NCBI GenBank assembly: GCA_028714495.1
Contig: JAQTMH010000002.1
Coordinates: 7,219-71,218 of the forward strand
Source of the DNA: Patescibacteria group bacterium
Lineage (GTDB): Bacteria > Patescibacteriota > Patescibacteriia > JAHIZJ01
Direction of reading: 5' to 3'
DNA length: 64,000 nucleotides
Part shown: one piece after another, positions 1 to 64,000 of the stretch
How positions within the stretch are numbered: the stretch's first letter is position 1
Layout: each line of letters starts with the position of its first letter
Position numbers and translations under genes: made by a program
The notes under the pieces: generated by a model
What the model was told of the DNA's origin: nothing
What the model saw: the letters and a program-made list of their open reading frames with translations, nothing else
Databases searched by the model: none

Positions 1-399
1 ATCTCTTCATCGTCTGCACCGCAACCATTGTCACCGTTCAGCATGGCGGCTTTATTGCCAAAATAATTCTCAACAGTTACACCATAATGCTGTGACCAAG
101 GATCGGTAATTAAATGACCAGCCGTATAACTTTGAAAATCGTCAGCATAAGGAATTCCCACGGTAGTAGTTGCTAATACGGGGGGCGTATTGTCTGGACT
201 GCAAAATTGTACTTCATTTTTAACGCCTTCATCTTCAAGGCTCGCCTCTCCCTTATAAACCTCCGTGGCTGTTTTATAAACAGCTTCTTCAGACGCGCTG
301 TGAGCGACTTGGGGTAAAATAAAGATGCTTAGACCGGAAAAATAAAATATCATTGCCAGCTGGGCCGTGATGTTAATTCCCTTGATCAATGTTCTTTTC
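1..399 (-). CDS. Partial CDS, N-terminal part of a secreted protein; start codon at 399-397, gene continues beyond the window start
   Basis: My own translation of the minus strand gives MKRTLIKGINITAQLAMIFYFSGLSIFILPQVAHSASEEA..., a signal-peptide-like N-terminus. The reading frame stays open to position 1. It is absent from the ORF track because there is no stop in the window. Confidence 0.4.
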
Positions 400-575
400 A
401 TAAGATTTATTACTAATTTTATAAGATTAATATACTAAAAACTAACCACGCAATGGTTAGCTAATACTAGCCTAATTTGTTGGTAATGAATATTTTTCAA
501 ATCTCTCGGCATTTATATATCAAATTTGTACTGATATAGCTTAACGAATGTCCACCATTTTGTCAAGTAAAAATG

Positions 576-1124
576 CTATTTGTTCTCGGAAGGTGTTTCT
601 TCCTGATTATTTTTGTGGTCAGATTTTTTTGGCCGGAAAAGCAGCCAAACTCCGAACACAATCAAAAATACCGGCCAGACTGTCCAATCGGCGATGGTGG
701 CGAAAAATATTATCAAGCTGACAGCCAATAAAATCCAAGCCGGCACAAGATACCCACGGTTTCTCTCACCCAACAGATAGGGAGCGAAAAAGGCCAGTGA
801 AATAATCAGGGTGTAAACGAAGCCAGTGTCTCCTTCATATTTCCAATCAGTAAACGACTGGAAAAAGAAAAACGCGCCCAGGCCCAAAAGAATCGTTCCC
901 GGTATTAATACTCCTTCAATTCCCCGCTGGTGACGCTTCGAAAAATACAACAGCCAAAATCCCAGACCCGGCACTGCCAAAAATATCGGCCAAAAATCAC
1001 CCAGATTGATATTTACTCCCAGTTCGTTTAACAGTAATACAACGCCGATTAGAATAATAATTACCCCCCAGACTGGGCGCATATCAAATCGTTTTTTCAA
1101 CATGTCGTTGTCCATGGTTTTCAT
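576..1124 (-). CDS. Integral membrane protein, hypothetical (multiple TM helices)
   Basis: ORF track 182 aa with several long hydrophobic segments (VWGVIIILIGVVLLL, FWPIFLAVPGLGFWLLYF, AWILLAVSLIIFFATI). Confidence 0.5.
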   Translation of the reverse strand: MKTMDNDMLKKRFDMRPVWGVIIILIGVVLLLNELGVNINLGDFWPIFLAVPGLGFWLLYFSKRHQRGIEGVLIPGTILLGLGAFFFFQSFTDWKYEGDTGFVYTLIISLAFFAPYLLGERNRGYLVPAWILLAVSLIIFFATIADWTVWPVFLIVFGVWLLFRPKKSDHKNNQEETPSENK

Positions 1125-1217
1125 GATAAATGATTATACCTATATCATAGCGCATTAAACGTTTGATGAAAAGAAAAAGGGGCTCGCCGGAATTTGATTC
1201 CATTGAGCCCCACGCGC

Positions 1218-2189
1218 TTACTCGGTGAAGGGATTACTGATGATTCGATCGCGGACGATTCCGCTGAATACCTCGCGGAACAGTCCATTTGGATCAACCA
1301 CCAGCCGCGACAGATTACGTATGTCTGTGCCGCTCTGAACCTGGATCAGCTTGGAAGCGTCTCCGGTTGCCCAGACTGGCGTGGCCGGACTGGCAGTCAA
1401 CTCTCCGCCATTCTTGGTCATCACCAGACGCGCCTGGCGATTCACGCGCCGAAACACATTCGGATCATTCCGGTGGCTCCATATGCCCCCGGCTTCGCTC
1501 ATTCGCTCTAGGCGATAACGTGCAGACTTGAGCGGCGGTTTGACCGCGCTGAACCACGCGACTTCCCAGGGAACATCCGCTACTTGGGTATTCGGCGTGT
1601 AGATCATTCTTCCGGTCCGAGGACGATTCGGATCATAGGGCCGGATACCGTGTCCGCCTGCCTGGACGTGGAAGGTTGGCCGCTGGGTAGTCGGATCAAT
1701 CCAGAGAGGCCGCACATTGTAAGCCATCCGACTTCTGGTTTGGACCCTCGCTTCCTCACGCGCTCCGAAATACCACCAGGCATGGAATACTGATGCTCCG
1801 GCCACCACCTGATCCTTCTGAGAGTCATACACCACCATGATCCATTCCAGATCCTGGGGATGCGATCCCATGCTGAAGGGCAGGTAGTACTTCTGGTCAA
1901 TCGGGTGATACAGTTGATAGACTACATACCAGTACCGATTTCCCTGGATTACTTCATAGTAGATCCAGGCCGGCATTTGCGGGATTTTCAGGGCGACTGC
2001 TGGATTCTGCGCCACGTGACTCCAATCTCCTTGAAAATCAACGCGGGTTAGTGCGTCAACTCGCTGTACCTTCTGACTTGTCCCCCCTGTATCATGATAG
2101 ATCAGGGGCGAGCAGGTCCGGTACACGATGCTCCAAAGCGTCCTTTGCGTCAGTGCCATGGAACTCACCCCTTTCAGGTAAGGCGCCAA
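1218..2189 (-). CDS. Hypothetical protein, Trp/Tyr-rich, in a locally G+C-rich segment
   Basis: ORF track 323 aa with protein-like composition (YWYVVYQLYHPIDQKYYLPF, WWYFGAREE). No family recognised. Overlapping plus-strand ORFs are likely antisense artefacts of the G+C-rich DNA. Confidence 0.4.
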   Translation of the reverse strand: MAPYLKGVSSMALTQRTLWSIVYRTCSPLIYHDTGGTSQKVQRVDALTRVDFQGDWSHVAQNPAVALKIPQMPAWIYYEVIQGNRYWYVVYQLYHPIDQKYYLPFSMGSHPQDLEWIMVVYDSQKDQVVAGASVFHAWWYFGAREEARVQTRSRMAYNVRPLWIDPTTQRPTFHVQAGGHGIRPYDPNRPRTGRMIYTPNTQVADVPWEVAWFSAVKPPLKSARYRLERMSEAGGIWSHRNDPNVFRRVNRQARLVMTKNGGELTASPATPVWATGDASKLIQVQSGTDIRNLSRLVVDPNGLFREVFSGIVRDRIISNPFTE

Positions 2190-2361
2190 AAACTCGACTT
2201 CTCACGTTGAGAAGCTTGTATACTTGTCAAGGTTCAATCGAATAACAGAGCATATTATCACCTTTTGGATTGTTTGTCAATATCAGCCGATTAGACATCA
2301 GTACTCGAACCCAATACTCACTGAACCGGGTAAAAGACGATATGCTATAATTACCATATCT

Positions 2362-3807
2362 ATGGATCCAACGGAAAAAACAATTAAAGGGGAATCGCGG
2401 GAAAAATGGTATACCCAGGGTTTTAACGCGGTGCCGGCCTTTATTGTACCGAGCGCCTGGAGTGGTTTTACCATGAAATCAACACTTGGATTTGGCTATT
2501 CCAAGTTTCTTTTTCATTTCAAAAATGATTATTGCGAAATGCGTTACTTAAAATCTGATATGCGCCGTAACTGGCTGAAGATACAAAAAATATTGAAAGT
2601 AAAGCCCGACTATTTTATCAAAATGAGGCGACTTTATAAATCAAGATTTCAGGAATATCTGACGGCTTTTTCATCTATCGATCGTCAGAATTTGGCTTCA
2701 TTGTCCGATCGTGAACTTTTTAACATGCTTAAACGTTGCGTAGAAGCCCAGATTGAATCGGTTGGTACAAGCCATCTGATTGAATCAGCGGGTTCTGCCC
2801 TGGAAGCTGAATTTGCCAAACATCTTACCGAAATAGTTCGTGATAAAAAAAAGTTTAATCTATGCTTTAGTATCTTAACCACTCCCACGGCTCTTTCGTT
2901 TGTCAGCCGGGAAGAACGCGACTTGCTGAAAATTAAAAAACTTAAGTATGGACGAAGGAACGCGGCCCTGAAGAGACACTATTTTCAATATCATTGGATT
3001 CGCAACAGCTACGTTGAAGAAAAAAAACTGTCAGTGGAATATTTTTCACGCCGGCTAGACAAGCTTCAACCCGCATCAACCAATCTAGCGGCACCCCGGC
3101 GAAAAAAGGCAAAGCTGATAAAAAAACTTAGCTTAAACCGCTCCGCCGTCCAGCTGATCAAATGGATTGATACTTGCACGATCTGGCAGGACGAAAGAAA
3201 AGAAAACGTCTTACGCTCTATCACCTATCTGGGGCGCGTATTAAATGAGATTAGCCGCCGCTCAGGCCTTCCTCGTAATTATCTGCACAATCTTAGTTCA
3301 CTGGAAATGCTGAAATTAAGCTCGGTCCGTGAGATTATATCGCTAAAAAATATTTTAGCAAAACGTTCACGAGGCTGTTTTATCCTGGCTAAACCAACCA
3401 GTGAAATATTTTTCTACGGGAAGAATTACAATGCCTTAGGCCAAGTCAAGAAGATTTCCTCCCAATCTCTAGTCGCCTCCAGCGATGAACTTCATGCTAC
3501 CACCGCCAACGTGGGCACGGCGATTGGTCGAGTCATTGTCTGTAAAGGCCTTGAATCCCTGAAAAAAGTAAAGCCTGGAGATATAATAGTCACCTCTATG
3601 ACGCGACCGGAATTCGCTCCGGCATTAAAAAGAGCCGCCGCCATCATTACGGACGAAGGCGGAATTACCTGCCATGCCGCTATTGTTGCTCGTGAGCTGG
3701 GCATACCCTGCGTCATCGGCGCAAAAATTGCCACAAAATTATTTAGAGACGGTATGATTGTTGAGGTCAGGGCAAACCACGGAATAGTAAAAATACTGAA
3801 GTACTAA
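2362..3807 (+). CDS. PEP-utilising enzyme mobile-domain protein (phosphoenolpyruvate synthase / rifampicin phosphotransferase-like C-terminus)
   Basis: C-terminus GDIIVTSMTRPEFAPALKRAAAIITDEGGITCHAAIVARELGIPCVIG is the PEP-utilising enzyme mobile (phospho-His) domain. I place the start at the internal ATG 2362 (MDPTEK...), not the upstream 2224. Confidence 0.6.
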   Translation: MDPTEKTIKGESREKWYTQGFNAVPAFIVPSAWSGFTMKSTLGFGYSKFLFHFKNDYCEMRYLKSDMRRNWLKIQKILKVKPDYFIKMRRLYKSRFQEYLTAFSSIDRQNLASLSDRELFNMLKRCVEAQIESVGTSHLIESAGSALEAEFAKHLTEIVRDKKKFNLCFSILTTPTALSFVSREERDLLKIKKLKYGRRNAALKRHYFQYHWIRNSYVEEKKLSVEYFSRRLDKLQPASTNLAAPRRKKAKLIKKLSLNRSAVQLIKWIDTCTIWQDERKENVLRSITYLGRVLNEISRRSGLPRNYLHNLSSLEMLKLSSVREIISLKNILAKRSRGCFILAKPTSEIFFYGKNYNALGQVKKISSQSLVASSDELHATTANVGTAIGRVIVCKGLESLKKVKPGDIIVTSMTRPEFAPALKRAAAIITDEGGITCHAAIVARELGIPCVIGAKIATKLFRDGMIVEVRANHGIVKILKY

Positions 3808-3875
3808 ATCCCATCACAAAAACGGGCGGCTCGTAACCACCCGTTTAAATATGTTTTTATTTGGTTTTTCTAAAT

Positions 3876-5309
3876 TTATATTACGATAACCGGCGTGCCT
3901 ACATCCACCCGGTCATAGACGATTTTCGATGCTGGCACTGGCAAGCGCACGCAACCGTGTGAAACCTTGCGACCGAGATGGTTCTCGCCTTCGTAATAAA
4001 CACCGCCGCCTTTTAATCTCCAGAAAGGCAATCCGTGAATCCCGTGTCCTTTGCTGGTGAACGCCATCCAGTTCGGCATATAAAGCTGGTAGGGTTTTGA
4101 GTAGGCCAGAGGCGCCTTGCTTAAAACCTTGTAAGTTCCGTGGGGCGTGTCCATACCGGGTTTGCCCGTGGAAACGGGATACTCGGCTATTTTAATTCCA
4201 TTTTCGTAATAATATAGCATCTGTTTTTCAGTATTGATCTCGATGTATTTTGCCAGGTCAATCCTGCCTTCGGCGATCCGGCGTCCAGGCAAGGTAAGTA
4301 TTTCGGCTTTTGAATCGCCCTGGATATCAGCCGCGGCGACTGAAACACCGCCTCGAAAATTCGTTTCATAGGCAAAGAAGTTTAGACCGAGCGCCTTGCC
4401 GTCGCCCTCAAAAGCCCTCACTTGCGGCCCACCCCCGGCGTTGGCTCCGGCTAGAACTTCATCTAAGCCATCGCCGTCAATGTCACCGCTGGCAACATTC
4501 ACTCCGCCAAGAAAATTTTCCGGGAAAGCCAAAAAGTCCCCCAGGATGGTTTTTTGTTCATTGGTTTTATATACCCTCACCCAAGCTTTGCCGTAAGCGT
4601 GGATTCCCATTACTATTTCTTCCTCTGTTCCGCCGTCAACATTGGCGCAGGCAACCGATACTCCGCCCTGATCAGTCGTATTAAACGGCCGGAAATCTAA
4701 GCCGGTATATTTGCCGTAGCGATCAAAGACCCTTACGTGCGGCTGGCTATTTACCCCTGAACCTACGACAATCTCCTTCTTGCCGTTTCCATCCACATCG
4801 CAGGCAGCTACTTGAATGCCTCCGTTATAATCAGTGGCAAAAGCGAAAAAGCCGGGAGTGAACTTCTCTTTGCCGGCGCCATCAAATATCCTGACCTGAG
4901 CGCCACCGCGAAAACGTGGCGCCGTGATTATTTCTTCCTGGCCATCGCCATCAAGATCTCCGGTTGCTATCTCAATCCCGCCTTGAAAACTTTCCGGGTA
5001 GGCGTAAAAGTTTGTTATCGGCGATCCGTCCAAGCGAAAAGTTCTAACTTGAGGTCCGCCGTATGGGCCAGCGCCGACAATAATCTCTTTAACGCCATCA
5101 CCGCCTAGATCGCCTACGGCCATCGAACCGCCCCCTTTAAATGTTTTTTCAAAGGCATAAAACTCTTTAACATTCTTCAGGGTCGAGCTGTCTGTTATTT
5201 TTAACAGAGGCTCCCGGGTAGTCGAAGCCAGCGCCGGCTCGGCAAACAAAAAAGCCGTACCGGCAAAGGCACCGCCTAAAATAAAAAGGGTTACTAAAAA
5301 TCTTTTCAT
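3876..5309 (-). CDS. Secreted FG-GAP/VCBS-repeat protein with C-terminal L,D-transpeptidase (YkuD) catalytic domain
   Basis: N-terminal signal peptide MKRFLVTLFILGGAFAGTAFLFA. Repeated GDLDGDG..EI..G..GGGPQVR units. C-terminal HGIHG...GRKVSHGCVRLP motif (His/Cys catalytic pair of L,D-transpeptidases). Confidence 0.7.
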   Translation of the reverse strand: MKRFLVTLFILGGAFAGTAFLFAEPALASTTREPLLKITDSSTLKNVKEFYAFEKTFKGGGSMAVGDLGGDGVKEIIVGAGPYGGPQVRTFRLDGSPITNFYAYPESFQGGIEIATGDLDGDGQEEIITAPRFRGGAQVRIFDGAGKEKFTPGFFAFATDYNGGIQVAACDVDGNGKKEIVVGSGVNSQPHVRVFDRYGKYTGLDFRPFNTTDQGGVSVACANVDGGTEEEIVMGIHAYGKAWVRVYKTNEQKTILGDFLAFPENFLGGVNVASGDIDGDGLDEVLAGANAGGGPQVRAFEGDGKALGLNFFAYETNFRGGVSVAAADIQGDSKAEILTLPGRRIAEGRIDLAKYIEINTEKQMLYYYENGIKIAEYPVSTGKPGMDTPHGTYKVLSKAPLAYSKPYQLYMPNWMAFTSKGHGIHGLPFWRLKGGGVYYEGENHLGRKVSHGCVRLPVPASKIVYDRVDVGTPVIVI

Positions 5310-5473
5310 TGTTTTTTTGTTTTTGTTTTATGTCCTCTTAACCATATGAGGCTGCGTGAGGGAAATCGGGGAAAGTGAGGCTAGGCATCGCAGTCTCTGG
5401 CGGACCCTTTGTGGGTCCTGAGGCTAGTATGACACCTAGCCTCTTTTTGTGTTTGTTTTGATTTCCCTCTGCT

Positions 5474-5502
5474 ATAATATTAGCAGATATTTGGAGTTTT
5501 GT
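5474..5502 (-). promoter_or_regulatory. Sigma70-like promoter (TTGACA-N17-TAATAT on minus strand) upstream of the FG-GAP/LDT gene; 5' UTR contains GAGGCTAG...CTAGCCTC hairpins
   Basis: Reverse complement reads TTGACAaaactccaaatatctgcTAATAT. It lies about 160 nt upstream of the start at 5309. Confidence 0.35.
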
Positions 5503-5537
5503 CAATCCCCCGCTCGCGGGCGGCTGGGTTGACCAAG

Positions 5538-6278
5538 CTATCCCCCATTTACATTTTTCAGCATAATAAATGAAATCATCGTCTCCAGTAATTTTGGTTT
5601 ATCTCGCCGGTTTGAAAAATATATTTTATCCAGGCAAAAGGTGCATTGTTTTGATAATCCAATGTTCTCTTTTTTAATTCCAGCAAATAAAAGCTGCTGG
5701 ACAATTATCCCTTCAAGATCAATAAAAATCTTTTCGCCTTTTTGTTCAATGCATTCTGAATAGGCCAGGTAGTGCGGTAAGGTTTCTGGTTTGATTTCGA
5801 AATGGCATTTACCAATACCCGGGCCAATCCCTACCAAAATATCTTTCTTCAAACTTTGGCAATAAATCGTGAGGGTTTTAATCAGATTGGGAACGACTCC
5901 GCCAACCACGCCTTTCCAACCGGCGTGCGCTAATCCGATGACTTTCTGAACCGGATCGTAAGCGTACACCGAAAAACAATCTGCGCTGGTAATCGCTAGC
6001 ACAACTCCGGTTAATTTTGTCACGACACCGTCAGCAACCGGCTGAGATTTTAATTCGTTTTGTTTATTTATAACCACAATGATGTTTCCATGCTCCATAT
6101 TTGGAAAAAATACCTGGTCAGAGTTAATCCCTTGCTTGCGAAAATAAACCTTCCGATTATTAAAATGCTCCGGTTTTGAGTAACCGGGCGTGGTATATCC
6201 CATTGAACCATCCGCTTGTTCAGTGATGCCGTAGACGATTTCTGGGTGCTTATTAAATAGATTAAATTTTAGGGGCAT
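5538..6278 (-). CDS. pgeF: Peptidoglycan editing factor PgeF / YfiH (DUF152, multicopper polyphenol oxidoreductase-laccase family)
   Basis: ITSADCFSVYAYDP...GLAHAGWKGVVGGVV matches the conserved Cys/His region of YfiH/PgeF. Confidence 0.7.
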   Translation of the reverse strand: MPLKFNLFNKHPEIVYGITEQADGSMGYTTPGYSKPEHFNNRKVYFRKQGINSDQVFFPNMEHGNIIVVINKQNELKSQPVADGVVTKLTGVVLAITSADCFSVYAYDPVQKVIGLAHAGWKGVVGGVVPNLIKTLTIYCQSLKKDILVGIGPGIGKCHFEIKPETLPHYLAYSECIEQKGEKIFIDLEGIIVQQLLFAGIKKENIGLSKQCTFCLDKIYFSNRRDKPKLLETMISFIMLKNVNGG

Positions 6279-6434
6279 ACCAGGGTAGATTAATCAGACA
6301 ACCTATTAACCTTTTAACTAAAAGGTTTTAATGATAAAATGTTTTACTGGCTTGCAATATTTATCCGAGTTTTGATATAATACACATGTTCTGGAGGGGC
6401 CTAGCCGTCCCTTCCAACCTCCGCCAGGGGTGTT

Positions 6435-6569
6435 CTTTCTCTCGGCTGCCGCCAGTTTTGGTGTGAGTAGTTGACCCTAGTCGCACGAGATTCCCGAAAT
6501 GGGAACCGCGCTAGTCGGTACCAAGCTCTGGGCACTCAGTACCCAACACCATTCTGGCGGCTCTTTTTT
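6435..6569. ncRNA. Candidate structured RNA / long hairpin (closing stem GCCGCCAG...CUGGCGGC, internal GGUUCCCAUUUCGGGAAUC hairpin, U-run on plus strand)
   Basis: Roughly 200-nt non-coding, G+C-rich stretch between pgeF and a NUDIX gene with extensive self-complementarity. I could not assign a family or strand. Confidence 0.2.
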
Positions 6570-7036
6570 TATTTTCCTGCTTCAAGGTAAATCGCTTGGC
6601 CCTTTTGAAGCGCTTCAAGACATTTTGGCAATCTCGTCTTAAAATTTTCGCTTAAGAGCCGTGAAGCTTCGTTTATCTCAACAAAGCGATATTCGCTTAT
6701 TTCATCTTTTGGAATTTTAATATTCTCAATTTGCCCGGGTTGTAGAATACCGCCGGAAAATATGAAATGTAGCGCTTCACTTTTTTCTTCTTTCGGATAA
6801 AAATAATCAACGCAGATAAATTCCAGCCGACCAAGCGACAATCCGGTTTCTTCTTTTACCTCTCTCAAACAGGCTTGCCTAGGAGATTCGTTTTCATCGG
6901 CTACGCCGCCAGGCAGCGACCAGTGATCTTTATATGTTGGCTTAACAATCAAAAGTCTCCCCTGCTCATCAAATATCAAAGCTCCGGCGCTGATTCTTTT
7001 TTTTGGTAAATTTTGATAGTAGTTTTTTATATCCAC
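6569..7036 (-). CDS. NUDIX hydrolase
   Basis: Nudix box GGVADENESPRQACLREVKEETGL (GX5EX7REVXEETG). Confidence 0.75.
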   Translation of the reverse strand: MDIKNYYQNLPKKRISAGALIFDEQGRLLIVKPTYKDHWSLPGGVADENESPRQACLREVKEETGLSLGRLEFICVDYFYPKEEKSEALHFIFSGGILQPGQIENIKIPKDEISEYRFVEINEASRLLSENFKTRLPKCLEALQKGQAIYLEAGK

Positions 7037-7105
7037 AGAGGATTCATCCCTTCCAAAGCATCCCCGAAAATTGAATTTTCGGGGACGTCATATAGTCTGC
7101 TAGTA

Positions 7106-7624
7106 CTAATTATTTCCACTAAATAATTTTATTGTTTTCTCGATTTCTTCTGGAATGCCCTTTATGCACTCGTACTTTTTTACTTCCTCCGCATTAACCC
7201 AGGCGTAATCTGAAAAAGCGCCATCTTCAGGTTTTGCTTCCCCGCTTTTATATTTCGCGGCGAATTTGACCAGAACCACTGGGATTTCATCAGGTCTGAC
7301 AAAGGCGACGCTGTTTATGTATTTTAAATCCCTTTCGATATCAACACCGCCCTCCTCTTTAACCTCTCTAACTAATAACTCTTCAACCGCGTTTTCATAA
7401 TCCAAAACATCGCCATTCAACCTTGTCGGTTTAGTGATATCCATCTGCCCCCATTCTAATTTACCGCCAGGCACGCAATATATGCCTGGATGCACTTTTT
7501 CCTGATTGCTCCGCTTGAGAATCAGGCATCTTTTATCGCTTTCTCGGTAAACCACAACATTCGCCACAAAGTAGAATAGTTTGTTTTCCTTGGCTTTTTG
7601 TAGACTTATTTTAGTTGCTGGCAT
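7106..7624 (-). CDS. NUDIX hydrolase (second of three tandem copies)
   Basis: GGKLEWGQ...ENAVEELLVREVKEEGGV Nudix box. I prefer the internal start MPATKISLQ at 7624 over 7708 because it avoids overlap with the upstream gene. Confidence 0.6.
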   Translation of the reverse strand: MPATKISLQKAKENKLFYFVANVVVYRESDKRCLILKRSNQEKVHPGIYCVPGGKLEWGQMDITKPTRLNGDVLDYENAVEELLVREVKEEGGVDIERDLKYINSVAFVRPDEIPVVLVKFAAKYKSGEAKPEDGAFSDYAWVNAEEVKKYECIKGIPEEIEKTIKLFSGNN

Positions 7625-7667
7625 ATAGTGTTTAATTGCCCTCTTTATTCTATGACGCTTTTTACTT

Positions 7668-8216
7668 TTATTTCCGCGTCCCGGAGAATTTGAATAGATT
7701 CTTAACAATCATTATTCCAAAAGCCGCGATTGTCGGGCTGTCTTTAATTAAACCCTTGATAATCATGTTCTGAAATTCTTTAAGCGTGGCTCTTTTCAAT
7801 TTCATCCCCTTTTCGCTTTCTTGCAATTCCCGCTTGCCCTGGGATAGCTTTGTAGCCAGAAAAACATGGCAAATTTGGGAAGCTAAGCCGGGGGCCAGGA
7901 ATAAGCGGCTTATTTCTCTTATCTTATGGGCGGTTAATCCGGTTTCTTCTCTTAACTCTTCCTTGGCGGTCTCGTTGATTGATTTATGCTCAAAGTGTCC
8001 CTGGGGAAATTCCCACGAGAATTTATCAACCGGATAGCGGTATTGCCCGACCAAAAATAAATGGCGTCCGTTCCAAGGGATAATCAGGGCGAATGGTTTT
8101 TTACGCACTACTCCAAAGGTAAATTTCTTTCCAAACTCCGTAACCACCCGATCTTCCGCAACCTCCATCCAGTTATTTCTATAGATTGTTTTTGATGAAA
8201 GTTTTTTCCATTTCAT
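7668..8216 (-). CDS. NUDIX hydrolase (ADP-ribose pyrophosphatase-like)
   Basis: PQGHFEHKSINETAKEELREETGL Nudix box. Confidence 0.7.
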   Translation of the reverse strand: MKWKKLSSKTIYRNNWMEVAEDRVVTEFGKKFTFGVVRKKPFALIIPWNGRHLFLVGQYRYPVDKFSWEFPQGHFEHKSINETAKEELREETGLTAHKIREISRLFLAPGLASQICHVFLATKLSQGKRELQESEKGMKLKRATLKEFQNMIIKGLIKDSPTIAAFGIMIVKNLFKFSGTRK

Positions 8217-8219
8217 GAA

Positions 8220-9122
8220 CTAATAAATTAAATTAATTGGATCGCCCTTGATATAAGCTTCAATATTATCAATCATCATTTTGTTCCCCACCCGGTCAGT
8301 AACATCAGTGTTGTGAGCAATATGCGGAGTGGCTAGCACTTTCGAGTGTTTGGCATATTTTATGTATGATTCGTTATGGACATCACCGAACTGAATTGAA
8401 CCGCAGTCGCTGGCAATACCGGCCAGTTTTCCTTTATCTAGGGCTCCAAACATCGCTTTTTCATCATATATTTCCGAGCTTGTTACTGTGATAAAATACG
8501 AACCCTTTTTGAATGAATTGAAAAAATTCCTATCTAGCAGCCCTTTTGTACTTTCGTTTAAACTTAAAGCGTCAACCACAATATCAGCATCTTCTATTGA
8601 ATTGATTAAATCATCACCCCGAAGAAAAAATTTAACGTTCATATCGAATGATTCGCATATTTTACCAACTCTCGAACCAACATTTCCTTTACCTAAAATC
8701 GTGATATTCTTCCCGGTTAATCCTTTTGATGCCTCCGGTCGCCTAGTCTTCAAATTAAGAACATTGAGATAATTAGGCAATTCCCTAAACAAATTTAAAA
8801 TCATCGCAACTATCCACTCGCTAACAGCATCTTTATTACAGCCCGGACATCTGGATACTTTAATATTTCGAGCTTTTAATCTTTCGAGATCAAAAAATCC
8901 AACTCCTACAAAAGGTAAAGAAATAAAAATATCTTTTAGCTCATATACCTTTTGCTTTAAACCAAATTTTCCCGTACAAATAATATCAGCATTTTTACAT
9001 CTTTCTAGCCACTCGTCTGGTGTTTCGGCTAAGTCCTCATAATATTCAACTGTCCCTAATTTATTTAGTCTTTCCCTCTCCTCATTATTTAAATTTAAAT
9101 TTTGGGCGATTACGATTTTCAT
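8220..9122 (-). CDS. D-isomer-specific 2-hydroxyacid dehydrogenase family protein (NAD-binding)
   Basis: Rossmann motif ITILGKGNVGSRVG and catalytic-region ATPHIAHNT typical of D-2-hydroxyacid dehydrogenases. Confidence 0.7.
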   Translation of the reverse strand: MKIVIAQNLNLNNEERERLNKLGTVEYYEDLAETPDEWLERCKNADIICTGKFGLKQKVYELKDIFISLPFVGVGFFDLERLKARNIKVSRCPGCNKDAVSEWIVAMILNLFRELPNYLNVLNLKTRRPEASKGLTGKNITILGKGNVGSRVGKICESFDMNVKFFLRGDDLINSIEDADIVVDALSLNESTKGLLDRNFFNSFKKGSYFITVTSSEIYDEKAMFGALDKGKLAGIASDCGSIQFGDVHNESYIKYAKHSKVLATPHIAHNTDVTDRVGNKMMIDNIEAYIKGDPINLIY

Positions 9123-9227
9123 ATCATTTTATAAACGCTATTATTTCCCATGACACCCCGCATAACTCCACTGTACCGATGGCTTAGCACTCTGGTACAG
9201 GGTCGTTTGTGGGACAAGCTTTTTAGT

Positions 9228-11987
9228 TTATTTCCCATGACACTTTTTAAACTTCTTGCCGGAGCCACAAGGGCAGGGGTCGTTGCGGCCGATTTTTGAG
9301 CCGTCTTTGAGTCGCAACCTGCCTCCCTTAATTACCGTTCCGTCAATCGGTCCAGGCTTGGTCACGGTAGCGTCTTCTCCCGACGACACTTCATTATTTT
9401 TCTCAACCGGCGCCTGGGTCTGAATTTGCTGGAATTGTCCCCGGCCCTCCTGCATGGTCTTTGACGGGCCTGATTCGACTACTGGCCGCTGTTTTAAATC
9501 TTCCGGAGCCGCGTCCTTGGCTAGGCCAATCTTATAAATGCTGTAAACGACCTGGCTCTGGACGCTGGCGATCAGGCGCGAGAACATGTCAAAAGCCTCT
9601 TTTTTGTACTCAATCAGGGGGTCGCGCTGGCCATAACCGCGCAGGCCGATTCCCCTGCGCAAATAGTCGATCTCCTCGAGATGCTCCATCCAAAGAACAT
9701 CAATCGCCCGGAGCATGATCGCTCCTTCAATCTGATGCATGAGTTCGGGGTTATTGATTTTCTTCAACAACTGGTCATAGGCCTGATGAGCCAGCTCAGC
9801 GCAATAATTGTTCAGCTCGGTGCGAAGCTGGGCGACTTGCAACTTATTGCCCATGGCTGAAACCATCTGCTGCATTTTTTGCGGAACTTCGGAAGAAACG
9901 GGGAAGATTGTTGCCAGAACTTCGCATATTTCTTTAATATTCCAGTTCTCCCCTTTTTCATCCGAGGTATGGAAAAGAATTACCTGTTCAATCTCGTTTC
10001 CGACCATTTCCAGGATTTTTTCCCGAAGCTGCCCCTCATGTTCAGCCGCGTCCAAAATATCATTACGCTTTCGGTAAATTACTTCGCGATGCTTGTTAAT
10101 CACGTCATCGTATTCGACCAAGCGCTTTCGAATATCGAAATTGTAACCCTCAACCTTCCGCTGGGCCGACTCGATTGATTTTGAAATCATCCGGTTTTCA
10201 ATCGGCATGTCGTCCGGCACGCCCAGGCGCTCCATTATTTTCTTCAAACGCTCCGAGCCGAAAATCCTCATTAAATCATCGTCCAGCGAAACGTAAAAAC
10301 GCGACGCCCCGGGATCGCCCTGACGGCCAGACCGGCCGCGCAATTGATTGTCTATGCGACGGGCTTCGTGCCGCTCCGTGCCGATGACATAGAGTCCGCC
10401 CTCCTCAATCACTTTTTTGGCGTCGGCTTCGTCAAACGGCGTTCCGCCGAGCTTAATGTCCACGCCGCGGCCAGCCATGTTCGTAGCAATCGTAACCGCT
10501 CCGGGCTGGCCAGCCTGGGATATAATATTGGCCTCTTTTTCATGCTGCTTGGCGTTTAATATCTGGTGCGGGATTCCCTCGCGCTCCAGCGCTTCGCTCA
10601 AGCGCTCGTTTTTTTCTATGGAAATCGTGCCGACTAATACCGGCCGGCCCTTTTCGTGATTGCGCCTGATGTCTTCGATCACCGCTTGGAATTTGGCGGC
10701 CTCGGTTTTATATATATAATCACTGTTGTCTTTGCGAATCATCGGCTTGTGGGTCGGGATGATAACCACATCGAGACTGTAAATTTTCGAGAATTCCTCG
10801 GCCTCGGTCGCGGCCGTACCAGTCATGCCGGCTAATTTACTGTATATTCGAAAAAGGTTCTGGAAGGTGATCGTAGCCATGGTCCGGCTTTCCTGCCTGA
10901 TCGTTACTCCCTCCTTCGCCTCAATCGCCTGATGGAGTCCTTCGGAATACCGCCGGCCCGGCATCATTCGGCCGGTAAATTCATCAACGATAATCACCTC
11001 GCCCTCGCGCACCACGTAATCCTTGTCGCGTTTGTACAGGGCATAGGCCCGGAGCGCCTGTTCGATATGATGGACGTATTCTATGCCGCCGGTTACGTAG
11101 ATATTGCCGACTCCCAGCCACTTTTCCATTTTTTCAATGCCCGCTTCAGTTAAAGTGGCGGTCCGCATTTTTTCGTCAATGTTGTAATCTTCATTTTCCT
11201 TGAGCCGCGGGATCAGCTGGGCGAATTTGTAATACAGCTCATTTGACTCTTCGGCCGGGGAAGAGATAATCAAGGGCGTCCGGGCTTCGTCTATTAATAT
11301 GCTGTCCACCTCGTCAACGATGGCGTAATTGAGTTCGCGCTGGACCTTCTGCCTTTTGGAACTCACCATGTTGTCGCGCAAATAGTCAAAGCCAAATTCG
11401 TTGTTAGTGCCATAGGTAATATCAGCCAGGTAGGCTTCGGCGCGGCTGACCGGCCGCAGATACTTCATCGACTCTTCCCCTTCGGTATATTCGGGATCAA
11501 AAAGAAAAGCGGTTTCGTGCTGGATGCAGCCGATTGACAAGCCAAGTTTGTAATAAATCGGGCCCATCCAAACCGTATCGCGCCTGGCTAAATAATCATT
11601 TACGGTAATCAAATGCGCGCCTTTACCCGCGAGAGCGTTCAAAAAAAGCGGCAAGGTGGCGACCAGGGTTTTTCCTTCACCCGTCCGCATCTCCGTAATT
11701 TTGCCACGATGCAACACGATACCGCCCAATATTTGAACATCAAAAGGCCTCATGCTGACAAACCTTTTAGCTGATTCGCGCGCCAACGCAAAAGCCTCTG
11801 GCATTATATCGTCCAGAGACTTCCCCTGCTTCAATTGTTGCTTTAGCTCCTCGGTTTTTCTCCTTAGTCCCTCGTCATTCAAGCGTTTTATGCCAGGCTC
11901 AAAGGCATTGACTTTTAGAACCTCCTGCTCGAATTTAGCTACGATTCGCTTATTCGCGTCGCCGAAAAGCTTAGAAAGAAACGGCAT
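9228..11987 (-). CDS. secA: Preprotein translocase ATPase SecA
   Basis: 919 aa with DEAD-like motor motifs and a C-terminal zinc-binding tail CPCGSGKKFKKCHGK. Typical SecA N-terminus LSKLFGDANKR. Confidence 0.95.
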   Translation of the reverse strand: MPFLSKLFGDANKRIVAKFEQEVLKVNAFEPGIKRLNDEGLRRKTEELKQQLKQGKSLDDIMPEAFALARESAKRFVSMRPFDVQILGGIVLHRGKITEMRTGEGKTLVATLPLFLNALAGKGAHLITVNDYLARRDTVWMGPIYYKLGLSIGCIQHETAFLFDPEYTEGEESMKYLRPVSRAEAYLADITYGTNNEFGFDYLRDNMVSSKRQKVQRELNYAIVDEVDSILIDEARTPLIISSPAEESNELYYKFAQLIPRLKENEDYNIDEKMRTATLTEAGIEKMEKWLGVGNIYVTGGIEYVHHIEQALRAYALYKRDKDYVVREGEVIIVDEFTGRMMPGRRYSEGLHQAIEAKEGVTIRQESRTMATITFQNLFRIYSKLAGMTGTAATEAEEFSKIYSLDVVIIPTHKPMIRKDNSDYIYKTEAAKFQAVIEDIRRNHEKGRPVLVGTISIEKNERLSEALEREGIPHQILNAKQHEKEANIISQAGQPGAVTIATNMAGRGVDIKLGGTPFDEADAKKVIEEGGLYVIGTERHEARRIDNQLRGRSGRQGDPGASRFYVSLDDDLMRIFGSERLKKIMERLGVPDDMPIENRMISKSIESAQRKVEGYNFDIRKRLVEYDDVINKHREVIYRKRNDILDAAEHEGQLREKILEMVGNEIEQVILFHTSDEKGENWNIKEICEVLATIFPVSSEVPQKMQQMVSAMGNKLQVAQLRTELNNYCAELAHQAYDQLLKKINNPELMHQIEGAIMLRAIDVLWMEHLEEIDYLRRGIGLRGYGQRDPLIEYKKEAFDMFSRLIASVQSQVVYSIYKIGLAKDAAPEDLKQRPVVESGPSKTMQEGRGQFQQIQTQAPVEKNNEVSSGEDATVTKPGPIDGTVIKGGRLRLKDGSKIGRNDPCPCGSGKKFKKCHGK

Positions 11988-12396
11988 AATTGCGTTTTAC
12001 TAGTTTAATGAACCCGTCCGCCGTATCAGCGTCCAAAGACAGTCGCTCCATGGGGCATAAATCCCGAAGATTCTTATCCAATATTCGGTCAACTTTTTTA
12101 AGGTAATTGACAGGTATCCGGCTGGACCTCAGAATTTCTATGGCGGGCCGGCTGATAATCGGAGTATTAACCTTACGAAATTTGACTGAAATAATCAAGA
12201 AGGCCGCCGCCCGGCCGACGACTTTATCGTAGATTTCCGCGCCAGCCACCTCTTCTTTTGACAATTGATGAATTGCCTGCCATAACGGACTTATTCCGCC
12301 CATATTTGAACGGAATAAGACTTTGTTTCTCTGGGTAATAACAATTGACCAGGGTCCGGCATTAAACCGTTCCAGGTCAGATTTAGTTTTGGTCAT
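11971..12396 (-). CDS. Hypothetical protein
   Basis: ORF track 141 aa. No family recognised. Confidence 0.4.
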   Translation of the reverse strand: MTKTKSDLERFNAGPWSIVITQRNKVLFRSNMGGISPLWQAIHQLSKEEVAGAEIYDKVVGRAAAFLIISVKFRKVNTPIISRPAIEILRSSRIPVNYLKKVDRILDKNLRDLCPMERLSLDADTADGFIKLVKRNYAVSF

Positions 12397-12941
12397 TTAT
12401 TATCCTTTTCCAGATAATGAAACAGCCATTTAACCAGTATGACGACTAGAGCGAATTGGATCAATATTCCAGGCCAGCCGACCTTTACCACGTTGACAAT
12501 GATATCCATGAATCCGATTTTTGAGCCGAGAAACAGCGCGGCCACAGCCAGAGCTAACCGACCGATCACCATCGCGCCAATTAATGAAACCCAGGTATTC
12601 ATCTTCAATGGACCTCTTAATACCCCCGCTGATAAACCGTAGGCGGCGATTTCGACTGTAATTTGGGGCAGTACCGGAAGCAGGGGCATGCCCGAAACTA
12701 AATAACTGACCAGGGGCGTAATAATCCCGACAGCCAGACCGACTCGCCAGCCGGCTAACAAGGCAGCCACTAACACAAAAAAGTGCATGGGCAGATAGAC
12801 CGAGCCGGCCAGATTGAATTGATGGGCTACCCAGGGCAATCCGACTGACAAGGCCGTGAAAATAGTTGAGAATAAGGCCCATTTAAGCGTGGATAGTTTT
12901 ACGGTTGTTCTGGAATAGATTTGGGCAGGCGAATTAAACAT
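12393..12941 (-). CDS. Membrane protein, ECF-transporter S-component-like (substrate unknown)
   Basis: 182 aa, about 5-6 TM helices, Gly/Pro-rich helices (GIITPLVSYLVSGMPLLP) resembling ECF substrate-capture components. It sits downstream of the polyamine operon. Confidence 0.4.
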   Translation of the reverse strand: MFNSPAQIYSRTTVKLSTLKWALFSTIFTALSVGLPWVAHQFNLAGSVYLPMHFFVLVAALLAGWRVGLAVGIITPLVSYLVSGMPLLPVLPQITVEIAAYGLSAGVLRGPLKMNTWVSLIGAMVIGRLALAVAALFLGSKIGFMDIIVNVVKVGWPGILIQFALVVILVKWLFHYLEKDNK

Positions 12942-12951
12942 ATATTTTCTC

Positions 12952-13842
12952 CTATTTATTACGCAGTAGATTTATTATTATATGATAGGTTAATTTTGCC
13001 GCTAAAAAATTCGGGGCGTCGAGACCGGGAATCGGCTTTAATTCCACGACATCAGCGCCGACTAGATTGACCTTGGCCGCGACTTTATTGATAATCTCCA
13101 AAACCTGATACCAGCCCAAGCCGCCTGGTTCGGGCGTGCCAACTGACGGCATAATCGACGGATCCAGGCAATCAAGGTCAAAGGTTAAATAAACGTTTTT
13201 GGTTAATCCTTTTAAAATCTTTTCAAGTGGCGGAATCTCCGGCGCAAAATAGATATTCTTTAATTTCTTCGCCTTGATATATTCCCGCACCTCTGGATTC
13301 ATGTTCCGAATGCCGATCGAGACAAAAGGTATTTTCAACTCACTGATCCGCCGCATAGTACAGGCATGGGAATATTTTGTTCCATCAAGCGAATTCATCA
13401 AATCAGTATGGGCGTCTAAGTGGAGAATTGAGATATCTCTGTATTTCTTCCTGAGCGCCCTGACCGCGCCGATGGTAATCGTATGCTCGCCACCAAGCAT
13501 TAATGGAATTTTATTGTGCCTGATTACTTCATTATTAACCGCCTGTTCAATTCCTGCTATCGCTTCCAGCGCTGAATTTTTCGAAACATTCACTTCATCT
13601 AGCGTAAATATATCAGTCGCGTGTAAACCTATGACTTCCCCGGTTTCTTTCGGATCATCCAGCTCGTCCAGTTCCCGCGAACTCTCAATGATCGCCTGCG
13701 GTCCGGCGCTCGTCCCGGTTCCGGATGAAACGGTTGCTTCATAGGGAATGGGTAAAACAACGACTTTAGCGGCGCTGAAATCCTGCCTTTTAATCGTGCC
13801 GAAATTAAACGGCCAAAGATCGTAAAGTTTTTTCATTATCAA
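12952..13842 (-). CDS. speB: Agmatinase / ureohydrolase (arginase family)
   Basis: Arginase-family Mn-binding motifs GGEHTITIG, LHLDAHTDL and TFDLDCLDPS. Confidence 0.75.
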   Translation of the reverse strand: MIMKKLYDLWPFNFGTIKRQDFSAAKVVVLPIPYEATVSSGTGTSAGPQAIIESSRELDELDDPKETGEVIGLHATDIFTLDEVNVSKNSALEAIAGIEQAVNNEVIRHNKIPLMLGGEHTITIGAVRALRKKYRDISILHLDAHTDLMNSLDGTKYSHACTMRRISELKIPFVSIGIRNMNPEVREYIKAKKLKNIYFAPEIPPLEKILKGLTKNVYLTFDLDCLDPSIMPSVGTPEPGGLGWYQVLEIINKVAAKVNLVGADVVELKPIPGLDAPNFLAAKLTYHIIINLLRNK

Positions 13843-14965
13843 AATTCTTCTTAATCTTCTTTTTAGCCTTATCTAATCTTTCAATCGCGCCCTTAATCAA
13901 TAGCGGCCAGACCATGGTGGCGTCGCTTAAAACCTCCGCTTGCTGGCCACCGTTTTTTTGGTCAACAAACTTCCCCCATGATACTCCCTCGGAATAGGTA
14001 CAACCGGATAAACCGCCCCAATTAACCGGCTCGGGACAAATTCTTACTCCGTATTTGTATGGTTTCCAATAAGGACTCTTTTCATCAAAATATTTTTCCT
14101 TTTTTGATTTATCCACGATACGGTAGCGTATCAAATCCAGATACGGCGCGACTTGCTGAGCCCAATTGCGCGGCACGCCTCCGCCGATGGTAAAAATCCC
14201 GGTAGTTTTTTGGCGGAAAATCAATTCGGTAAAGTGCTCCAGGTCGGCGAAAGGATTGTAATTAAGCGGTTTTTTATTGGCTAGTTTTCGCCTTCTGTTA
14301 TAAAGAGCGAAATCGAGACCCAGCTCTGAATCAGTAAGCGCCGGGATATAAACCGGGATGTTGTTCTCAAAAGCGCTTTTTAATATGCCCCGTCCCTGAC
14401 TTTGCTTATGTAGATATTCACCAATACTCTGAGACAATAGGCGCGAGCAAATCGTATCCTCAGGAGTGAATTCCACGAATACTTTGTCCACAATTTCATT
14501 AAGGTCGTCTAGGTTTTTCTCGACCTCCAAAGTGTCGTAAACCCGATCAAAACCCTCCTTGTATAATACCTTATCCGACACGTCAAAATCATACTTGAAG
14601 TGAGTCATGCCGGTATTTTCGACCAGTCCGTGGGTAATTAGCGCTCCAGTAGAAACAATCGCCTGAACCATTCCTCTTTCGATCATCTCACAGATAATCA
14701 AGCCCATCTTGGCCACCGTCATGGCTCCAGATAAAGTCATAACCACGAAACAGTCCGGATCGGTAACCATATTATAAAATACGTCAGCCGCCTCGCCCAG
14801 TTTCCTCCCGCCAAAGGACGTCTTCGACATAGCCTGAAGCAACTCATCGGCATTATGAATCTTATTTAAATCCAACGATTCAACCGGCGTGAAATTAAGG
14901 TGCTTTGCTGAATTTGCCCCTCCAGGCGATTGTGCGCGTTTCCTCATAGTTTTATTACCAACCAA
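13805..14965 (-). CDS. Deoxyhypusine synthase-like protein (DHS / homospermidine synthase-like, NAD-dependent)
   Basis: MVTDPDCFVVMTLSGAMTVAKMGLIICEMIERGMVQAIVSTGALITHGLVE matches the DHS family core. Confidence 0.7.
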   Translation of the reverse strand: MVGNKTMRKRAQSPGGANSAKHLNFTPVESLDLNKIHNADELLQAMSKTSFGGRKLGEAADVFYNMVTDPDCFVVMTLSGAMTVAKMGLIICEMIERGMVQAIVSTGALITHGLVENTGMTHFKYDFDVSDKVLYKEGFDRVYDTLEVEKNLDDLNEIVDKVFVEFTPEDTICSRLLSQSIGEYLHKQSQGRGILKSAFENNIPVYIPALTDSELGLDFALYNRRRKLANKKPLNYNPFADLEHFTELIFRQKTTGIFTIGGGVPRNWAQQVAPYLDLIRYRIVDKSKKEKYFDEKSPYWKPYKYGVRICPEPVNWGGLSGCTYSEGVSWGKFVDQKNGGQQAEVLSDATMVWPLLIKGAIERLDKAKKKIKKNFDNEKTLRSLAV

Positions 14966-16481
14966 ATAATTTTGTTATATCATCTGGTGTTTGCCGCCTG
15001 ACCGCCACTTTTATTTCTCCATTCCGGGCCACGATTTTTGCCGGCGAGGACAGCAGGCAGTGGTTACAGGCTAATGAATCCTGATAAGCGCCAGTGCTTA
15101 GAAAGGCGATGTATTGAGCTTCACCTTCGGGCAGGTATTCCAAATTTGGCAATAATACGTAAGTTCCATTGGCCGTATATTTATCATCCGAGTCGCAGCT
15201 CGATCCGGCCACCCAGCTTCGGATTAACTTCCTTCCCGAATAATTCAAATGGTTTACCGGTACGACGTGCCACCTCTGATGAATCGTCCAAGTGTCCGGT
15301 AAATCATTCATGAAACTGCCGTTGATCACCTGCCATTTTTTGGCATTGCCATGGATAATTTTTTTTTCGCCGATAACCTTATAAATGGTCACCTGGGCGG
15401 GCGACACCATGAATCTGCCCCATTCACAGACAATATTGGGATGAGGGATGTCGTATTTATCAGCCTTAGATTGGAGAAAGCGGATTATCTTTCTGGCTAG
15501 GCCTTCAAAGCCGTAACGCTTTTGCAAGTCATAAGGAATCGGCATGCCTCCGCCGATATCAATCGTATCAAGCGAGGGATTGTGCTTTTTCAGCTCGGCG
15601 TATATCTTAAAACATTTTTTCAAAGGGGTCATCAGATCGTGCATATGCTCGACTTGCGAACCCACGTGATAGTGAATCAGGCAAAGGTTTCTTATTTTTT
15701 TCATTTTCAATACTTCATCAGTGGTCAAACCATAACGGTTTATCTTTTTATCCCAGTGCGAGGTAACCTTCACATCTAAATCAACCCGGACGCCGAGCTC
15801 CCCTTTATACTTCGAAAAAAATTCCAGTTCGTTGGTATCTTCGATAACCGGTATTATCTTTAAATTTTTGCCTTGCAGCTCTTCGATTAATTCCAGATAT
15901 TCGCGGGTCTTTGGTCCGTTGCAAATAACTCTAATGCTCGGCAAAAAGCTGTTTTGTTCCCAGAGTTTTTTTACCAGGTACAGTTCATTATAGGAAGCCG
16001 TCTCTAGATTCGCGCCCTCGGAAACCATCGATAGGATCACTTCCTTGTTCTGGTTCACTTTCATCGGGTAGTGATAGAAAAATTTTCCGTGGTAACGATG
16101 GTATTTTATTAACAGATTAAAAAGGTCAATTAAATTTTGCAGACGATCTTTTACGATAAACGGAAAAAATATCTCAACCGGCGTTCCATATTTTTCGACG
16201 ATATCCTTTACTGTGTATTGATAATTCCCTTCCTTGACAACCAGATTGCCGTCACGACTGACGTCAAAATAATCCGTATGAAAATCCTTTTGACCGAGAC
16301 GCCAAAAATTTCTCAGACGCTTGAGCTGAATTTGTTTTATCAGGGTTTCTGTCTCGGCAATTTCTTCGCGGCCGTTCTTCGCTGCGACTGGTGGCTCAGA
16401 CGGTTTATCCGTTTTAATCGGCCGACCATTTTTTTCTGGCGACTTTATCTCAACTTCAGTCGCTATCTTTGTTTGATTAAT
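14955..16481 (-). CDS. speA: SpeA-type biosynthetic arginine decarboxylase (PLP fold-III Orn/DAP/Arg decarboxylase). The ATG-initiated ORF (start 16064) is N-terminally truncated; the frame is open upstream to 16508
   Basis: The track ORF begins inside the PLP-lysine motif (YHYPMKVNQNKEV, equivalent to YPIKVNQ). The in-frame upstream translation has no stop for about 148 codons. It reads RNFWRLGQKDFHTDYFDVSRDGNLVVKEGNYQYTVKDIVEKYGTPVEIFFPFIVKDRLQNL, which matches the SpeA N-terminal region. GGG motif DIGGGMPI and EPGR-like CEWGRFMV are further downstream. There is no in-frame ATG/GTG/TTG upstream. Candidate AUU start at 16481-16479 is preceded by AAGGAG. The end coordinate is uncertain. Confidence 0.65.
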   Translation of the reverse strand: MNQTKIATEVEIKSPEKNGRPIKTDKPSEPPVAAKNGREEIAETETLIKQIQLKRLRNFWRLGQKDFHTDYFDVSRDGNLVVKEGNYQYTVKDIVEKYGTPVEIFFPFIVKDRLQNLIDLFNLLIKYHRYHGKFFYHYPMKVNQNKEVILSMVSEGANLETASYNELYLVKKLWEQNSFLPSIRVICNGPKTREYLELIEELQGKNLKIIPVIEDTNELEFFSKYKGELGVRVDLDVKVTSHWDKKINRYGLTTDEVLKMKKIRNLCLIHYHVGSQVEHMHDLMTPLKKCFKIYAELKKHNPSLDTIDIGGGMPIPYDLQKRYGFEGLARKIIRFLQSKADKYDIPHPNIVCEWGRFMVSPAQVTIYKVIGEKKIIHGNAKKWQVINGSFMNDLPDTWTIHQRWHVVPVNHLNYSGRKLIRSWVAGSSCDSDDKYTANGTYVLLPNLEYLPEGEAQYIAFLSTGAYQDSLACNHCLLSSPAKIVARNGEIKVAVRRQTPDDITKLFGW

Positions 16482-16537
16482 TTCCTTAGCTCCTTTTTTG
16501 GTAAATAATTATTTTAACAACTTTAATAACATTGATT

Positions 16538-16906
16538 CTATTTACTCGCTTGTGGATAACTTTTATCAAAATTTTTATCTGAAGACTTCCTCAATTTTCG
16601 CATCCGACGCGAATATTTTTTTTCTTTGTAACGAATTAGTTGGTTGGCTATTTTTTCATAAGCCAAGTCTATCGCCTCATGCATTTCCGAAGCCTTGATT
16701 CCGGTTTCCAGCGTTTTTTCCGGTAAATATAGCCAAATTTCAACGCGATTGATATCTCCAGATTTTTGATTCCGGTCAAAGTCAAGCTCTACCTTCGCTT
16801 TCAAAATTTCCCGATAATATTTTTCCAGATGAGAAATTTTATCAGTCACGTAACTTTTTAGCGAAGGCGTTAATTTAAAATTTTTTCCTGTTAAAATTAT
16901 TTTCAT
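16538..16906 (-). CDS. hpf: Ribosome hibernation promoting factor / RaiA (sigma-54 modulation protein family)
   Basis: MKIILTGKNFKLTPSLKSYVTDKISHLEKYY...VELDF is typical of HPF/YfiA. Confidence 0.8.
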   Translation of the reverse strand: MKIILTGKNFKLTPSLKSYVTDKISHLEKYYREILKAKVELDFDRNQKSGDINRVEIWLYLPEKTLETGIKASEMHEAIDLAYEKIANQLIRYKEKKYSRRMRKLRKSSDKNFDKSYPQASK

Positions 16907-16981
16907 ATAATAACTATTTCAACTTCCCTAGTATAAAATTTTATTCCAAAAAAAGCAAGGCCTCAAACTAACCGGCCTTGA

Positions 16982-17449
16982 TCAAATTACGGCTCCGGAT
17001 TTCATTTTATTTATTTTTTTCGGCTTGGTAATATTCGGAGGATGGTTGTATATGGGTTTTACAAATTCTGTTTTACTGATTTTTCCCAGTCGCATCCTAT
17101 CAAAAACATTTTTAATCATGAAATCACCTGTTTTGGCAACGGCATATAACGGCATCTGAAGAGAAAAATGCAACGCGTTGGCTATGGCCACGCTGACTCG
17201 CACTGCCGTGAATGGTCCCGGCCCCTTCACCACGACCAGTCCTGTTAAGTCTCTAAGCTTGATATTCTTGCGATGAAGAAAGCGCTTCAAGGTGACCAGA
17301 AGCTCGTCCCTATTTTGATAATCTGTGGCTGATTTAAACGCGTAATATCTCTGGCCCAAGATTAGCCCAAATTCAACTTTGTCTTGACCCGTAGCATCAA
17401 TTATCAATATTTTATTGCTTCGTTTTTTTGGTCTATTCTCATTTGCCAT
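16982..17449 (-). CDS. tsaB: tRNA threonylcarbamoyladenosine biosynthesis protein TsaB-like (YeaZ N-terminal domain, short form)
   Basis: ILIIDATGQDKVEFGLIL...LTGLVVVKGPGPFTAVRVSVAIANAL resembles the TsaB/YeaZ N-lobe. Confidence 0.55.
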   Translation of the reverse strand: MANENRPKKRSNKILIIDATGQDKVEFGLILGQRYYAFKSATDYQNRDELLVTLKRFLHRKNIKLRDLTGLVVVKGPGPFTAVRVSVAIANALHFSLQMPLYAVAKTGDFMIKNVFDRMRLGKISKTEFVKPIYNHPPNITKPKKINKMKSGAVI

Positions 17450-17538
17450 AATAACCGGCCTGATAAGCTAAATAAAATTATTCAAGCCTAAGCGGCCCAA
17501 ATTATATTTGCTAATTAATGACTGTGATCGAAATACCT

Positions 17539-18111
17539 TCAGGGCTTTTTAGATTTTCTAAGTTTATCAACGACCACTATTTTTTTATTTTCCAAAACTT
17601 GAAAAAGGAATCTGTCGGTTAACTGCCGCCGGTATTCGAATTCCTTTACAGTCATAATCGTGTAATTGATGTCGTGGTCAAAATATTCCTGAAATTTTTT
17701 CATCAGCCGACTGAGTTTTTGGCGATTTACCTGGCCCACGAGCAAGAGATCGGTGGCAATATCTTTCCGGCCGACAAATTGTCCGGTTAAAACTAAAAAG
17801 CTGATTTTGCCTAATTGACTGATCGCCCGCGTAAAATTTTTCTCCAGCATGACCTGGGCCTTCAGCATCAATGATTTAAGCTCGGGATAGAGCGGGAAAT
17901 CTTTTTTTAAAGTGTAATATTTCTTGCGCTTACTTTCACGCGTTTCAACTATCCCCATTTCTTCAAGGTTGTTTAGTTCCTGGCGGACGCTGTTGATGCG
18001 CTGGTTTATTTTTCGCGTAAGTTCACGGACAAAATATGGTTGATCGGGATTAGAAAAAAATAGTCTAAATAGCTTTACCCGCGTTACTGAACCAAATAAT
18101 TGTTCAAGCAT
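17539..18111 (-). CDS. Winged-helix (HTH) transcriptional regulator, hypothetical
   Basis: N-terminal VTRVKLFRLFFSNPDQPYFVRELTRKINQRINSVRQELNNLEEMGIV winged-helix pattern. Divergently arranged with the PP2C-like gene. Confidence 0.45.
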   Translation of the reverse strand: MLEQLFGSVTRVKLFRLFFSNPDQPYFVRELTRKINQRINSVRQELNNLEEMGIVETRESKRKKYYTLKKDFPLYPELKSLMLKAQVMLEKNFTRAISQLGKISFLVLTGQFVGRKDIATDLLLVGQVNRQKLSRLMKKFQEYFDHDINYTIMTVKEFEYRRQLTDRFLFQVLENKKIVVVDKLRKSKKP

Positions 18112-18209
18112 TTTATTCTAAACTATTATATTAATTTACACAGTCAGTATAGGCCATTGTTGCCTGGCTGTAAAGAAAATATATTATCCTTGCCTTTATC
18201 CAAAATATA

Positions 18210-20543
18210 TTGTATAAATATAGAAGAAGTTGCATCATTCCACCCTATTTTATGCCCAGCGTTAGAACAGACATCAGTCCCTTTTTACTGCACAATCCTC
18301 AATCTAGCAATGAGGAAATTTCGCTTTTAGTCAGCCACCCGAGCCCCCAGGAGCTCCAGTCCCTGGGTCGCCTTTTTATGCTTCTGAAATTGTCGCCGGC
18401 CAATGAACAGACCAAGAAAATCATCGGCACCATTGAGCAGGAGGGGAAGCTTTTCTACTATCAACAGCTCGAGTCCAACGTTGAACTGGCATTTGAAACC
18501 ACGCTGAAAAAAATTAACGAGCTTCTGAGCAATTACCTCGAGCACGTCTCGGCTGAATGGCTGAATGACTTCAACGCGATTATCGGAGTAATCCGCGGCA
18601 GCGACATGTACTTCGCTCAAGTCGGCAATTTTCAGGCCTTTCTCATCCACCGCATGCGGGTGGTCAATATTCTCGAAAAAACCAAGGGCGCGGAAACCAG
18701 AATCAACCCTCTCAAAATATTTTCTCAGACTATTTCCGGCCAGCTAAACCCTGATGATGCCCTGGTTTTTTGCACCTCAACCGTGCTCGATTATCTTTCC
18801 TTGGAACGCCTCCGCACAATCATCCAGTCCTCCCCCACTTCCCAGGCAGCTCTGACTCTGGAAAACCTGCTCATGTCAAACAGCGATACCAGCGGTTTCG
18901 CGGCTTTGCTTATCAAATTAGTGCCGGAAACCATTGCCGTACCCTCGTTGGCCAGGACCAGCCAGCCCGGCTACAGCCGAGGAGCGCCCCAGGAGTCGAT
19001 GGAACAGCTTCGGAGCCGCGAATCTTCGACTACCGAGCTTCTGGCCCCTTCGAGCGCGCTGTTTTTCAAGAATCTATTTCGCCGAGCCGGAGACCGCATC
19101 GGAAAAATCTCTGAAAATATCGGCCTTAAGCCAAAGATTTCCCAGCGCCACCGCCCGACAGAAGTTCAGTACTATGCCCCAGTCCGGGAAAGCTATAAAC
19201 AGTCGCGGCGGCCGCGATATTCCTCACGCTTCGTTTACGTGTTGGGACGGATTCTGACCGGACTCCAGTTGACCGCGAATTTCTTGAAAAGAATGTTCCT
19301 GGGATTATTCGGCGTAATCAGCGGCCGAAAAAATATCACCCAAAAACTTCAGCATCTTCCAACCAACGCCTCGACCTCGGTTTCCAAGCAGATTGTCTTC
19401 TTCCAAAAACTCACTCGGCGCAGGAAAGTTCTGCTGCTGGTCTTTGTCCTGATAATTTTCATCTTCGCTCAAAGTGTGATTATTATAAACCGGAATAAGG
19501 AAACTAAAAAACAATTAGCCACTTACCAAGACTCTCTCAACCAGGCTACGACCAAGGAGCAGGACGCCGAGGCGGCCATGCTTTATGGCGACGAAAATAA
19601 TACCCGCACGCTTCTGAAACAGGCCACGGATCTGATAGCCAGCATACCGGAAAAGGAACGAGAGCACCGCTATCAGGCCGAGATCGCCGGGCTGATGACA
19701 AAAATTGACTCGCTCGCCCTCAAAACTAAGCATATCAACACCATCGCCGAGCCGACGCTGCTGGCTGATTTAGCGACGGCCGGCACCGAAGTTGCCGCTG
19801 GCGGCCTGGCCGGAATATTCGGCAGCGACATCGTCGCTTATTCAACAAATAAATCAGAACTTTACCAGGTGAATGTCGACGAGAAAAAGCCGGCCAGCAT
19901 CGCCTTCACCGAAGCCAAGGATCAAACTGTCCGCTTTTCCGCTCCCCTTTCGAATAATACGGCTCTGCTGTATTTATCCAACGACACTTTGCTCCAATAC
20001 AAATCAACTGACGATTCCTTCACTGCCCTGACTATCGATTTCGAAAACCAGGACCGGACCCTGGCGGGTATGGCAAGTTACCTTGACCGAATCTACACTC
20101 TCGACACGAAGAATAACCAGATCTTCCGCCATCAAAAATCCGGCAATCAATACCAAAAAGGCGCGAGCTGGCTGACCCAGGCTGAGGCGGATGTGAAAAA
20201 CGGGGTTGACCTCGCAATTGACGGCTCAGTCTTTGTCCTGAGATCAGACGGCCAGCTGACTAAATTCGTCCAGGGCGCGACTGATACGTCATTTTCCTTG
20301 AATGCGATTGATCCGGCCATCTCCAGCCCGACCAAGCTCTGGCTCGATGTAGACACTACCTATCTCTATATCCTCGAACCCAGCCAAAAACGCCTGCTCG
20401 TCTTCACCAAAACCGGCAAACTGAAAAACCAGTACGCTTCCAATGCTTTTGATAATCTTCTGGATATGGCAATAAACGAAAAGGACAAGAAGGCCTATTT
20501 GCTCAATGGGACAAAGATTTTCGGGGTGGATTTGCTGGAGTAG
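18210..20543 (+). CDS. PP2C-type (SpoIIE-like) serine phosphatase domain, one TM helix and a C-terminal beta-propeller-like repeat domain
   Basis: PP2C-like core IIGVIRGSDMYFAQVGNFQAFLIHRMRV...DALVFCTS. TM segment VLLLVFVLIIFIFAQSVIII. C-terminal repeated beta-strand motifs (DRIYTLDTKNNQIF, GSVFVLRSDGQLTKF, YLYILEPSQKRLLVF). Exact start uncertain. Confidence 0.55.
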   Translation: MYKYRRSCIIPPYFMPSVRTDISPFLLHNPQSSNEEISLLVSHPSPQELQSLGRLFMLLKLSPANEQTKKIIGTIEQEGKLFYYQQLESNVELAFETTLKKINELLSNYLEHVSAEWLNDFNAIIGVIRGSDMYFAQVGNFQAFLIHRMRVVNILEKTKGAETRINPLKIFSQTISGQLNPDDALVFCTSTVLDYLSLERLRTIIQSSPTSQAALTLENLLMSNSDTSGFAALLIKLVPETIAVPSLARTSQPGYSRGAPQESMEQLRSRESSTTELLAPSSALFFKNLFRRAGDRIGKISENIGLKPKISQRHRPTEVQYYAPVRESYKQSRRPRYSSRFVYVLGRILTGLQLTANFLKRMFLGLFGVISGRKNITQKLQHLPTNASTSVSKQIVFFQKLTRRRKVLLLVFVLIIFIFAQSVIIINRNKETKKQLATYQDSLNQATTKEQDAEAAMLYGDENNTRTLLKQATDLIASIPEKEREHRYQAEIAGLMTKIDSLALKTKHINTIAEPTLLADLATAGTEVAAGGLAGIFGSDIVAYSTNKSELYQVNVDEKKPASIAFTEAKDQTVRFSAPLSNNTALLYLSNDTLLQYKSTDDSFTALTIDFENQDRTLAGMASYLDRIYTLDTKNNQIFRHQKSGNQYQKGASWLTQAEADVKNGVDLAIDGSVFVLRSDGQLTKFVQGATDTSFSLNAIDPAISSPTKLWLDVDTTYLYILEPSQKRLLVFTKTGKLKNQYASNAFDNLLDMAINEKDKKAYLLNGTKIFGVDLLE

Positions 20544-20579
20544 GTAAAAAAGTTATTTTAGGCAAAAGTATTAACCAAT

Positions 20580-20606
20580 CCCTCCCTCCATTAAAGAGGG
20601 CTTTTT
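20580..20606 (+). terminator. Intrinsic terminator (CCCTCC-loop-GAGGG followed by CTTTTT)
   Basis: Hairpin plus T-run immediately after the stop of the 777-aa gene. Confidence 0.4.
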
Positions 20607-20746
20607 GGTTAGTGGAATATCTGGCATTATTTCGCGAAACATGCAATAATAGGGGTGTTATAAGCCTTTAGTTCGCATAATAACTAGTTATGGTGCGCCT
20701 GCTTTCGAAAATCTGGAAGCCGCCCACTTTACTATATTAAACATCC

Positions 20747-21436
20747 ATGGACTGGAGAGTTTTCCTAAAAAAGGATGATGTCGAATATCGCGCCTTTAAA
20801 ATCGTACAAGGTGCAAGTTTGGATATTACATTTATTCCAAAGACTTCCCTCTGGATATCAAAAGAACATCTTATTGGGTATAATATAGGGGATCAATTAC
20901 TACTTCAGGTTGAAAGCGATCAAGGCTTTGTAAATCACTACAGCGCGCATTCTCGAACTGGACAGAGACATATTAAGATCTCCGATCAACCCTACGCCAT
21001 CGAACCGTTTCACGGTCAACCCTTTAGAAAAATAGACCAGGTCATTCCTCTTTTGACCTACATTGCCGTTACTACTCCATCCACCAAGGAAGCCCCCTCA
21101 AAAGGTAAATGGTACGGATACACAATCCCTGAGAACGTCAATTACTGTATTTTTGACCTAATTGCATTTCCCAAAGGCTCGAACCTTAATATTAACTTTC
21201 AGCTCGGTACAGTCGTAAATACGAAGAAGTCGATAGAGACTTTTGGCCAAAAGATCCTCGAATTTCGCAACTGCAATATTTGTGTCCTGCTTCGGACTAG
21301 CACTCATGACAAATCAACGTTAAAACAGAATGTGCTCATACAACAGAACGAGGGTATAACCACCTCGATAGTGAGAGTTATGGACAATCAGGTTCTTCTC
21401 ACCGTTGCTGAGACTCAAATTGGGAACGTTAGTTAG
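20747..21436 (+). CDS. Hypothetical protein
   Basis: ORF track 229 aa. No family recognised. First gene of a plus-strand cluster of small hypothetical genes. Confidence 0.45.
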   Translation: MDWRVFLKKDDVEYRAFKIVQGASLDITFIPKTSLWISKEHLIGYNIGDQLLLQVESDQGFVNHYSAHSRTGQRHIKISDQPYAIEPFHGQPFRKIDQVIPLLTYIAVTTPSTKEAPSKGKWYGYTIPENVNYCIFDLIAFPKGSNLNINFQLGTVVNTKKSIETFGQKILEFRNCNICVLLRTSTHDKSTLKQNVLIQQNEGITTSIVRVMDNQVLLTVAETQIGNVS

Positions 21437-21569
21437 CTACTTAGGTCAAAACCCGGCGCGCCACTTCATCTAACAGCGTGTATACGACATACGAGTACGG
21501 TCGCATGACACGCAAACGTTAGACGAAATTCAAAAATCAAGCCTACCAGAAGTATAATAATATATTTAT

Positions 21570-21950
21570 ATGAAAACCACTAAAAATTATCAAATTCTGA
21601 TTGGATTAATCTTTTTTGTTTTGCTATTATCGGGATGTTCATACAAAAAAAGTGAGCAACAACCCCTTCCATCTGAGCAAGATAAATTATCCTCACTGAG
21701 TGGCATCTTTAGAAGCGTTAAAGGAGTTATGGATCCTTTAAGTTGTTATTGTTTAAACAGTGGATACTTGATTACAAAAGATAATAAAGAAGTACCGGTC
21801 TGTTTTGAAGACAATGATAAAGATATTCAGTGCAATCAAATAACGATTATGGGAGATTATGAAACAAAAAAAATTAATCCAGAATCAACAAATCCTTGTC
21901 CTGCTGGAGAAATGACTTATTTTAATGCTTTATCTTATTCATGCAACTAA
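21570..21950 (+). CDS. Cys-rich lipoprotein (possibly DUF333 putative-hemolysin-like)
   Basis: Signal peptide with lipobox LLSGC. 8 Cys in the mature part (SCYCLNSGYL...CFEDNDKDIQCNQ...CPAGE). Confidence 0.45.
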   Translation: MKTTKNYQILIGLIFFVLLLSGCSYKKSEQQPLPSEQDKLSSLSGIFRSVKGVMDPLSCYCLNSGYLITKDNKEVPVCFEDNDKDIQCNQITIMGDYETKKINPESTNPCPAGEMTYFNALSYSCN

Positions 21951-22021
21951 ACGATTTTTAATTCTTGAACATCGTCTAGTACGGGCTAGCCGGTTCGCGA
22001 GCTAAATACTAACAAATACTC

Positions 22022-22372
22022 ATGAACGAAAGATTTCAAGAAGAAAGGCTGGGAGAAACCCCAAAATCAATTGATGCTTACATCAGTCGCCATCATCGGG
22101 CTGATGAGGCTCGGGACATAGAAGAGCGTAGTTATAGCGAGCTAGGTTTATCGACTGTTCGTCCTCAAGATGTAGCGGTTGGAGATGTAATATATCTCAA
22201 ACGTGGCAGTAAATATTTTCCGTGCAGAGCCGTCGATCGGGGCGGTTCCTTGGGTCTTGAGACGATTGAGCAAATGCCAAGCAGTATCGGCGGCACGCAA
22301 CTCCCTGCTGGTGATTTTCTCCCAATGCAAATGTTTGACCCAGATAGTGAAGAGTTCTACGTAAAATCCTGA
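22022..22372 (+). CDS. Hypothetical protein
   Basis: ORF track 116 aa. No family recognised. Confidence 0.4.
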   Translation: MNERFQEERLGETPKSIDAYISRHHRADEARDIEERSYSELGLSTVRPQDVAVGDVIYLKRGSKYFPCRAVDRGGSLGLETIEQMPSSIGGTQLPAGDFLPMQMFDPDSEEFYVKS

Positions 22373-22382
22373 AAATTATATT

Positions 22383-22910
22383 ATGATAAAAATTGAAGAA
22401 ATCTTACAACTAAAAATAAAACCAAAGGAAAAGCAAACGAAGCTAGTCGAAACCGTTGTTTCAAAGAAAATATCGGCAAAAGAATTTATTGCGTTTTTTG
22501 AGTCTGCTTCTGATGTTGATAAAGGCACTTGCGCTGATGTGATGAAGCATGTTTCGGCGAAAAGCCCCGCAATACTTATGCCGTATATTGATGTTCTCGT
22601 GAAATACATCAATTACAAAGCTCCGCGGGTCAAATGGGGCGTGCCGGAGGCGATTGGCAATATGGCAAAAGATTATCCTGATAAAACAGCAAAGGCTATC
22701 CCCCATCTTCTTGAAAATACCACTGATGACATAATAAATACCACGGTGATAAAATGGTGCGCCGCTTTTGCTTTTTCGGAAATCGCTAAACATAATCCCA
22801 AAACCAGAAAACAGCTGAGGCCGATTTTTGAAAAGATAATAAAAGGAGAGAAGAATAACGGGGTTAAGAATGTTTATGTTAAAGCAATAAAAACAATTGA
22901 AAAACAGTGA
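22383..22910 (+). CDS. Hypothetical alpha-helical repeat (HEAT-like) protein
   Basis: 175 aa, helical repeats. Possible but unproven resemblance to DNA-alkylation-repair HEAT-like proteins. Confidence 0.4.
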   Translation: MIKIEEILQLKIKPKEKQTKLVETVVSKKISAKEFIAFFESASDVDKGTCADVMKHVSAKSPAILMPYIDVLVKYINYKAPRVKWGVPEAIGNMAKDYPDKTAKAIPHLLENTTDDIINTTVIKWCAAFAFSEIAKHNPKTRKQLRPIFEKIIKGEKNNGVKNVYVKAIKTIEKQ

Positions 22911-23020
22911 TGCGATTATTCAATAATAAAAAGGACTTGGGAAAAACAGCACATAACAGCGCATAAGACAGGACTCGTTGAGTGAAATCACCAAGCCGAA
23001 TATTTTAAAAAACATTCTTC

Positions 23021-23440
23021 ATGGATTCATTTGGACAAAAATATGGAATAAAAGAAGATGATAAGGTAAAAGACTACCATCGAAGCCGAAGAATGTTTTG
23101 TATTTATCAAGGCAAGCTTTATATCGCGGATCAAAATTTGTCGTATTCCCATGCCACCTGGTTTGAAAAGGAGGGCTGGACAGCAAATGAAAGAGATGGA
23201 TTGATGGATAAAATAACCAGGGGCATAATTGATGATCAGGGCGATATATATTTTTACGCCGGTTTTGATTTCAGGGTAAATGATGAAATCGAATCTATCT
23301 TTTTCGCCCACCTTAAAGAGCTGGTTGAGAAATTAAAACTAGACGCCCGCGCTCGGATATTTGGAGGCACAATAAAATCGGAACCCGGAAAAAAATGGCC
23401 GCCAGCTAAAGAATACGGCACAATAAAAGATTATCTATGA
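23021..23440 (+). CDS. Hypothetical protein
   Basis: ORF track 139 aa. Confidence 0.4.
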   Translation: MDSFGQKYGIKEDDKVKDYHRSRRMFCIYQGKLYIADQNLSYSHATWFEKEGWTANERDGLMDKITRGIIDDQGDIYFYAGFDFRVNDEIESIFFAHLKELVEKLKLDARARIFGGTIKSEPGKKWPPAKEYGTIKDYL

Positions 23441-23526
23441 ATTGATGCGTGGCCACTGCTTAAGTGAAATAACCGTAATTATCTGTCATTAACATTAAAC
23501 GATAAGTTCTTACTTACCATCATAAT

Positions 23527-23877
23527 ATGGGAGAAATACTAAAATTTAATCCAAATAGACAAACAGGTGGTGAAAATGGTCAACCGGAGAGCGAGCTAAT
23601 AATGCCTGACGCTGATCGGGTTGATTTTTTTACGAAATTCCTGTCAGACGGAAGCGCTGGAAAATTAATGAGCCTGGATGCTTCAACATCATCATCACGA
23701 CAATCTCGTGAAATAGTAACAAGCTACACGTTTGATGAACTATTTGACTGGCTGGAAAAGTCTAGTGAAAACGACTGGAAAATAAGACCCGCATTTTACC
23801 AAGCTGTTTTTGAAGAATTAAAATCTAGATTAGACCATATACTGAAAAAATTTCATCTGGAAAATAAAAAGGAGTAA
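23527..23877 (+). CDS. Hypothetical protein
   Basis: ORF track 116 aa. Confidence 0.4.
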   Translation: MGEILKFNPNRQTGGENGQPESELIMPDADRVDFFTKFLSDGSAGKLMSLDASTSSSRQSREIVTSYTFDELFDWLEKSSENDWKIRPAFYQAVFEELKSRLDHILKKFHLENKKE

Positions 23878-23887
23878 TTTCTGCTAA

Positions 23888-24484
23888 ATGCATAATTTTG
23901 CTCGTATGGATGCAAAAATTGAAAAACGTATTCAAGAATTAGTAAAAGAAGAGATATCTATCGTCCCCTACAATCCGAATTGGCCCCGAATGTTTGAAGA
24001 TGAGGCGGATTTTTTACGCGCGAAACTGCCGAAGAATCTAGTCAAAAGAATCGAACATTTCGGGAGCACGGCCGTACCGGGATTATCAGCTAAGCCGATT
24101 ATTGATATTTTGGTTGAGACCACAAGTCTGGAAGAAACTAAAAAGCAAATCGTGCCTATTTTAATTGCCGAGGGGTATGAATACTTTTGGCGGCCGGCAA
24201 TCGGCGATCAGCCGCCGTACTATGCCTGGTTTATTAAACGGGGCGCCCAAGGCCAGCGCACCCACCACATCCACATGGTTGAGTCGGATTCAGAGCTGTG
24301 GGATCGGCTGTATTTCCGGGATTATCTCCGGCAATTTCCCGAGGAGGCCCGGCGCTATGACGAACTCAAGCGTGACCTGTCAAATAAATATTCCCACGAC
24401 CGAGTCAAATACACCGTGGCCAAAAGCGATTATATCCAGACGGTGACGGAAAAGGCGAAGAAGTATTACCAAAATTTAAATTAA
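23888..24484 (+). CDS. GrpB family protein (UPF0157, nucleotidyltransferase-fold)
   Basis: IEHFGSTAVPGLSAKPIIDILVE and the C-terminal FRDYLRQFPEEARRYDELKRDL are characteristic of GrpB. Confidence 0.7.
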   Translation: MHNFARMDAKIEKRIQELVKEEISIVPYNPNWPRMFEDEADFLRAKLPKNLVKRIEHFGSTAVPGLSAKPIIDILVETTSLEETKKQIVPILIAEGYEYFWRPAIGDQPPYYAWFIKRGAQGQRTHHIHMVESDSELWDRLYFRDYLRQFPEEARRYDELKRDLSNKYSHDRVKYTVAKSDYIQTVTEKAKKYYQNLN

Positions 24485-24507
24485 CATTCGCTTAATCAAT
24501 AAACATT

Positions 24508-24535
24508 CACCTTTTAGCTAAAAGGTGTTTTTTAT
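24508..24535 (+). terminator. Intrinsic terminator, member of a recurring palindrome family CACCTTTTAGCTAAAAGGTG plus T-run
   Basis: Perfect 9-bp stem, 2-nt loop, followed by TTTTTTA. Related copies at 6308-6327, 34667-34688 and 35036-35055. Confidence 0.6.
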
Positions 24536-24544
24536 TCCAAAAGA

Positions 24545-25100
24545 AAAAGGACTGTCCAGGAGACAGTCCTTGTGAAAAAAATGGGGGCTGGGTAGCCAGC
24601 TGGCCTGACGAAGAAATCCGACCTTGCTCGGAACGCACCCCTAGGGTTCTGACCCTGCCAGATTCAGGCTTCTGTCGTCAGCCAATGCCGCCCGCCTGCT
24701 GTCTGGCGCGCTCCCAGCCACCCACAACGAGCGAATTTATAAAAATATATTAAACTATTCTGTTTTTAGTGTCAAGAAAAGTTATCAACACACAAATATT
24801 GAACCATTGGATTACCAGGCTGAAAAAGAAAAACCCCCGACGCGCGCATCGGGGGCACCCTACATTCCGGCACGGCAACTTCGGCCGTGACCGGTTGTCA
24901 GCGAGAAATCGGGTGGGTTTTCCTCGCTACCCGCCGGACAAAACATCCTGGAAAGGCGGCAGGCCAGCCTAGAACTCCAGGAACCCAGTATGAGGACATT
25001 GGTTGCCTTAGAAGGTTGTTGCCCATGACGAGCCACTGGGAAGCTCCGGGCAATCCGGCAACCGTCTCTCCGCAAGGTATAGCCAGTGTTGCTGGTTAGC
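24545..25100. other. G+C-rich non-coding, highly structured segment (candidate structured RNA(s)), with a minus-strand intrinsic terminator at about 24810-24842
   Basis: Only short ORFs on both strands. Hairpins GGACTGTCC...GGACAGTCC. Nested stems GGCUGGG...CCCAGCC and CUGACGA...UCGUCAG. CCCCCGAcgcgcgcaTCGGGGG is followed by an A-run on plus, which is a U-run on minus. I could not match tmRNA, RNase P or SRP consensus. Confidence 0.2.
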
Positions 25101-25456
25101 TATGGTGCTCTTGCCACGACACGCTCACGACGAACTGTAAAATCCCCGCCGCAGTTGTAACAATGGCATGTTACGTCGCGAGTCTGGTAGATGTCACCAC
25201 AAGACGTCTTTTTGTAGTTTCCCTCAGCGCTTCTCATGCCTAAAGCCGCCGCTATGCTGTAGCCCGCGCAGATGCAGCGCGCGTCCTCAACGTGTTCAGG
25301 ATTCACAACAGCCCACCTCTTGAGTTTCACGTTGTACGAATTGCATTCGGGACAGGCTGTACCTCTGAAAAAAGCAACCATGATTCTAAAGAGCTTGGAC
25401 ACATCAGCCTCCTTCAATTTGGTTCCTGCATAGGCCCCTGGGAAGACTTCAGTCAA
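25100..25456 (-). CDS. Hypothetical Cys-rich (zinc-ribbon-like) protein in a G+C-rich segment
   Basis: 118 aa with CPEC...C.C...CHCYNCG cysteine pattern. Protein-like composition. Uncertain. Confidence 0.35.
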   Translation of the reverse strand: MTEVFPGAYAGTKLKEADVSKLFRIMVAFFRGTACPECNSYNVKLKRWAVVNPEHVEDARCICAGYSIAAALGMRSAEGNYKKTSCGDIYQTRDVTCHCYNCGGDFTVRRERVVARAP

Positions 25457-25551
25457 TACGGTAATTTAAGGTATCATACAAAAATAATTATGTCAAGTAT
25501 ATAAAAGCAGGCGGGCAAACGTTTGCCCGCCTACATCTATTTTTTTCTTAA

Positions 25552-25962
25552 TTATTTCAGAGTCACTGTCGCGCCTGCCTCTTCCAGTTTCTTTTTCAAT
25601 TCCTCAGCCTGTTCCTTGGGCACGTCTTCTTTTACTACCACCGGCGCTGACTCGACCAGCTTTTTCGAATCCTGGAGACCTTTTTCAGTAATCTCCTTGA
25701 CGACCTTGATGACCGAAATCTTGTTTGATCCGGCGCTGGTCAGCTCAACGTTGAAAGCGCTCTTTTCTTCGGCTTCAGCGGCTCCGGCGCCCGCTGCCGG
25801 ACCAGCCGCCATCATCATCGGAGCGGAGGCGGATACGCCGAATTTGTCCTCGAGAATTTTTACGAGTTCAGCCAGCTCTAGCACGCTCATTTTTTCGATT
25901 TGCTCAATGAGCGGCTTGAACTTTTCCGGAACTACGATGTCTTTTTTTGCTTCGTCTGCCAT
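25552..25962 (-). CDS. rplL: 50S ribosomal protein L7/L12
   Basis: MADEAKK..., an Ala/Gly-rich hinge, and a C-terminal EAGATVTLK typical of bL12. I take the internal Met at 25962 as the start. Confidence 0.9.
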
Positions 25963-26000
25963 AGAGTTCAATTTAAAATTAATAATTTATAATTAAAAAT

Positions 26001-26528
26001 TTAGGAAGCTGGTTTTTTATTGGCGATCGCTTTCAAGGCATAGACCAATCCTCGGAGATTACCGCCTAAAACGTTCACAAAGCCCGTAATCGGCGCTTTA
26101 ATCGTAGCCACAGTCTTAGCAATGAGTTCCAGCCTGGTTGGCAAGCTGGCCAAAGCCTGAATTCTTTCTTGATCCAAGCTCTTGCCCTCAAGAAAGCCGG
26201 CGATCAGCTGAATCTGGGGATTCTCCTTTGAAAAAGTTTTTAAAACCTTCGCGGCTGTCACCTCGTCATGGCTGAAAGCCAATCCAGTCAAGCCCTTGAT
26301 AGCCTCGATATCCGCGCCTTCATACTTTAATTCAGCCAGCGCCCGGCGGAGCAGGGTTTTCTTGACCATGACCAGTTCGGCGTCCTGGCCGCGAAGCTCT
26401 TTTCTCAAGGCCTCGGCTTTTTTGACAGTCAATCCCTCAAGCGAAGCTAAAACAGTCAGGAGGTTTTCTTTAGCCTTTTTCACTATTGCCGTCACGTCTT
26501 TTTCCTTTTTTTGTCGTGTTTTGGCCAT
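26001..26528 (-). CDS. rplJ: 50S ribosomal protein L10
   Basis: 175 aa uL10-like sequence immediately upstream of rplL, which is the canonical rplJL operon. Confidence 0.9.
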   Translation of the reverse strand: MAKTRQKKEKDVTAIVKKAKENLLTVLASLEGLTVKKAEALRKELRGQDAELVMVKKTLLRRALAELKYEGADIEAIKGLTGLAFSHDEVTAAKVLKTFSKENPQIQLIAGFLEGKSLDQERIQALASLPTRLELIAKTVATIKAPITGFVNVLGGNLRGLVYALKAIANKKPAS

Positions 26529-26700
26529 AAATGTATTTAAAAAATCTGCTTTCCCGCAGACATAAAAAGGTTATTATTTACCTCGGAAGGCTTATTTTTA
26601 ACCCCGTACCGGAGCGTTAGCGACTGGTATAGGGACCCTCTGTCTGCGGTATTTATCCTATTATATCAAATGAGCAATTTGTGTCAAATATTAAGAAATA
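26529..26700 (-). promoter_or_regulatory. rplJ leader region (possible L10(L12)4 autoregulatory structure) plus promoter
   Basis: Roughly 170-nt untranslated leader with complementary CUGCGG/CCGCAG and repeated UGUCUGCGG segments. Assigned by position only. Confidence 0.25.
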
Positions 26701-26705
26701 GGCCC

Positions 26706-27404
26706 TTATTTATCTCTTTTTATTAGCGTACCTCGGAATGGCTGGTCAGCCAAATGGCGGATGAACTGACCGAGTTTCCGGCCATTTATTATGGCAACAT
26801 TGAGACGATTCTTCTGGGCCAGACGCGAAGCAATCGGATCAAACGGGGTATTGAGCCGCGGACTCCAGCGGCTGGGGATCATTTTCAAATATTTTGACCA
26901 AGTGGTTTCAAGCACTCGCTTGGCCTCGGGAAATTTTCGGGGATCTTTGGTATAGACGAAATCAATGTTAGTCAGATTTATAATCTCCGAACAGCCAAAG
27001 GTACTGGCCAGCAAGACCGCGTCTTTATCCGTCGAGCAACCCGGCTTCCACCCGCAGGCGCAGATAATCGGCTGTTTCGCTTTTATCCGACGGGTTGGAT
27101 TAGTCAATACTTCCGGATGAGCGAATCCACCAAAAATTATCCTGATTAACTCCGCGTGAAATCTGGTCGCCGCAATACCTAGTCGATCAAGCTCAATCGG
27201 CTTTGGCTGAATTACCTTTTTAACCGCCTGATTGTACTGCTTGTTTAGTTGGCCGCCGCCGGTAACGATAATCGCCTGCCGTTTTTTCGCCACGATGTGT
27301 TTTAATACTATCTGCCGAAATTTTTTTAAAAAATTTATGTCTAGATAGCCGGGCCGCGGCGACATGATTGACCCGCCCAACGAAATGATAATCCGATTGT
27401 TCAT
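26706..27404 (-). CDS. pyrH: Uridylate kinase, archaeal-type (amino-acid kinase family)
   Basis: IIISLGGSIM ... AIIVTGGGQL ... GWKPGCSTDKDAVLLAS ... DFVYTKDP matches the archaeal-type UMP kinase pattern. Confidence 0.65.
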   Translation of the reverse strand: MNNRIIISLGGSIMSPRPGYLDINFLKKFRQIVLKHIVAKKRQAIIVTGGGQLNKQYNQAVKKVIQPKPIELDRLGIAATRFHAELIRIIFGGFAHPEVLTNPTRRIKAKQPIICACGWKPGCSTDKDAVLLASTFGCSEIINLTNIDFVYTKDPRKFPEAKRVLETTWSKYLKMIPSRWSPRLNTPFDPIASRLAQKNRLNVAIINGRKLGQFIRHLADQPFRGTLIKRDK

Positions 27405-28462
27405 TAATTTAAATATTTGGCTTTGTTTAGTTTATGCTCCTCAAAGGTCTTACTGAAAATAGTCTGGCCGTCCGGGGCGTTGAGATAATATACATAATCA
27501 TTCGGCTCCGGGTTCACGGCCGCGTTGATGCTGTCCAGCGAGGGATTGCAGATCGGTCCAGGAGGCAATCCCTTGTAGAGATAGGTGTTGTAGGGGGAAT
27601 CTACCTTGGTATCGTCAATTGAAGGTTGCAGCTCGCTTTTACCCGTGACATAATTCACTGTGGCGTCGGATTGAAGCGGCATGCCGTTTTGAATCCGCCG
27701 CCAGAAAATGTCAGCCACCATCTTTCGGTCTTGGTCAGTGCGGGCTTCTTTTTCCACAATGGAGGCCATAGTTACGATTTCAAAAATCGTGTGCCCGCCG
27801 GCTGATATTTTTTGGCGTATTTCGCTATCCAGCTTTTGATCGAAATTATCCAGCATTTTTTGGATAATTTGGGCCGGTGTCGCGTCCTTATAAACACGGT
27901 AGGTATCGGGGAAAAGATAGCCTTCGAGTCCGGCGGTTTTTGGTTTATCCACCAAAAAGCCAAAAGTATCGCCGGGAATTATATTTCGTGAATCAGTCGT
28001 ATCGGCAGCCTGAATAAATTCCTGCGCTAGAGTGGCCTCGTCTTTATTTCTATCCGAGGAAAATTTTTCTCCGTAATAGCTGGCAATTTTCTCTAAAGAC
28101 CAGCCCTCGAGTACTTGGAATTCAGTCTCCCTCGAAAGCGCCTGTCCGGCTGTAATGATATCCAAAATCGTGGCCATCTTCTGGCTGGTGTTCAATTGAT
28201 AGGTGCCGGCCTGGATTTTCGCAGTTACACCCTCGAGCCAGACATACCATTCAAAAGCCGAAGCACTTCGAATTACGCCGGCTTTTTCCAGATTCGCGCC
28301 TATTTCCTTCACACCCTGGCCGGACGTTATTTCAAAATTTACTTCTTTTGCCTTAGACGCGGAATCTGGCGGGTTCAATAGCGTGGTGAAATACCAGAAA
28401 CCCAAACCCGCGAATAACAGTCCTACCACCAGAAAAATTATTATTATGTTTAGAATTTTCAT
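27404..28462 (-). CDS. mltG: Endolytic murein transglycosylase MltG (YceG family)
   Basis: N-terminal TM anchor, AGTYQL motif and catalytic-region TMASIVEKEA. Confidence 0.8.
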   Translation of the reverse strand: MKILNIIIIFLVVGLLFAGLGFWYFTTLLNPPDSASKAKEVNFEITSGQGVKEIGANLEKAGVIRSASAFEWYVWLEGVTAKIQAGTYQLNTSQKMATILDIITAGQALSRETEFQVLEGWSLEKIASYYGEKFSSDRNKDEATLAQEFIQAADTTDSRNIIPGDTFGFLVDKPKTAGLEGYLFPDTYRVYKDATPAQIIQKMLDNFDQKLDSEIRQKISAGGHTIFEIVTMASIVEKEARTDQDRKMVADIFWRRIQNGMPLQSDATVNYVTGKSELQPSIDDTKVDSPYNTYLYKGLPPGPICNPSLDSINAAVNPEPNDYVYYLNAPDGQTIFSKTFEEHKLNKAKYLN

Positions 28463-28465
28463 GGA

Positions 28466-29551
28466 TTAGAGCCAGCGTTCAAACTTATGTTCTTTGAGCC
28501 GCTCAACCAGTGTTTTCACGTCGCCCGATTTGTCCTTTGAGCAAACCAACAGGGCGTCGCCAGTATCAACAATAATCACGTTCTTCACCCCGACTACGCC
28601 AGTCAACTTGCCCTTGGCGCTGTAAATCAGCGAGTCCTCGACTCCCACCGTAACCACCCGGCCCCGGGTGACATTGTGCTTTCCTGGAATTTGCAAATCC
28701 TTAATCAAATACCATTTTCCAGTATCGCTCCAGCCGAAATCTCCGGCGGCCACAGCTATGTTTTTGGCTTTTTTCGCCACGGCTTCTTCAATGCTCTGAC
28801 TAGGCATCTGCTTGAAGTGGGCTTCCAGCTCTTTATGAAAACTGGCTGATCCATAAGCTTGCTGGATTTTTCTGGCTAGTTCAAAAACTTTCGGCTCATG
28901 CTTTTCAAAAAGCGATAAGACCGTCGAAGCCTTCCAGACATATATTCCGGTATGAGCGAAAACCCTTGGGTTCTTGTGCAGCCGGGTCAGGGCTCCGCCG
29001 CTCGGCTTCTCAATCCAGCGGAGAGAGCGATTAAAGGCTTGGCTGCCGTATCGGGTGATCTGGCGGCCAATTTCGACATAGCTTAGACCCGGATCCGGTT
29101 GAGCCACGCTCGAGGCAATCGCCACAATCCACAAGGGATGATGCTTCAAAAAATGTTCGCTTTCCCGCAGGGCCTTGCGAAATCCGCCCGCCTCCTTAAA
29201 AACGTCATCCACGGTCAGGCTGGCGATCACCGGATCGTCTTTGCCTTGGCTGGCTGCTTCAATGATTACCGTTTCCAGGGCAATCGCCGGGCCGGTATTG
29301 CGACCGCAAGGCTCGGCGATTATATTCTTGGCAGGCAATCGCGGCACCATGCGACGAACCAGGGCCACAAAAGGCTGGGACACTGAGATATACAAATCAC
29401 TCCAATGCCTAAGCAGAGGCTTTAATTCTTCCACCTTTTCCTCCAGCAACGAACGCTGTCCGAGAAGAGGAAGAAAGTGCTTGGGTTTTTTCTGTCGCGA
29501 GACCGGCCAGAGTCGCGTACCACTGCCGCCGGCGCGAATGACAATTTTCAT
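28466..29551 (-). CDS. Mannose-1-phosphate guanylyltransferase-like nucleotidyltransferase
   Basis: MKIVIRAGGSGTRLWPVSRQKKPKHFLPL is the N-terminal sugar-nucleotidyltransferase signature. I place the start at the internal Met at 29551. Confidence 0.6.
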   Translation of the reverse strand: MKIVIRAGGSGTRLWPVSRQKKPKHFLPLLGQRSLLEEKVEELKPLLRHWSDLYISVSQPFVALVRRMVPRLPAKNIIAEPCGRNTGPAIALETVIIEAASQGKDDPVIASLTVDDVFKEAGGFRKALRESEHFLKHHPLWIVAIASSVAQPDPGLSYVEIGRQITRYGSQAFNRSLRWIEKPSGGALTRLHKNPRVFAHTGIYVWKASTVLSLFEKHEPKVFELARKIQQAYGSASFHKELEAHFKQMPSQSIEEAVAKKAKNIAVAAGDFGWSDTGKWYLIKDLQIPGKHNVTRGRVVTVGVEDSLIYSAKGKLTGVVGVKNVIIVDTGDALLVCSKDKSGDVKTLVERLKEHKFERWL

Positions 29552-29636
29552 ATTATCTAAGATATTTAACTTAAACAAATAGGTGATATCCACCCATATT
29601 CAGTTTATCAAATTTTTGAAGTTTTGTCCCAAAGGT

Positions 29637-30278
29637 CTACTCTTTTGACTCAACCAGCGGTACAAAAACAAACCCGGGGAAGCGTTTTTCCGTAATCGTA
29701 CCATCCGGCGATTTGCTTATTTGCACCATATCCTGAAGACCGACCCCGACTGGGATTACCATCTTGCCACTTTTAGCCAATTGATCAATTAAAAATTGAG
29801 GAATGCTCTTGGCCGCGGCCGCCACGTGGATTTTATCATAAGGCGCTTCAGCGGGATAACCCCTTGCGCCATCACCATGAATAAACTTTAGGTTGTGAAA
29901 AATATACTTTCGGGCATTGGCCTCGCCGAACTTTTTAAGCTTCAAAATTCTTTCCAATGCGATCACCCGACCAGCTGAACCGGCCAACTTCGCTAAAAGG
30001 CAGGCTACCCAGCCAGAGCCTGAGCCTACGTCCAGCACCCTATCCCCTGTCCGAACCTGCAACAGCTCCAGCATAAAAGCCACGGTCAGCGGCTGGGAAA
30101 TTGTCTGACCTTCGTCAATCGGCAATGGCGCGTTGATTTCCGACTCCGCCTCAAGCTCCTCTTGGCTGCGCTCGCCTGGCAATAAAAAATCCGTCCGGTT
30201 AACCTGACGAAAAGCCTGAATAATCGCTGGCGTTTTCAGATAGCCTTCTGATATCAAATTGTCAATGAGTTTTTTCAT
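29637..30278 (-). CDS. pcm: Protein-L-isoaspartate O-methyltransferase
   Basis: SAM motif RVLDVGSGSGWVACLLAKL, post-I GRVIALE, YDKIHVAAAA, and GKMVIPVG. I place the start at the internal Met at 30278. Confidence 0.8.
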   Translation of the reverse strand: MKKLIDNLISEGYLKTPAIIQAFRQVNRTDFLLPGERSQEELEAESEINAPLPIDEGQTISQPLTVAFMLELLQVRTGDRVLDVGSGSGWVACLLAKLAGSAGRVIALERILKLKKFGEANARKYIFHNLKFIHGDGARGYPAEAPYDKIHVAAAAKSIPQFLIDQLAKSGKMVIPVGVGLQDMVQISKSPDGTITEKRFPGFVFVPLVESKE

Positions 30279-30340
30279 GGGGTTGATTTTTTCGTGAAAA
30301 TATGATATACTTATTACAGTAAAACAAAAATCAAAAACAA

Positions 30341-31162
30341 ATGGTAACAATGGTCAAACGTCATATTGGATTTGGAGTAAAATCTATCCTGGTTGGGGTA
30401 GGCGCTTTGAGCCTGCTTTTTTATTTCCCCAACCTGGCCTCGGCTGAAGTGATCCACCCCGTCCTCGACGTCGTCTATCTGACCAACCAGGAACGCGCAA
30501 AAAACAATTTAGCGCCCCTGGCCTTAAACGCGCGACTTACCGCTGCCGCCCACCAAAAAGCCCGCGACATGCTGGCCCAGGGCTATTTCGATCACACCAG
30601 TCCGGACGGCCGAGAACCTTGGGATTTCATATCGGCCGCTGACTATCCCTATACCTTCGCCGGAGAAAACCTGGCCATCAATTTTATAAATCCCCTAACC
30701 ACATTCCAAGCCTGGATGAACAGCCCTTCACATCGCGATAACATTCTTTTTCCCCAGTACCAAGAAATCGGAGTAGCCACGCACAGCGCTGAGTTTAAAG
30801 GAAAAATGACTACCGTAACGGTTCAGCTCTTTGGCAGCCGCGAAGACTTCACTCCCTATGCTTCCTATCTCGGCGACAGCCAGTCTATGCCTCAAAAAAC
30901 CGAAGCCTTCATGGATGCTTCAACTACAGATAATAAGGGTCTAACCGGCTATGTCGCTTCTTCGATTTCAATCAATCGCAACCGGTCGAATAGCCAAGTC
31001 AGCCAGCCTTCTCCCCTCTTCCTCTGGGTAATGCTTGGAGTTTACCTCGTTTTGGTGGTCGGATTGCTCTGCTTCTTTACTCAAAAGCGGCTTTTTTACA
31101 GTTTTGTTAAAAGAACGGCTGTTTTTTTCTGGAGTATCGCGATTTTTATCCTGTTAATTTAA
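30341..31162 (+). CDS. CAP/SCP/PR-1 domain protein (YkwD-like), secreted with C-terminal TM anchor
   Basis: Signal peptide, YLTNQERAKNNLAPL, GYFDHTSPDG, GENLA, W..SP.HR.NIL motifs of the CAP superfamily. C-terminal hydrophobic helix. Confidence 0.7.
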   Translation: MVTMVKRHIGFGVKSILVGVGALSLLFYFPNLASAEVIHPVLDVVYLTNQERAKNNLAPLALNARLTAAAHQKARDMLAQGYFDHTSPDGREPWDFISAADYPYTFAGENLAINFINPLTTFQAWMNSPSHRDNILFPQYQEIGVATHSAEFKGKMTTVTVQLFGSREDFTPYASYLGDSQSMPQKTEAFMDASTTDNKGLTGYVASSISINRNRSNSQVSQPSPLFLWVMLGVYLVLVVGLLCFFTQKRLFYSFVKRTAVFFWSIAIFILLI

Positions 31163-31978
31163 GACCTGGGTTAAAAGCAATACTACCAAGACTAGACCCA
31201 GAATTAGGCGGTAATAAGCAAAAGGGGCCAGCGAACGGCTCTTTAAATAGCGCAGGAAATATTTAACGCAGAAATAACCACTCGAAAGGCTGGCCAAAAA
31301 ACCTACCAGGTATATTAACCAATCCTGGGTTAGAGCGCCTCCTTGCCATAAATCGATGGTTTTTTTTAATCCCGCGCCGCCAATTACCGGAATTGACAGA
31401 AGAAAAGCGAACCGGGCGGCTGCCTCTCTCTTCAACCCCACGAATAAACCTGTTATAATGGTAATGCCTGAACGCGACACTCCGGGAATCAAGGCCAGCG
31501 ACTGGCTTAGGCCGATAGTCAAAGCTTTTCCGGCATTCACTGATTCAATCGGTTTGTCCTTCCGGCTTAATCGCTCTGCCAAAAAAATAAGTCCCGCCCC
31601 AGCCGCTAACGCGACCACCACCACCCAGAGCGAGCGTAGTTGATTCTCAATCTCACTTTCAAAGAAATAGCCGATGATAGTTGCCGGTATTGTGCCAATA
31701 ATTATCAGCCAGGACAGACGCTGATCTAGATCATTTTGCCAATTCCAATGTTTAAAGCTCCTGAAAAATCCCTTGAGATATTTCACAATATCAGCATAGA
31801 AAAAGAAAAAGAGGGCAAAAAACGTACCCGCGTGCAAAATAACATCAAAACCCAAATCCGAGGCTAAATCCATTGGCCAAACCTCGTGAAAAATAACCAG
31901 ATGACCGGTGCTTGAAACCGGTAAAAACTCCGTTAAGCCCTGGATGATCCCAAAAATTATTGAATAAATTACCAGCAT
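31154..31978 (-). CDS. uppP: Undecaprenyl-diphosphatase
   Basis: N-terminal IIQGLTEFLPVSSTGHLVI and GVSRSGITI motifs of BacA/UppP. Confidence 0.85.
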   Translation of the reverse strand: MLVIYSIIFGIIQGLTEFLPVSSTGHLVIFHEVWPMDLASDLGFDVILHAGTFFALFFFFYADIVKYLKGFFRSFKHWNWQNDLDQRLSWLIIIGTIPATIIGYFFESEIENQLRSLWVVVVALAAGAGLIFLAERLSRKDKPIESVNAGKALTIGLSQSLALIPGVSRSGITIITGLFVGLKREAAARFAFLLSIPVIGGAGLKKTIDLWQGGALTQDWLIYLVGFLASLSSGYFCVKYFLRYLKSRSLAPFAYYRLILGLVLVVLLLTQVLN

Positions 31979-31985
31979 ACTTTAA

Positions 31986-32423
31986 ATGGAACTTCCTAAA
32001 ATATTAATCGCTTCTTTAAGCGCCGGAATCCTCACTCAGCTTTTTAAATTTTTCCGTGAAGTTTTTTATGGCCGCGTTCAGTGGTCGCTGCTAAACAGCT
32101 ACGGGGGCATGCCGTCCGCCCACACCGCCTTTGTCTCCGCCTTGACTGCCTCGGTTTGCTTTAGTGAAGGCATTGATTCTCCGGCTTTTGCGATTTCCTT
32201 CATTCTTTCCGCCATCATCGCCCGCGACGCCATAGGCTTCCGGCGTTATTTAGGAACGCACGGGCGAGTAATCAACATGCTGATGCGCGAATTGCCCGAC
32301 GGCGAAGCGCTGAAATATCCGCCTCAGCTCCGCGAACGCGTCGGCCATACACCGCTCGAAGCCTTGGTTGGTATGATCATCGGTATCAGTATTGCCACTA
32401 TCTTCTACCTCTTAATTTATTAA
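31986..32423 (+). CDS. Divergent PAP2 family membrane protein (DUF212)
   Basis: SYGGMPSAHTAFVSALTASV signature of the divergent PAP2 / acid phosphatase-related family. Confidence 0.7.
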   Translation: MELPKILIASLSAGILTQLFKFFREVFYGRVQWSLLNSYGGMPSAHTAFVSALTASVCFSEGIDSPAFAISFILSAIIARDAIGFRRYLGTHGRVINMLMRELPDGEALKYPPQLRERVGHTPLEALVGMIIGISIATIFYLLIY

Positions 32424-32428
32424 GACTC

Positions 32429-33301
32429 TCATTTCTGGCAATTCGGGCAAAAATGGCTAGACCGGCTACCCAGCCGGATCTTTTTTATTTTAGCTTTTCT
32501 GCAACGAAGACACAACTTTCCTGACCGGCCATAAACCATAAGATGTTTTAACATTCCGCCCGGCTGGCCCAAGCCACCTCGATAATTCCTTATGGTCGTG
32601 CCGCGCTGGCTGATGGCTTTTTTTAATACCCGGCGGCTATTCTTGACAATCAGTTGCAATTCAGAGTTCTTTAATGTCTTGACTCGTCGCATCGGTTTAA
32701 TCTTTGATTGGAAAAGCGCCTCGTCAGTATAAATATTCCCCAAACCGGCAACGATTGACTGGTCAAGCAAAGCGGCTTTAATCGTCGACTTCTTTTTACT
32801 CCTGAGCGCCTGGCTTAGGTATTCAAAGGTAAATGATTTGGCAAACGGCTCAATGCCTAGTTTTTTCTCCTGAAAAAATTTCTCCAGATTATCTGTCGGC
32901 CAAAGCAGCAAATAGCCAAACTGACGCAAATCATTGAAATAAAGATAATTCGAACCCCTTAGCTTAAAAATCACGTGGGTGTATTTATTCGGCAAATTCT
33001 TATCGCCATTGGCTATGTCATGACCGCCTTTTTGTTTATACCCGTTTTTCGATACATAAATCAGCTGGCCGGTCATTTTTAAATGAATCACTAAAGTTTG
33101 GCCATTGGCTAGCTTGATTAGGATCATTTTCCCACGACGTTCAACCGCCACGATCTTTTTACCTCTGACCAACCTTTGAAATCGTCTGAGTGACATCTTC
33201 ACCATTTTTGGCAACCGAACATCCACTCTGGAAATCACCTTACCTTTTAAATAGGGTCTCAAATCGCGAACTACTGTTTCGACTTCTGGAAGCTCGGGCA
33301 T
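32429..33301 (-). CDS. mutM: Formamidopyrimidine-DNA glycosylase (Fpg/Nei family)
   Basis: N-terminal MPELPEVE (catalytic Pro2, Glu3) and C-terminal zinc finger CLRCRKAKIKKIRLGSRSSHFCPNCQ. Confidence 0.85.
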   Translation of the reverse strand: MPELPEVETVVRDLRPYLKGKVISRVDVRLPKMVKMSLRRFQRLVRGKKIVAVERRGKMILIKLANGQTLVIHLKMTGQLIYVSKNGYKQKGGHDIANGDKNLPNKYTHVIFKLRGSNYLYFNDLRQFGYLLLWPTDNLEKFFQEKKLGIEPFAKSFTFEYLSQALRSKKKSTIKAALLDQSIVAGLGNIYTDEALFQSKIKPMRRVKTLKNSELQLIVKNSRRVLKKAISQRGTTIRNYRGGLGQPGGMLKHLMVYGRSGKLCLRCRKAKIKKIRLGSRSSHFCPNCQK

Positions 33302-33307
33302 GATAAT

Positions 33308-33934
33308 TTATATCTTTAATTGTTTCCTGGCTTCGCCATAAACAGTTCGAGCCGGGTCTTTCAGGCTATCGTGAAGAAGGGGCCTGGCTTTGTCTCTAAA
33401 ATCAGGATTAACTTTGCAAAAATCCCCCATAATTTTTATGGCTCGACAGCGTACCGTGGGTTCTCGATCGCGTAAGCCAATGGTGATGGCATGAAAAGAC
33501 AGATCTCGAAACGAGGCGTCTGACTGACCCAGATTACTTATTCCGGTAATTGCCGCTTCCCGGACAACCGGGCTTTGGCTCGTTAAAAGCTCAGTCAGCT
33601 GTTCTATCGTTTCATGTTTTTCAGCCTCGTTAATCCCGGGAATGACGCCTCCTAAAAATTTTCGCGTCTGCCGGTAACTCGTAAAAACATAATCAAAAAG
33701 TTTCAGAGCCAGCCGCCGGCTAAAACCGTAAAGTAGCCTGGGATTAAGCTTGGCTGCGGTGGTAATTGCGTAAATCGCCCTTTGCCTGATTATTTCCCGC
33801 CGATCCTGAAGCAGTTCCAAAACCACCCTTAAAACCTGCTGGCTTTTTAAAATCCACTGGGCGACTTCGTTTGCGCCGCTGTTTCCCTTTTTCTGCCTGG
33901 CTAATTTTTTTACTATCTTATCTTGAAGCTTCAT
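33308..33934 (-). CDS. HEAT-repeat (PBS-lyase-like) protein, hypothetical
   Basis: Repeated E.VR..A..AL/G-type helical repeats. Co-oriented immediately upstream of mutM. Confidence 0.4.
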   Translation of the reverse strand: MKLQDKIVKKLARQKKGNSGANEVAQWILKSQQVLRVVLELLQDRREIIRQRAIYAITTAAKLNPRLLYGFSRRLALKLFDYVFTSYRQTRKFLGGVIPGINEAEKHETIEQLTELLTSQSPVVREAAITGISNLGQSDASFRDLSFHAITIGLRDREPTVRCRAIKIMGDFCKVNPDFRDKARPLLHDSLKDPARTVYGEARKQLKI

Positions 33935-34257
33935 GCTTGGCCAAAAACGTACAGGCTGACAAAAAATAAGCAGAAGATTACTAAAATTGTCGCCAGTGTT
34001 ATAACCGACATCAATACTGCCTCGCGAAATTGTTTTTTAGTAACCAGGTAAACCGGATAGCCGAAGACGATCAGGCCCGAGAGGCCGGCGCTGAAGACGA
34101 ATAAAGTAATCATGACTGCGAATGACAGTATCGGCGTGCCGTCTGAATCAAAAAGATTATTAGCGCTCATGATAAACAAGCCCACCAAAAGAATATAAAG
34201 TCCCTGAGTTACGCCGGCCAAAATTCCTAATTTAAAAATTCTGTTTTCAATTTTCAT
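33931..34257 (-). CDS. Small membrane protein, hypothetical
   Basis: 108 aa, 3 hydrophobic helices. Confidence 0.4.
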   Translation of the reverse strand: MKIENRIFKLGILAGVTQGLYILLVGLFIMSANNLFDSDGTPILSFAVMITLFVFSAGLSGLIVFGYPVYLVTKKQFREAVLMSVITLATILVIFCLFFVSLYVFGQA

Positions 34258-34267
34258 ATTTTATTGT

Positions 34268-34600
34268 TTATTCAGATTTAAAACTATCGCCTGGCTCAAT
34301 CTCAACCCACAGGCTGGAATCTTCATCATACTTGTAAGCCTTGAGCGCGTGAACCATCTCTTCGCTTGAATACTCTTTCTGGATTGTCTTGCTTGAGCCA
34401 ATCCGGCGCGAACCAATCGCCCGTTCGCCTAAAACTACCGGCCTGGAAATTCTCTCCAGTTTCATCTTGCCCAAGGGCCCTTTAAAAATTATAATCTCGA
34501 CATTTCCTGGCTCATCCAGCAGATCTTCATTCTTTTCTTCCAAAACCTCAAACGAGTCTTTTATCTGGCCTTTGGTTTCCTGCCATTTTTCGTCGGTCAT
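34268..34600 (-). CDS. Hypothetical protein
   Basis: ORF track 110 aa, acidic. No family recognised. Confidence 0.4.
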   Translation of the reverse strand: MTDEKWQETKGQIKDSFEVLEEKNEDLLDEPGNVEIIIFKGPLGKMKLERISRPVVLGERAIGSRRIGSSKTIQKEYSSEEMVHALKAYKYDEDSSLWVEIEPGDSFKSE

Positions 34601-34666
34601 AGTATTACAATAATAACAAAAAGGACTTAAAATGTAAATTCTGCGTGTTTTGGTTTATTGAGCCGA

Positions 34667-34688
34667 ACACCTTTTAGTTAAAAGGTGT
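34667..34688. terminator. Palindromic hairpin ACACCTTTTAGTTAAAAGGTGT overlapping the stop of the ArsR-like gene (terminator family)
   Basis: Same palindrome family as 24508 and 35036. Confidence 0.4.
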
Positions 34689-34953
34689 CTTGATTTATAT
34701 GATCATTTACAGCAAAACTCTTTGAGATGTGAAAATTAACTTTTTGCCCATCGCGTTTTCCCTCAATGATGTGGCAGCGTAAAAGCAAATGTAGATGCTT
34801 CGACACCGCCGATGGCCTGATACCAAGTTTTTCCACCAACTCTTTTCCGGTATGGCCTCGCTGAGAGAGCAAATGCAGGACCCAAAGACGCCGTTCATTC
34901 CCAAGTGCGCGATAAAACAAGGCTGTTTTTCGCAATTGTGGATGTGTGTGCAT
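34678..34953 (-). CDS. ArsR/SmtB family transcriptional regulator
   Basis: LGNERRLWVLHLLSQRGHTGKELVEKLGIRPSAVSKHLHLL is the ArsR HTH. Confidence 0.75.
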   Translation of the reverse strand: MHTHPQLRKTALFYRALGNERRLWVLHLLSQRGHTGKELVEKLGIRPSAVSKHLHLLLRCHIIEGKRDGQKVNFHISKSFAVNDHINQDTF

Positions 34954-35035
34954 AAATAAACAAAAAACGGGTTAGATTCCCGTCAACATCAATGATAGCA
35001 TGACGTGATTTTATGTCAAATGTAAATCATATAAT

Positions 35036-35055
35036 TCACCTTTTAGTTAAAAGGT
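35036..35055 (-). terminator. Intrinsic terminator hairpin CACCTTTTAGTTAAAAGGTG downstream of the EamA gene
   Basis: Perfect palindrome 26 nt past the stop at 35081, U-rich tail on the minus strand. Confidence 0.5.
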
Positions 35056-35080
35056 GTTATTGCTAATATTGCTAATTATA

Positions 35081-35968
35081 TCAAGTAATTAAAAATATCC
35101 CGCCGATAATAAATATAATCGCCACAATCTTCTGGAAAGCGATTTTTCTATTGATTTCCTCGTTAATCAAACCAGGTTTTAGCTTCGCCAGTAAAAGCGT
35201 CCAGAGAAAAACGAAAAGATACTGGATCGTGGACGCGGCTGAAACTAAAGAAATATACCAAAAAGACATGGCGGTAATATAGGCGAAATTTGCCAGGCCC
35301 GAATTGCCTTCAGAAACTATCATCAGCCAGAAACCCCGCCGATCACTCTCGTGTCTTAAAATGATATATTCTTTTATGCTCCGATAGAAAACCACTAAAC
35401 CGAGTAAACCAGCCATCAGATATATCCAGCCGAAAACCGACCAGTAGTTGTAATAATTCGATAGATATTTCTCGATAATCGCCGTACCAGCCGCTCCTGT
35501 AGCTGAGACGATCATCAGGCCCAGTACGCGACTCTTGAAAATCTGCTTCAAATTTCCCCTTGATAAAATTAATATCGAACCGACAAGGATAATTATTATC
35601 CCCAGATATATCTTAAGTGAAAATATTTCGTTTAAAAATATTCCGCTGAATATTAGAATAAGTACCGGAGTCAGGGCGAAAAGCGGAGCGACCCGCGATA
35701 TTTCCTCGAGTTGGGCTGATCTAAAATAAACGTAGCCCATGATAATCCATAATATCGCGGCAATAACGATTAATAATAAATGTCCAATCTTTGGGATCTG
35801 GCCATCATAAATTAAAGCCACACCGCCCATTAATAATGATACCAGGCTTAGCGGCAAGTAAATCTGGCTGACTTTTCTTATATATTTCGTAACGACTGTC
35901 TTATCAAGTAAATTCGTAACCGACCAAAGGAAACCGGCGGCAATAGCGAATATTATTCCTAAATTCAT
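35081..35968 (-). CDS. EamA/DMT-family transporter
   Basis: 295 aa, about 10 TM helices with the two-repeat DMT architecture. Confidence 0.7.
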   Translation of the reverse strand: MNLGIIFAIAAGFLWSVTNLLDKTVVTKYIRKVSQIYLPLSLVSLLMGGVALIYDGQIPKIGHLLLIVIAAILWIIMGYVYFRSAQLEEISRVAPLFALTPVLILIFSGIFLNEIFSLKIYLGIIIILVGSILILSRGNLKQIFKSRVLGLMIVSATGAAGTAIIEKYLSNYYNYWSVFGWIYLMAGLLGLVVFYRSIKEYIILRHESDRRGFWLMIVSEGNSGLANFAYITAMSFWYISLVSAASTIQYLFVFLWTLLLAKLKPGLINEEINRKIAFQKIVAIIFIIGGIFLIT

Positions 35969-36132
35969 TTGGTTAAATTAATAAATATTCCCAGCTTATA
36001 ATATTTATAAGTTCATTATCAGTCGTTGTGCCGTGAACGAAATAGGTTATTTTAATGCTCATAATAGTGTTTTTCTCGTAGCCAGGGTCTTTAGACCCGC
36101 AGCCACACGGAATAATAAATGGTTCTATGTGC

Positions 36133-36156
36133 AGGCGAACAAGCGCTTGTTCGCCT
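36133..36156. terminator. Perfect 24-nt palindrome AGGCGAACAAGCGCTTGTTCGCCT with flanking T/A runs; bidirectional terminator downstream of rarA
   Basis: Seen directly. Followed by GGGGTTATTTTTTATT on plus. Confidence 0.5.
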
Positions 36157-36162
36157 ACGGGG

Positions 36163-37431
36163 TTATTTTTTATTATAATACTTCCTCCCCTTCAACTCCT
36201 CCGGCAAATACTCCTGCTTGCCTTCTTCTGGTGTATAATCGTGCGAATACTTGTAATCCTGGCCATAGCCGATATCCTTCATCAAATCAGTCACGGCATT
36301 GCGCAGATGAAGCGGAACTGAGGTGTTTAAAGTTTTTTTCACGTCTGCCTTGGCTTCCATCAATGCCTTGTAGGAAGCATTTGATTTGGGGGCGAGCGCG
36401 AGATAAATAACGGCTTGAGCCAAATTAAGCTGGGCTTCTGGAAAACCTACGTATTCAACAGCGTGAGCGGCGGCATTGGCTACCAATAGTGCCATCGGAT
36501 CAGCATTGCCAATATCCTCGGAGGCGAGTATCACCATGCGCCGGGCGATAAACCGCGGGTCCTCCCCTGCCTCAATCATCCGGGCCAGCCAATAAATCGC
36601 GCCGTCCGGGTTTGAGCCACGCATCGACTTGATAAAAGCCGAGATGACATTGTAATGCTCTTCCCCTCCTTTATCATAGAGCAGGGATTTGTGCTGAAGC
36701 GCGTCTTCGATTGTCTGCTTCTGGATATGGCGAAACCCCTGCTTGTCAGACCGGGTGCTTTTAACGGCGATTTCGATCGCGTTCAGGGCGGTCCTGGCGT
36801 CGCCGTTTGAACCCTTGATTATCAAATCAAGCGCGGTTTTGCCGATTTTGACCTTGTATTTTCCCAAGCCGACTTTTTTATCTTGCAGGGCTTTTTTCAA
36901 AATCCGGCCGATATGCTCCGGATCCAGCCGCTTCAATACATAGACTCGGCTGCGCGACAATAAAGGCGAGATTACTTCAAATGAAGGATTTTCCGTGGTC
37001 GCGCCAATCAGCACAATCGTGCCATTTTCCACATACGGCAAAAAAGAATCCTGCTGGGCTTTGTTCCAGCGGTGGATTTCATCAACAAATAGAATCGTCC
37101 GCTGGCTCTGGTATTTTCTCAAATCCTGAGCCTCTTTTACCACCTTGCGTAATTCGGCAACCCCGGCGGCAACAGCGGAAATCTGGACGAATTTTGATTT
37201 TGTCAGCCGGGCGATTATTCTGGCCAGGGTGGTTTTCCCTGAACCTGGCGGCCCCCAGAGAATCATCGAAAAAAGCTCGTCGTTCTCAATCGCCTGGCGC
37301 AGTACTTTCCCCTGGCCTACAATCTCATCCTGCCCCAAAAAGCCCTCTAATTCTAGCGGCCTGATCCGGTCAGCCAGCGGCGCCTCGCGGGCCATTTCTT
37401 TCTCCATTTTTTGGTCAAATAAATCGGACAT
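36163..37431 (-). CDS. rarA: Replication-associated recombination protein A (AAA+ ATPase)
   Basis: Walker A ILWGPPGSGKTTLARIIA, Walker B LFVDEIHRWNKAQQD, and the MgsA C-terminal region. Confidence 0.85.
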   Translation of the reverse strand: MSDLFDQKMEKEMAREAPLADRIRPLELEGFLGQDEIVGQGKVLRQAIENDELFSMILWGPPGSGKTTLARIIARLTKSKFVQISAVAAGVAELRKVVKEAQDLRKYQSQRTILFVDEIHRWNKAQQDSFLPYVENGTIVLIGATTENPSFEVISPLLSRSRVYVLKRLDPEHIGRILKKALQDKKVGLGKYKVKIGKTALDLIIKGSNGDARTALNAIEIAVKSTRSDKQGFRHIQKQTIEDALQHKSLLYDKGGEEHYNVISAFIKSMRGSNPDGAIYWLARMIEAGEDPRFIARRMVILASEDIGNADPMALLVANAAAHAVEYVGFPEAQLNLAQAVIYLALAPKSNASYKALMEAKADVKKTLNTSVPLHLRNAVTDLMKDIGYGQDYKYSHDYTPEEGKQEYLPEELKGRKYYNKK

Positions 37432-37595
37432 ATAACAATAATAACATATACCTGTTTCGCGGGCGAATAAGACCTGTCCCGTCGTAGCATGGTATCTTGT
37501 CCACCTACGTAATTTGCTAATTCATTCAGACTGGTGACTTTCTGTAAATAAAAAAGTCCCACTTTTGGGACTTGCGCACATTTCCTCTGAAGGTG

Positions 37596-38066
37596 CTAGG
37601 CGTGTCTCTCGGCGAACCGACCACGGCCATATCCGGGAAACCGCCGGAAAACCCTTGGCTTGAATGGACAAACAACTGTCACCGATGGGAGCATCGAACA
37701 CGCACCGTCATGAATCACCGGATAGGTAGCACTGATCAGAACGTCATCACCAGGCGAATCGCCAAGTACAATCACCGCCGCCTCGTCAGCAATGGGCTGA
37801 CCGAGTTCCATCTTACGCCATCGCTCCGGATTCACGCCGGCGGGCGGTTCCGGAGTCGGATCCAGGATATCCGGCTCGCCGCTTCCCTCCCTGACCATCA
37901 CCGCCAAAACACTGCTCCGGTCCACATCCGCGATGCACACCATGCCAAGCAAACTCTTTACTTCAGGTAACCGCTCTAATCCCGTAGAAGCCACCACCGG
38001 TCCCTCCTTTGCCAATTTACGCAGCTCGACAGGCTGCAACATGGCGTTGGTATTATATATCACCAT
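37596..38066 (-). CDS. Hypothetical protein in a short G+C-rich segment (coding strand ambiguous)
   Basis: 156 aa minus ORF overlaps a 132 aa plus ORF. Local G+C is clearly above the flanks. No family recognised. Confidence 0.3.
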   Translation of the reverse strand: MVIYNTNAMLQPVELRKLAKEGPVVASTGLERLPEVKSLLGMVCIADVDRSSVLAVMVREGSGEPDILDPTPEPPAGVNPERWRKMELGQPIADEAAVIVLGDSPGDDVLISATYPVIHDGACSMLPSVTVVCPFKPRVFRRFPGYGRGRFAERHA

Positions 38067-38207
38067 TGAAAAGCGTCAAGTCGTTTTTAGTAAATTTAGC
38101 AAATATAATCATCATTACCATTTAACCGTAGCACCTTACTTCATGATTTTTAACTTTTAGTAATACAAAAAAACGGGCTAGACCGTTTTACCTTTGATTA
38201 TTCAATA

Positions 38208-38930
38208 TTACTTCCCGAAGCGCCTTTGCCTGGATTGAAAATCCTTAATCAGTTGATCGATATCGCTTTCATTAAAATCCGGCCAGTGCTTTTTAATAAA
38301 CGCGTATTCGGCGTATTCCAATTGCCAGGGCAGAAAACCCGAGGTACGCTGTTCACCAGATGTTCTGACAATCAAATCAGGATCAGGCAGCCCGGGAGTA
38401 TAGAGGTGGCTGTTAATTGTCTTTTTATTAATCCGATCGGGTGATACTTTTTCTTTGATTATCTTTTTCACCATATCAATGATTTCCGATCGACCGCCGT
38501 AATTTAGGCAAAGATGGACAATGCCTCGGGTATTATTCTTAGTTCTGGCAACCGCCCGTTTTATATAGTATTGAAGTTTACTGGGAAATTCATCAGTCCG
38601 TCCCGAAACCAGGAGTTTAATGTTCTCCTTATCAAACTTCTCTAAGCGGTTTTTAAAAACATCCTCGAACAATTTGAACAGATAATTCACCTCACGTTTA
38701 GCGCGTTTCCAATTCTCGGTTGAAAAAGCCCAGAAGGTCAGAACCTTTACTCCCCGATCAAGCGCGGCATAGCAAGTCTTTTCCATTACATCAACACCCC
38801 GCTTGTGTCCAAAAAAAGCAGGTAGATGTTTTGCTTTCGCCCACCGCCGATTGCCGTCCGGGATTATGGCTATATGAAGAGGGATCGCTGGTGTTTCCAT
38901 GGTTAAATAAAAATTAACGGTTTCGCGCAA
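38208..38930 (-). CDS. uppS: Undecaprenyl diphosphate synthase (cis-prenyltransferase)
   Basis: HIAIIPDGNRRWAK and the C-terminal RFGK typical of UppS. Confidence 0.85.
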   Translation of the reverse strand: MRETVNFYLTMETPAIPLHIAIIPDGNRRWAKAKHLPAFFGHKRGVDVMEKTCYAALDRGVKVLTFWAFSTENWKRAKREVNYLFKLFEDVFKNRLEKFDKENIKLLVSGRTDEFPSKLQYYIKRAVARTKNNTRGIVHLCLNYGGRSEIIDMVKKIIKEKVSPDRINKKTINSHLYTPGLPDPDLIVRTSGEQRTSGFLPWQLEYAEYAFIKKHWPDFNESDIDQLIKDFQSRQRRFGK

Positions 38931-39993
38931 CCAAATAATCTGTCAATATCATTAACATCCTAGCACTTTTCGCCGATATTTGTCTAGCCCCCTTTAGCGA
39001 CTTTTTGGCTAAAGATACGTATTTTCGCGCTAATTTCCGCGATTTTTCAAGTGAACCAGATTTAATCATCAACTGGCGTATCCGGCTGATATCTCGCTGG
39101 TTTAAATTCGTTTTTCCGTAATGATTTTTCAGCCATAATCTGTCTTGGCGATTTGAACCGCTCAGCGCTTCAAAATACAAAAGTGTTTGCTTGCCTTCTT
39201 TGATATCAGAATCGACCGGTTTGCCCAGTTCCTTTTTACTGCCGAATACCCCCAGAATATCGTCGCGAATTTGAAAAGCCAGGCCAGCTGGAATGGCGAA
39301 TCGACTTAGCCGTCGTATTTGATCTTTCTTAGCACCGGCTAAAATCGCTCCCATAACCAACGGCGCTTCGAATGAGTATCGGGCCGTCTTTAGTTTATAA
39401 ACTCGCAAGATACCTTTTTTCGAAACTAACACCCGTGCTTCGTTATTAATATCCAGAAGCTGACCATAGTTTGTCTCCAGCAAGATCTGCCCCAAATAGT
39501 TAATAACCTTCATTCTTCGTGCTGGCGGAAACTTCGCCCGCGCGACCAAGTTGTTAGCCAGGTAATTTCCGACTACCCCGATTAAAATCGCGGTTGATAA
39601 ACCGAAATGCCTTGAATCGCCTAGAGCCAGATTTTTTCGGTGGTATTTTTCAAAATATTTGTGGACGGTGATTCCCTGCCGGCGCCAATCGTCACGGTCA
39701 ATAACATCATCGTGAATTAAAAGATAGCTGTGGATTATTTCAACAGCCGCTGAAATATCTATTATCCCTATCGGCGCTTTCTTACCAACGGCTTCATACC
39801 CGATTTTCACCAAACTGGCCCTGATTCTTTTGCTGGATCCGCGCAGCGTGAATTCAGCCAACCGGCTTATCGTTTGGACTAAGAACGGCGAAATGCCGGC
39901 TGTCTTATTTTTTTCAGTTTTAAAAAAAGTTTTGAGCCTTCGCTCAACCTGACTTTTGTACGATGAAATTTCGCGTTCAAACTCGTTTATCAT
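38914..39993 (-). CDS. trans-Polyprenyl diphosphate synthase (FPP/GGPP/long-chain type)
   Basis: First DDxxD LLIHDDVIDRDD and second FQIRDDILG aspartate-rich motifs. I place the start at the internal Met at 39993. Confidence 0.8.
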   Translation of the reverse strand: MINEFEREISSYKSQVERRLKTFFKTEKNKTAGISPFLVQTISRLAEFTLRGSSKRIRASLVKIGYEAVGKKAPIGIIDISAAVEIIHSYLLIHDDVIDRDDWRRQGITVHKYFEKYHRKNLALGDSRHFGLSTAILIGVVGNYLANNLVARAKFPPARRMKVINYLGQILLETNYGQLLDINNEARVLVSKKGILRVYKLKTARYSFEAPLVMGAILAGAKKDQIRRLSRFAIPAGLAFQIRDDILGVFGSKKELGKPVDSDIKEGKQTLLYFEALSGSNRQDRLWLKNHYGKTNLNQRDISRIRQLMIKSGSLEKSRKLARKYVSLAKKSLKGARQISAKSARMLMILTDYLVARNR

Positions 39994-40834
39994 TGTACTT
40001 GAGCAATAGCTCAGCCTCACGCTCCAGCTGGCCGAACTGATTGCGTTCTGATTTCGTAAACTTATCCCAGTCTTTGAACGAAACAACGTCTTCAACTGTC
40101 ACTACATTAAGTCCAAAAAGTTTCCGTTTCAAATGCGCACTAAGAGTTAACAATACCGTAATCGGATAAAGTTTGGTTTTGGCGATTAACTGTTCCAAGC
40201 CCCCGCCCTCAGGGTGTCCCCAGCTGATGATCTTTATCCCGGCGCAGGCCGCGTATTTTTCAGCTTCGGTGGTGTGCTTAGTGTTGGTAACCAGCCAAGC
40301 CTGATGCATTTTTTCGGTCGGAGCCAGACGCCTGGGATCAGTTTTTTCCTTAAGCGCCTCGGCAATATCATCGAAACGTGCCTTAACATACAGCACGGTT
40401 TTTACATTTGTCCGATTGCCCTTAAACTGGTGAAATTTACATTCGAATAAATGAGTCAGATTATCCTTGTGCGCCAAGATGTCTACTTCATGAGAGACGC
40501 AATACCCGCGTACAAAAACATTGGTTTGAACCTCGTAGCCCAGTTTTTTCAGAATTCTGGCAACATATTGCTCAAACGGATAACCCGTAGGTCCGAACTC
40601 GAATAAGGCTTTTTTCAGGCTGTAGCGCATGGCCGATCCCTTATCCTCCCGGGAAAGCTCCCGGTGGGCATAGTCAAAAAGGTGTTCAGTCGATTTGAGC
40701 TTGGCCTCTAATTTCTCCGCCTGTTTGCTCAAATTCCAGACGAATTTTTCGCTCGCTCCAGATTTCAAAAGTGACCGGTGGAACTTATCTCGGTCAAAAG
40801 GCTGATATTCGCCGGTGGATTTTTTCAGCTGCAT
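39977..40834 (-). CDS. ATP-cone domain fused to Mrr-cat-like (PD-(D/E)xK) restriction-endonuclease domain
   Basis: N-terminal IKKSTGEYQPFDRDKFHRSLLKSGA resembles an ATP-cone. The central GYPFEQYVARILKKLGYEVQTNVFVRG...HEVDILAHKDNLTHLFECKFH resembles the Mrr catalytic core (E...D..EcK). Confidence 0.55.
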   Translation of the reverse strand: MQLKKSTGEYQPFDRDKFHRSLLKSGASEKFVWNLSKQAEKLEAKLKSTEHLFDYAHRELSREDKGSAMRYSLKKALFEFGPTGYPFEQYVARILKKLGYEVQTNVFVRGYCVSHEVDILAHKDNLTHLFECKFHQFKGNRTNVKTVLYVKARFDDIAEALKEKTDPRRLAPTEKMHQAWLVTNTKHTTEAEKYAACAGIKIISWGHPEGGGLEQLIAKTKLYPITVLLTLSAHLKRKLFGLNVVTVEDVVSFKDWDKFTKSERNQFGQLEREAELLLKYNDKRV

Positions 40835-41138
40835 ATTTTAAGCATACGCCTTCTATTGTCAAAAAACAAGGGTAAATTTTTCAGTCTCGACGAATCAATT
40901 GTTCTGCTCTTGTCTTCGACAGTAAGCCAAACTCCCCAAACCTCCATGCTCCATTCTTATTCTTTCGACCGAACTTTAGTTCGGGTTGAGAAAGCTTCAG
41001 CTTGAATGAAGATTCCTCGCCTTTGGCTCCGCTTACATATTTGGTGAAATCATCGTATTGCAACTCTACAATTGTTGTCGTGAAGGCAAAGAAAAAGACG
41101 GTTCTTTTTCAGAACCGTCGTGCGACGCGTCATGCCTG

Positions 41139-41660
41139 CTATCCAGGCAACTGAGTCGGGACTCTTTCAGCCTCGAAACCTTGGAGTCGCAAACGACTAA
41201 ACATCACCCGCAGGAAATCATGCGCCCAAATCAGCAGATTACGGGCTTCACTACGCTGGGCTCGTTTCCCCTCATGGACAGAATCCTTGATGGTCTTTCC
41301 GTCCCGCATATGACCGAGATGCGCTGAGGGTAATCTATCAGCCGGGACAACCGAGTCAATGAACCAGTGTCTCAACCCGACTTCCAGGGACCACAAGTTA
41401 GTGTTCCGAAACCCGCGCAAGCCCAAAGCGACTTTGGCGCAATGCAGCATGGAGAAATAGGCCTGCTCAACCGTGTCATCGAAGTCGCCCGAGAGAAAAC
41501 TCCGGCGAGCCCGAGCCAGCTCGCTGAGAGCAGTCTCCAGTTCTCCTGCCGCGGCTTGAGGGTTTGATTCGATCTTGACCAATTTGCGCCCTGCTACCGC
41601 ACCGTCAAACTGACTCATAGCACTCACCTCCTGGTTTGGCGAACTTGAACCGCTGCCCAT
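41139..41660 (-). CDS. HEPN-like hypothetical protein (G+C-rich segment)
   Basis: 173 aa. All-helical with AYFSMLHCAKVALGL and R....H-like positions suggestive of HEPN. Weak. Confidence 0.35.
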   Translation of the reverse strand: MGSGSSSPNQEVSAMSQFDGAVAGRKLVKIESNPQAAAGELETALSELARARRSFLSGDFDDTVEQAYFSMLHCAKVALGLRGFRNTNLWSLEVGLRHWFIDSVVPADRLPSAHLGHMRDGKTIKDSVHEGKRAQRSEARNLLIWAHDFLRVMFSRLRLQGFEAERVPTQLPG

Positions 41661-41950
41661 TCCCTATCACCAGCACAGAAGTGCTGCTTCCCTGTACACT
41701 CCAATCTATATGAAAAGAGCTTGATTTTCACCGGACAGACAAAATTAGCACGGCTAATTGGCTGATGTCAAGAGCTGAGATTATAGCGGTTCTTGAATTG
41801 GTAATAAGCCATCCAACGCACAGCTCAAACGGAATTAGCTTCTTCTTAAATGCTTGACTTAGAATGAAATATGTAATATGCTTGCAGCCGGTACTTCACT
41901 TGTGTTCGTTACAGGTTATTTGACCAAATAACGCCAAAGGGGGTGGGCTC

Positions 41951-42397
41951 ATGAAAGCGTGGTTGCCGGTTCTGGCCCTTCTGTCTCTGGCTCTGGTTTC
42001 ATCCGTGTCAGCCCAGGAGATCATCATGCCTGATTCCAGTCAAATCGTCCAATGCGTCGTCCACCTGAAACAGGTCGTGACACTCGGTGATCTCTCCTTC
42101 GGTCTTGACGGCAACCAACCCGGGCTTCTCTATGTCAAATACCGCGGACGCTGGCAGCCGGATCCGACCTTCGCTTTTGACGGCATCTCAATCAATGCCC
42201 TGGCCGTCGATCCAAAGACCCAGGAGCTACTTCTGGCTGGCTGTTACTACGATGAAGGAATCCCAGTCTGGATTCGAGTGAGTTATGAAATGATACCAAC
42301 CGGTCAATTCATTGCCGAGGTCCAAACAAGCCCGGAAATGCTTCCGGACTTTGAGCAGTTGCGCGATCCAATCATTGAACCCTGCTATCAGCGCTGA
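41951..42397 (+). CDS. Secreted hypothetical protein (signal peptide), G+C-rich
   Basis: MKAWLPVLALLSLALVSSVSAQ signal peptide. 148 aa. No family recognised. Confidence 0.45.
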   Translation: MKAWLPVLALLSLALVSSVSAQEIIMPDSSQIVQCVVHLKQVVTLGDLSFGLDGNQPGLLYVKYRGRWQPDPTFAFDGISINALAVDPKTQELLLAGCYYDEGIPVWIRVSYEMIPTGQFIAEVQTSPEMLPDFEQLRDPIIEPCYQR

Positions 42398-42447
42398 GCC
42401 TTGTCCTTTTCCGACCCGACCAGAGGATGAAAACCCTGGTCGTTTTT

Positions 42448-43329
42448 TTATATTAATCTTTCGCAAGCCCGCCCATTCGTGTCGGCATCAATTAGGTGAA
42501 CGTCCCTGCCGGTTTTTGCCCGGCAACAGTCGTAAAGGCTTTGAGCCTCGGCCTGTGTTTTAAAATCGCGACAGTCGTAATAATTTTCATCACAAAAGCA
42601 TTCCGGCGCATCCTCGAGTATTTCAGTACTGGACGAATCGGATTGGTATTCAGCCGTTTCAGCCCTTTCCGGCGTAGTCCTTTCCCAGAGATTTAAACTT
42701 TTCGAATCGCAAGCGCCCCACAATCCCCGGCTGGCTTTTCTTGATTCATCTTCCAGATCGAGAAATTCCTCCTCATGAGCCACATCCGGAGGTACTGGGA
42801 AAGCCCTGGCATAGCCCAGGGCTACCAGCTCGCGGTTCACAAAAGTCTCCCCGATATAAACATACCGCAAAAGCCTGCCATAACGGTCTTTGTCGCGAAC
42901 ATCTTTGACGAGCCGAACCTGTTTGCCTTCAACCAGCTCGCGATTTTTTTCAGTTGCCACTTGAGCAAAACAGTCTGGTGGTTTATGATTGGTTTCCGGC
43001 GTATCAATGCCAATATAACGAACCTTATCGCCAGTTTCAATTTCGATAGTGTCGCCGTCAATTATCTTGCTAACTTTTACAACATCACCTGGGACGGGTA
43101 TTTCAGTTTGAGCAACCGATTCAATACTTGTCTCTACGTCTATCTGATTGGAATCATCCTGAATATCATTTTGGCGATCAATCTGAAACCAAGAAATAAA
43201 TAATCCAAAGACAATAACTATTACCAATTCCCTTTTAGACGCTCGCGCAAAAATATTTTTAATAAAAGATATGATTTTTGACATATATTTATTGTCTGTC
43301 ATCATATCATAAACAAATAGGAAGACCAA
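42448..43329 (-). CDS. Membrane-anchored extracellular thermonuclease (SNase-like) with C-terminal Excalibur Ca-binding domain
   Basis: TM anchor. SNase core VSKIIDGDTIEI...VRYIGIDTPE...RLLRYVY. C-terminal CDENYYDCRDF and DADTNGRACE Excalibur motif. Confidence 0.75.
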   Translation of the reverse strand: MVFLFVYDMMTDNKYMSKIISFIKNIFARASKRELVIVIVFGLFISWFQIDRQNDIQDDSNQIDVETSIESVAQTEIPVPGDVVKVSKIIDGDTIEIETGDKVRYIGIDTPETNHKPPDCFAQVATEKNRELVEGKQVRLVKDVRDKDRYGRLLRYVYIGETFVNRELVALGYARAFPVPPDVAHEEEFLDLEDESRKASRGLWGACDSKSLNLWERTTPERAETAEYQSDSSSTEILEDAPECFCDENYYDCRDFKTQAEAQSLYDCCRAKTGRDVHLIDADTNGRACERLI

Positions 43330-43389
43330 AGCCGCTTGCTGGCCCGGCTTCCCCGGGTCGAAAGCGGCAAGCGCGTAAGTCTAAAATTA

Positions 43390-44805
43390 CTATTGATGGA
43401 CTATCACCGGCACGCCTACGTAAGCCCAGTTGTATAGCCATTCAGAATTCTCGCGGTTGATGTTTATGCAGCCGTGGCTCATCTTGTGGCCAAAGTTATT
43501 ATGCCAGTAGGCATAGTGCAGGTAGTAGCCATTATTAAAACGCAGGTTAAAATCAACGTCTTTCAGGTCGTAGTTGTCCGGATGATTCGGCCCATAGGAC
43601 CATTCATAATCCTTTGTCGGTATTTTGGCCAAGACTTCGAAGTTTCCGGTCGGCGTGGGATATTTATTGATTCCGGTTGAAACCAAAAATGTCCGGTCGA
43701 GCATTCCGTTTTTGTACGCGTAAAGCCGCTGCTCTTTGATATTAACTTCAATGTATTTGTAATAGTCGGTCCGTCCCTGGATGGTTTTTCTTCCCGGAGC
43801 CGTGATAATTTCGTTTAGTCCGTCTTTATCAATATCGCCGATTGCCAGATGGACGCCTCCACGGAAATCGCTCTCGTAGGCAAAAAAGTTCTGGGGCATT
43901 ATTTTGCCACTGCCCTCAAAAGCCCTGACCTGCGGACCGCCGCCAGCCGCTACGGCAACCAGGATTTCATTAAAACCATCTCTATCCAAATCACCCGAGG
44001 CGATCTGAAATCCTGTCTGGACCGCTTCTGGCCAACCCTCAAACTCAGCTAGAATCGTCCGCTGGGCATTCGCTTTGTAAGTCTTTATCCTGGATCGGCC
44101 AAACCGGTAGATTGAAGTGATAATCTCGGATTCTTTCCCGCCATCGACATTTCCGACTGCCACATCCACTCCGCCTTGATCCCTCTCGGCATAGGGGTAA
44201 ATATCCAAATTCTTCGAAACCCCAAAACGGTCAAAAACCTTGACGTGCGGCCGGGCGCCCACTCCCACGCCTGTCACAATTTCCGAAAAGCTGTCACCGT
44301 CAACGTCCCCACAAGCCACATTTATTCCGCCGCGAAAATCCGGATGAAAGGCGTAAAAGCCCGGCGTGAAAATTGCCTCACCCAGATAAGTCAAAGTTCT
44401 GACATGCGGCCCGCCGCCTTCACCCGAGCCAGTGACGATTTCAGCGGTTCCATCATTGTTCAAATCACAAGCTGCCACCTTGATGCCACCCCGGAAAGAC
44501 TGCGGATAGACAAAAAAGGTTGAGATCTGCGAGCCATCGGCCCGCAATACCCTTATGTTCGGTCCGCCGCCCGGCCCAGCGCCGACAATGATCTCATTAT
44601 CGCCATCACCATCCACGTCACCGATAGCCACAGAAGCTCCGCCTTTAAAGCCTTCGGCGTAGGCCAGCCAGGAATTTTCGAGATTTACCTTGGCGCCATC
44701 GTAAATTCTGATTTCGGGGCTGCGATAGTCGCTGGCCTGGGCTTTTGGGATAATAAACAAAAATAACCCGAAAACCGGAAGACTGAAGTAAATAAACCGT
44801 TTCAT
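43390..44805 (-). CDS. Secreted FG-GAP/VCBS-repeat protein with C-terminal L,D-transpeptidase domain (paralog of 3876..5309)
   Basis: Signal peptide, repeated GDVDGDG..EI..G.G.GGGP.VR units, and C-terminal HNNFGHKMSHGCINI catalytic motif. Confidence 0.7.
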   Translation of the reverse strand: MKRFIYFSLPVFGLFLFIIPKAQASDYRSPEIRIYDGAKVNLENSWLAYAEGFKGGASVAIGDVDGDGDNEIIVGAGPGGGPNIRVLRADGSQISTFFVYPQSFRGGIKVAACDLNNDGTAEIVTGSGEGGGPHVRTLTYLGEAIFTPGFYAFHPDFRGGINVACGDVDGDSFSEIVTGVGVGARPHVKVFDRFGVSKNLDIYPYAERDQGGVDVAVGNVDGGKESEIITSIYRFGRSRIKTYKANAQRTILAEFEGWPEAVQTGFQIASGDLDRDGFNEILVAVAAGGGPQVRAFEGSGKIMPQNFFAYESDFRGGVHLAIGDIDKDGLNEIITAPGRKTIQGRTDYYKYIEVNIKEQRLYAYKNGMLDRTFLVSTGINKYPTPTGNFEVLAKIPTKDYEWSYGPNHPDNYDLKDVDFNLRFNNGYYLHYAYWHNNFGHKMSHGCININRENSEWLYNWAYVGVPVIVHQ

Positions 44806-44899
44806 AAATTGATAATAATATTGAAAAATATTCTATTTCAATGATAGCTTTATTCGCGGTTTTAGTAAAGAAAAAGTCCGGCCTTTTACAGCTGGACTT

Positions 44900-45973
44900 C
44901 TAGGTTTGTGCTATTTGGGAAGCCCGATCCGATTTGGCTCCTGTTCCGCTTTCATTTCGGCCGTTCAAGCCAAGCTCTTGTCTGATCCGGCTGGCCAGTT
45001 CGCCAAGCCGACCATCCATCGCTTCAGGAGTCACAATAAGTCTCTGCCAATCTGCTCCGTTACGATAGGTCACGATTACGCCAAGCTGGCCAGTTTCGAC
45101 TTCAGTCGGCTGCGAGGCGTCATTAAGTCCGTCATGTTCAGCCGCTCTCACAGAACTCACTCCCGGGATTTCACTGATCAAACGGGCGATCTCACGACAA
45201 CCGGTGATGAACCGGTCATCGCAAACGCGTCCTGCCTTGCCATCTCCCCTGGTCAGCGCCAATGCCTGGCTTCGACGAATCATGCTGTTCAGATCGAAAT
45301 GCCGCCGACTTAGAATCTCGGTTCTCAGGGCAGCTGGATTCATCGCGATCGTCGTCACGACTCGAATCGCTCTTTTGATGCTTCTTCCGTGGAACGTGAC
45401 CAAAAGTTCATAGCCGCGAATTTCGACTTCCTTACTGACTTCGCTGGCAATCCGGTCCCTGACTATAACCTCGCCCGGAATCACCTGGGCCACGCCGCGC
45501 CAACGACTTAGCTGTCCGCAGAAGATATCGCAGGCGATGGTTTCCTTGTCAACCAGTCTAACCAGACCCCGATTGGGCAATTTGTCATAACTGGCACCCA
45601 GACCAAAACCGCCTTCGAGAGCGATCCCACTTTCAGTCATGACCTGGCTGTATATGCCCTGAATGTCAATCCGCGAGCCAACCATCCGAATCAATTCCCA
45701 CATCAGCACTGAGCTGGTTACTCCGCTGATCGGTATGACATTAAACCGGCGGATTGTCTCGATCCCAATCATGGTTCCCTTAACCGAATACCCATCCTCC
45801 AGAAAACAGACGTTTGGGACTCTCAACTCCCCTTTTCTGGGTTTAACGGACTCAAGGAGTTCGACCGCCTGGACATGGGGCAACCCACTCAGAAATTCTA
45901 ACAGTTTCTCAACTGCCCTTTCGTCGATCATGGCGCCTTTAGGCTCCATTTCGTTCGTGGAAGCAGCGTCCAC
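44900..45973 (-). CDS. Hypothetical protein, G+C-rich segment
   Basis: 357 aa with protein-like composition. Overlapping plus-strand ORFs are probable antisense artefacts. Confidence 0.4.
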   Translation of the reverse strand: MDAASTNEMEPKGAMIDERAVEKLLEFLSGLPHVQAVELLESVKPRKGELRVPNVCFLEDGYSVKGTMIGIETIRRFNVIPISGVTSSVLMWELIRMVGSRIDIQGIYSQVMTESGIALEGGFGLGASYDKLPNRGLVRLVDKETIACDIFCGQLSRWRGVAQVIPGEVIVRDRIASEVSKEVEIRGYELLVTFHGRSIKRAIRVVTTIAMNPAALRTEILSRRHFDLNSMIRRSQALALTRGDGKAGRVCDDRFITGCREIARLISEIPGVSSVRAAEHDGLNDASQPTEVETGQLGVIVTYRNGADWQRLIVTPEAMDGRLGELASRIRQELGLNGRNESGTGAKSDRASQIAQT

Positions 45974-46111
45974 GCCTTTCCCCCCCTTTCTCTATGAAAA
46001 GAACTGTCTTTTTCAGTTATTCGCCTCTGCTGCAACACAATGTCAAAAGCTTATAGAATTTGTTAAGCCGTGTCAATGACTTTATTTTGGGGGTATGGGG
46101 CATGAGAGATA

Positions 46112-46432
46112 TTGACAAAACAAAAGCAATCATTTAATATCCCTAATTATCGCCGTTCTTTGACCCATACCAAGGAGGAGGGATTCGTGAAGCGAAAAGG
46201 AGTTCAAAATCCAAGAAGCGAACAAGTTCTATGGCAAGCCAGATGTACCAGGGGCAATGGAGTTCGTCCCCGGAGATATGTCATCACCGGCGGTTGCTGC
46301 GTCACAAGGTGGCCGACTGTCCGCATAATCAGGGAACCAAGAGGCATCTGTCTTATCAGCACGAAGGGGCGGCGTCTGGTCATGACTCCGAACCTCCGGG
46401 CAACTCCATCCCTTCCGCGTTTTCCGCGCTGA
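46112..46432 (+). CDS. Small Arg/Cys-rich hypothetical protein (uncertain), strong RBS and GTG/ATG start region
   Basis: AAGGAGGAGGG lies 5-8 nt upstream. It is followed by an intrinsic terminator at 46450-46480. The composition is Arg-rich, so it could be non-coding. Confidence 0.2.
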   Translation: MTKQKQSFNIPNYRRSLTHTKEEGFVKRKGVQNPRSEQVLWQARCTRGNGVRPRRYVITGGCCVTRWPTVRIIREPRGICLISTKGRRLVMTPNLRATPSLPRFPR

Positions 46433-46449
46433 GGCGTGGATCCAAAAAA

Positions 46450-46480
46450 GGCGTTTCGCTAGAGACGCCTTCTTATTTTT
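46450..46480. terminator. Intrinsic terminator GGCGTTTCGCTAGAGACGCC plus T-run, placed between convergent transcription units
   Basis: Seen directly. The minus-strand permease stop is at 46491. Confidence 0.45.
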
Positions 46481-46490
46481 GCTGAAGACA

Positions 46491-47723
46491 TTATTCCTTG
46501 AACAACACCCCTTCTTTCTGGTAAATCCGGCTGGCAATATACATCGTCACCAAAGCCGTGACAATCATCATGCCGACGGTCAGAAGTATGTGGCTGGTAT
46601 TATAAACGCCGATTAGTACTTCTTTGAACAAGAGCACGGTATTGACTATGGGTATGGCGAAAAATCCCAAGGTCGCCTGAAAGCTGGGAAGCATGTTAAC
46701 GAGCACGACTGGTAAAATGACTACGAGATACGACGGCCCGATATAGCTTTGGGCTTCTTTGTAACTTTTGGCGAAAATCGCCACCGAAAGATTTAGGGCG
46801 GAGAAAAGCATGACCAATAAAATGCTCACCCCGAACATTATGGCCACGGCTTGGGGTTCAAGCGAAAAATTTATGCTAGAAGTATTGGATTGAATAACTC
46901 CGCTGGCCTGCGAACTCGTAGCCGCCGTGAAAAAATCAGCTCCGCCAAAGGCAAATACCGCGTACATGCTTCCCAGCGCGACTATTTCCGAGGTTAAGGC
47001 GGCTGTCGCTACGGCTAGAAATTTGCCAAAGACGATCTGCAAACGGCTGACCGGCGTAAGAATCAAGGCCTCCAATGTTTTACGTTCTTTCTCGCCGGCT
47101 GATGTGTCAACCGCCGCGTTCTGCCCCCCGATTACGGCCCACATAATAATAAACAGAGGTAGAAGATAGCTCAGGCCAAAACCGCCCAATTCTTGCTCAG
47201 TCGCTACCTCTTTGGCTTGGAGAGACAGACCGTTTTGGATTTCCGGTGTGATGTTTTTACTTCCGAGCCGTCCCTGAAGAATCAGCTGATTGTACTGGGT
47301 TACCGCGGTCGTGAGCCTGGCTAAAGCGGTTGATGATTTCGAATTAAGAGAATTTCGGTAGACTTCAGCGACAACCGGTTCTTCGGCCTTTATGGCTGAC
47401 TGGAAATTATCCGGAAAAACCACGGCTGCGTCAACTTTCTTATTTTTAACTTCGGCTTGGAAATCGCCGGCCAGAGCTTTTACTTCAACTTTTGGTAATT
47501 GGCGTAGAATTGTTACAAAATCTTGGGCGACCGCTTCGTTCACGACGCCGATAATCACAGCCTGCTCTTGGGCGTTCTTGATTTGCGCCATAGTAAACTT
47601 ACCCATGCCAACTATTATCCCAGGCATCAGAACCATCGGTAAAATTATGGTCGACATCAAGGTCCGGCGATCGCGGATATTGTCTTTTAGCTCTTTTTTC
47701 CAAATGGTAAAAACATTCTTCAT
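46491..47723 (-). CDS. ABC-2 family transporter permease
   Basis: N-terminal TM, large extracytoplasmic domain, and five C-terminal TM helices. Start at internal Met MKNVFTIWKKELKDN, overlapping the ATPase stop (ATGA). Confidence 0.7.
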   Translation of the reverse strand: MKNVFTIWKKELKDNIRDRRTLMSTIILPMVLMPGIIVGMGKFTMAQIKNAQEQAVIIGVVNEAVAQDFVTILRQLPKVEVKALAGDFQAEVKNKKVDAAVVFPDNFQSAIKAEEPVVAEVYRNSLNSKSSTALARLTTAVTQYNQLILQGRLGSKNITPEIQNGLSLQAKEVATEQELGGFGLSYLLPLFIIMWAVIGGQNAAVDTSAGEKERKTLEALILTPVSRLQIVFGKFLAVATAALTSEIVALGSMYAVFAFGGADFFTAATSSQASGVIQSNTSSINFSLEPQAVAIMFGVSILLVMLFSALNLSVAIFAKSYKEAQSYIGPSYLVVILPVVLVNMLPSFQATLGFFAIPIVNTVLLFKEVLIGVYNTSHILLTVGMMIVTALVTMYIASRIYQKEGVLFKE

Positions 47724-48670
47724 AGATTTTTTACCTTTCTCTGGAACCTTTTTGCGATGAAAGATAAAATGATGCCTAGAGCTGCTAGCCCATATCCAAT
47801 AGTAACATTGTACCAACCCAGAAAATTTCCTAGAAAGCCGAAGACAATCAAAACAATCGCGGTGATTCTTAGAATTAGGATAGTTTGAAAAGAAGACAAC
47901 CTCTTGCCCTTAGTTTTCTTTTCGCCTTGATCAATTATCGCTGGCTGATCTCCGCGAATCATATTGACAAAGGCGCTTTCTAAATCCACCGCCCGAGTAT
48001 GCTGCTTGATCGCCGCGACTGTATCCACCGCGATAATCCTGCCTTTGTGCATTATCGCCACCCGGTCGCAGAGCTTTTCCGCGTCAGCCATTTCGTGGGT
48101 TGAAAGAATTACCAGCCTGCCTTCTCCCCTGACCCGCTGGATAAACCTCATGACTGTTTGCGAAGCTAAAACATCCAAACCGGCAGTCGGCTCATCGAAA
48201 ATTATCACTTTTGGGTCGTGAATCACTGATCGGGCAATGGCCAGTTTCTGCTTCATGCCGGTTGAATATTTGCCAGATCGTTTATCGGCAAAATCCCGCA
48301 TATCCAATAAATCAATCAATTCATTTATCCGGTTTTCCAGCTTTTCGCCCGCTAAGCCATAGAGTTCGCCGAAATACCTGAGATTCTCACGGCCGGTAAA
48401 ACGTTCATAGACTCCAATTTCAGTAGTTAATACGCCGACATTCTGCCTAACTTCTTTGGATTGTCTAGAAATATCAAAACCAGCTACCTCGGCTGTACCT
48501 GAGGTTGCCTGTAAAACCGTGGCAATGACTCGAATCGTCGTGGTCTTCCCCGCGCCGTTTGGCCCCAATAATCCAAATACTTCCCCGGATTTAGCCTGCA
48601 AACTTACATTATCAACGGCTGTAAAGGTATTAAATTTCTTGACTAAATTCTTGATATCGAGAAGTAACAT
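47720..48670 (-). CDS. ABC transporter ATP-binding protein with unusual C-terminal two-helix membrane extension
   Basis: Walker A GPNGAGKTT, signature YSTGMKQKLAIA, Walker B IIFDEPTAGLD. C-terminal ILILRITAIVLIVFGFLGNFLGWYNVTIGYGLAALGIILSFIA. Confidence 0.8.
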   Translation of the reverse strand: MLLLDIKNLVKKFNTFTAVDNVSLQAKSGEVFGLLGPNGAGKTTTIRVIATVLQATSGTAEVAGFDISRQSKEVRQNVGVLTTEIGVYERFTGRENLRYFGELYGLAGEKLENRINELIDLLDMRDFADKRSGKYSTGMKQKLAIARSVIHDPKVIIFDEPTAGLDVLASQTVMRFIQRVRGEGRLVILSTHEMADAEKLCDRVAIMHKGRIIAVDTVAAIKQHTRAVDLESAFVNMIRGDQPAIIDQGEKKTKGKRLSSFQTILILRITAIVLIVFGFLGNFLGWYNVTIGYGLAALGIILSFIAKRFQRKVKNL

Positions 48671-49249
48671 AGTCCTATAGCATATCAAATTTATACTTAT
48701 TGTTCAAACCAAGGTACCAAAAAAGAGGAACAACGGAGTGTTTCTTTCCTACCGTGGCGGTTCAACCGAAGCGGTTTTTTTCTACCCGGCTTAGCCGATT
48801 TTTTACTTCCGACTTCTACTCGGCTTTAGCCGAGGGTCTCAAAGGCTTTAGCCCTGATAGTCTATCATAATCTATCCAACCCTTACTATCCTCACCAGTA
48901 TCAATAACTGAATATACCAATTTCCGTGCGTATTCTTCACCAAATTTATCTTCAATCTGTCGATAACTAGAAAATGGATTTTCTCTCAATTCCTGAAAGG
49001 TATTTACCTCTTTTCACCACACTACCTTCTAACTGACTTTAGTCAGGTTGGTAATTTAGTAGCGATAACCCCGCCCCCATCCTAACATAGGCCGCAGATG
49101 ATAGACGCTAAACCGCTAGGCGGCTTCGCCTTATGACCATTATATACCAAGGCTGTGGTTGGGATGGAGACGGGGTTATTTGCGGTGACTTCGACGTCGG
49201 CCTGACTATGGTTATTTACTTTTACCCATTATTTTTGCTAGTTCTATGC

Positions 49250-49645
49250 AAATAAAAAATGGGGCACCGAGTATGATCCCCTTACTTACCTTAGCTCGGT
49301 CGCCCCATGCCCGGGTTTCGTAATGAACAATCGCACTCGCTTGCGCGCTATATCAGTCCCGATTTGCGGGACGACTCCCGGTTAAAGGAGGGAGGATTTA
49401 AACCTCCTGCGCACTAGGCAGCCAACCTGACGTGAAAGGGTGAAACACCTTTTCCTCGCCCGCGAGGCTAGCCAGTCACCTCCTTTTCTCTTTGCCGTCG
49501 CCAGCACGGCGAGGCAAACCACACGCGCTTGCTTGTGGACTCTCGGACCCTAGGGACCCGAGAATGAGCATGCCTAGAGCCGTTTCCAGCCTAGGCACTA
49601 CTATCATATATTAATATAAAAACTTGTCAACCTAGGGGGTCGGGA
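49250..49645 (-). ncRNA. Candidate structured non-coding RNA (unassigned family) with its own promoter-like element and intrinsic terminator, immediately downstream of tRNA-Pro
   Basis: Roughly 400 nt, G+C-rich, with no credible ORF. Many stems (GCCUAGGCUGGAAACGGCUCUAGGC, GGAGGUUUAAAUCCUCC, GCGAGG...CCUCGC). GUGAAAGGGUGAAACACC-like motif on the opposite strand. Terminator-like GGGGAUCAUACUCGGUGCCCC plus U-run near 49255. TTGACA-N16-TATGAT on the minus strand near 49600-49640. Confidence 0.25.
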
Positions 49646-49681
49646 CAAGTTTGAAAATATGGCATTCCCACCTTTCTCCAG

Positions 49682-49755
49682 TCGGGGTGGAGAGACTTGA
49701 ACTCTCGACCTCACGCACCCGAAGCGTGCGCTCTAGCCAACTGAGCTACACCCCG
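49682..49755 (-). tRNA. tRNA-Pro (anticodon CGG)
   Basis: Reverse complement CGGGGTG-TA-GCTC-AGTTGGCTA-GAGC-G-CACGC-TTCGGGT-GCGTG-AGGTC-GAGAG-TTCAAGT-CTCTC-CACCCCG-A folds as a canonical 74-nt cloverleaf. No encoded CCA. Followed by a hairpin/T-run terminator. Confidence 0.85.
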
Positions 49756-49907
49756 ACTGAAGAAACGTGTTGTACGTCTTACCCTATTTTATCAATAATG
49801 GTTAAAAAAATAAAGGCTGTTTGACGGCTGCTGGTAAATCGTATCCTAATATATTTTTTTAGCAAACCTTAGCAAAATTAAGTGCATAACTGGTGCAAAA
49901 GCCGGCA

Positions 49908-49936
49908 TTGACAGCGGTCTAATTCAGAACTATACT
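49908..49936 (+). promoter_or_regulatory. Sigma70-like promoter TTGACA-N17-TATACT
   Basis: Seen directly. About 80 nt upstream of the 50015 ORF. Confidence 0.45.
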
Positions 49937-50014
49937 TGATTGTTTCGGAAAGTGAAGGGTATGGTTCTTGACTGACCGGTCCTTTCAAAACCGAACACCA
50001 AAAGGGCTTGCATC

Positions 50015-50551
50015 ATGAAAGGGGTGGTCATTATGACTAGCCGCAACGGTCTAGCGAAAGGGCAGTCCGGCAGACTCCCGAATAGGAAAACAGTGGAGGA
50101 GATCAACCGAATCAATCGGGGGCTCCATTCCATGTACATCCTGTTCTCTGTCTTCACCGGCGTCTACGTAGCTCTGATGTGGTTCGAGGCGTTTCAGAAG
50201 GTAGGTTTCCTGGAGTGCGTTTACGCTGCACGCTGGACAGGGATCTCCTATCCAGCTTGCGTGGCCTACAACGCGTTCCTGGCTATCTACGTCTACAACA
50301 AAGAGCAAACACGCAAGTGCTTGCTCAAACGAACAACTCGGCGTGGTGGTCGCTGGGTTGCGATCTGGTGGCTGAGCCTAGGTACCATCTTGCTGCTGCA
50401 AGTCTTCGTCACTGGCGTATCGCTTCCTCACCTGCTCGTTCCGCAGTGCATCATTGTGCTATTCGTCTTCTTTGGCAGCGAGGCATTCAAGAAGCGATTC
50501 ATCAAGAAGATGGGCGGCCAAGCAGATGACATGATTGACACAACTTGCTAA
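50015..50551 (+). CDS. Membrane protein, hypothetical (G+C-rich segment)
   Basis: 178 aa, four hydrophobic helices. Promoter upstream. Confidence 0.5.
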   Translation: MKGVVIMTSRNGLAKGQSGRLPNRKTVEEINRINRGLHSMYILFSVFTGVYVALMWFEAFQKVGFLECVYAARWTGISYPACVAYNAFLAIYVYNKEQTRKCLLKRTTRRGGRWVAIWWLSLGTILLLQVFVTGVSLPHLLVPQCIIVLFVFFGSEAFKKRFIKKMGGQADDMIDTTC

Positions 50552-50654
50552 GCCCAAATGGTGTTTCGTGAAGGGGCATTCCGCGATCGGAGTGCCCCTT
50601 TTTCTAATAGAAAAGCCCGGCTGCTTCAAGCAAACCGGGCTAGACCAATAGGCG

Positions 50655-51833
50655 TTAGGACGCCATCGGCCATTCATCAGCGTCTGTCTGATCAGCCGGA
50701 TTATCCGTCTGACCAAATTCATTCGCTGACTGACCAAAGAGCATTTCACCGGCGATTTCCTTCAAGGTGGCCAGGACGCGATCATGGCCAATCCCTGATT
50801 CCTGGGTTCTTGTGTAATCAACCGCCCTGATTACCACCTCGAAATCACCAACCGAATTCCACTCCTTTAGGTGACAGGCAAGGCGATCCAGTTCAGCCGG
50901 ATCAGCCAGAGCGCTTTCAACCAGTATCTGATCCAGTACGCGCCAATCACCTACAACCGCTACCAGTTTGTCCGCCTGTCTCTCCCAGAAGCGGCGGCGA
51001 GCCTCCTGGACCATATGGTAGGCAATCCAGAAAAGCGTCGTGTACACCGGGTCGGGATCCCTGCGCCTGAGCCAGTCAAACATTATCTGCGTGATCTCAT
51101 GGGCCTTGACTAGGCGCTTGAGTGGAGGCTTTTTGCCCCAGCCACGCAGGATTTCGACCAAGCGGTGATGATCCTGCGGATCACCCGGCAAATCGCACGC
51201 GTAGGCGATGTCTGAAAGCACCCTCCAACCGCCCACATCAACCGCGATGTTATGCAGGCAGTCTCCCGGACTGACCGCGGCTGAAGCCAATTGATTCTGG
51301 AGGCGGCTTGTGAACAACGGCTGAGTAGTTTCAGCAGGGTTATGCCCCTTCCCGCCTAAATCAGGAAGTTCAGTCTGTCTGTCAGGTTCAGCGGTTTGGT
51401 CAATCGACGACCCTTTCAGCTCATGAGTTGGGCCTGACCGTTCCAGATTGCCCTGATTGTGACCGATGGCGCGGAACAACGCGGCATTCACAATCAGCCG
51501 GAACAGCGCTGGATTTACTGACCGAGGAATGAAACCGTCGGCTCCGCACTGTCTCGCTGCTTTACGGCACATCGCGTGGTTCTGACCGGCCGGGATATTA
51601 GCCATCAGATAAATCGGGGGCCGCAAAATCAGCCTAAGCTTCTTGCTTTCCTGGACCAGGCGCAGACCAGGCGATTCATCAGATTCGGCTAAGACTAGAT
51701 CGGGCTGAAAGCAAGAGATCATAGTCAGGGCTGAGGCCAAATCGGACGCGCCGCAGACCTCAACCCCAGCCAGCAGATCGGAGTAACTAGCCAAACGACC
51801 CAGATTGATGTCAAATACCAGGATTCGTTCCAT
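50655..51833 (-). CDS. Response-regulator receiver (REC-like) domain protein with large uncharacterised C-terminal domain
   Basis: N-terminal RILVFDIN...PDLVLAES...PIYLMANIP...GADGFIPRSV follows the CheY-like (beta-alpha)5 pattern. The phospho-acceptor position is atypical. G+C-rich. Confidence 0.45.
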   Translation of the reverse strand: MERILVFDINLGRLASYSDLLAGVEVCGASDLASALTMISCFQPDLVLAESDESPGLRLVQESKKLRLILRPPIYLMANIPAGQNHAMCRKAARQCGADGFIPRSVNPALFRLIVNAALFRAIGHNQGNLERSGPTHELKGSSIDQTAEPDRQTELPDLGGKGHNPAETTQPLFTSRLQNQLASAAVSPGDCLHNIAVDVGGWRVLSDIAYACDLPGDPQDHHRLVEILRGWGKKPPLKRLVKAHEITQIMFDWLRRRDPDPVYTTLFWIAYHMVQEARRRFWERQADKLVAVVGDWRVLDQILVESALADPAELDRLACHLKEWNSVGDFEVVIRAVDYTRTQESGIGHDRVLATLKEIAGEMLFGQSANEFGQTDNPADQTDADEWPMAS

Positions 51834-52118
51834 GACCCAACCTCCTCTTTGTGACTCATAATAAAAAGAGCCTCATTAGAGGAGGCGTCATTTCTAGGGA
51901 CTAATCCTTATTGTCCCTGAGCTTTGTAACTATAACCTTGATGCCGGTTACGCTACTGGCTCCCGATGAACTGTACCCCTTAGCTAAAGCTATGGGGTAA
52001 AGCGTCCAAATTCAGTTCATCGTTCGACGCCTCATCATTACTACCCTAGTGTTTCCAGGATAGTAAAAAAACATTAGCATATTGTTTTCAGAATGTCAAG
52101 CCCCTGCGGATACTGCCC

Positions 52119-52147
52119 TTGACTAATCAAATCTTTGCTGATATTAT
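52119..52147 (+). promoter_or_regulatory. Sigma70-like promoter TTGACT-N17-TATTAT driving a short plus-strand unit
   Basis: Seen directly. Downstream leader has a 9-bp hairpin CTCCAGCGG...CCGCTGGAG that partly sequesters a GGAGGG Shine-Dalgarno. Confidence 0.45.
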
Positions 52148-52232
52148 GGAATGCTCTTTTACAAATAGACATTCTCTCCAGCGGGGAGCGTAGAAACCAT
52201 ATTCCGCTTTCTCCGCTGGAGGGAATCGAAGG

Positions 52233-52298
52233 ATGATGGCCAAAATCATCGAATCACGAGTTCGTCGCGTGGTTCGCTCCTTCACTCTCCGGGCTTAA
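52233..52298 (+). CDS. Candidate 21-aa leader/micro-peptide MMAKIIESRVRRVVRSFTLRA
   Basis: GGAGGG lies 9 nt upstream of ATGATG. It sits in a promoter-to-terminator unit. Not in the ORF track (<60 aa). Confidence 0.25.
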   Translation: MMAKIIESRVRRVVRSFTLRA

Positions 52299-52317
52299 GC
52301 AACTAAACAGCAAAGCC

Positions 52318-52470
52318 ATGCGGTTTCTCTTCCTGCTCGTACTGACCATCATTCTTCTGAAGCTCTTTCTGCCTGAACTTGCCATCCCCGCCATTGAAAT
52401 CCTCCACCGACTGTTGACGATCCTTGGCGAGTTCCTTAAGCAGTTCACAAGTTCTATCCCCGGCATTTGA
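52318..52470 (+). CDS. Candidate 50-aa hydrophobic peptide MRFLFLLVLTIILLKLFLPELAIPAIEILHRLLTILGEFLKQFTSSIPGI
   Basis: Lies between the leader ORF and the terminator at 52493-52534. No obvious SD. Competing minus-strand ORFs (52303..52509, 52254..52502) overlap. Coding strand uncertain. Confidence 0.2.
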   Translation: MRFLFLLVLTIILLKLFLPELAIPAIEILHRLLTILGEFLKQFTSSIPGI

Positions 52471-52492
52471 TGCTGGAGATAGACACACCTCG

Positions 52493-52534
52493 AGCGCCCC
52501 AAAGACCATCTGGTCTAGGGCGCTCTTTTCTTTG
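52493..52534 (+). terminator. Intrinsic terminator GAGCGCCC-(nested loop)-GGGCGCTC plus TTTTCTTT
   Basis: 8-bp G+C stem with an inner AGACCATCTGGTCT hairpin in the loop, followed by a T-run. Confidence 0.5.
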
Positions 52535-52576
52535 CCATAGAACCAATAAAAGTGATGAGTAGAAGATAATCCTTTG

Positions 52577-52612
52577 GTAACTACATTATCGAAGCCTAGG
52601 GCAAAGACCCGC
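52577..52612. repeat. Direct repeat copy 1 (about 36 nt, GGTAACTACATTATCGAAGCCTAGGGCAAAGACC)
   Basis: Near-identical copy at 52745-52780 (GGTTATTACATTATCGGAGCCATAGGCAAAGAAC). Each is followed by a local hairpin. Confidence 0.5.
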
Positions 52613-52744
52613 CGAAGGCCGCTTTGAATAACCTATTTGATGGTGAAAAGAAATTACTGCTTAGTGAAGTAAGTGTAAATAACTGGTGACCGGAGGCGGG
52701 TAAACAATTTGCTACGCCAAAAGGTAAATAAATGCCATAATTTG

Positions 52745-52780
52745 GTTATTACATTATCGGAGCCATAGGCAAAGAACACC
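52745..52780. repeat. Direct repeat copy 2
   Basis: See copy 1. Spacing about 168 nt in a non-coding G+C-rich stretch. Confidence 0.5.
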
Positions 52781-52965
52781 CGTACCACTTCGGGTACGGG
52801 GCAGGCTGCCGAGCCCCGGCCTTAAGTGCCGAGGGGAGGCGGGTATGGTTAATTAATCACCCCCCGGTTGATATTGGAGATGCCGGATCAGGTCCGGCAT
52901 GACTACTGTGTGGTATCTTCAAGCCAAAGCAAATTCCGCCCAAGGTTCAAGCACTTAATAAAAAA

Positions 52966-52994
52966 CAACAGCCCCGTCTTCCAGGGCCGTTGTC
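52966..52994 (-). terminator. Intrinsic terminator (ACAACGGCCC-loop-GGGGCUGUUGU followed by UUUUUUAUU on the minus strand)
   Basis: Lies 10 nt downstream of the micropeptide A stop. Confidence 0.55.
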
Positions 52995-53003
52995 TCTAGT
53001 ACC

Positions 53004-53051
53004 TTAGCAAGTGCAAGGATCATTGCCACAGGTTGGGCATGGTTCTGTCAT
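53004..53051 (-). CDS. Cys-rich micropeptide, 15 aa: MTEPCPTCGNDPCTC (CPxCG knuckle)
   Basis: AAGGAGA lies 8 nt upstream of ATG. Possible -10 TATAAT with adjacent TG at 53087-53094 (minus strand); the putative -35 is poor. In-frame stop 7 codons upstream, so no longer ORF exists. Strong terminator immediately downstream. Not in the ORF track (<60 aa). Confidence 0.35.
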   Translation of the reverse strand: MTEPCPTCGNDPCTC

Positions 53052-53265
53052 GGTGGAAATCTCCTTATATTAATGACTTTAAGAATATTATACAGTATTT
53101 TCCTTTTTTAAAAAACAATATTTTTATGGCTAACATTAGTCAATTTTTAGATATTATACAATATAAATATTACCTATTTACCTAATAAATGCCTTGTTTT
53201 TATTGCTTATTTACATATTTCAGCTATAATTAGAGCATAATGTTAATAACTTATTAAGGAGACGT

Positions 53266-53550
53266 ATGTCGAAATCAATGAGTAAGTCTCAGCTACACGC
53301 GCTTCTGGCCGAGAAATCAGGACGCTCAAAAAAAGAGGTCAGTGATTTCCTGGACCTATTGGTGACCACCGCCTACAACGAAGCAAAAAATGGCGGCGAG
53401 TTTTCACTGCCAGGTCTTGGTAAACTGGTCAAGAAGCATCGCGCAGCTCGTCAAGGACGCAACCCTGCCACTGGAGCCACTATCCAGATCCCGGCGAAAA
53501 CGGTTTTGAAGTTCCGCGTGGCCAAAGCAGCCAAAGACGCGATTCTCTAG
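53266..53550 (+). CDS. hup: HU family DNA-binding protein
   Basis: GRNPATGATIQIPAKTVLKFRVAKAAKDAI matches the HU/IHF arm signature (GRNP.TG). Promoter TTGCTT-N16-TATAAT and AAGGAG RBS upstream. Confidence 0.9.
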   Translation: MSKSMSKSQLHALLAEKSGRSKKEVSDFLDLLVTTAYNEAKNGGEFSLPGLGKLVKKHRAARQGRNPATGATIQIPAKTVLKFRVAKAAKDAIL

Positions 53551-53562
53551 TTACTAGAAAGT

Positions 53563-53600
53563 CAAAACCAAAAAAGGTCTTCAATCGAAGGCCTTTTTGG
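53563..53600 (+). terminator. Intrinsic terminator after hup (AAGGTCTTCAATCGAAGGCCTT plus TTTTGG)
   Basis: Seen directly. Confidence 0.45.
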
Positions 53601-53622
53601 TTATCATTTTTTAATATGGTTT

Positions 53623-54060
53623 TTATCTTCTCCGATATAAACCCACCAATTCAGCTGAGTCAAGGCTGTGCTTATTAACTTCAGAAACGAAATTCTGACG
53701 GTTAAGATTTTCCAGTTTTTCGGTATCCAGAGCGTAAACCGTGAAGATATAGTGATGCACCCCCGAAGGCGGGCAAGGACTGCCATAAGATGTTTTGCCA
53801 TAGTCATTTTCAACCTCCGTAGCTCCGGCTGGACAACCGCAATTCTCTGGCAATTCCCTAGTGCTGACCGGGATGTTTGACACCAGCCAGTGAGCAAATT
53901 CACCGCCAGGCGCATCTGGATCAAGGCAGGTCAGGGCAAAGCTTTTTGTGCCATCAGGAAAACCTTCCCAAGCCAAATGCGGAGAAATTTCATCCCCATC
54001 GCAAGTGTAGGTTGGCGGGAGGTTTCCTTCGTGTTCAAAGTTTTTACTTTTTAGATTCAT
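53623..54060 (-). CDS. YbhB/YbcL family PEBP (Raf-kinase-inhibitor-like) protein
   Basis: FALTCLDPDAPGGEFAHWLVSNIP contains the DPDAP PEBP signature. Confidence 0.8.
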   Translation of the reverse strand: MNLKSKNFEHEGNLPPTYTCDGDEISPHLAWEGFPDGTKSFALTCLDPDAPGGEFAHWLVSNIPVSTRELPENCGCPAGATEVENDYGKTSYGSPCPPSGVHHYIFTVYALDTEKLENLNRQNFVSEVNKHSLDSAELVGLYRRR

Positions 54061-54140
54061 ATAGTCTAATGTTTCGTCTCATGCTGCGTTGTTTTGCTAT
54101 AACATATACACCATATTGTATGCCGTAATACGAGGAGTCA

Positions 54141-54785
54141 TTATTCCAAAATCAGTTTAGTATAAAGCTCAAAAAGCAGATGTTTCTCTCCTCGGTATGG
54201 AATAACGATATTTTTATTAAAATCTGCATGCTTCATATTTTTTATCACTATATTGTCTGCTCCTTCGATTGTTTTACGGCCAAATCCAAAATGTAATAAT
54301 TTACGACCTAGATTTAAAAACATATCTTCGTTTGAAAAAATATTCGTTATCTTGACCGGTTGCGGAAAATCCACGAAGCTTTTTTTATGAGGAGTCGCAA
54401 CATAGATAAGATGGATAATACCCCCTAGTTCTTTAGAGTATCTGAGTGAATCTTCTGCAACAATTCCCCCAAGGCTTTTGCCTAATAGTACTACTCGATC
54501 ATATCCAGGTCGTTTCTTTAAAAATTTAGAAAGTTTTTTAGCGGCTAGATTGATAAAAATAATATTGTAAAATCCCTTAATCCATTTGAAAACATGTATA
54601 TCAATTTCTGGGGTATGTTTTTCAATATGATCTTTTAAGACGTAAGCCCAGGCATCTCCTTGTCTATCTACGCCAAAGTAATTATAGAACTTGTGAAAAT
54701 ATTTTTTCAAAAATCGAGGGATTCCAGCTCCCGATCCAGGAATAATTATTAATAAGGTTCGCATGAAGTTATTATTTATAAACAA
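54141..54785 (-). CDS. Alpha/beta-hydrolase (lipase/esterase-like, GXSXG)
   Basis: N-terminal LLIIIPGSGAG oxyanion-hole-like region and nucleophile elbow LLGKSLGGIVA. Confidence 0.55.
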   Translation of the reverse strand: MFINNNFMRTLLIIIPGSGAGIPRFLKKYFHKFYNYFGVDRQGDAWAYVLKDHIEKHTPEIDIHVFKWIKGFYNIIFINLAAKKLSKFLKKRPGYDRVVLLGKSLGGIVAEDSLRYSKELGGIIHLIYVATPHKKSFVDFPQPVKITNIFSNEDMFLNLGRKLLHFGFGRKTIEGADNIVIKNMKHADFNKNIVIPYRGEKHLLFELYTKLILE

Positions 54786-54818
54786 GCTGCTCGTATTTTG
54801 TCATATAACTAATATTCA

Positions 54819-55541
54819 TTAATCAAACTCATTCCGGCTGTGGTTCCAGACGCAGTACTCGCAGGCTGTGTGGCTTTTTGGCAATGGCCCGCGCAGTACC
54901 TTCACCGCTTCTTCAAAAGTCTTTTTGGCAGAATCAAGGCTGGTCGTAACCTTAACAATATGAGTATTGAAATCGACTCGGCCGGCTGGCAATACTTCTT
55001 TGGGATAGTAATACAGAAGATAGGCGAAGTCTCGGGTTTTATAGTTATTGGCCGATAGTAAAAGACTGTATGACTCGAGCTGAGTCCGGTAATATCTTTC
55101 CGAATCGCCTTCTCTCGGACTGCTGCCCCGGGTCTTGTAATCCAGCGGGATGTAAAAACCATCGTCGTACAAACAATCGTCCAGCGCTCCGAACAGCACG
55201 GCGTTGATTTTCTTGTCCTCGTATTCCAAGCCCGTCCGCCAATTGCGCCATTTGTTCAAAACCTTCACATCCGGAAAAAGTCCTCCCTCAACCTGTCCAG
55301 CCAGCTCTGGCGGCATCTCGCCCTTTTTCCGAAATGTGTCCATGTAATCCTTGATCACCAAATCCATCCCGCCTGGCAGTGAAGGGAATATTCCCCGAGG
55401 CCGGTGGATATTTTTATTGTAGTGCAGCCAAAAACAGCGTGGGCATTCCTTGAACAAGCTTAAACCCGAACTGGGCGATAAACGTATCAAATTTGTAGTC
55501 ATAGGCTTCTTTATCTTATCAAATAGAGTGTTTTGTGTCAC
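54819..55541 (-). CDS. PD-(D/E)xK nuclease-fold protein with four-Cys cluster (Cas4/RecB-nuclease-domain-like), orphan
   Basis: N-terminal CPRCFW and C-terminal CEYCVWNH cysteine pairs (Fe-S-like arrangement seen in Cas4/AddB). Central GALDDCLYDDGFYIPLDYKT (D...D.K) motif. No CRISPR/cas nearby. Confidence 0.45.
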   Translation of the reverse strand: MTQNTLFDKIKKPMTTNLIRLSPSSGLSLFKECPRCFWLHYNKNIHRPRGIFPSLPGGMDLVIKDYMDTFRKKGEMPPELAGQVEGGLFPDVKVLNKWRNWRTGLEYEDKKINAVLFGALDDCLYDDGFYIPLDYKTRGSSPREGDSERYYRTQLESYSLLLSANNYKTRDFAYLLYYYPKEVLPAGRVDFNTHIVKVTTSLDSAKKTFEEAVKVLRGPLPKSHTACEYCVWNHSRNEFD

Positions 55542-55558
55542 CTTGAATATTTTAACCT

Positions 55559-56242
55559 TTAATGATTGTCTTTTTTAATTTGATCGAAATCTTTGGTAAA
55601 TTTATTCTCAAGCTCCCGCAGACTGATCGCCCCTTCCTTTCGGTACTCTCCAACCCTGATTCTCTCTAATTCCTTTAAATATCCGCCAGTACTAAGATTC
55701 TTACCAATATCGCGAGCCAGTGAACGGATATAAACACCGGGCCCAGTCACCACTTTTATTTTTAATTCAGGCCAGTTATAATCTAAAAGTTCGATTTTTT
55801 TTATCAAGACCGGCCTCGGCTCTAGACGCACTGCTTGTCCTTGGCGAGCGTATTTGTAGGCGGCACGACCTTTTATTTTAATCGCACTGTAAATCGGAGG
55901 GGTTTGAAGAATTTCACCTTGGAATTTTTCTAGGGCGGCCTGAACCTCTTCTTCATTAGGAAATCGGCTCGGCGCCATTTTTGTTCTTTCGCCTTCAGCA
56001 TCGTCGGTTGTACTCTCCTCGCCCAATTGAACAGTCGCCAGATATTCCTTTTCCTTGGTCACGATTTTCGCCAATTGCCTTGTCGCTTCCCGGCCTAAGC
56101 CGACAACTAAAACACCCTTGGCCAAAGGGTCGAGGGTACCGGCATGACCGACTTTTTTGATTCCGGTAATTCTTCTAATTTCATCAATGATATCGTGCGA
56201 GGTCGGACCAGCCGGTTTGTATATTCCAAAAATACTGTCCAT
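55559..56242 (-). CDS. truB: tRNA pseudouridine(55) synthase
   Basis: GIYKPAGPTSHDIIDEIRRITGIKKVGHAGTLDPLAKGVLVVGLG contains the catalytic Asp motif of TruB. Confidence 0.85.
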   Translation of the reverse strand: MDSIFGIYKPAGPTSHDIIDEIRRITGIKKVGHAGTLDPLAKGVLVVGLGREATRQLAKIVTKEKEYLATVQLGEESTTDDAEGERTKMAPSRFPNEEEVQAALEKFQGEILQTPPIYSAIKIKGRAAYKYARQGQAVRLEPRPVLIKKIELLDYNWPELKIKVVTGPGVYIRSLARDIGKNLSTGGYLKELERIRVGEYRKEGAISLRELENKFTKDFDQIKKDNH

Positions 56243-56291
56243 ATTTTCAGACTAACCTGGTTTGGTATCTAATGTCAAAGGCGGGCAAGCG

Positions 56292-58106
56292 TTAAATAGT
56301 CTTTCCTTCACGGGCCAGTTTTTTTGCCACGGCTTGATCAAGTGTTTTTTTCCTGATTCGGATAGATTTGGGGGTAACTTCAACCAATTCATCATCGTTG
56401 ATATATTCCAGCGCGTCATCTAAATCCATGATTTTCGGCTGGTTAAAATGTTCGGCCCCGCCATCGCCCTTTGAACGCATATTCGACAGCTGCTTGGTTT
56501 TACAGACATTCACGTGAATGTCTTCACTGCGGGAATTTTGGCCGACAACCTGTCCTTTGTAAACTTCGACGCCCGGACCGATAAAAAAGGTGCCCCGATT
56601 CTGAACATTCAGCAACCCGTAAAGATTGCTAACTCCGCTTTCATGAGCTACGAGTGAGCCTTGCTCCCGTTCGCGCCAATTGCCAGGATCCGGAAAATAA
56701 CCTTCAAACAATGTATTAATAATTCCCAGACCGCGGGTATCAGTCAGGAAATCGCCGCGGTAGCCAAAAAGACCGCGCGTCGGAATTACAAATTCAAGAA
56801 AAGTCGTACCTTCGCGCGACTCAAGATCGTGCATTTGCCCGCCCCGCGAACTAAGCTTTTGAATCACGATGCCGCTGAGTCCATCCGGAACCTCGACAAA
56901 TACCCGCTCAAACGGCGCGTGGATTTTTCCTCCGATTTCTTTCAAAATCACGTGGGGTTGCGAGATCTGAAGCTCATAGCCTTCGCGCCGCAGCCGTTCT
57001 ATAAAAATCGCGTGATGCAATTCGCCCCGGCCTGACACGATCCAGCCGCCTGACTTGTTTTCCTCAACGCGCAGAGCCAGATCAGTCTCTAGTTCTTTCA
57101 TTAGACGTTCGTGGATTTGGCGGGAGGTGCAATAAATTCCCTCGCGGCCGGCAAAGGGCGAATTATTTACGCTAAAAGTCATTTTTACAGTCGGCTCCTC
57201 AATGTCAATAAGCGGCAAGGCGATCGGCTGTTCAGCGTCAGCAATCGTTTCTCCGATTGTCGCTTCGGGGATGCCCGCGATGGCTACGATATCCCCAACC
57301 GACGCTTCAGGAACTTCCACGCGCTCTAAGCCTATGTAAGTCATGAGCGAAGCAATGCGGTACGGTTTTTTTTCACCGGAACGGTTGATGTAAATAATAT
57401 CCTGCCCAGACTTGATTAGGCCATTAGCAATTCGCCCAGTAGCCAGCCTGCCTTTGAAAGTATCCGGGCTGATCTGGGTAATCAACAATTGCAGTGGTTT
57501 TGCCGAATCGCCTTTTGGTTCGGGGATCTCGCTTAGGATCGTATCAAAGATCGGGGTAATATCAGCTGAACTCTTTAAATCGGCTGTGAGCCCGGCCTTG
57601 CCTTGCTTGGCCGAGGCGTAAATCACCGGGAAATCCAGGGTTTGATCATCCGCGCCCAGTTCGACGAAAAGGTCAAATGTCCGATTCAGCGCCTCCTCGG
57701 GCCGGGCGTCGGGTTTGTCTATCTTGTTTATCACGACAATAATGCGCAGTTTCATCGCCAGCGCCTTTTTTAAGACAAAGCGTGTTTGCGGCATCGGCCC
57801 TTCCTTCGCGTCAACCAGCAATAAGCAGCCATCAGCCATATTCAAAACGCGCTCCACTTCGCCGCCGAAATCAGCGTGCCCAGGCGTGTCAATAATGTTA
57901 ATTTTCACCCCCTGCCAGACCACTGAGGCATTTTTTGAAAAAATAGTAATGCCGCGTTCGCGCTCCAGATCGTTTGAATCCATAATCAACTCGACCCCGG
58001 CATACTCCTTATTTAACCGAGTTTTTGATTGACGCAAAAGCGCGTCCACCAGGGTGGTTTTTCCATGGTCAATATGGGCAATGATTGCTACGTTTCGAAT
58101 ATTCAT
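56292..58106 (-). CDS. typA: Translational GTPase TypA/BipA
   Basis: NIRNVAIIAHIDHGKTTLVDALL G1 motif, DTPGHADF, NKIDKP, and the BipA C-terminal domain. 604 aa. Confidence 0.9.
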   Translation of the reverse strand: MNIRNVAIIAHIDHGKTTLVDALLRQSKTRLNKEYAGVELIMDSNDLERERGITIFSKNASVVWQGVKINIIDTPGHADFGGEVERVLNMADGCLLLVDAKEGPMPQTRFVLKKALAMKLRIIVVINKIDKPDARPEEALNRTFDLFVELGADDQTLDFPVIYASAKQGKAGLTADLKSSADITPIFDTILSEIPEPKGDSAKPLQLLITQISPDTFKGRLATGRIANGLIKSGQDIIYINRSGEKKPYRIASLMTYIGLERVEVPEASVGDIVAIAGIPEATIGETIADAEQPIALPLIDIEEPTVKMTFSVNNSPFAGREGIYCTSRQIHERLMKELETDLALRVEENKSGGWIVSGRGELHHAIFIERLRREGYELQISQPHVILKEIGGKIHAPFERVFVEVPDGLSGIVIQKLSSRGGQMHDLESREGTTFLEFVIPTRGLFGYRGDFLTDTRGLGIINTLFEGYFPDPGNWREREQGSLVAHESGVSNLYGLLNVQNRGTFFIGPGVEVYKGQVVGQNSRSEDIHVNVCKTKQLSNMRSKGDGGAEHFNQPKIMDLDDALEYINDDELVEVTPKSIRIRKKTLDQAVAKKLAREGKTI

Positions 58107-58204
58107 TTAGTTTTGTGATGGTAAAAAAAATATCGGGCAGACCCGACCGGGACAATAATGATAATACCACAGTCGCAAACTTTGTCAAGCCCAATTAAGA
58201 GATA

Positions 58205-58237
58205 TCAAAAAAACACAAAAGCCGGATTACTCCGGCT
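58205..58237 (-). terminator. Intrinsic terminator (AGCCGGAGUAAUCCGGCU plus UUUGUGUUUUUUU) downstream of the metallothionein-like gene
   Basis: Seen directly. About 30 nt past the stop at 58270. Confidence 0.5.
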
Positions 58238-58269
58238 CTCGTGTTATATCTGCTTTCTGTTATTCTTTC

Positions 58270-58371
58270 GGCGCGCATTTGCAGGAACAATCTTTATCGC
58301 ATTTGCAATTTTCGACAGTCTCCCCGCACCCGCAAGGGCACATTTCTTTATCATTTTCCATATTTTTTCCG
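58270..58371 (-). CDS. Metallothionein-like Cys-rich peptide, 33 aa: MENDKEMCPCGCGETVENCKCDKDCSCKCAPKE
   Basis: 8 Cys in CxC/CKC/CSCKC arrangement. Promoter TTGAAA-N17-TATTAT at 58402-58430 (minus). Terminator downstream. The ORF-track plus ORF 58158..58382 is its antisense. Confidence 0.4.
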
Positions 58372-58401
58372 CTTACTTGTAAGGTAATTACATAATACAC
58401 C

Positions 58402-58430
58402 ATTTTGGCTTTTGTTTCAAGTCCCACTTC
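58402..58430 (-). promoter_or_regulatory. Sigma70-like promoter TTGAAA-N17-TATTAT for the metallothionein-like gene
   Basis: Seen directly on the reverse complement. Confidence 0.45.
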
Positions 58431-58502
58431 AAACCAAAGATTTTATTCATCAGAATATAAAACACCCGACTGCATGGAAATGGACTATGAATCTCTGTAT
58501 TT

Positions 58503-58619
58503 CTATTCCTTTTTCTTGTTCGCCTTGGCCAAAAGATAAATAAACGTACCCAGGAAAACTAGAAACAGTCCCGTTCCAATTGGCGAGCCCCAGCCTAAAA
58601 CTGAATAAATGTCGCTCAT
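58503..58619 (-). CDS. Small hydrophobic protein, 38 aa (MSDIYSVLGWGSPIGTGLFLVFLGTFIYLLAKANKKKE), co-transcribed downstream of the MacB-type ABC pair
   Basis: Strong RBS AGGAGG 8 nt upstream. One TM helix. Not in the ORF track (<60 aa). Confidence 0.4.
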   Translation of the reverse strand: MSDIYSVLGWGSPIGTGLFLVFLGTFIYLLAKANKKKE

Positions 58620-58671
58620 TTTTATTACCTCCTATGTTATTAATAATTCCCGACGAGATTTAACTCGCGCC

Positions 58672-59349
58672 TTAGGCTAGCTTCCCGTCGACGATTTTGA
58701 TCACCCGGTCGCAGAAGCGGGTTAAATCTTCATTATGCGTGACCATAACAATAGTTTTTTGCTTCTTTCTAACCAGGTCGCGGAGTAGCTCAACAATCGC
58801 TTCGGAATTTTTTGTGTCCAGCTCGCCGGTCGGCTCATCAGCCAGGATCAGCCGGCCGTCATTCATCAGCGACCGAGCAATGGCCACGCGCTGTTGTTCT
58901 CCGCCAGATAGTTCGGCTGGGGTATGGTCAAACCTCTCAGTTAATCCGACCTCAGTCAGTAATTCTCTTGCTCTGGTCGCGGTGATTTTGGCTGGCAAGC
59001 CAGCATAGTCTCCAGCCAGTATGACATTCTCCAGAGCAGTCAGAGTTGAGAGCAAATTAAATCCCTGGAAGATGAAACCCAGTTCTTTAGCCCGCAAATC
59101 AGCCTGACCATTGTCCTTTAGTTGGGACAATAGCTTTCCAGCGATTTCCACATCGCCCTTAGTCGGCCGATCGAGCGCGCCCAAGAGGTGCATAAAGGTT
59201 GATTTGCCGGAACCGGACGGTCCGATTACGGCCACAAATTCGCCGGCGCGGAACTCGGTGGTAACGCCTTTTAAGGCCTTCACCTCATTGTGCTGACCTG
59301 GTGAATAAACTTTTTCGAGATTAATTGTTCGAGCAATGATATTTTCCAT
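58672..59349 (-). CDS. ABC transporter ATP-binding protein (MacB/LolD-like)
   Basis: Walker A GPSGSGKST, signature LSGGEQQRVAIARSL, Walker B LILADEPTGELD. Confidence 0.85.
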   Translation of the reverse strand: MENIIARTINLEKVYSPGQHNEVKALKGVTTEFRAGEFVAVIGPSGSGKSTFMHLLGALDRPTKGDVEIAGKLLSQLKDNGQADLRAKELGFIFQGFNLLSTLTALENVILAGDYAGLPAKITATRARELLTEVGLTERFDHTPAELSGGEQQRVAIARSLMNDGRLILADEPTGELDTKNSEAIVELLRDLVRKKQKTIVMVTHNEDLTRFCDRVIKIVDGKLA

Positions 59350-59350
59350 A

Positions 59351-60514
59351 TTATTCGTATCTTAATGATTCAACCGGATTAAGCTTCGAGGCGCGCCGGG
59401 CTGGAAAAAACCCAGCCACTATGCTGATCACGATCGAGAAAATAAGTACGTAAATCAGTAGTCGCGGCGTCACTAAAAAGAGCAGTAGACCTTTGGATCG
59501 CGATGATTCATTGAGAATCCAGGTCATCAGCACGCCAAGGCCGATACCGGCTAACCCGCCGATCACGCCAATCACTCCAGCTTCAATCAAAAACTCTTTT
59601 AGGATGCGGCTGGACCGAGCACCAACCGCTTTTTTTATGCCGATCTCGCGAGTCCGCTCAATCACCGAAAAGGTCAGAGTATTCATAATTGAGAACCCTC
59701 CGACAATGATGGCAATCAGCGCGCCGGAAAGAATGATCATATTGAAAATTACCATGCTTTGGCCGATCTGGTCTTTGAAGTAAGACGGACCATAGGCTTT
59801 CACGCCCTCAACTTGCTCCTGAATCCTTTTGGCGACTTCCTCACCCTGGGCGACATCTTTCAGATACACATCAAATTCAGAGACAATGGTTTCGGGTTTG
59901 ATGCTTTGTTTAAAGGCCTCGGGCAAAGTCTCATAAGTAAGCTCCTGCGCGTCCCGGAGTGAGACAACGGCTGAATTGTCCGGCGCGGTCAAAGTCTTGT
60001 CATAGACGCCAATCACTTCAAAATCCTTGCCGCGCAACTTAACGGTTTTGCCTACATCTGTTTTCAAGTTCTTAACGAGATCAGAACCAAGCGCAACCTT
60101 ACCGCGGTCATCGGCGGTTAAATCCCGGCCCCTGGCGATTTTTATCTTAAATGTTTCATACTGAGTGGCTTCTGTGTCACCAGATACTATCATTGAGGGC
60201 ATGCCAAAAGAAACGTTCGTTTCTTCATCGAGCATTAAACTAACGACCGGCGAGGCGTAAACCACGCCTTCGACTTTCTGAATAGCCGCTTGTTTATCCA
60301 TGGTTAGCGGCGCGCCGCCCATCATCAATGAAGCGCGCGCGTCAACCACCATTACTTTCGTGCCGTAGTAGTCCACACCCCCCTTAACCAAAAGGCTTAA
60401 TTTTTCCGACATCGCGCCCATGACTGTCAGGGCAAATACGCCGATAACGATTCCGCCGACCGTCAGGACTGTCCGGAGCTTCCGGCGAAGAAGGTTCCTG
60501 AGAATTATACGCAT
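59351..60514 (-). CDS. ABC transporter permease, FtsX/MacB type (large periplasmic domain plus 4 TM)
   Basis: N-terminal TM, about 220-aa extracytoplasmic domain, C-terminal FtsX-like helices (GIKKAVGARS motif). Confidence 0.8.
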   Translation of the reverse strand: MRIILRNLLRRKLRTVLTVGGIVIGVFALTVMGAMSEKLSLLVKGGVDYYGTKVMVVDARASLMMGGAPLTMDKQAAIQKVEGVVYASPVVSLMLDEETNVSFGMPSMIVSGDTEATQYETFKIKIARGRDLTADDRGKVALGSDLVKNLKTDVGKTVKLRGKDFEVIGVYDKTLTAPDNSAVVSLRDAQELTYETLPEAFKQSIKPETIVSEFDVYLKDVAQGEEVAKRIQEQVEGVKAYGPSYFKDQIGQSMVIFNMIILSGALIAIIVGGFSIMNTLTFSVIERTREIGIKKAVGARSSRILKEFLIEAGVIGVIGGLAGIGLGVLMTWILNESSRSKGLLLFLVTPRLLIYVLIFSIVISIVAGFFPARRASKLNPVESLRYE

Positions 60515-60747
60515 AGCGAGTTGATTAGTTATAAAATATTAACATTTCAACACCAACGCGCGCCACCGGACACATACCGCTGGAGCGATTGTGCTAAAAG
60601 GCATTATTTGAATTATAAGTCATTAACTCATACTGTCAAGGCGACACCATATTAACTTGACTTTTTCTACTCCCAAAGGTAAGTTAAAAAGCTCAAAATA
60701 AAGCGAAAACCGGTCTTTCATAACCTATAGACCAAAGGAGGGGGCTT

Positions 60748-61923
60748 ATGCAAAGGACTAGCATGCAAGGAGTGGAGCGGGTGTACTGTGATGTCTGCAT
60801 CCACGCCCTAGTTGCGGCCTGGCGTGAACTGCTGGATTCACCAGCTAGCGAAACGCTCAGACATACCAAATACGGCAAGGGTGATACGCTGGGTCTGGAC
60901 GCAATCACCGAAATCATTATTCACGACCGGCTGTGTGACTTTGACCGCCATGCCATTCTGGTCACCGAGGAATTGGATGATGATGCCCGCGAGCGCTGGC
61001 CAACTGACGCTGAACCGATCCGGCAGCCGCTCATGTTCTTCTCTGACCCGACTGACCGATCCAGACAACTCAGAGAATACATCGAGACAATCAGCAGGGA
61101 AACGCCCATCAGAAGGCTCGGACTGCTCATGGGCCGGGACAAGGGCATCCAGGTCTGGGAAAGAATGTTCGAGAAACCGGCAATGATCACTGGAGCTACT
61201 TCTTCCATCACCTGCGTGCGCAAAGGCCAGATCATCTTCTCGGTCATTCTCAACATCGTCACCCAGACCATTTTCGTGGCGACTCCACTGGGCAATGTCG
61301 TGATGCGCCTGCCCCGGTTCGGTGATCCAGTCTGCGATCAAGTCGACCTGAACTATGTTCTGGGGCATGGCCGGCCACTGATTTTCCCGCCAGCTAAGAT
61401 CACCTGCCAACGGCCAGATGACTTCAAGCGTTTTGTTACCTTCCTCGGTAAAGAAGACTATGAGAAGAACTTTATTGACAGTATGGTCTTCGTTGAGAAT
61501 CCCGATGACTTTCTGCACCACACCCTACCTGGCGGACCGGCAAGAATCCTCTATCTCTCCGAGCTCCAGCGTGGCCATGGACCGATTGGCTTTATCATGG
61601 CCAATGGCGAAAAGATCGGCGAATGGATCCACTGGCTGGCCTTTGCCAAATTCGCCATGCGCGAGCACGGCGGCCACCAGCTCAGGATTTTCGAGATCGC
61701 CATTCCCCGACCCCATTACAAAGACGGCGTCCTGATGTCCACGGCTCCGGCTTACAGCATTTTCAGCCAGCTTGGTTCGACTGTCTATCTGGATGTCAGC
61801 CGGTTGCGGACCTTTGAGACACCGAGCCGCTTCCGCTCCATGCTCGTGGTAGCGCCGTTTGACAACGAACGGATCGCCCACATCATGCGGCAGCACTGCT
61901 ACCGCGAAATCGACCTGTCTTAG
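60748..61923 (+). CDS. Hypothetical protein, G+C-rich segment
   Basis: 391 aa. Strong RBS AAAGGAGGGGG 5 nt upstream of ATG. Minus-strand ORFs 60838..61521 and 60921..61295 are probable antisense artefacts. Confidence 0.5.
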   Translation: MQRTSMQGVERVYCDVCIHALVAAWRELLDSPASETLRHTKYGKGDTLGLDAITEIIIHDRLCDFDRHAILVTEELDDDARERWPTDAEPIRQPLMFFSDPTDRSRQLREYIETISRETPIRRLGLLMGRDKGIQVWERMFEKPAMITGATSSITCVRKGQIIFSVILNIVTQTIFVATPLGNVVMRLPRFGDPVCDQVDLNYVLGHGRPLIFPPAKITCQRPDDFKRFVTFLGKEDYEKNFIDSMVFVENPDDFLHHTLPGGPARILYLSELQRGHGPIGFIMANGEKIGEWIHWLAFAKFAMREHGGHQLRIFEIAIPRPHYKDGVLMSTAPAYSIFSQLGSTVYLDVSRLRTFETPSRFRSMLVVAPFDNERIAHIMRQHCYREIDLS

Positions 61924-62018
61924 TACAAACCTACCCTCGTTAGTAATAACGGGGGTGTTTTTATTTCGATAAATAGTATTAATTAGGCTGGAGTAATTAA
62001 CTAACCTATTATTTCGAT

Positions 62019-62576
62019 CTAATATTTATTGAAATTTGAAATCTCGCTGATGTCTTTCCGGTTTTTCTTATGGACTTCGTAACCATCTTTTGGATAGCCA
62101 AGGGTTATCAGCAAACCGATTTGTTGGCGCTTTGGTACGGCTAAAATCTTTTTCACCTTCTGTTCATCAAACCAGCCGACGATGCAGGTACCCAGGCCTA
62201 ACTCCGTAGCCTGCAGGCAAAAATGCTCGGTGGTAATGCCGATGTCAATCAGCGGTAATTCCCTATTATCCAGCCAGGAGATAATCTGGGCCGGCGTGGC
62301 GATTTTCGGCGGCTCGATCACCACCGCTATGATCACCGGCGCTTTGAATAAATGTTTATTCAGAACTGGCAGGAGCGGACTGGTGGCGGCTTTAGCGATT
62401 TTATTTTTCACCTCGGCATTATCAACCACGACAAATTTCCAGGGCTGGGCATTTCTGGCTGACGGCGCCAGCCTGGCGGCTTCGAGGCACTGCAAGATTT
62501 TATCCTTTTCCACCGGCTGATTTGAATATTTCCGTACGCTTTGACGTTGTTTTATTATGTCTAATAGGTCTTTCAT
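62019..62576 (-). CDS. Nitroreductase family protein
   Basis: RQSVRKYSNQPVEKDKILQCLEAARLAPSARNAQPWKFVVV is the nitroreductase N-terminal signature. Confidence 0.8.
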   Translation of the reverse strand: MKDLLDIIKQRQSVRKYSNQPVEKDKILQCLEAARLAPSARNAQPWKFVVVDNAEVKNKIAKAATSPLLPVLNKHLFKAPVIIAVVIEPPKIATPAQIISWLDNRELPLIDIGITTEHFCLQATELGLGTCIVGWFDEQKVKKILAVPKRQQIGLLITLGYPKDGYEVHKKNRKDISEISNFNKY

Positions 62577-62587
62577 GGTACTTGATT

Positions 62588-62612
62588 TATTGGCAGGGGT
62601 GGAGGGAATCGT
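62588..62612 (-). repeat. tRNA 3'-end-like fragment (copy 1; ...GGACGATTCCCTCCACCCCTGCCA)
   Basis: Resembles the T-arm/acceptor 3' end of the adjacent tRNA-Trp but cannot fold as a tRNA. Confidence 0.4.
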
Positions 62613-62671
62613 CCCGCATCAAAGAGCGCGATATTTTACGTTGCTACGGTTTTTACCCAACCTATCGTCAT

Positions 62672-62755
62672 GTGGCAGGGGCGGAAAGTGTCGCACTCTC
62701 GTTTCTGGTTTGGACCCAGCCGTTCGCGAACGGCTGGGTGGAGACCGTTAATCGT
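62672..62755 (-). repeat. tRNA 3'-end-like fragment (copy 2; ...GACACTTTCCGCCCCTGCCA) preceded by perfect palindrome CCCAGCCGTTCGCGAACGGCTGGG
   Basis: Shares the CCGCCCCTGCCA tail with tRNA-Trp. No cloverleaf possible. Confidence 0.4.
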
Positions 62756-62761
62756 ATAAGG

Positions 62762-62835
62762 TGGCAGGGGCGGAAGGGATCGAACCCTCGTCTGAGGTTT
62801 TGGAGACCTCCGTCCTACCACTGGACGACGCCCCC
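62762..62835 (-). tRNA. tRNA-Trp (anticodon CCA)
   Basis: Reverse complement GGGGGCG-T-C-GTCC-AGTGGTA-GGAC-G-GAGGT-CTCCAAA-ACCTC-AGAC-GAGGG-TTCGATC-CCTTC-CGCCCCT-G-CCA is a 74-nt cloverleaf with encoded CCA. Confidence 0.85.
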
Positions 62836-62861
62836 GTCATCTTATGCGATTAAACTAGAAT

Positions 62862-63107
62862 CTATTTTAAATGAAGTCTTGCTAGAAGTCCATGATATGC
62901 TGAACCATACATTTTCAATTTGCGCTCTCTTTCGGCTGCCGATTGTTGATCGTAATAGGCTTCAAAATATATCAATTTCAAAATACCCATTCTTCGAGTC
63001 GTGTATGTCGACCCTCTTTTATGCTCCGACATTCGCCTTTCAATATCATTTGTTGTACCGACATACTTCTTGCCTCTATTATCACACAGCAAATAAATAT
63101 AATACAT
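62862..63107 (-). CDS. GIY-YIG nuclease superfamily protein (UPF0213-like small endonuclease)
   Basis: MYYIYLLCDNRGKKYVGTTNDIERRMSEHK matches the GIY-YIG motif. I place the start at the internal Met at 63107. Confidence 0.7.
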   Translation of the reverse strand: MYYIYLLCDNRGKKYVGTTNDIERRMSEHKRGSTYTTRRMGILKLIYFEAYYDQQSAAERERKLKMYGSAYHGLLARLHLK

Positions 63108-63139
63108 ATTACCCTTCCAGCTCCCAGCCGATCTTCTTT

Positions 63140-63559
63140 TTATTTCTTCATTTTTAAGTACAGCCATTCCCGCGCCATTTCCGACTGCTCAAAGAATTTC
63201 AGCTTACCGGTCTCTTTCGTGGTTGCCAGCAATAGCTTGCGAATGGCCACCTGAAAGGTGTGGCCCGCTTTCAGCACGGCAGTTCTTAAGATTCTGTCGC
63301 TCTTTAACAGATCAGAGAACAGCTCATTCAGCGCTAGGGCTTCTTTCTGGCTGACCGCCACCTTGCTCATGTCCACCAGCGCCGACCAAAAGGCGTTTGG
63401 GAATTGCTCCTTAAGCTTGGCCAGCTCGCCCCGGAACCAAAGCAGTTCAGCTAGAGCGCTATCCTGGCTGTTTCTATCTGGACCCAGCTTCAATTCAATG
63501 ATATTCTGAGCTTCCAATCGCATCGTGCTTTGGGTCTCGGGACAAGTGCTTAAAGGCAT
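63140..63559 (-). CDS. Hypothetical protein (possible STAS-like fold, very tentative)
   Basis: 139 aa. C-terminal KLLLATTKETGKLKFFEQSEMAREWL loosely resembles the STAS-domain C-terminus. Immediately downstream of rpmG. Confidence 0.35.
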   Translation of the reverse strand: MPLSTCPETQSTMRLEAQNIIELKLGPDRNSQDSALAELLWFRGELAKLKEQFPNAFWSALVDMSKVAVSQKEALALNELFSDLLKSDRILRTAVLKAGHTFQVAIRKLLLATTKETGKLKFFEQSEMAREWLYLKMKK

Positions 63560-63564
63560 AAAAG

Positions 63565-63720
63565 CTATTTTGTTTCTTTATGCAAAGTGTGTTTCTTGCA
63601 TTGTTTGCAGTACTTCTTGAGCGACAGCCGGTTCTTTAAAACCTTTTTGTTCTTGCGCGAATTGTAATTTACTTTTTTACACTCGGTGCATTCGAGTTTG
63701 ATAAGATTATCCTGTGACAT
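63565..63720 (-). CDS. rpmG: 50S ribosomal protein L33 (zinc-binding type)
   Basis: My translation [51 protein letters not shown] matches the bL33 pattern (C.EC..NY...KNK....L.LKKYC..C.KHT.H.E.K). Not in the ORF track (<60 aa). Confidence 0.8.
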
Positions 63721-63783
63721 CGTTTTCTTTCATTTATATTATTAATTTATGTAATTGAATCGTTGCCCCGCCTGCCGATCGCC

Positions 63784-63859
63784 TGGAGCCGATGGTCGGA
63801 TTCGAACCGACGACCTACTGTTTACAAAACAGTTGCTCTACCAACTGAGCTACATCGGC
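63784..63859 (-). tRNA. tRNA-Thr (anticodon UGU)
   Basis: Reverse complement GCCGATG-TA-GCTC-AGTTGGTA-GAGC-A-ACTGT-TTTGTAA-ACAGT-AGGTC-GTCGG-TTCGAAT-CCGAC-CATCGGC-T-CCA is a 76-nt cloverleaf with encoded CCA. Confidence 0.85.
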
Positions 63860-63860
63860 G

Positions 63861-63905
63861 CTCGGCGACTGGCGGGCGGGTCTACCAACTGAGCTACTCC
63901 GGCAA
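63861..63905 (-). repeat. Partial tRNA 5' half (acceptor plus D-arm: GCCGGAGTAGCTCAGTTGGTAGA) duplicated immediately upstream of tRNA-Thr; tRNA fragment / pseudo-tRNA
   Basis: Near-identical to the first 24 nt of tRNA-Thr, then diverges (CCCGCCCGCCAGTCGCCGAGC). No anticodon or T arm. Confidence 0.3.
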
Positions 63906-64000
63906 ATGGCTTTTGTGAGACAAGCCACAACTAACCAATTAACCAATAAACTAATTAACTAATTAACAAATCATATTACTTCAAGTCTTGCCATTATGTC

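Follow-up and report, generated by a model that had tools for sequence, protein, structure and literature searches.

A conserved 15-codon gene of Patescibacteria encoding a putative minimal Cys4 knuckle

Small cysteine-rich metal-binding proteins

Haloarchaea possess very small, stand-alone proteins that are built from CPxCG motifs and often left unannotated, the C(P)XCG zinc-finger micro-proteins (Brz, HVO_2753, HVO_0758). For several of them, binding of one Zn ion or of another metal has been demonstrated (PMC2253796, PMC10716476, PMC11241148). In Haloferax, nine of the 14 C(P)XCG micro-proteins that were purified bound zinc and three more bound another metal; some of the motifs are metal-free, and AlphaFold2 cannot tell which (PMC11241148). 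The peptide described here is encoded in a Patescibacteria group bacterium, within a stretch of 64,000 nucleotides that was analysed as a whole and is called the window below. It is likewise very small, stand-alone, built on CPxCG and unannotated, but it is bacterial, has no detectable homology to the haloarchaeal proteins and combines one CPxCG with a C-terminal CxC within 11 residues where those proteins have two CPxCG motifs. With 15 aa it lies well inside the length limit of the haloarchaeal class (<70 aa), whereas its second Cys pair is C-T-C and its single CPTCG stands against the two CPxCG motifs by which the class is recognised. By analogy, the micro-protein would work most like the haloarchaeal CPxCG zinc-finger micro-proteins without being a member of their class, with metal binding putative in the present case.

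Zinc ribbons and rubredoxin (the C-ribbon of TFIIS/RPA12/Rpb9, Rpo12, LysW) need a second CxxC knuckle 15-30 residues away and a β-hairpin scaffold, whereas in the window peptide the second ligand pair is a CxC just four residues downstream and a β-ribbon is absent. The first half of the peptide, (K)CPxCGN(D), resembles the first Zn knuckle of TFIIS/RPA12-type ribbons, Rpo12, LysW and rubredoxin, in all cases below threshold; these were the top matches in the PDB, and none of the rubredoxin or Zn-ribbon models of Pfam scored above its threshold. Rubredoxin (PF00301), taken to require two knuckles (CxxCG ... CPxCG) about 30 residues apart together with a match to the Pfam model, was rejected: family members gave no Pfam hit at E ≤ 10 and only a knuckle-level match to PDB 1spw (E = 0.97).

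Metallothioneins (bacterial SmtA/BmtA, mycobacterial MymT and the 25-aa fungal Cu-MTs) hold several ions in thiolate clusters by means of 7-20 Cys and show little conservation outside these residues. The window peptide is like them in its tiny size, its CxC and CxxC motifs, its lack of aromatic residues and in needing no enzymatic partner, but it has 4 Cys, enough for one site, and its G, N, P and T are strictly conserved. A bacterial metallothionein was rejected as well, there being no Pfam or NCBIfam match and 4 Cys against a criterion of at least nine Cys/His ligands. The SEC-C motif (PF02810), which forms the C-terminal zinc tail of SecA, is also a short (~20 aa), self-contained, Cys-rich metal motif at an extreme C-terminus; its pattern C-x-C-x-S-G-x8-C-[CH] spaces the ligands unlike the window family. 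One homologue with a C-terminal tail reached 13.8 bits against a gathering threshold of 20.4 (E = 0.055), over 9 residues that cover PCTC-DSG only, and SEC-C was therefore set aside. No occurrence of the sequence strings of the unit was found among 8 million papers, and the literature had nothing on CPR metallothioneins or on cysteine-rich small proteins of Patescibacteria.

The micro-gene and its expression signals

The gene and the signals around it lie on the minus strand:
53004..53051, minus strand: coding sequence of the micro-protein, which reads ATGACAGAACCATGCCCAACCTGTGGCAATGATCCTTGCACTTGCTAA and translates to MTEPCPTCGNDPCTC*, with the TAA stop at 53004..53006
53007..53039, minus strand: core CPTCGNDPCTC, within the micro-protein ORF
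53060..53066, minus strand: Shine-Dalgarno sequence AAGGAGA, 8 nt before the ATG
53087..53094, minus strand: putative promoter -10, TATAAT with adjacent TG, 35 nt upstream of the ATG, with a poor -35
53115..53160, minus strand: possible second upstream promoter region, seen as a scanner match and a repeat, of putative function
52960..52993, minus strand: intrinsic terminator, with stem ACAACGGCCC (52984..52993) / GGGGCTGTTGT (52965..52975), then T6 (52960..52965)

From 53051 to 53004 the codons of the ORF are ATG ACA GAA CCA TGC CCA ACC TGT GGC AAT GAT CCT TGC ACT TGC TAA. An earlier note on this DNA had described a minus-strand ORF of 15 aa at this place with a CPxCG knuckle and five Cys. A reading of the sequence confirms the ORF and the knuckle, in the form CPTCG, while the translation corrects the count: MTEPCPTCGNDPCTC has four Cys in its 15 aa (positions 5, 8, 13 and 15; 27% Cys) and no aromatic residues. 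The expression signals that the note had listed, namely the Shine-Dalgarno sequence, the -10 with a poor -35, an in-frame stop 7 codons before the ATG and a G+C hairpin with a U-run past the stop codon, were all found again.

Two relatives (L125 and L133) carry GGAGGTGA at a similar distance from the start, and several other family members have an A/T-rich leader without a Shine-Dalgarno sequence or are near-leaderless (L011). The position of the -10 predicts a 5' UTR of about 28 nt. The consensus promoter scanner is silent on TG-TATAAT because just a T-run stands where the -35 should be. A TATAAT-like -10, some 25-35 nt before the start, is nevertheless the only element common to the upstream regions of six members, in which no shared operator was found. 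Further upstream in the window, the possible second promoter region comprises a duplicated TGTATAAT at 53153..53160, the scanner match TTGACT-17-TATTGT at 53143..53115 and an imperfect inverted repeat, GACTAATGTTAGCC, at 53128..53141. The second TGTATAAT and the scanner match lie in a 35-nt direct repeat, D2 (53064-53098 / 53130-53164, 71% identity).

A separate observation concerns a subfamily with C-terminal tails (L028, L067, L095, L118 and L122), in which a near-palindrome, (A)GTTTAGTCGACTAACTGTT, lies ~35-55 nt upstream of the micro-gene ATG. It overlaps the putative -35 and the spacer and may serve as a repressor operator or form a 5' hairpin. The inverted repeat of the window at 53128..53141 is imperfect, with its half-sites arranged opposite to those of this GACTAA/TTAGTC-type palindrome.

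The terminator starts about 10 nt past the stop codon, has a loop of 5-8 nt and a stem that can be extended by A-U and G-U pairs to 52997. With a dG of -25 kcal/mol (z -7.6) it was as stable in none of 200 shuffles, and the unit from promoter to terminator is compact at ~95 nt. An Rfam scan of the surrounding 1.7 kb (E ≤ 10) gave no match at the micro-gene and found only the c-di-GMP-II riboswitch downstream.

Conservation at the amino-acid level

The chance of meeting such an ORF was assessed with 200 first-order Markov simulations of the window, in which ATG-initiated ORFs of 8-20 aa with at least four Cys were counted. On average 0.25 were found per simulated window, and about 21% of the simulations contained at least one (P ~0.2), which rules out the Cys-rich composition as evidence for a gene. 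As the composition is unremarkable, the case rests on the expression signals and, above all, on conservation across genomes.

This was addressed by scanning GTDB, with one genome per species, for a DNA pattern that fixes M1, C5, P6, C8, G9, C13, C15 and the stop and leaves eight codons free. Five of the 13 matches are 15-codon ORFs encoding essentially the window peptide, four of them in Patescibacteria:
L003, Patescibacteria MAG: MFEPCPTCGNDPCTC
L004, Patescibacteria MAG: MFEPCPTCGNDPCSC
L006, Patescibacteria MAG: MTGPCPTCGNDPCTC
L011, Candidatus Wildermuthbacteria: MKDTCPTCGKDPCTC
L009, MAG labelled Gammaproteobacteria, GC 0.62: MNETCPTCGNDPCTC

The other eight matches were dismissed as chance, since they occur in high-GC genomes, are interrupted by stops or fall within other genes, and are unrelated at the free residues. 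In the five homologues, by contrast, residues that the pattern had left free (T7, N/K10, D11, P12 and T/S14) are kept, and each of the five has a terminator after the ORF. Pairwise differences at the pattern-free codons amount to 0.07 at codon position 1, 0.00 at position 2 and 0.59 at position 3. Differences are thus almost confined to third positions, which implies purifying selection on the protein. When the 1.5-kb intergenic region of the window was compared with all fetched loci by blastn, only the 48-nt ORF could be aligned. Because the flanks are unalignable and the upstream regions share the -10 alone, a conserved RNA with an accidental ORF is excluded.

As judged from these codon patterns, strong purifying selection acts on the amino-acid sequence of the ORF in several lineages of the Patescibacteria (CPR). 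The homologue search for which the earlier note had called thus bears out its proposal of an independent micro-gene, with amino-acid conservation in relatives that include five 15-codon homologues in GTDB. We consider it very probable that this is a real, unannotated, protein-coding gene.

A wider family of stand-alone micro-proteins

A scan of metagenomes with the core C-P-x-C-G-x-D-P-C-x-C returned at least 120 loci. Stand-alone genes of 15-39 codons were recognised at no fewer than 13 distinct metagenome loci; they encode M-x(2-6)-CP[TVKNG]CGNDPC[TS]C and end after the core or continue into an acidic tail rich in Thr, Pro and Glu. Of 19 stand-alone members, 18 have a strong hairpin with a T-run directly past the stop. 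When 5.8 billion predicted proteins were searched with a profile whose alignment was headed by the 40-aa stop-to-stop translation of a tailed homologue, 46 small proteins of 28-70 aa were retrieved, all of them unnamed or “hypothetical” and lacking any Pfam domain. The majority read MDETTKCPVCGN[DENAS]PCTC-P/T/E tail-...TPAQ. The tail makes these proteins longer by 10-35 residues, and only such tailed forms are found in protein databases because the 15-residue forms fall below the limits of gene callers.

In the family alignment (A4), C-x2-C-x-N-x-P-C-x-C is invariant, and G and T reach at least 90%. A family can be proposed on this basis, consisting of an ATG, 2-8 residues, C-x2-C-x-N-x-P-C-x-C and a stop or an acidic T/P/E tail, with an intrinsic terminator directly after the gene; the window peptide has every invariant column and the terminator. 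The family profile, tailed homologues, multi-repeat proteins and the padded window peptide were searched against Pfam, NCBIfam and PDB sequences and yielded nothing beyond knuckle matches below threshold. On sequence criteria, the stand-alone CxxCGNxPCTC micro-proteins are classified here as a new, uncurated family, which would be the free-standing form of an uncurated 11-residue module.

A set of marine metagenome contigs (L026, L037, L086, L117, L064 and L021/L072) contains ORFs of 23-42 aa that read M..(K/N)P-CP[SAC]CGCDPCDC-(D/G)WG.. and lie inside apparent phage gene clusters. They have the Cys framework of the family with another subfamily signature, in which Cys replaces Asn and a DWG tail follows.

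The 11-residue unit in large proteins

The same unit is found within large proteins. The R subunits of type I restriction systems (HsdR) carry two or three copies in the linker between Helicase_C and EcoEI_R_C, and phage proteins contain single copies, of which the one in L031 shares its protein with a DUF2213 domain. A phage protein of at least ~500 aa has the unit as its extreme C-terminus, and in L045 one copy follows straight after a lipoprotein signal. Tandem arrays occur in secreted or lipoprotein-like proteins, with seven copies in P0048, four in P0049 and three in P0053, while P0047 (818 aa) has 23 tandem C-x-x-C-G-N-D-P-C-T-C units and ends in Cu_amine_oxidN1 domains. With exactly four Cys per tandem unit and spacers of 2-4 residues in between, the unit behaves as a self-contained folding unit. 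None of the Pfam and NCBIfam models covers it, not even in the 23-repeat P0047, and no PDB chain contains the whole unit. At the level of sequence, then, the occurrences mark CxxCGNxPCTC as an autonomous module that is used singly or in tandem in unrelated large proteins.

Genomic neighbourhood

The micro-gene of the window is divergent from an HU gene (53266..53550, plus strand). Downstream on its own strand there are ~960 nt without a credible ORF, followed by a c-di-GMP-II riboswitch and a gene for a 392-aa protein, the next minus-strand gene being 1.1 kb off. In L006 the micro-gene also adjoins an HU gene, whose product is 71-73% identical to the window HU, yet this gene is on the opposite side and convergent. 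In L133 it adjoins a PEBP gene, and the PEBP gene of the window is 0.6 kb from the micro-gene. HU and/or PEBP-family genes are present within 0.6 kb of the micro-gene in three related loci (window 53266..54060; L006 4..1245; L133 2005..2648), in varying order and orientation. A cysteinyl-tRNA synthetase gene lies 0.6-1.3 kb upstream in L003 and L004, and neighbours at other loci include exonuclease, ATP synthase, DnaA/RnpA, cupredoxin and cold-shock protein genes.

The 98 flanking ORFs of 19 loci were compared with Pfam; among the 25 most frequent of 120 matched families none was present in more than two loci, and those that recur are housekeeping families (CysRS, HU, PEBP, ATP synthase). Recurrent maturation enzymes or transporters were likewise absent from these 25 families, and the check for co-occurring modification enzymes that the earlier note had suggested yielded none that recurs. 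Since no family recurs in more than two of the 19 loci, the micro-gene is an independent unit without an obligatory partner. No metal-homeostasis gene is consistently near the micro-gene. In L150 a tailed micro-gene (P0003) and a cupredoxin gene diverge from each other, 250 nt apart (4296..4751, minus strand; 5001..5120, plus strand); this is the only metal-related neighbour seen, in one lineage, and it is not recurrent.

Metal binding and alternative explanations

The explanation that we favour, and hold to be rather probable, is that a 15-codon, independently transcribed gene produces a cytoplasmic micro-protein that consists of about one 11-residue unit and acts as a free-standing minimal Cys4 knuckle for one metal ion. 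The unit C-P-x-C-G-N-D-P-C-T-C would make up nearly the whole micro-protein, and its four invariant thiolates, provided by the CPxCG zinc knuckle and the C-terminal CxC, would chelate one thiophilic ion in a tetrahedral site. This ion would most likely be Zn2+, with Fe2+, Co2+, Ni2+ or Cu+ also possible. The G-N-D-P turn, with its invariant Asn and Pro, could close the loop between the two ligand pairs and thereby give a compact knuckle. The free peptide might then be a small buffer or chaperone for metal in the cytoplasm, or else a docking knob that is stabilised by metal; the choice between these roles is the weakest step of the model, and one binding site per peptide speaks against a buffer, as the capacity would be low. 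One tetrahedral metal site is the simplest arrangement because four invariant thiols lie within 11 residues of a peptide that has no signal sequence. For MTEPCPTCGNDPCTC itself, the chance that it binds a metal ion is put slightly better than even. In the AlphaFold2 model the knuckle is of moderate confidence (pLDDT 78-83), the tail is disordered (56-60) and regular secondary structure is absent; a Foldseek search of the PDB with this model gave no match.

The four Cys of a real micro-protein could instead form two intramolecular disulfides or a redox-active thiol pair, which would make it a disulfide-knotted or redox peptide. The unit is abundant in proteins with a signal peptide or lipoprotein signal (P0047, P0048, P0049, P0053, L045), where disulfides are common and where two of them per unit would explain the Cys equally well. 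The strict conservation of G-N-D-P-x-T also points to a defined fold and not to a loose thiolate cluster, and some C(P)XCG proteins of Haloferax are metal-free (PMC11241148). The stand-alone peptides, on the other hand, have no signal peptide and are therefore located in the reducing cytoplasm, and the unit is also present in cytoplasmic HsdR and phage internal proteins; moreover, CPxCG has the spacing of a canonical metal knuckle and C-x-C disulfides are strained. Disulfides or a redox pair in the free peptide are accordingly judged improbable. A different possibility is that a metal-stabilised knuckle docks on a macromolecular partner as a regulator or adaptor and does not buffer metal. The C-terminal zinc motif of SecA, which docks onto SecB or the ribosome, serves as a model for this, and both the position of the unit at the extreme C-terminus of some phage proteins and the weak resemblance to SEC-C (E = 0.055) recall it. 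Docking would fit the very strong conservation of non-Cys residues, the tailed variants with a conserved C-terminal ...ETPAQ/E end and the recurrence of HU and/or PEBP adjacency in three related loci. It has a low probability in our estimate, given that the partner cannot be named, that the neighbourhoods are otherwise unrelated and that docking by each unit is unlikely in tandem arrays of 4-23 units.

Three further readings would give the locus another product or purpose. Several RiPP classes typically have short precursors rich in Cys, and the earlier note had considered a RiPP-like precursor; such a precursor, or an exported signalling peptide with post-translational modifications, is very unlikely here. 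The survey of the 19 neighbourhoods described above, in which none of the 25 most frequent of the 120 matched families exceeded two loci, goes against it, 15 aa are too short for a leader and a core, and the unit is also a structural module inside large proteins. A short ORF with four Cys codons and an intrinsic terminator directly after it might also be a cis-regulatory leader peptide, that is, a Cys-codon attenuator that controls read-through of the terminator into downstream genes, and the cysteinyl-tRNA synthetase genes in L003 and L004 would suit such a device. Both the MFE and the centroid fold keep the terminator independent, with no alternative pairing of the ORF with the 5' arm of the terminator; the next minus-strand gene of the window, 1.1 kb away, has its own c-di-GMP-II riboswitch, and the gene downstream in L006 is the convergent HU gene. 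In addition, P, G, N, D, P and T are conserved like Cys, and the tails extend the protein by 10-35 residues. As the terminator folds apart, no regulated gene follows, conservation extends beyond Cys and tailed variants exist, the attenuator reading is largely refuted and its probability minimal. The compact promoter-to-terminator unit, together with the fact that a Cys-rich ORF of such size is not improbable by composition, could lastly suggest a non-coding small RNA of ~95 nt with a fortuitous ORF. This is refuted by the codon-position pattern, with positions 1 and 2 fixed and position 3 scrambled, and is hardly credible also in view of the conserved start and stop, the unalignable flanks and UTRs and the empty Rfam result. 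The free-standing Cys4 knuckle thus remains the preferred explanation.

Other features of the window

Several further elements were observed in the window:
51933..52043, minus strand: c-di-GMP-II riboswitch aptamer, 58.9 bits, above the gathering score
51870..51886: terminator-like hairpin past the riboswitch, then a 392-aa ORF without a Pfam domain (50655..51833, minus strand)
52044..52960: region of ~960 nt that separates the riboswitch from the micro-gene terminator and has no credible ORF
58260..58361, minus strand: second Cys-rich micro-ORF of 33 aa, MENDKEMCPCGCGETVENCKCDKDCSCKCAPKE, with 8 Cys and CxCxC motifs
58503..58619, minus strand: hydrophobic 38-aa ORF, MSDIYSVLGWGSPIGTGLFLVFLGTFIYLLAKANKKKE, with a GGAGG Shine-Dalgarno sequence, directly downstream of an ABC-transporter ATPase gene (58672..59349)

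A c-di-GMP-II riboswitch upstream of the 392-aa ORF is notable in a Patescibacterium. The region between the riboswitch and the micro-gene contains two pairs of diverged direct repeats (52573-52614 / 52741-52782, 79%; 52680-52702 / 52823-52845, 78%), both of which adjoin a G+C hairpin (e.g. 52779..52800). Nothing in Rfam or in the fetched loci matched this region, and the repeats could be tandem small RNAs or decayed sequence. The 38-aa ORF is likely a small membrane protein.

The window does hold two Cys-rich micro-peptides, as the earlier note had said in pairing the micro-gene with the 33-aa peptide at 58.3 kb. The second ORF exists and has a promoter-like site (TTGAAA-17-TATTAT) as well as a hairpin with a T-run. 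A relationship between the two did not emerge: homologues of the 33-aa peptide were found neither in the predicted-protein search nor among the fetched loci, and it has no family signature. With its 8 Cys and CxCxC motifs it looks more metallothionein-like than MTEPCPTCGNDPCTC.

Significance

With 15 codons, the micro-gene is too short for any standard gene caller, yet it exhibits textbook purifying selection across deep lineages of the Patescibacteria and is therefore a clean example of functional coding sequence that annotation has missed. With the present analysis, CxxCGNxPCTC is defined as a module of type I restriction R subunits, phage proteins and secreted repeat proteins that Pfam and NCBIfam lack. 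If the four Cys bind metal, the micro-protein would be among the smallest genetically encoded metal-binding proteins and an easily synthesised, simple model for minimal Cys4 sites.

A broader proposal, which is tentative and to which we give somewhat less than an even chance, is that CxxCGNxPCTC represents an undescribed autonomous 11-residue mini-domain, metal-binding or disulfide-stapled and possibly the smallest self-contained one in nature. It would exist as a free 15-residue protein from its own gene in Patescibacteria and as beads, up to 23 of them, in restriction enzymes, phage structural proteins and secreted proteins. In its free form it could work as a minimal metallochaperone or as a buffer; alternatively, acting as a decoy or competitor, it could engage whatever recognises this unit within the larger proteins. 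CPR bacteria have tiny genomes in which few non-essential genes are kept, and the retention of the micro-gene in such genomes suggests that it has a basic cellular role in these organisms.

Follow-up and report, generated by a model that had tools for sequence, protein, structure and literature searches.

A 33-residue peptide with eight cysteines from a Patescibacteria genome, probably a metal-thiolate protein of an uncatalogued family

A 64,000-nucleotide stretch of a Patescibacteria genome (hereafter the window) contains a gene of 33 codons whose product, MENDKEMCPCGCGETVENCKCDKDCSCKCAPKE, is probably a cytoplasmic metal-thiolate protein, of miniature metallothionein or zinc-knuckle type, from an uncatalogued family. 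Thiolate binding of metal is the best-supported element of this proposal, judged by sequence comparison, and a metallothionein role in metal buffering appears plausible. Metal binding, its stoichiometry, the preferred metal, and the physiological role of the peptide are what we infer from the composition, conservation, and genomic settings described in the following.

The peptide has a mass of about 3.6 kDa, and 8 of its 33 residues (24%) are Cys, whereas Phe, Trp, Tyr, and His are all absent. It has 8 acidic and 5 basic residues and only about 5 hydrophobic ones, so that no hydrophobic core is possible. The Cys are spaced as CxCxC-x6-CxC-x3-CxCxC, i.e., [1,1,6,1,3,1,1]. The N-terminus is charged (MENDKE), with 7 residues ahead of the first Cys and no signal sequence or leader, which suggests that the peptide stays in the cytoplasm and is not processed. 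At its C-terminal end it has a basic tail (KKK/APKK). The AF2 model of the peptide, which was built without metals, has no secondary structure and is of moderate confidence (pLDDT 77). An earlier note on this DNA had given the translation exactly but had placed the gene at 58371..58270, which is 10 nt too high; the positions of the gene and of the other features are given in the table.

Positions of the peptide gene, of its signals, and of the other features discussed (window coordinates unless a locus is named)
Feature	Position	Strand	Description
Peptide gene (CDS)	58260..58361	-	33 codons plus TAA; ATG at 58361
Sigma-70-type promoter	58392..58420	-	TTGAAA 58420..58415, N17 spacer, TATTAT 58397..58392; 10/12 match
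Predicted 5′ UTR	58362..58386	-	About 24 nt by promoter position; direct reading
Intrinsic terminator	58205..58245	-	15-bp stem 58245..58231/58226..58212, 7 GC pairs, 4-nt loop, T-run
typA promoter	58188..58161		Own site, 11/12 match, downstream of the peptide-gene terminator
Antisense 74-aa ORF	58158..58382		Artefact
38-aa ORF	58503-58619	-	MSDIYSVLGWGSPIGTGLFLVFLGTFIYLLAKANKKKE
ArsR/SmtB-family regulator	34678-34953	-	NF033788, 58 bits (cut-off 55)
c-di-GMP-II riboswitch	51933-52043	-	58.9 bits (gathering score 53.5)
392-aa ORF	50655-51833	-	Directly downstream of the riboswitch
391-aa ORF	60748-61923	+	Strand opposite to its neighbours
Conserved block of ~40 nt	L082 2270-2365; L179 9900-10000; equivalent regions of L181, L182, L183		Abuts the -35 of the Mollicutes-like peptide gene
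Open frame with the eight-Cys module	L100 1-2533		Contig Ga0169931_10001197 (42.9 kb); module at residues 144-177

The description of the locus as a self-contained Cys-rich gene is borne out. The TTGAAA-N17-TATTAT promoter is present and correctly placed for the ATG, with about 24 nt of 5′ UTR between them, the strong intrinsic terminator is present as a 15-bp stem with a T-run, and the gap between the TAA and the hairpin is 15 nt. Because typA has its own promoter past this terminator, the peptide gene can be transcribed alone; because the terminator scan found none between the upstream ABC genes and the peptide gene, read-through from these genes is also possible. The AT-rich spacer region has 2 promoter-like sites against 2.0 expected in shuffles, and since this count is at chance the site is supported by its position before the ATG and not by the count. 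Transcription from this promoter-like site is predicted, with a start point implied by its position and a transcript of about 180 nt. Of a Shine-Dalgarno sequence, the predicted 5′ UTR keeps a weak GGA remnant, with an A-run behind it (GCGGAAAAAAU ahead of the AUG), and it also has a short palindrome of 5-2-5 form, CTTAC-AA-GTAAG; in the Mollicutes-like homologues (see following) an AGGAG stands at the same distance from the ATG as the GGA does here. The neighbours are those named by the earlier note: TypA (TIGR01394, 854 bits) and, upstream on the same strand, a MacB-type ABC pair consisting of a MacB_PCD+FtsX permease and an ABC_tran ATPase. About 50 nt past the stop of the ATPase gene, and behind a strong AGGAGG ribosome-binding site, lies an ORF of 38 codons that has no family match; its product apparently crosses the membrane once and could serve the MacB-type system as a small subunit.

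An open frame in which 26 codons include 8 or more for Cys is rare by chance: the window has one, against 0.02 per simulated sequence in 100 first-order Markov simulations of 64 kb. Homologues are few. A phmmer search of 1.84 billion representative proteins returned a sole true homologue (one cluster), the 36-aa protein P0001 (E = 7e-6), with 76% identity to the window peptide over 29 residues. Its 90%-identity cluster comprises six variants, and a profile search added a seventh, more divergent one (P0009). A padded query of 55 aa found no homologue, whereas the profile search recovered P0001 as well as P0009. Two more loci came from metagenome contigs, which were scanned at the DNA level with a degenerate pattern for M-C-P-C-G-C-G-[DE]. 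The first, L089, is the closest homologue, near-identical to the window peptide, and encodes ..KDKEMCPCGCGETVENCKCDKNCTCKCAPKK; in the second, L100, the module MCPCGCGEKSYNCTCPKWCTCRNPGMPCAPKK is an in-frame part of a reading frame that stays open for >843 aa.

The eight Cys are unchanged in each of the ten distinct sequences of the family. Residues M7, P9, G11, and G13 are also invariant, the MCPCGCG of L089 and L100 being imposed by the search pattern, and E14 and N18 are altered only in P0009. The spacer ahead of the last Cys has 1, 5, or 6 residues, and the N-terminal half is conserved beyond its Cys, as EMCPCGCGET.ENC.C. The possibility, raised in the earlier note, that relatives conserve only the nucleotide sequence is contradicted by the comparison of the window gene with L089, in which 16 codons are identical, 11 differ synonymously, and 4 nonsynonymously (dN 0.04, dS saturated). 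Among the Mollicutes-like variants there are likewise many third-base swaps (TGC/TGT, GGA/GGT, GAA/GAG), found at Cys, Gly, Glu, Pro, and Thr codons. At the DNA level, the window and L089 are similar over the ORF and an alignable terminator hairpin, and the similarity ends just beyond the hairpin. The antisense ORF of 74 aa had been dismissed as an artefact, rightly so, since it starts in DNA that is not homologous to L089 and its frame is interrupted there. Judging from these substitutions, the peptide gene is a real protein-coding gene, with a Cys pattern that is under strong purifying selection across lineages.

Of 5.8 billion clusters at 90% identity, two belong to the family; the two metagenome matches, which come from a single scan of metagenome contigs, complete its known extent. 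Exact-sequence look-ups gave no record for either the window peptide or the window TypA. Searches by tblastn gave no match among phage records and, among plasmid records, the zinc finger of an IS66 transposase only; DNA scans of viral contigs for CPCGCGE and for CGCG-x4-NCxC gave no family member. A literature search on metallothioneins and Patescibacteria found nothing relevant. The peptide belongs to a genuine, previously uncatalogued family of small proteins, which is very small, rare in current databases, and drawn from few samples.

Members of the family occur in Patescibacteria-like bacteria, in Mollicutes-like bacteria, and in one phage-like protein. The window belongs to the first group. 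No TypA of the GTDB species representatives is more than 70% identical to that of the window, and the close matches are all from Patescibacteria (CPR MAGs). Among 80 typA loci from GTDB species genomes, none has a small Cys-rich ORF within 5 kb; hence, the peptide gene is not a conserved partner of typA. In L089 (40% GC), the genes next in line code for an ECF sigma factor and for a membrane protein, in place of TypA.

The seven 36-aa variants all come from one sequencing project. Their hosts (30% GC) read TGA as Trp, as is visible for example in MnmA, where 'MQN*D' has the stop at an expected Trp, and they have the domain DUF5452, which we take to be specific to Mycoplasma; both features point to Mollicutes-like hosts. 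Because TGA is a Trp codon in these genomes (genetic code 4), the JGI gene calls, made with code 11, are fragmented where the Logan calls are whole, and Pfam-based annotation of those contigs is misleading. This is seen in the JGI contigs L081, L178, and L180 set against the Logan contigs L082, L179, and L181; FeoB, for example, has 338 aa in the former calls and 733 aa in the latter. In every Mollicutes-like locus, the peptide gene lies between MgsA with an HxlR-family regulator on one side and RNase M5 with PRPP synthetase on the other; it points away from the first pair, and the second converges on it. The best NCBIfam matches of the HxlR-family regulator are the redox regulators RrpA/RrpB, under their cut-offs, and its position upstream gives a hint on how the peptide gene may be regulated. 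Abutting the -35 of the peptide gene in this clade is a conserved block of ~40 nt, ..GTATC..TAGGTATTATA.TAC....CATACTTGACA, which remains next to the peptide gene also at loci where YhhN stands between that gene and the HxlR regulator; the block is a candidate operator.

The whole of L100 (52% GC) shown in the table is one open frame, and the giant protein that it encodes has DUF6321 and an HExxH metalloprotease-like motif. It looks like a polyvalent-type protein of a phage or mobile element.

The conservation that the earlier note had proposed to test in relatives is thus found for the peptide and its eight Cys, but it does not extend to the order typA/MacB. The same note had taken this context as a hint of metal handling, an argument that fails because the neighbours differ in every lineage; neither a metal transporter nor a metal sensor is adjacent to the peptide gene in any of the three contexts. 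An ArsR/SmtB-family regulator is encoded in the window, 23 kb away from the peptide gene. Its promoter has a 9-2-9 palindrome, CACCTTTTA-AC-TAAAAGGTG, that is missing from the promoter of the peptide gene, and control of the latter by this regulator was rejected, as there is no shared operator.

Two further observations concern other parts of the window. A c-di-GMP-II riboswitch lies directly upstream of an ORF of 392 codons with no Pfam or NCBIfam match, which, by this arrangement, is predicted to be a c-di-GMP-controlled gene in a Patescibacteria-like genome. Another ORF, of 391 codons, stands in a slightly GC-richer stretch and likewise has no Pfam or NCBIfam match.

How far can the peptide be called a metallothionein? 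According to the operational definition of these proteins (PMC7558416, section 4.3), they are smaller than 10 kDa, have a high content of Cys in CxC-, CxxC-, or CC-type motifs with few or no aromatics or His, bind several d10 metal ions in metal-thiolate clusters, and respond to metals in their expression or are linked to metal sensors or transporters. The size and composition given previously agree with the first two points. For the third, which is the defining property, the invariant Cys and the metallothionein-derived tag with CPCGCG (PMC2229873) give only indirect support. As to the fourth, neither in the window nor at the homologue loci does a metal gene stand next to the peptide gene. 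The metallothionein-like character proposed by the earlier note therefore stands for composition (24% Cys, CxC motifs, no aromatics or His), but not as membership of a described bacterial metallothionein family, since no Pfam, NCBIfam, or PDB match was obtained. The profile and structure searches against such families that the note had proposed ended without result: scans of Pfam (including Metallothio_Pro, the model for bacterial metallothioneins) and of NCBIfam gave no match at E ≤ 10, sequence searches of the PDB with the peptide and with a nine-sequence profile gave 0 matches at E ≤ 10, SmtA included, and the fold search of the peptide model against the PDB gave no match.

To our knowledge, only a small number of bacterial metallothioneins have been described, SmtA/BmtA and MymT among them. 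Like the peptide, SmtA/BmtA and MymT are small, cytoplasmic, Cys-rich proteins, but the peptide is shorter than either by about 20 residues. SmtA has a zinc-finger fold, His ligands, aromatic residues, and a Cys spacing of [1,2,1,15,3,10,4,1]. The peptide has neither His nor aromatics and does not match the Metallothio_Pro model; lacking both the profile match and the zinc-finger-like fold with Cys and His, it is not a member of the SmtA/BmtA family. No MymT-like protein was returned by the phmmer search of the 1.84 billion representative proteins. MymT of M. tuberculosis nonetheless provides a precedent of another sort, as it was likewise an overlooked, non-annotated Cys-rich ORF, of 4.9 kDa (PMC7558416).

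Another likeness is found outside bacteria. The copper metallothioneins of fungi and the β-domain of vertebrate metallothioneins are, as the peptide is, very small, about one-quarter Cys, free of aromatics and His, and built on a series of CxC. The Cys spacing of the Neurospora crassa copper metallothionein and of the vertebrate β-domain is CxC-x5-CxC-x3-CxC-x2-C, i.e., [1,5,1,3,1,2]. Set against it, the peptide family reads CxC-x6-CxC-x3-CxC-x(1/5/6)-C, which is similar but not identical, with spacers off by one, and serves here as a lead. The peptide differs further in having an extra N-terminal Cys (CxCxC) and bacterial hosts, and it has no detectable sequence or profile similarity to the metallothionein chains of the PDB or to the metallothionein models of Pfam. 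Homology and convergence cannot be told apart. Engineered proteins offer another parallel: the metal-binding tag GCGCPCGCG, for which a metallothionein motif is named as the source (PMC2229873, PMC9138774), contains the same CPCGCG as the peptide (PMC2229873).

The same motif leads to zinc fingers. The string (M)CPCGCG[DE] is, identically, the opening of the Cys/His element in zf-IS66 (PF13005) and DUF6527 (PF20137), and these knuckles make up most of the other matches of the motif scans. In those families, however, the motif is part of a larger folded domain in which a lone second half-site comes 20–40 residues later, whereas in the peptide another five Cys come in the 17 residues after CPCGCG. 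Membership of either family was considered and rejected, as there is no match to PF13005 or PF20137 beyond the shared motif. At loci L083–L177, the string occurs as the first knuckle of IS66 transposases, of DUF6527 proteins, and of one Peptidase_M15_3 protein; it seems to be a widespread three-Cys knuckle that has gone without description as such.

Hence, a different function has to be weighed, in which the peptide is a structural zinc mini-domain, that is, a free-standing knuckle or finger serving as an adaptor or small regulator for protein or nucleic acid, with zinc only holding the fold. This is a serious alternative because the eight-Cys module also occurs embedded in the giant multidomain protein of L100 and because CPCGCG opens known zinc fingers, where it forms the first knuckle. 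Eight Cys make exactly two Cys4 sites, the non-Cys positions P9, G11, and G13 are invariant with E14 and N18 nearly so, and the basic C-terminal tail also agrees with such a function. The conserved N-terminal half and the presence of the module in the giant protein fit a mini-domain at least as well as they fit a metal store. On the other hand, no zinc-finger model of Pfam was matched, no fold match was obtained, no conserved partner is found in the neighbourhoods, and a chain of 33 residues with eight Cys and without hydrophobic or aromatic residues offers little surface for specific recognition. On balance, a purely structural role is rather unlikely.

Far less probable is that the gene encodes a precursor, either of a modified Cys-rich peptide (a RiPP, e.g., of SCIFF/ranthipeptide type) or of an exported one, on which the MacB-type ABC system encoded upstream would act. 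The arrangement of the window would suit such a precursor: the MacB_PCD/FtsX permease, the ABC ATPase, and the 38-aa membrane ORF stand directly upstream on the same strand, and the scan found no terminator between the ABC genes and the peptide gene. Yet the ABC genes are missing beside most homologues (an unrelated ABC ATPase lies near one of them), the module is also found inside a large cytoplasmic-type protein, and the few charged residues ahead of the first Cys leave no leader or signal. Moreover, there is no radical-SAM or other maturase near the window gene and none common to the homologue loci. The link to peptide export that the earlier note had suggested falls for the same want of a leader, signal, or nearby maturase.

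The remaining proposals, which are that the ORF is a cysteine-sensing leader peptide or attenuator for typA, a noncoding RNA, or a chance frame, are very improbable and largely refuted: a short ORF rich in Cys codons does lie, with a terminator 15 nt on, directly upstream of typA, and the RNA is structured (folding z-score of −3.9), but typA has its own 11/12 promoter past the terminator, the downstream gene varies by lineage (typA, the ECF sigma factor, or the convergent RNase M5), the substitution pattern is protein-like, the folding signal is the terminator itself, a single hairpin with no alternative antiterminator pairing seen, and the Rfam scan of the whole window has no match at the locus.

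The metal-thiolate protein thus remains the preferred explanation. Eight invariant thiols within 22 residues, in a reducing cytoplasm, are best explained as metal ligands, and the metallothionein-like spacing, the metallothionein-derived tag containing CPCGCG, and the zinc fingers opening with it together single out metal-thiolate binding as the mechanism to which this analysis commits. The eight Cys would most probably fold the chain around bound metal ions; a pair of Zn(II) or Cd(II), each in a Cys4 site, several Cu(I), or a small cluster with bridging thiolates are possible. The most likely role of the peptide in the cell would then be to buffer or sequester thiophilic metals, or to scavenge oxidants or electrophiles. 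A metallothionein function of this kind agrees with the composition, with a gene that can be expressed on its own, and with a neighbour that resembles redox regulators.

A more ambitious extension is possible and is put forward only tentatively. The peptides may form a new family of prokaryotic metallothioneins, the shortest so far (33–36 aa with eight Cys), with a β-domain-like spacing, present in two unrelated groups with reduced genomes, and with its module borrowed by a giant phage-like protein. They would then be a minimal buffer of metals and redox for cells that lack most of the conventional metal homeostasis, placed under thiol-based control of HxlR/Rrp type in the code-4 Mollicutes-like clade.

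If the peptide were a zinc-stabilized mini-domain only, it would still represent a new family of small proteins, of modest interest. Small ORFs of this size are routinely missed by annotation, and the family would be another case for dedicated searches of genes below 40 aa. A conserved peptide of 33–36 residues with eight Cys, retained where most dispensable genes have been lost, would provide a minimal and synthesizable model of a metal-thiolate fold, and the family would give a first handle on metal and redox buffering in Patescibacteria and in uncultured Mollicutes.

Follow-up and report, generated by a model that had tools for sequence, protein, structure and literature searches.

We propose that a tRNA-Trp locus in the DNA analysed here, a 64,000-nt stretch of a Patescibacteria metagenome-assembled genome (the window), is the decayed form of a cassette found repeatedly at the tRNA-Trp genes of Patescibacteria, and we put the probability of this reading at roughly 60%. 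The cassette consists of a GIY-YIG nuclease gene, a spare tRNA-Trp and a 24-26-bp palindrome centred on TCGCGA, and its interpretation as a selfish element is the best supported one. No description of the cassette or of the palindrome was found in the open-access full-text literature (subscription journals lay outside this scope). Below, L-numbers denote the genome or metagenome loci that were compared, U1 the upstream 5' half of a tRNA gene, U2 the intact enclosed tRNA and U3 the downstream 3' half.

The genes of the locus lie on the minus strand in the order tRNA-Thr (63859-63784), rpmG for ribosomal protein L33 (63720-63565), the lineage-specific ORF139 of 139 aa (63559-63140), the GIY-YIG nuclease ORF (62862-63107), tRNA-Trp (62762-62835), two partial tRNA-Trp copies termed fragments 2 and 3, and a nitroreductase gene (62576-62019). 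The intact tRNA-Trp(CCA), with encoded CCA, is the functional copy and corresponds to U2; it is called by ARAGORN and scores 62.4 bits with the Rfam tRNA model. Both fragments end in ...CCCCTGCCA, at 62673 and 62591, and the successive 3'-end copies are spaced by 89 and 82 nt. The 16-mer TGGCAGGGGCGGAAGG occurs four times in the 64 kb at three or fewer mismatches, against 0.49 occurrences expected, and none of 100 shuffles reached four; the match at 62367, which has three mismatches and falls within the nitroreductase gene, looks like chance. A preliminary description of the locus had reported the intact tRNA-Trp, two downstream copies of its 3' end about 90 nt apart, a perfect 24-nt palindrome in one of them and a small GIY-YIG gene beside the tRNA, and all of this is borne out. 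It had also advised checking that the fragments are not themselves tRNAs; ARAGORN makes no call on either, and neither has an Rfam match at E<=10. The locus is 100% identical between contigs assembled separately from two sequencing runs, so the assembly collapse that had been raised as a caveat is unlikely, and we discarded an assembly artefact on this ground. A spurious plus-strand ORF of 211 aa (62522-63157) covers the tRNA and both fragments. Upstream of the tRNA-Thr region, positions 63929-63971 hold four copies of an AT-rich sequence that repeats every 8 nt (AACTAACC / AATTAACC).

Fragment 2 (62673-62713, minus strand) preserves the 3' half of an older copy of tRNA-Trp. In the 5' to 3' direction it opens with GGTCTCC (62740-62746), the end of the anticodon stem and 5' side of the loop and hence the start of U3, followed by the 26-nt palindrome A-CCCAGCCGTTCGCGAACGGCTGGG-T (62714-62739, perfect 24-nt core at 62715-62738) with TCCA on both sides, and then by CCAAACC, a variable region, the T arm GAGAG-TGCGACA-CTTTC and, last, CGCCCCTGCCA (CGCCCCT-G-CCA). 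In other words, it corresponds to a tRNA-Trp that starts at the anticodon loop and runs through to the 3' end, with a palindrome inserted in the loop, and the earlier statement that the fragments copy only about 20 nt does not hold for it: the similarity to the intact tRNA extends over 40 nt at 80% identity. It matches the intact tRNA-Trp genes of L009 and L013 at 29/39 positions against 23/39 for the adjacent gene, has the T loop TGCGACA of those two genes, and shows in its T stem a compensatory change from G-C to A-T relative to the adjacent tRNA. Fragment 2 derives from another tRNA-Trp allele and not from the gene beside it. The intact L009 (691-764) and L013 (2686-2759) genes are themselves unusual in that their T loop has G in place of the near-universal U55.

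Fragment 3 (62591-62620, minus strand), GCGGGA|CGATTCCCTCCACCCCTGCCA, is the oldest remnant, and its sequence is found unchanged before the nitroreductase gene of the sister genome described below. Here GCGGGA is joined to CGATTC of the T loop, after which come the 3' side of the T stem, the acceptor 3' strand and CCA; the GCGGGA resembles the right-hand arm of a palindrome, fused to the T loop. The same junction of palindrome and CGATTC is present in L035, L037, L047, L055, L056 and L065, and a flank of the GGTCTCC type precedes the palindrome in L007, L012, L013, L018, L034 and others. The best supported account of fragments 2 and 3 is that they are two generations of displaced resident tRNA-Trp copies. 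We considered a retro-copy origin and find it unlikely, because the downstream halves have no CCA wherever the intact gene does not encode CCA (L034, L054 and L063).

The palindrome in fragment 2 is the single TCGCGA-centred palindrome in the 64 kb. Across loci the family has the consensus (A)CCC[AG][GC]C..n..TCGCGA..n..G[CG][CT]GGG(T) over 24-26 nt, and 8 of 10 arm pairs covary over 38 distinct palindromes; the corresponding figure of 95% paired positions is partly circular because the sites were chosen as palindromes. In 380 kb of nuclease loci, all 43 TCGCGA palindromes fall between -191 and +156 nt of the nuclease ORF. They are embedded in U1 and U3 and never in an intact U2, and the type of arm follows the nuclease subclade. 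Related loci have a full palindrome 36-72 nt upstream of the GIY-YIG start codon. Upstream of the window nuclease a right arm alone survives, GATCGGCTGGG (compare GAACGGCTGGG), an 11-nt minus-strand remnant at 63123-63133 that is 91% complementary to 62728-62738; nothing else survives of the cassette's left end, and this piece is fused to the stop codon of ORF139. Hybrid junctions recur in two forms, D loop|palindrome|anticodon loop and anticodon loop|palindrome|T loop, and from their sequences they look like deletions between two palindromes, which would explain the progressive erosion of the remnants. The window has other zero-loop palindromes, namely GCAGGCG...CGCCTAC of 28 nt in two copies (25507-25534, 36131-36158) and a second family, (C)ACCTTTTAG[CT]TAAAAGGTG, in three copies and a variant (6308-6327, 24507-24528, 34667-34688, 35037-35056).

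The nuclease (MYYIYLL..., 81 aa plus stop) belongs to the GIY-YIG superfamily by its match to Pfam PF01541 (E=1.7e-14, 54.3 bits against a cut-off of 22.6), and its stop codon lies 26 nt ahead of tRNA-Trp. The 81 residues are counted from an internal ATG; a longer ORF of 101 aa starts at 63167 and overlaps ORF139, and the Pfam match covers its residues 21-85, nearly the entire protein. Positions Y2, Y5, Y15, G17, R24, H29 and E49 are invariant in a subfamily alignment that includes the window protein, which keeps every residue invariant in its subfamily. The closest solved structures are the UPF0213 proteins 1ZG2 and 1YWL, and profile matches to them (E=3.3e-7 and 1.9e-5) place the protein with the stand-alone UPF0213 / COG2827 type. 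The exact window protein is absent from a collection of 5.8 billion proteins. Public gene sets leave the ORF uncalled, with no gene at all in L001 and a 146-aa call on the opposite strand in L003.

Known GIY-YIG homing endonucleases such as I-TevI and the Seg proteins join the catalytic domain to a DNA-binding domain. The 81-aa protein has no separate DNA-binding domain, the Pfam match spanning almost all of it, and so departs from homing endonucleases in this respect; in its presence/absence polymorphism and in the replacement of a flanking marker (the sister locus lacks the gene and has a tRNA-Trp of 72.4% identity) it behaves like one. We found no relatives on viral contigs, which counts against the cassette reading, and a phage vector was ruled out for this reason.

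We scanned 185,579 species genomes and recovered 80 loci, mostly from Patescibacteria, using alignment A2 for the search because alignment A1 was too diverse. ORF139 was dropped as a synteny anchor, since its three homologues among 5.8 billion proteins yield few sister loci by synteny. A tRNA gene lies within 300 nt of the nuclease gene in 37 of the 80 loci. The closest nuclease homologues (54-69% identity) also adjoin tRNA-Trp, and nearly all of the approximately 27 closest have a same-strand tRNA-Trp 4-53 nt downstream; the tRNA-Trp is usually downstream of the nuclease gene and upstream of it in a few loci. The tRNA-linked nucleases form clades 1 and 5, and clade 6 holds the unlinked bulk. 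A U1 comprising tRNA positions 1-35, often 100% identical to U2, stands upstream of the nuclease gene, and a U3 was detected downstream in about ten loci when each U2 was searched against its own flanks. The comparison establishes an architecture: the same layout with a GIY-YIG gene recurs in dozens of genomes, in most of them at the native tRNA-Trp position after rpmG, and it is repeated together with the palindrome family at tRNA-Arg(CCT) in L025 and at tRNA-Cys in L055.

Several loci show other arrangements. A clade-6 GIY-YIG gene in L049 (2300-2880), with no tRNA near, has direct repeats of about 100 nt on both sides, each holding the palindrome CCACGTCGTTCGCGAACGACGTGG and further hairpins. 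At 3780-4530 (minus strand), L007 has a second GIY-YIG gene, distant in sequence (31% identical), between 5' halves of tRNA-Tyr. The anticodon loops of these halves are interrupted by CCCGCC...GGCGGG insertions, and an intact tRNA-Tyr comes next; this locus is a parallel system with a different tRNA and a different hairpin family. A Y1_Tnp (IS200-like) gene is found about 840 nt downstream of the rearranged tRNA-Trp locus in L005 only (L005 6417-6869, L006 1555-2085).

The split-gene topology is clearest in L034, where the order is U1, palindrome, nuclease gene, U2, GGTCTCC, palindrome and U3. There the acceptor strand GGGAGTG of U1 pairs with CACTCCC of U3, and U2 uses GGGTCTG/CAGACCC. When the outer flanks of the palindromes are joined and one TCCA is removed, ARAGORN recognises a tRNA-Trp at three independent loci (L018, L034 and L129/L148). 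In L018 the reconstructed gene has the same sequence as U2, and in L034 (53/75) and L148 (51/72) it is another allele. Because the rebuilt allele differs from the enclosed one, a resident gene was split in the anticodon loop by the cassette, with replacement; the stem differences are compensatory, so these are probably once-functional alleles and not products of decay.

The allele replacement is also seen between close relatives. L004 is a sister genome (GCA_028717285.1) whose ORF139 protein is 94% identical. At the DNA level, window and sister are identical at tRNA-Thr (100%) and nearly so at rpmG (99.4%), the nitroreductase gene (97.5%) and ORF139 (95.5%); the tRNA-Trp genes are 72.4% identical. 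A tRNA-Trp this divergent within flanks of 95.5-100% identity implies that one lineage replaced its gene by a foreign allele. Only 203 nt separate ORF139 from the nitroreductase gene in the sister, and its locus has no nuclease gene, no fragment 2 and no palindrome. The polymorphism among relatives that the preliminary description proposed to look for is thus present, the two genomes differing in nuclease gene, fragment 2 and tRNA-Trp allele, and the conservation of the fragments in all relatives that would have spoken for functional RNAs fails for fragment 2; fragment 3 is shared. In the more distant L005, a tRNA-Trp 5' half comes right after the ORF139 stop and is followed by another, different intact tRNA-Trp.

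These comparisons bear on an account without mobility, in which nuclease and tRNA-Trp form an ancient, vertically inherited operon, the nuclease is a housekeeping enzyme, the partial copies arose by local tandem duplication and decay, and the palindrome is an independent REP-like repeat that survives only in dispensable copies. The gene pair occurs in many Patescibacteria classes at the canonical tRNA-Trp position after rpmG, and a cassette at the native position fits vertical inheritance as well as homing. Several loci have flanking halves that match the intact gene at 100%, the outcome that gene conversion or local duplication would give, and most palindromes among the matches listed are solo. 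Counting against the cassette reading, moreover, the intact tRNA-Trp (U2) retains in its anticodon loop the very sequence interrupted in the resident copy. We nevertheless consider the operon account unlikely: the halves rebuilt in L034 and L148 give a valid tRNA of an allele other than the enclosed gene, their stem differences are compensatory, the sister tRNA-Trp is 72% identical inside flanks of 95.5-100%, and the layout is recreated at tRNA-Arg and tRNA-Cys.

The palindrome also has a life away from the nuclease. A pattern scan of metagenomes returned at least 125 palindromes on at least 120 contigs. Among the matches listed, 19 of 125 have a nuclease gene within 300 nt and 106 do not, and most are solo and intergenic; with 106 of the 125 listed lacking a nearby nuclease gene, something else could move the palindrome. 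An exact 4-nt direct repeat brackets the 24-nt core at 28 of 107 non-redundant sites among the matches listed (0.4 expected), and a 5-nt repeat at none of these 107. The 4-nt repeats in the matches listed are TCAA/TTGA (16), TCCA/TGGA (8), TAAA (2) and two singletons, and A...T stands directly outside the core at 76 of the 107 listed sites, so that the element can equally be described as one of 26 nt with a 2-nt duplication at TNNA. The target duplication marks the palindrome as itself mobile, a tiny insertion element with target TNNA and a 4-bp duplication. It is MITE-like in having two 12-nt inverted-repeat arms and a target duplication of fixed length (4 nt, in the matches listed), and at 24 bp it is far shorter than typical MITEs. 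Solo palindromes often read TTGA|palindrome|TTGACA and abut a -35-like hexamer (L092, L097, L110, L142, L167, L182, L194, L206 and others). Among the matches listed, a terminator-like T-run follows the palindrome at 28 of 107 sites and 16 sites hold longer nested palindromes (for example L107 and L109). Several metagenome contigs end at or in a palindrome, as do L003 and L009.

Based on these data, the history of the window locus may be reconstructed by analogy with other loci, the window copy having no 5' half. In complete copies the cassette sits in the anticodon loop (TCCA) of a resident tRNA-Trp gene, with the resident 5' half left upstream and the 3' half downstream, each half ending in a palindrome, and the tRNA-Trp supplied by the cassette would keep the cell alive. 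The window copy would have lost its upstream half down to one palindrome arm and kept the right-hand part of the split-gene structure: fragment 2 is probably the 3' half of the allele that was resident before, its anticodon loop still holding the palindrome, and fragment 3 is probably an older remnant, already present before the sister genome split off. The GIY-YIG protein presumably makes the break, at TNNA sites or at the palindrome, and the cassette may spread either by homing-like repair-copying or as a composite unit with a palindrome at either end; the remnants would then be eroded as palindromes recombine with each other. That the nuclease drives this mobility is suggested by its linkage and co-variation with the other parts and by the precedent of SegB, discussed below. 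We advance a broader proposal only tentatively, with more doubt than confidence: the 81-aa nuclease and the 24-bp palindrome might together be a minimal transposition/homing system, in which a cut at TNNA moves the palindrome (4-bp duplication) and a pair of palindromes carries the nuclease and spare tRNA into a resident tRNA gene, essential and single-copy, at its anticodon loop, a selfish system that would drive horizontal turnover of tRNA alleles in Patescibacteria.

Alternatively, the fragments could be functional RNA elements within the tRNA transcript, such as minihelices, processing signals, terminators or decoys. In favour of this, the sister genome conserves fragment 3, L013 has a similar layout of tRNA, fragment and fragment, and the T-runs noted above after 28 of 107 listed solo palindromes resemble terminators. 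Such a role is improbable given that the sister has no fragment 2, that fragment number, extent and position differ between loci, that the junctions of palindrome-to-palindrome deletions show erosion, and that Rfam returns no match.

Integration at att sites typically leaves copies of the tRNA 3' end as direct repeats downstream of the gene, and the preliminary description had read the fragments as scars of this kind. According to this view, the tRNA 3' end was the target of repeated integration by an element with an integrase, which has since disappeared. The repeats do fit this pattern and exceed chance, and the wider claim of mobile-element activity stands as regards a mobile-DNA history, polymorphism and the involvement of a GIY-YIG gene; the att interpretation itself is largely refuted and we give it very little credence. 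The spacers are 48-56 nt long and hold no cargo. None of the six largest ORFs around the locus (59.3-63.7 kb) has an integrase domain, the neighbouring ORFs being MacB/FtsX, nitroreductase, L33 and two without a Pfam match. Fragment 2 reaches the anticodon loop, holds a palindrome and comes from another allele, the 5' halves upstream of the nuclease gene in relatives are not a product of 3'-end integration, and the layout recurs with a GIY-YIG gene. Spacer length, the absent integrase and the allele origin of fragment 2 were decisive in rejecting integrase att scars.

GIY-YIG ORFs are typical intron passengers, and the nuclease has a weak NCBIfam match to grpIintron_endo. That the locus is what remains of a group I intron which interrupted the anticodon loop of tRNA-Trp and carried a homing-endonuclease ORF is hardly credible even though group I introns are common in Patescibacteria tRNA genes (PMC13011429), since the NCBIfam score of 24 bits is far under the cut-off of 56, an intact tRNA lies inside the would-be intron, and group I or II introns were ruled out by covariance models without a match in the window at 60000-64000 (E<=10) or in nine related loci (E<=1).

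The intact tRNA-Trp has a further feature in its flanks. Its leader (62836-62853, minus strand) is complementary to the trailer (62748-62761, minus strand, found in an inverted-repeat search) plus GCCA, and the two extend the acceptor helix as an inverted repeat with 25-nt arms that are 84% complementary. In the window clade, inverted repeats beside tRNA genes lengthen the acceptor helix by 9-14 bp (49671-49765, 62748-62853, 63762-63885; also L004, L005 and L013), with 11/12 pairs at tRNA-Pro and 12/12 at tRNA-Tyr of L013. A survey of 88 Patescibacteria tRNAs ruled this pairing out as a general Patescibacteria trait: leader and trailer form a mean of 5.1 pairs out of 12 against 4.4, and at least 9 of 12 pairs are formed in 12% of the 88 against 1.1% of controls, mostly in the window clade. 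The tRNA-Thr region (gene at 63784-63859, minus strand) shows a related arrangement. A 23-nt copy of the tRNA-Thr 5' end (63881-63903, 91% identical) precedes the gene, which is enclosed by two GC-rich arms (63860-63880, 63762-63783) that pair with one another, the right one being followed by GCAAC. This looks like an older tRNA-Thr whose D loop was split by a hairpin-bounded unit that carries the present gene but lacks a nuclease gene. One or two tRNA-Thr 5' fragments with CCCGCC...GGCGGG hairpins in the D loop are also present in each of L004, L005 and L007.

If correct, the cassette reading would explain how a cell with a very small genome survives the invasion and replacement of an essential single-copy tRNA gene. 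The reading would also offer a mechanism for horizontal turnover of tRNA alleles in Patescibacteria and a first biological context for part of the large UPF0213 family of tiny GIY-YIG proteins. The palindrome is a very small mobile element with a clear target duplication, and its frequent position just before TTGACA boxes means that it could affect gene expression. There are practical consequences as well: the palindrome ends contigs, gene callers missed the nuclease gene in this genome, and tRNA halves can mislead annotation.

Each part of the cassette has counterparts in known systems. The UPF0213 / COG2827 proteins (BH0048, EF2693, E. coli YhbQ) have the same single-domain size as the nuclease and detectable similarity to it (E=3e-7 and 2e-5); the tRNA-linked clades 1 and 5 are distinct from the bulk clade 6, which has no such linkage. 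To our knowledge, neither a mobile-element role nor a tRNA linkage has been assigned to BH0048, EF2693 or YhbQ. Integration by integrases at tRNA genes resembles the cassette in that the tRNA is kept functional and the displaced piece stays nearby as a direct repeat, but the cassette has no integrase, carries an entire replacement tRNA and not a 3' segment, breaks the resident gene in the anticodon loop with remnants on both sides, and leaves those remnants tens of bases from the gene and not beyond kilobases of cargo. REP/RAYT systems (REPtrons) pair REP sequences, short GC-rich palindromes dispersed in intergenic DNA, with a Y1/HUH transposase. The cassette likewise has a GC-rich, intergenically dispersed palindrome and a candidate mobilising gene flanked by palindrome copies; it falls outside REP/RAYT in that the flanked enzyme is GIY-YIG and not HUH, and the palindrome differs in its zero-length loop, its 4-bp target duplication and its tie to tRNA gene halves.

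In Neurospora, mitochondrial palindromes flank tRNA genes. Fungal mitochondrial palindromes share with ours the target duplication, the position beside tRNA genes and genomes rich in GIY-YIG ORFs; the cassette differs in its bacterial host, its palindrome family and its tight linkage to one nuclease clade. Among them, the GC-rich palindromic clusters typified by yeast GC42 are small, duplicate their target, occur sporadically and merge or nest (PMC4478555). A further parallel is found in the tRNA cluster of T-even phages, where the GIY-YIG SegB genes co-localise with tRNA genes and drive segmental tRNA-gene amplification, SegB homologues being statistically associated with tRNAs (PMC2330249; PMC13096335). 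Both systems place a GIY-YIG nuclease gene among tRNA genes, in both the tRNA region is preferentially inherited or replaced, and as in SegB the nuclease would drive duplication of tRNA-gene segments. SegB cuts leave mostly 2-nt 3' overhangs (PMC2330249), which might fit a 26-nt element with a 2-nt duplication at TNNA. Unlike SegB, the cassette protein is an 81-aa enzyme without a DNA-binding domain, and the cassette is chromosomal in Patescibacteria, with none found on viral contigs. It is also almost specific for tRNA-Trp and has a dedicated palindrome, and it physically splits the resident gene while enclosing a spare copy.
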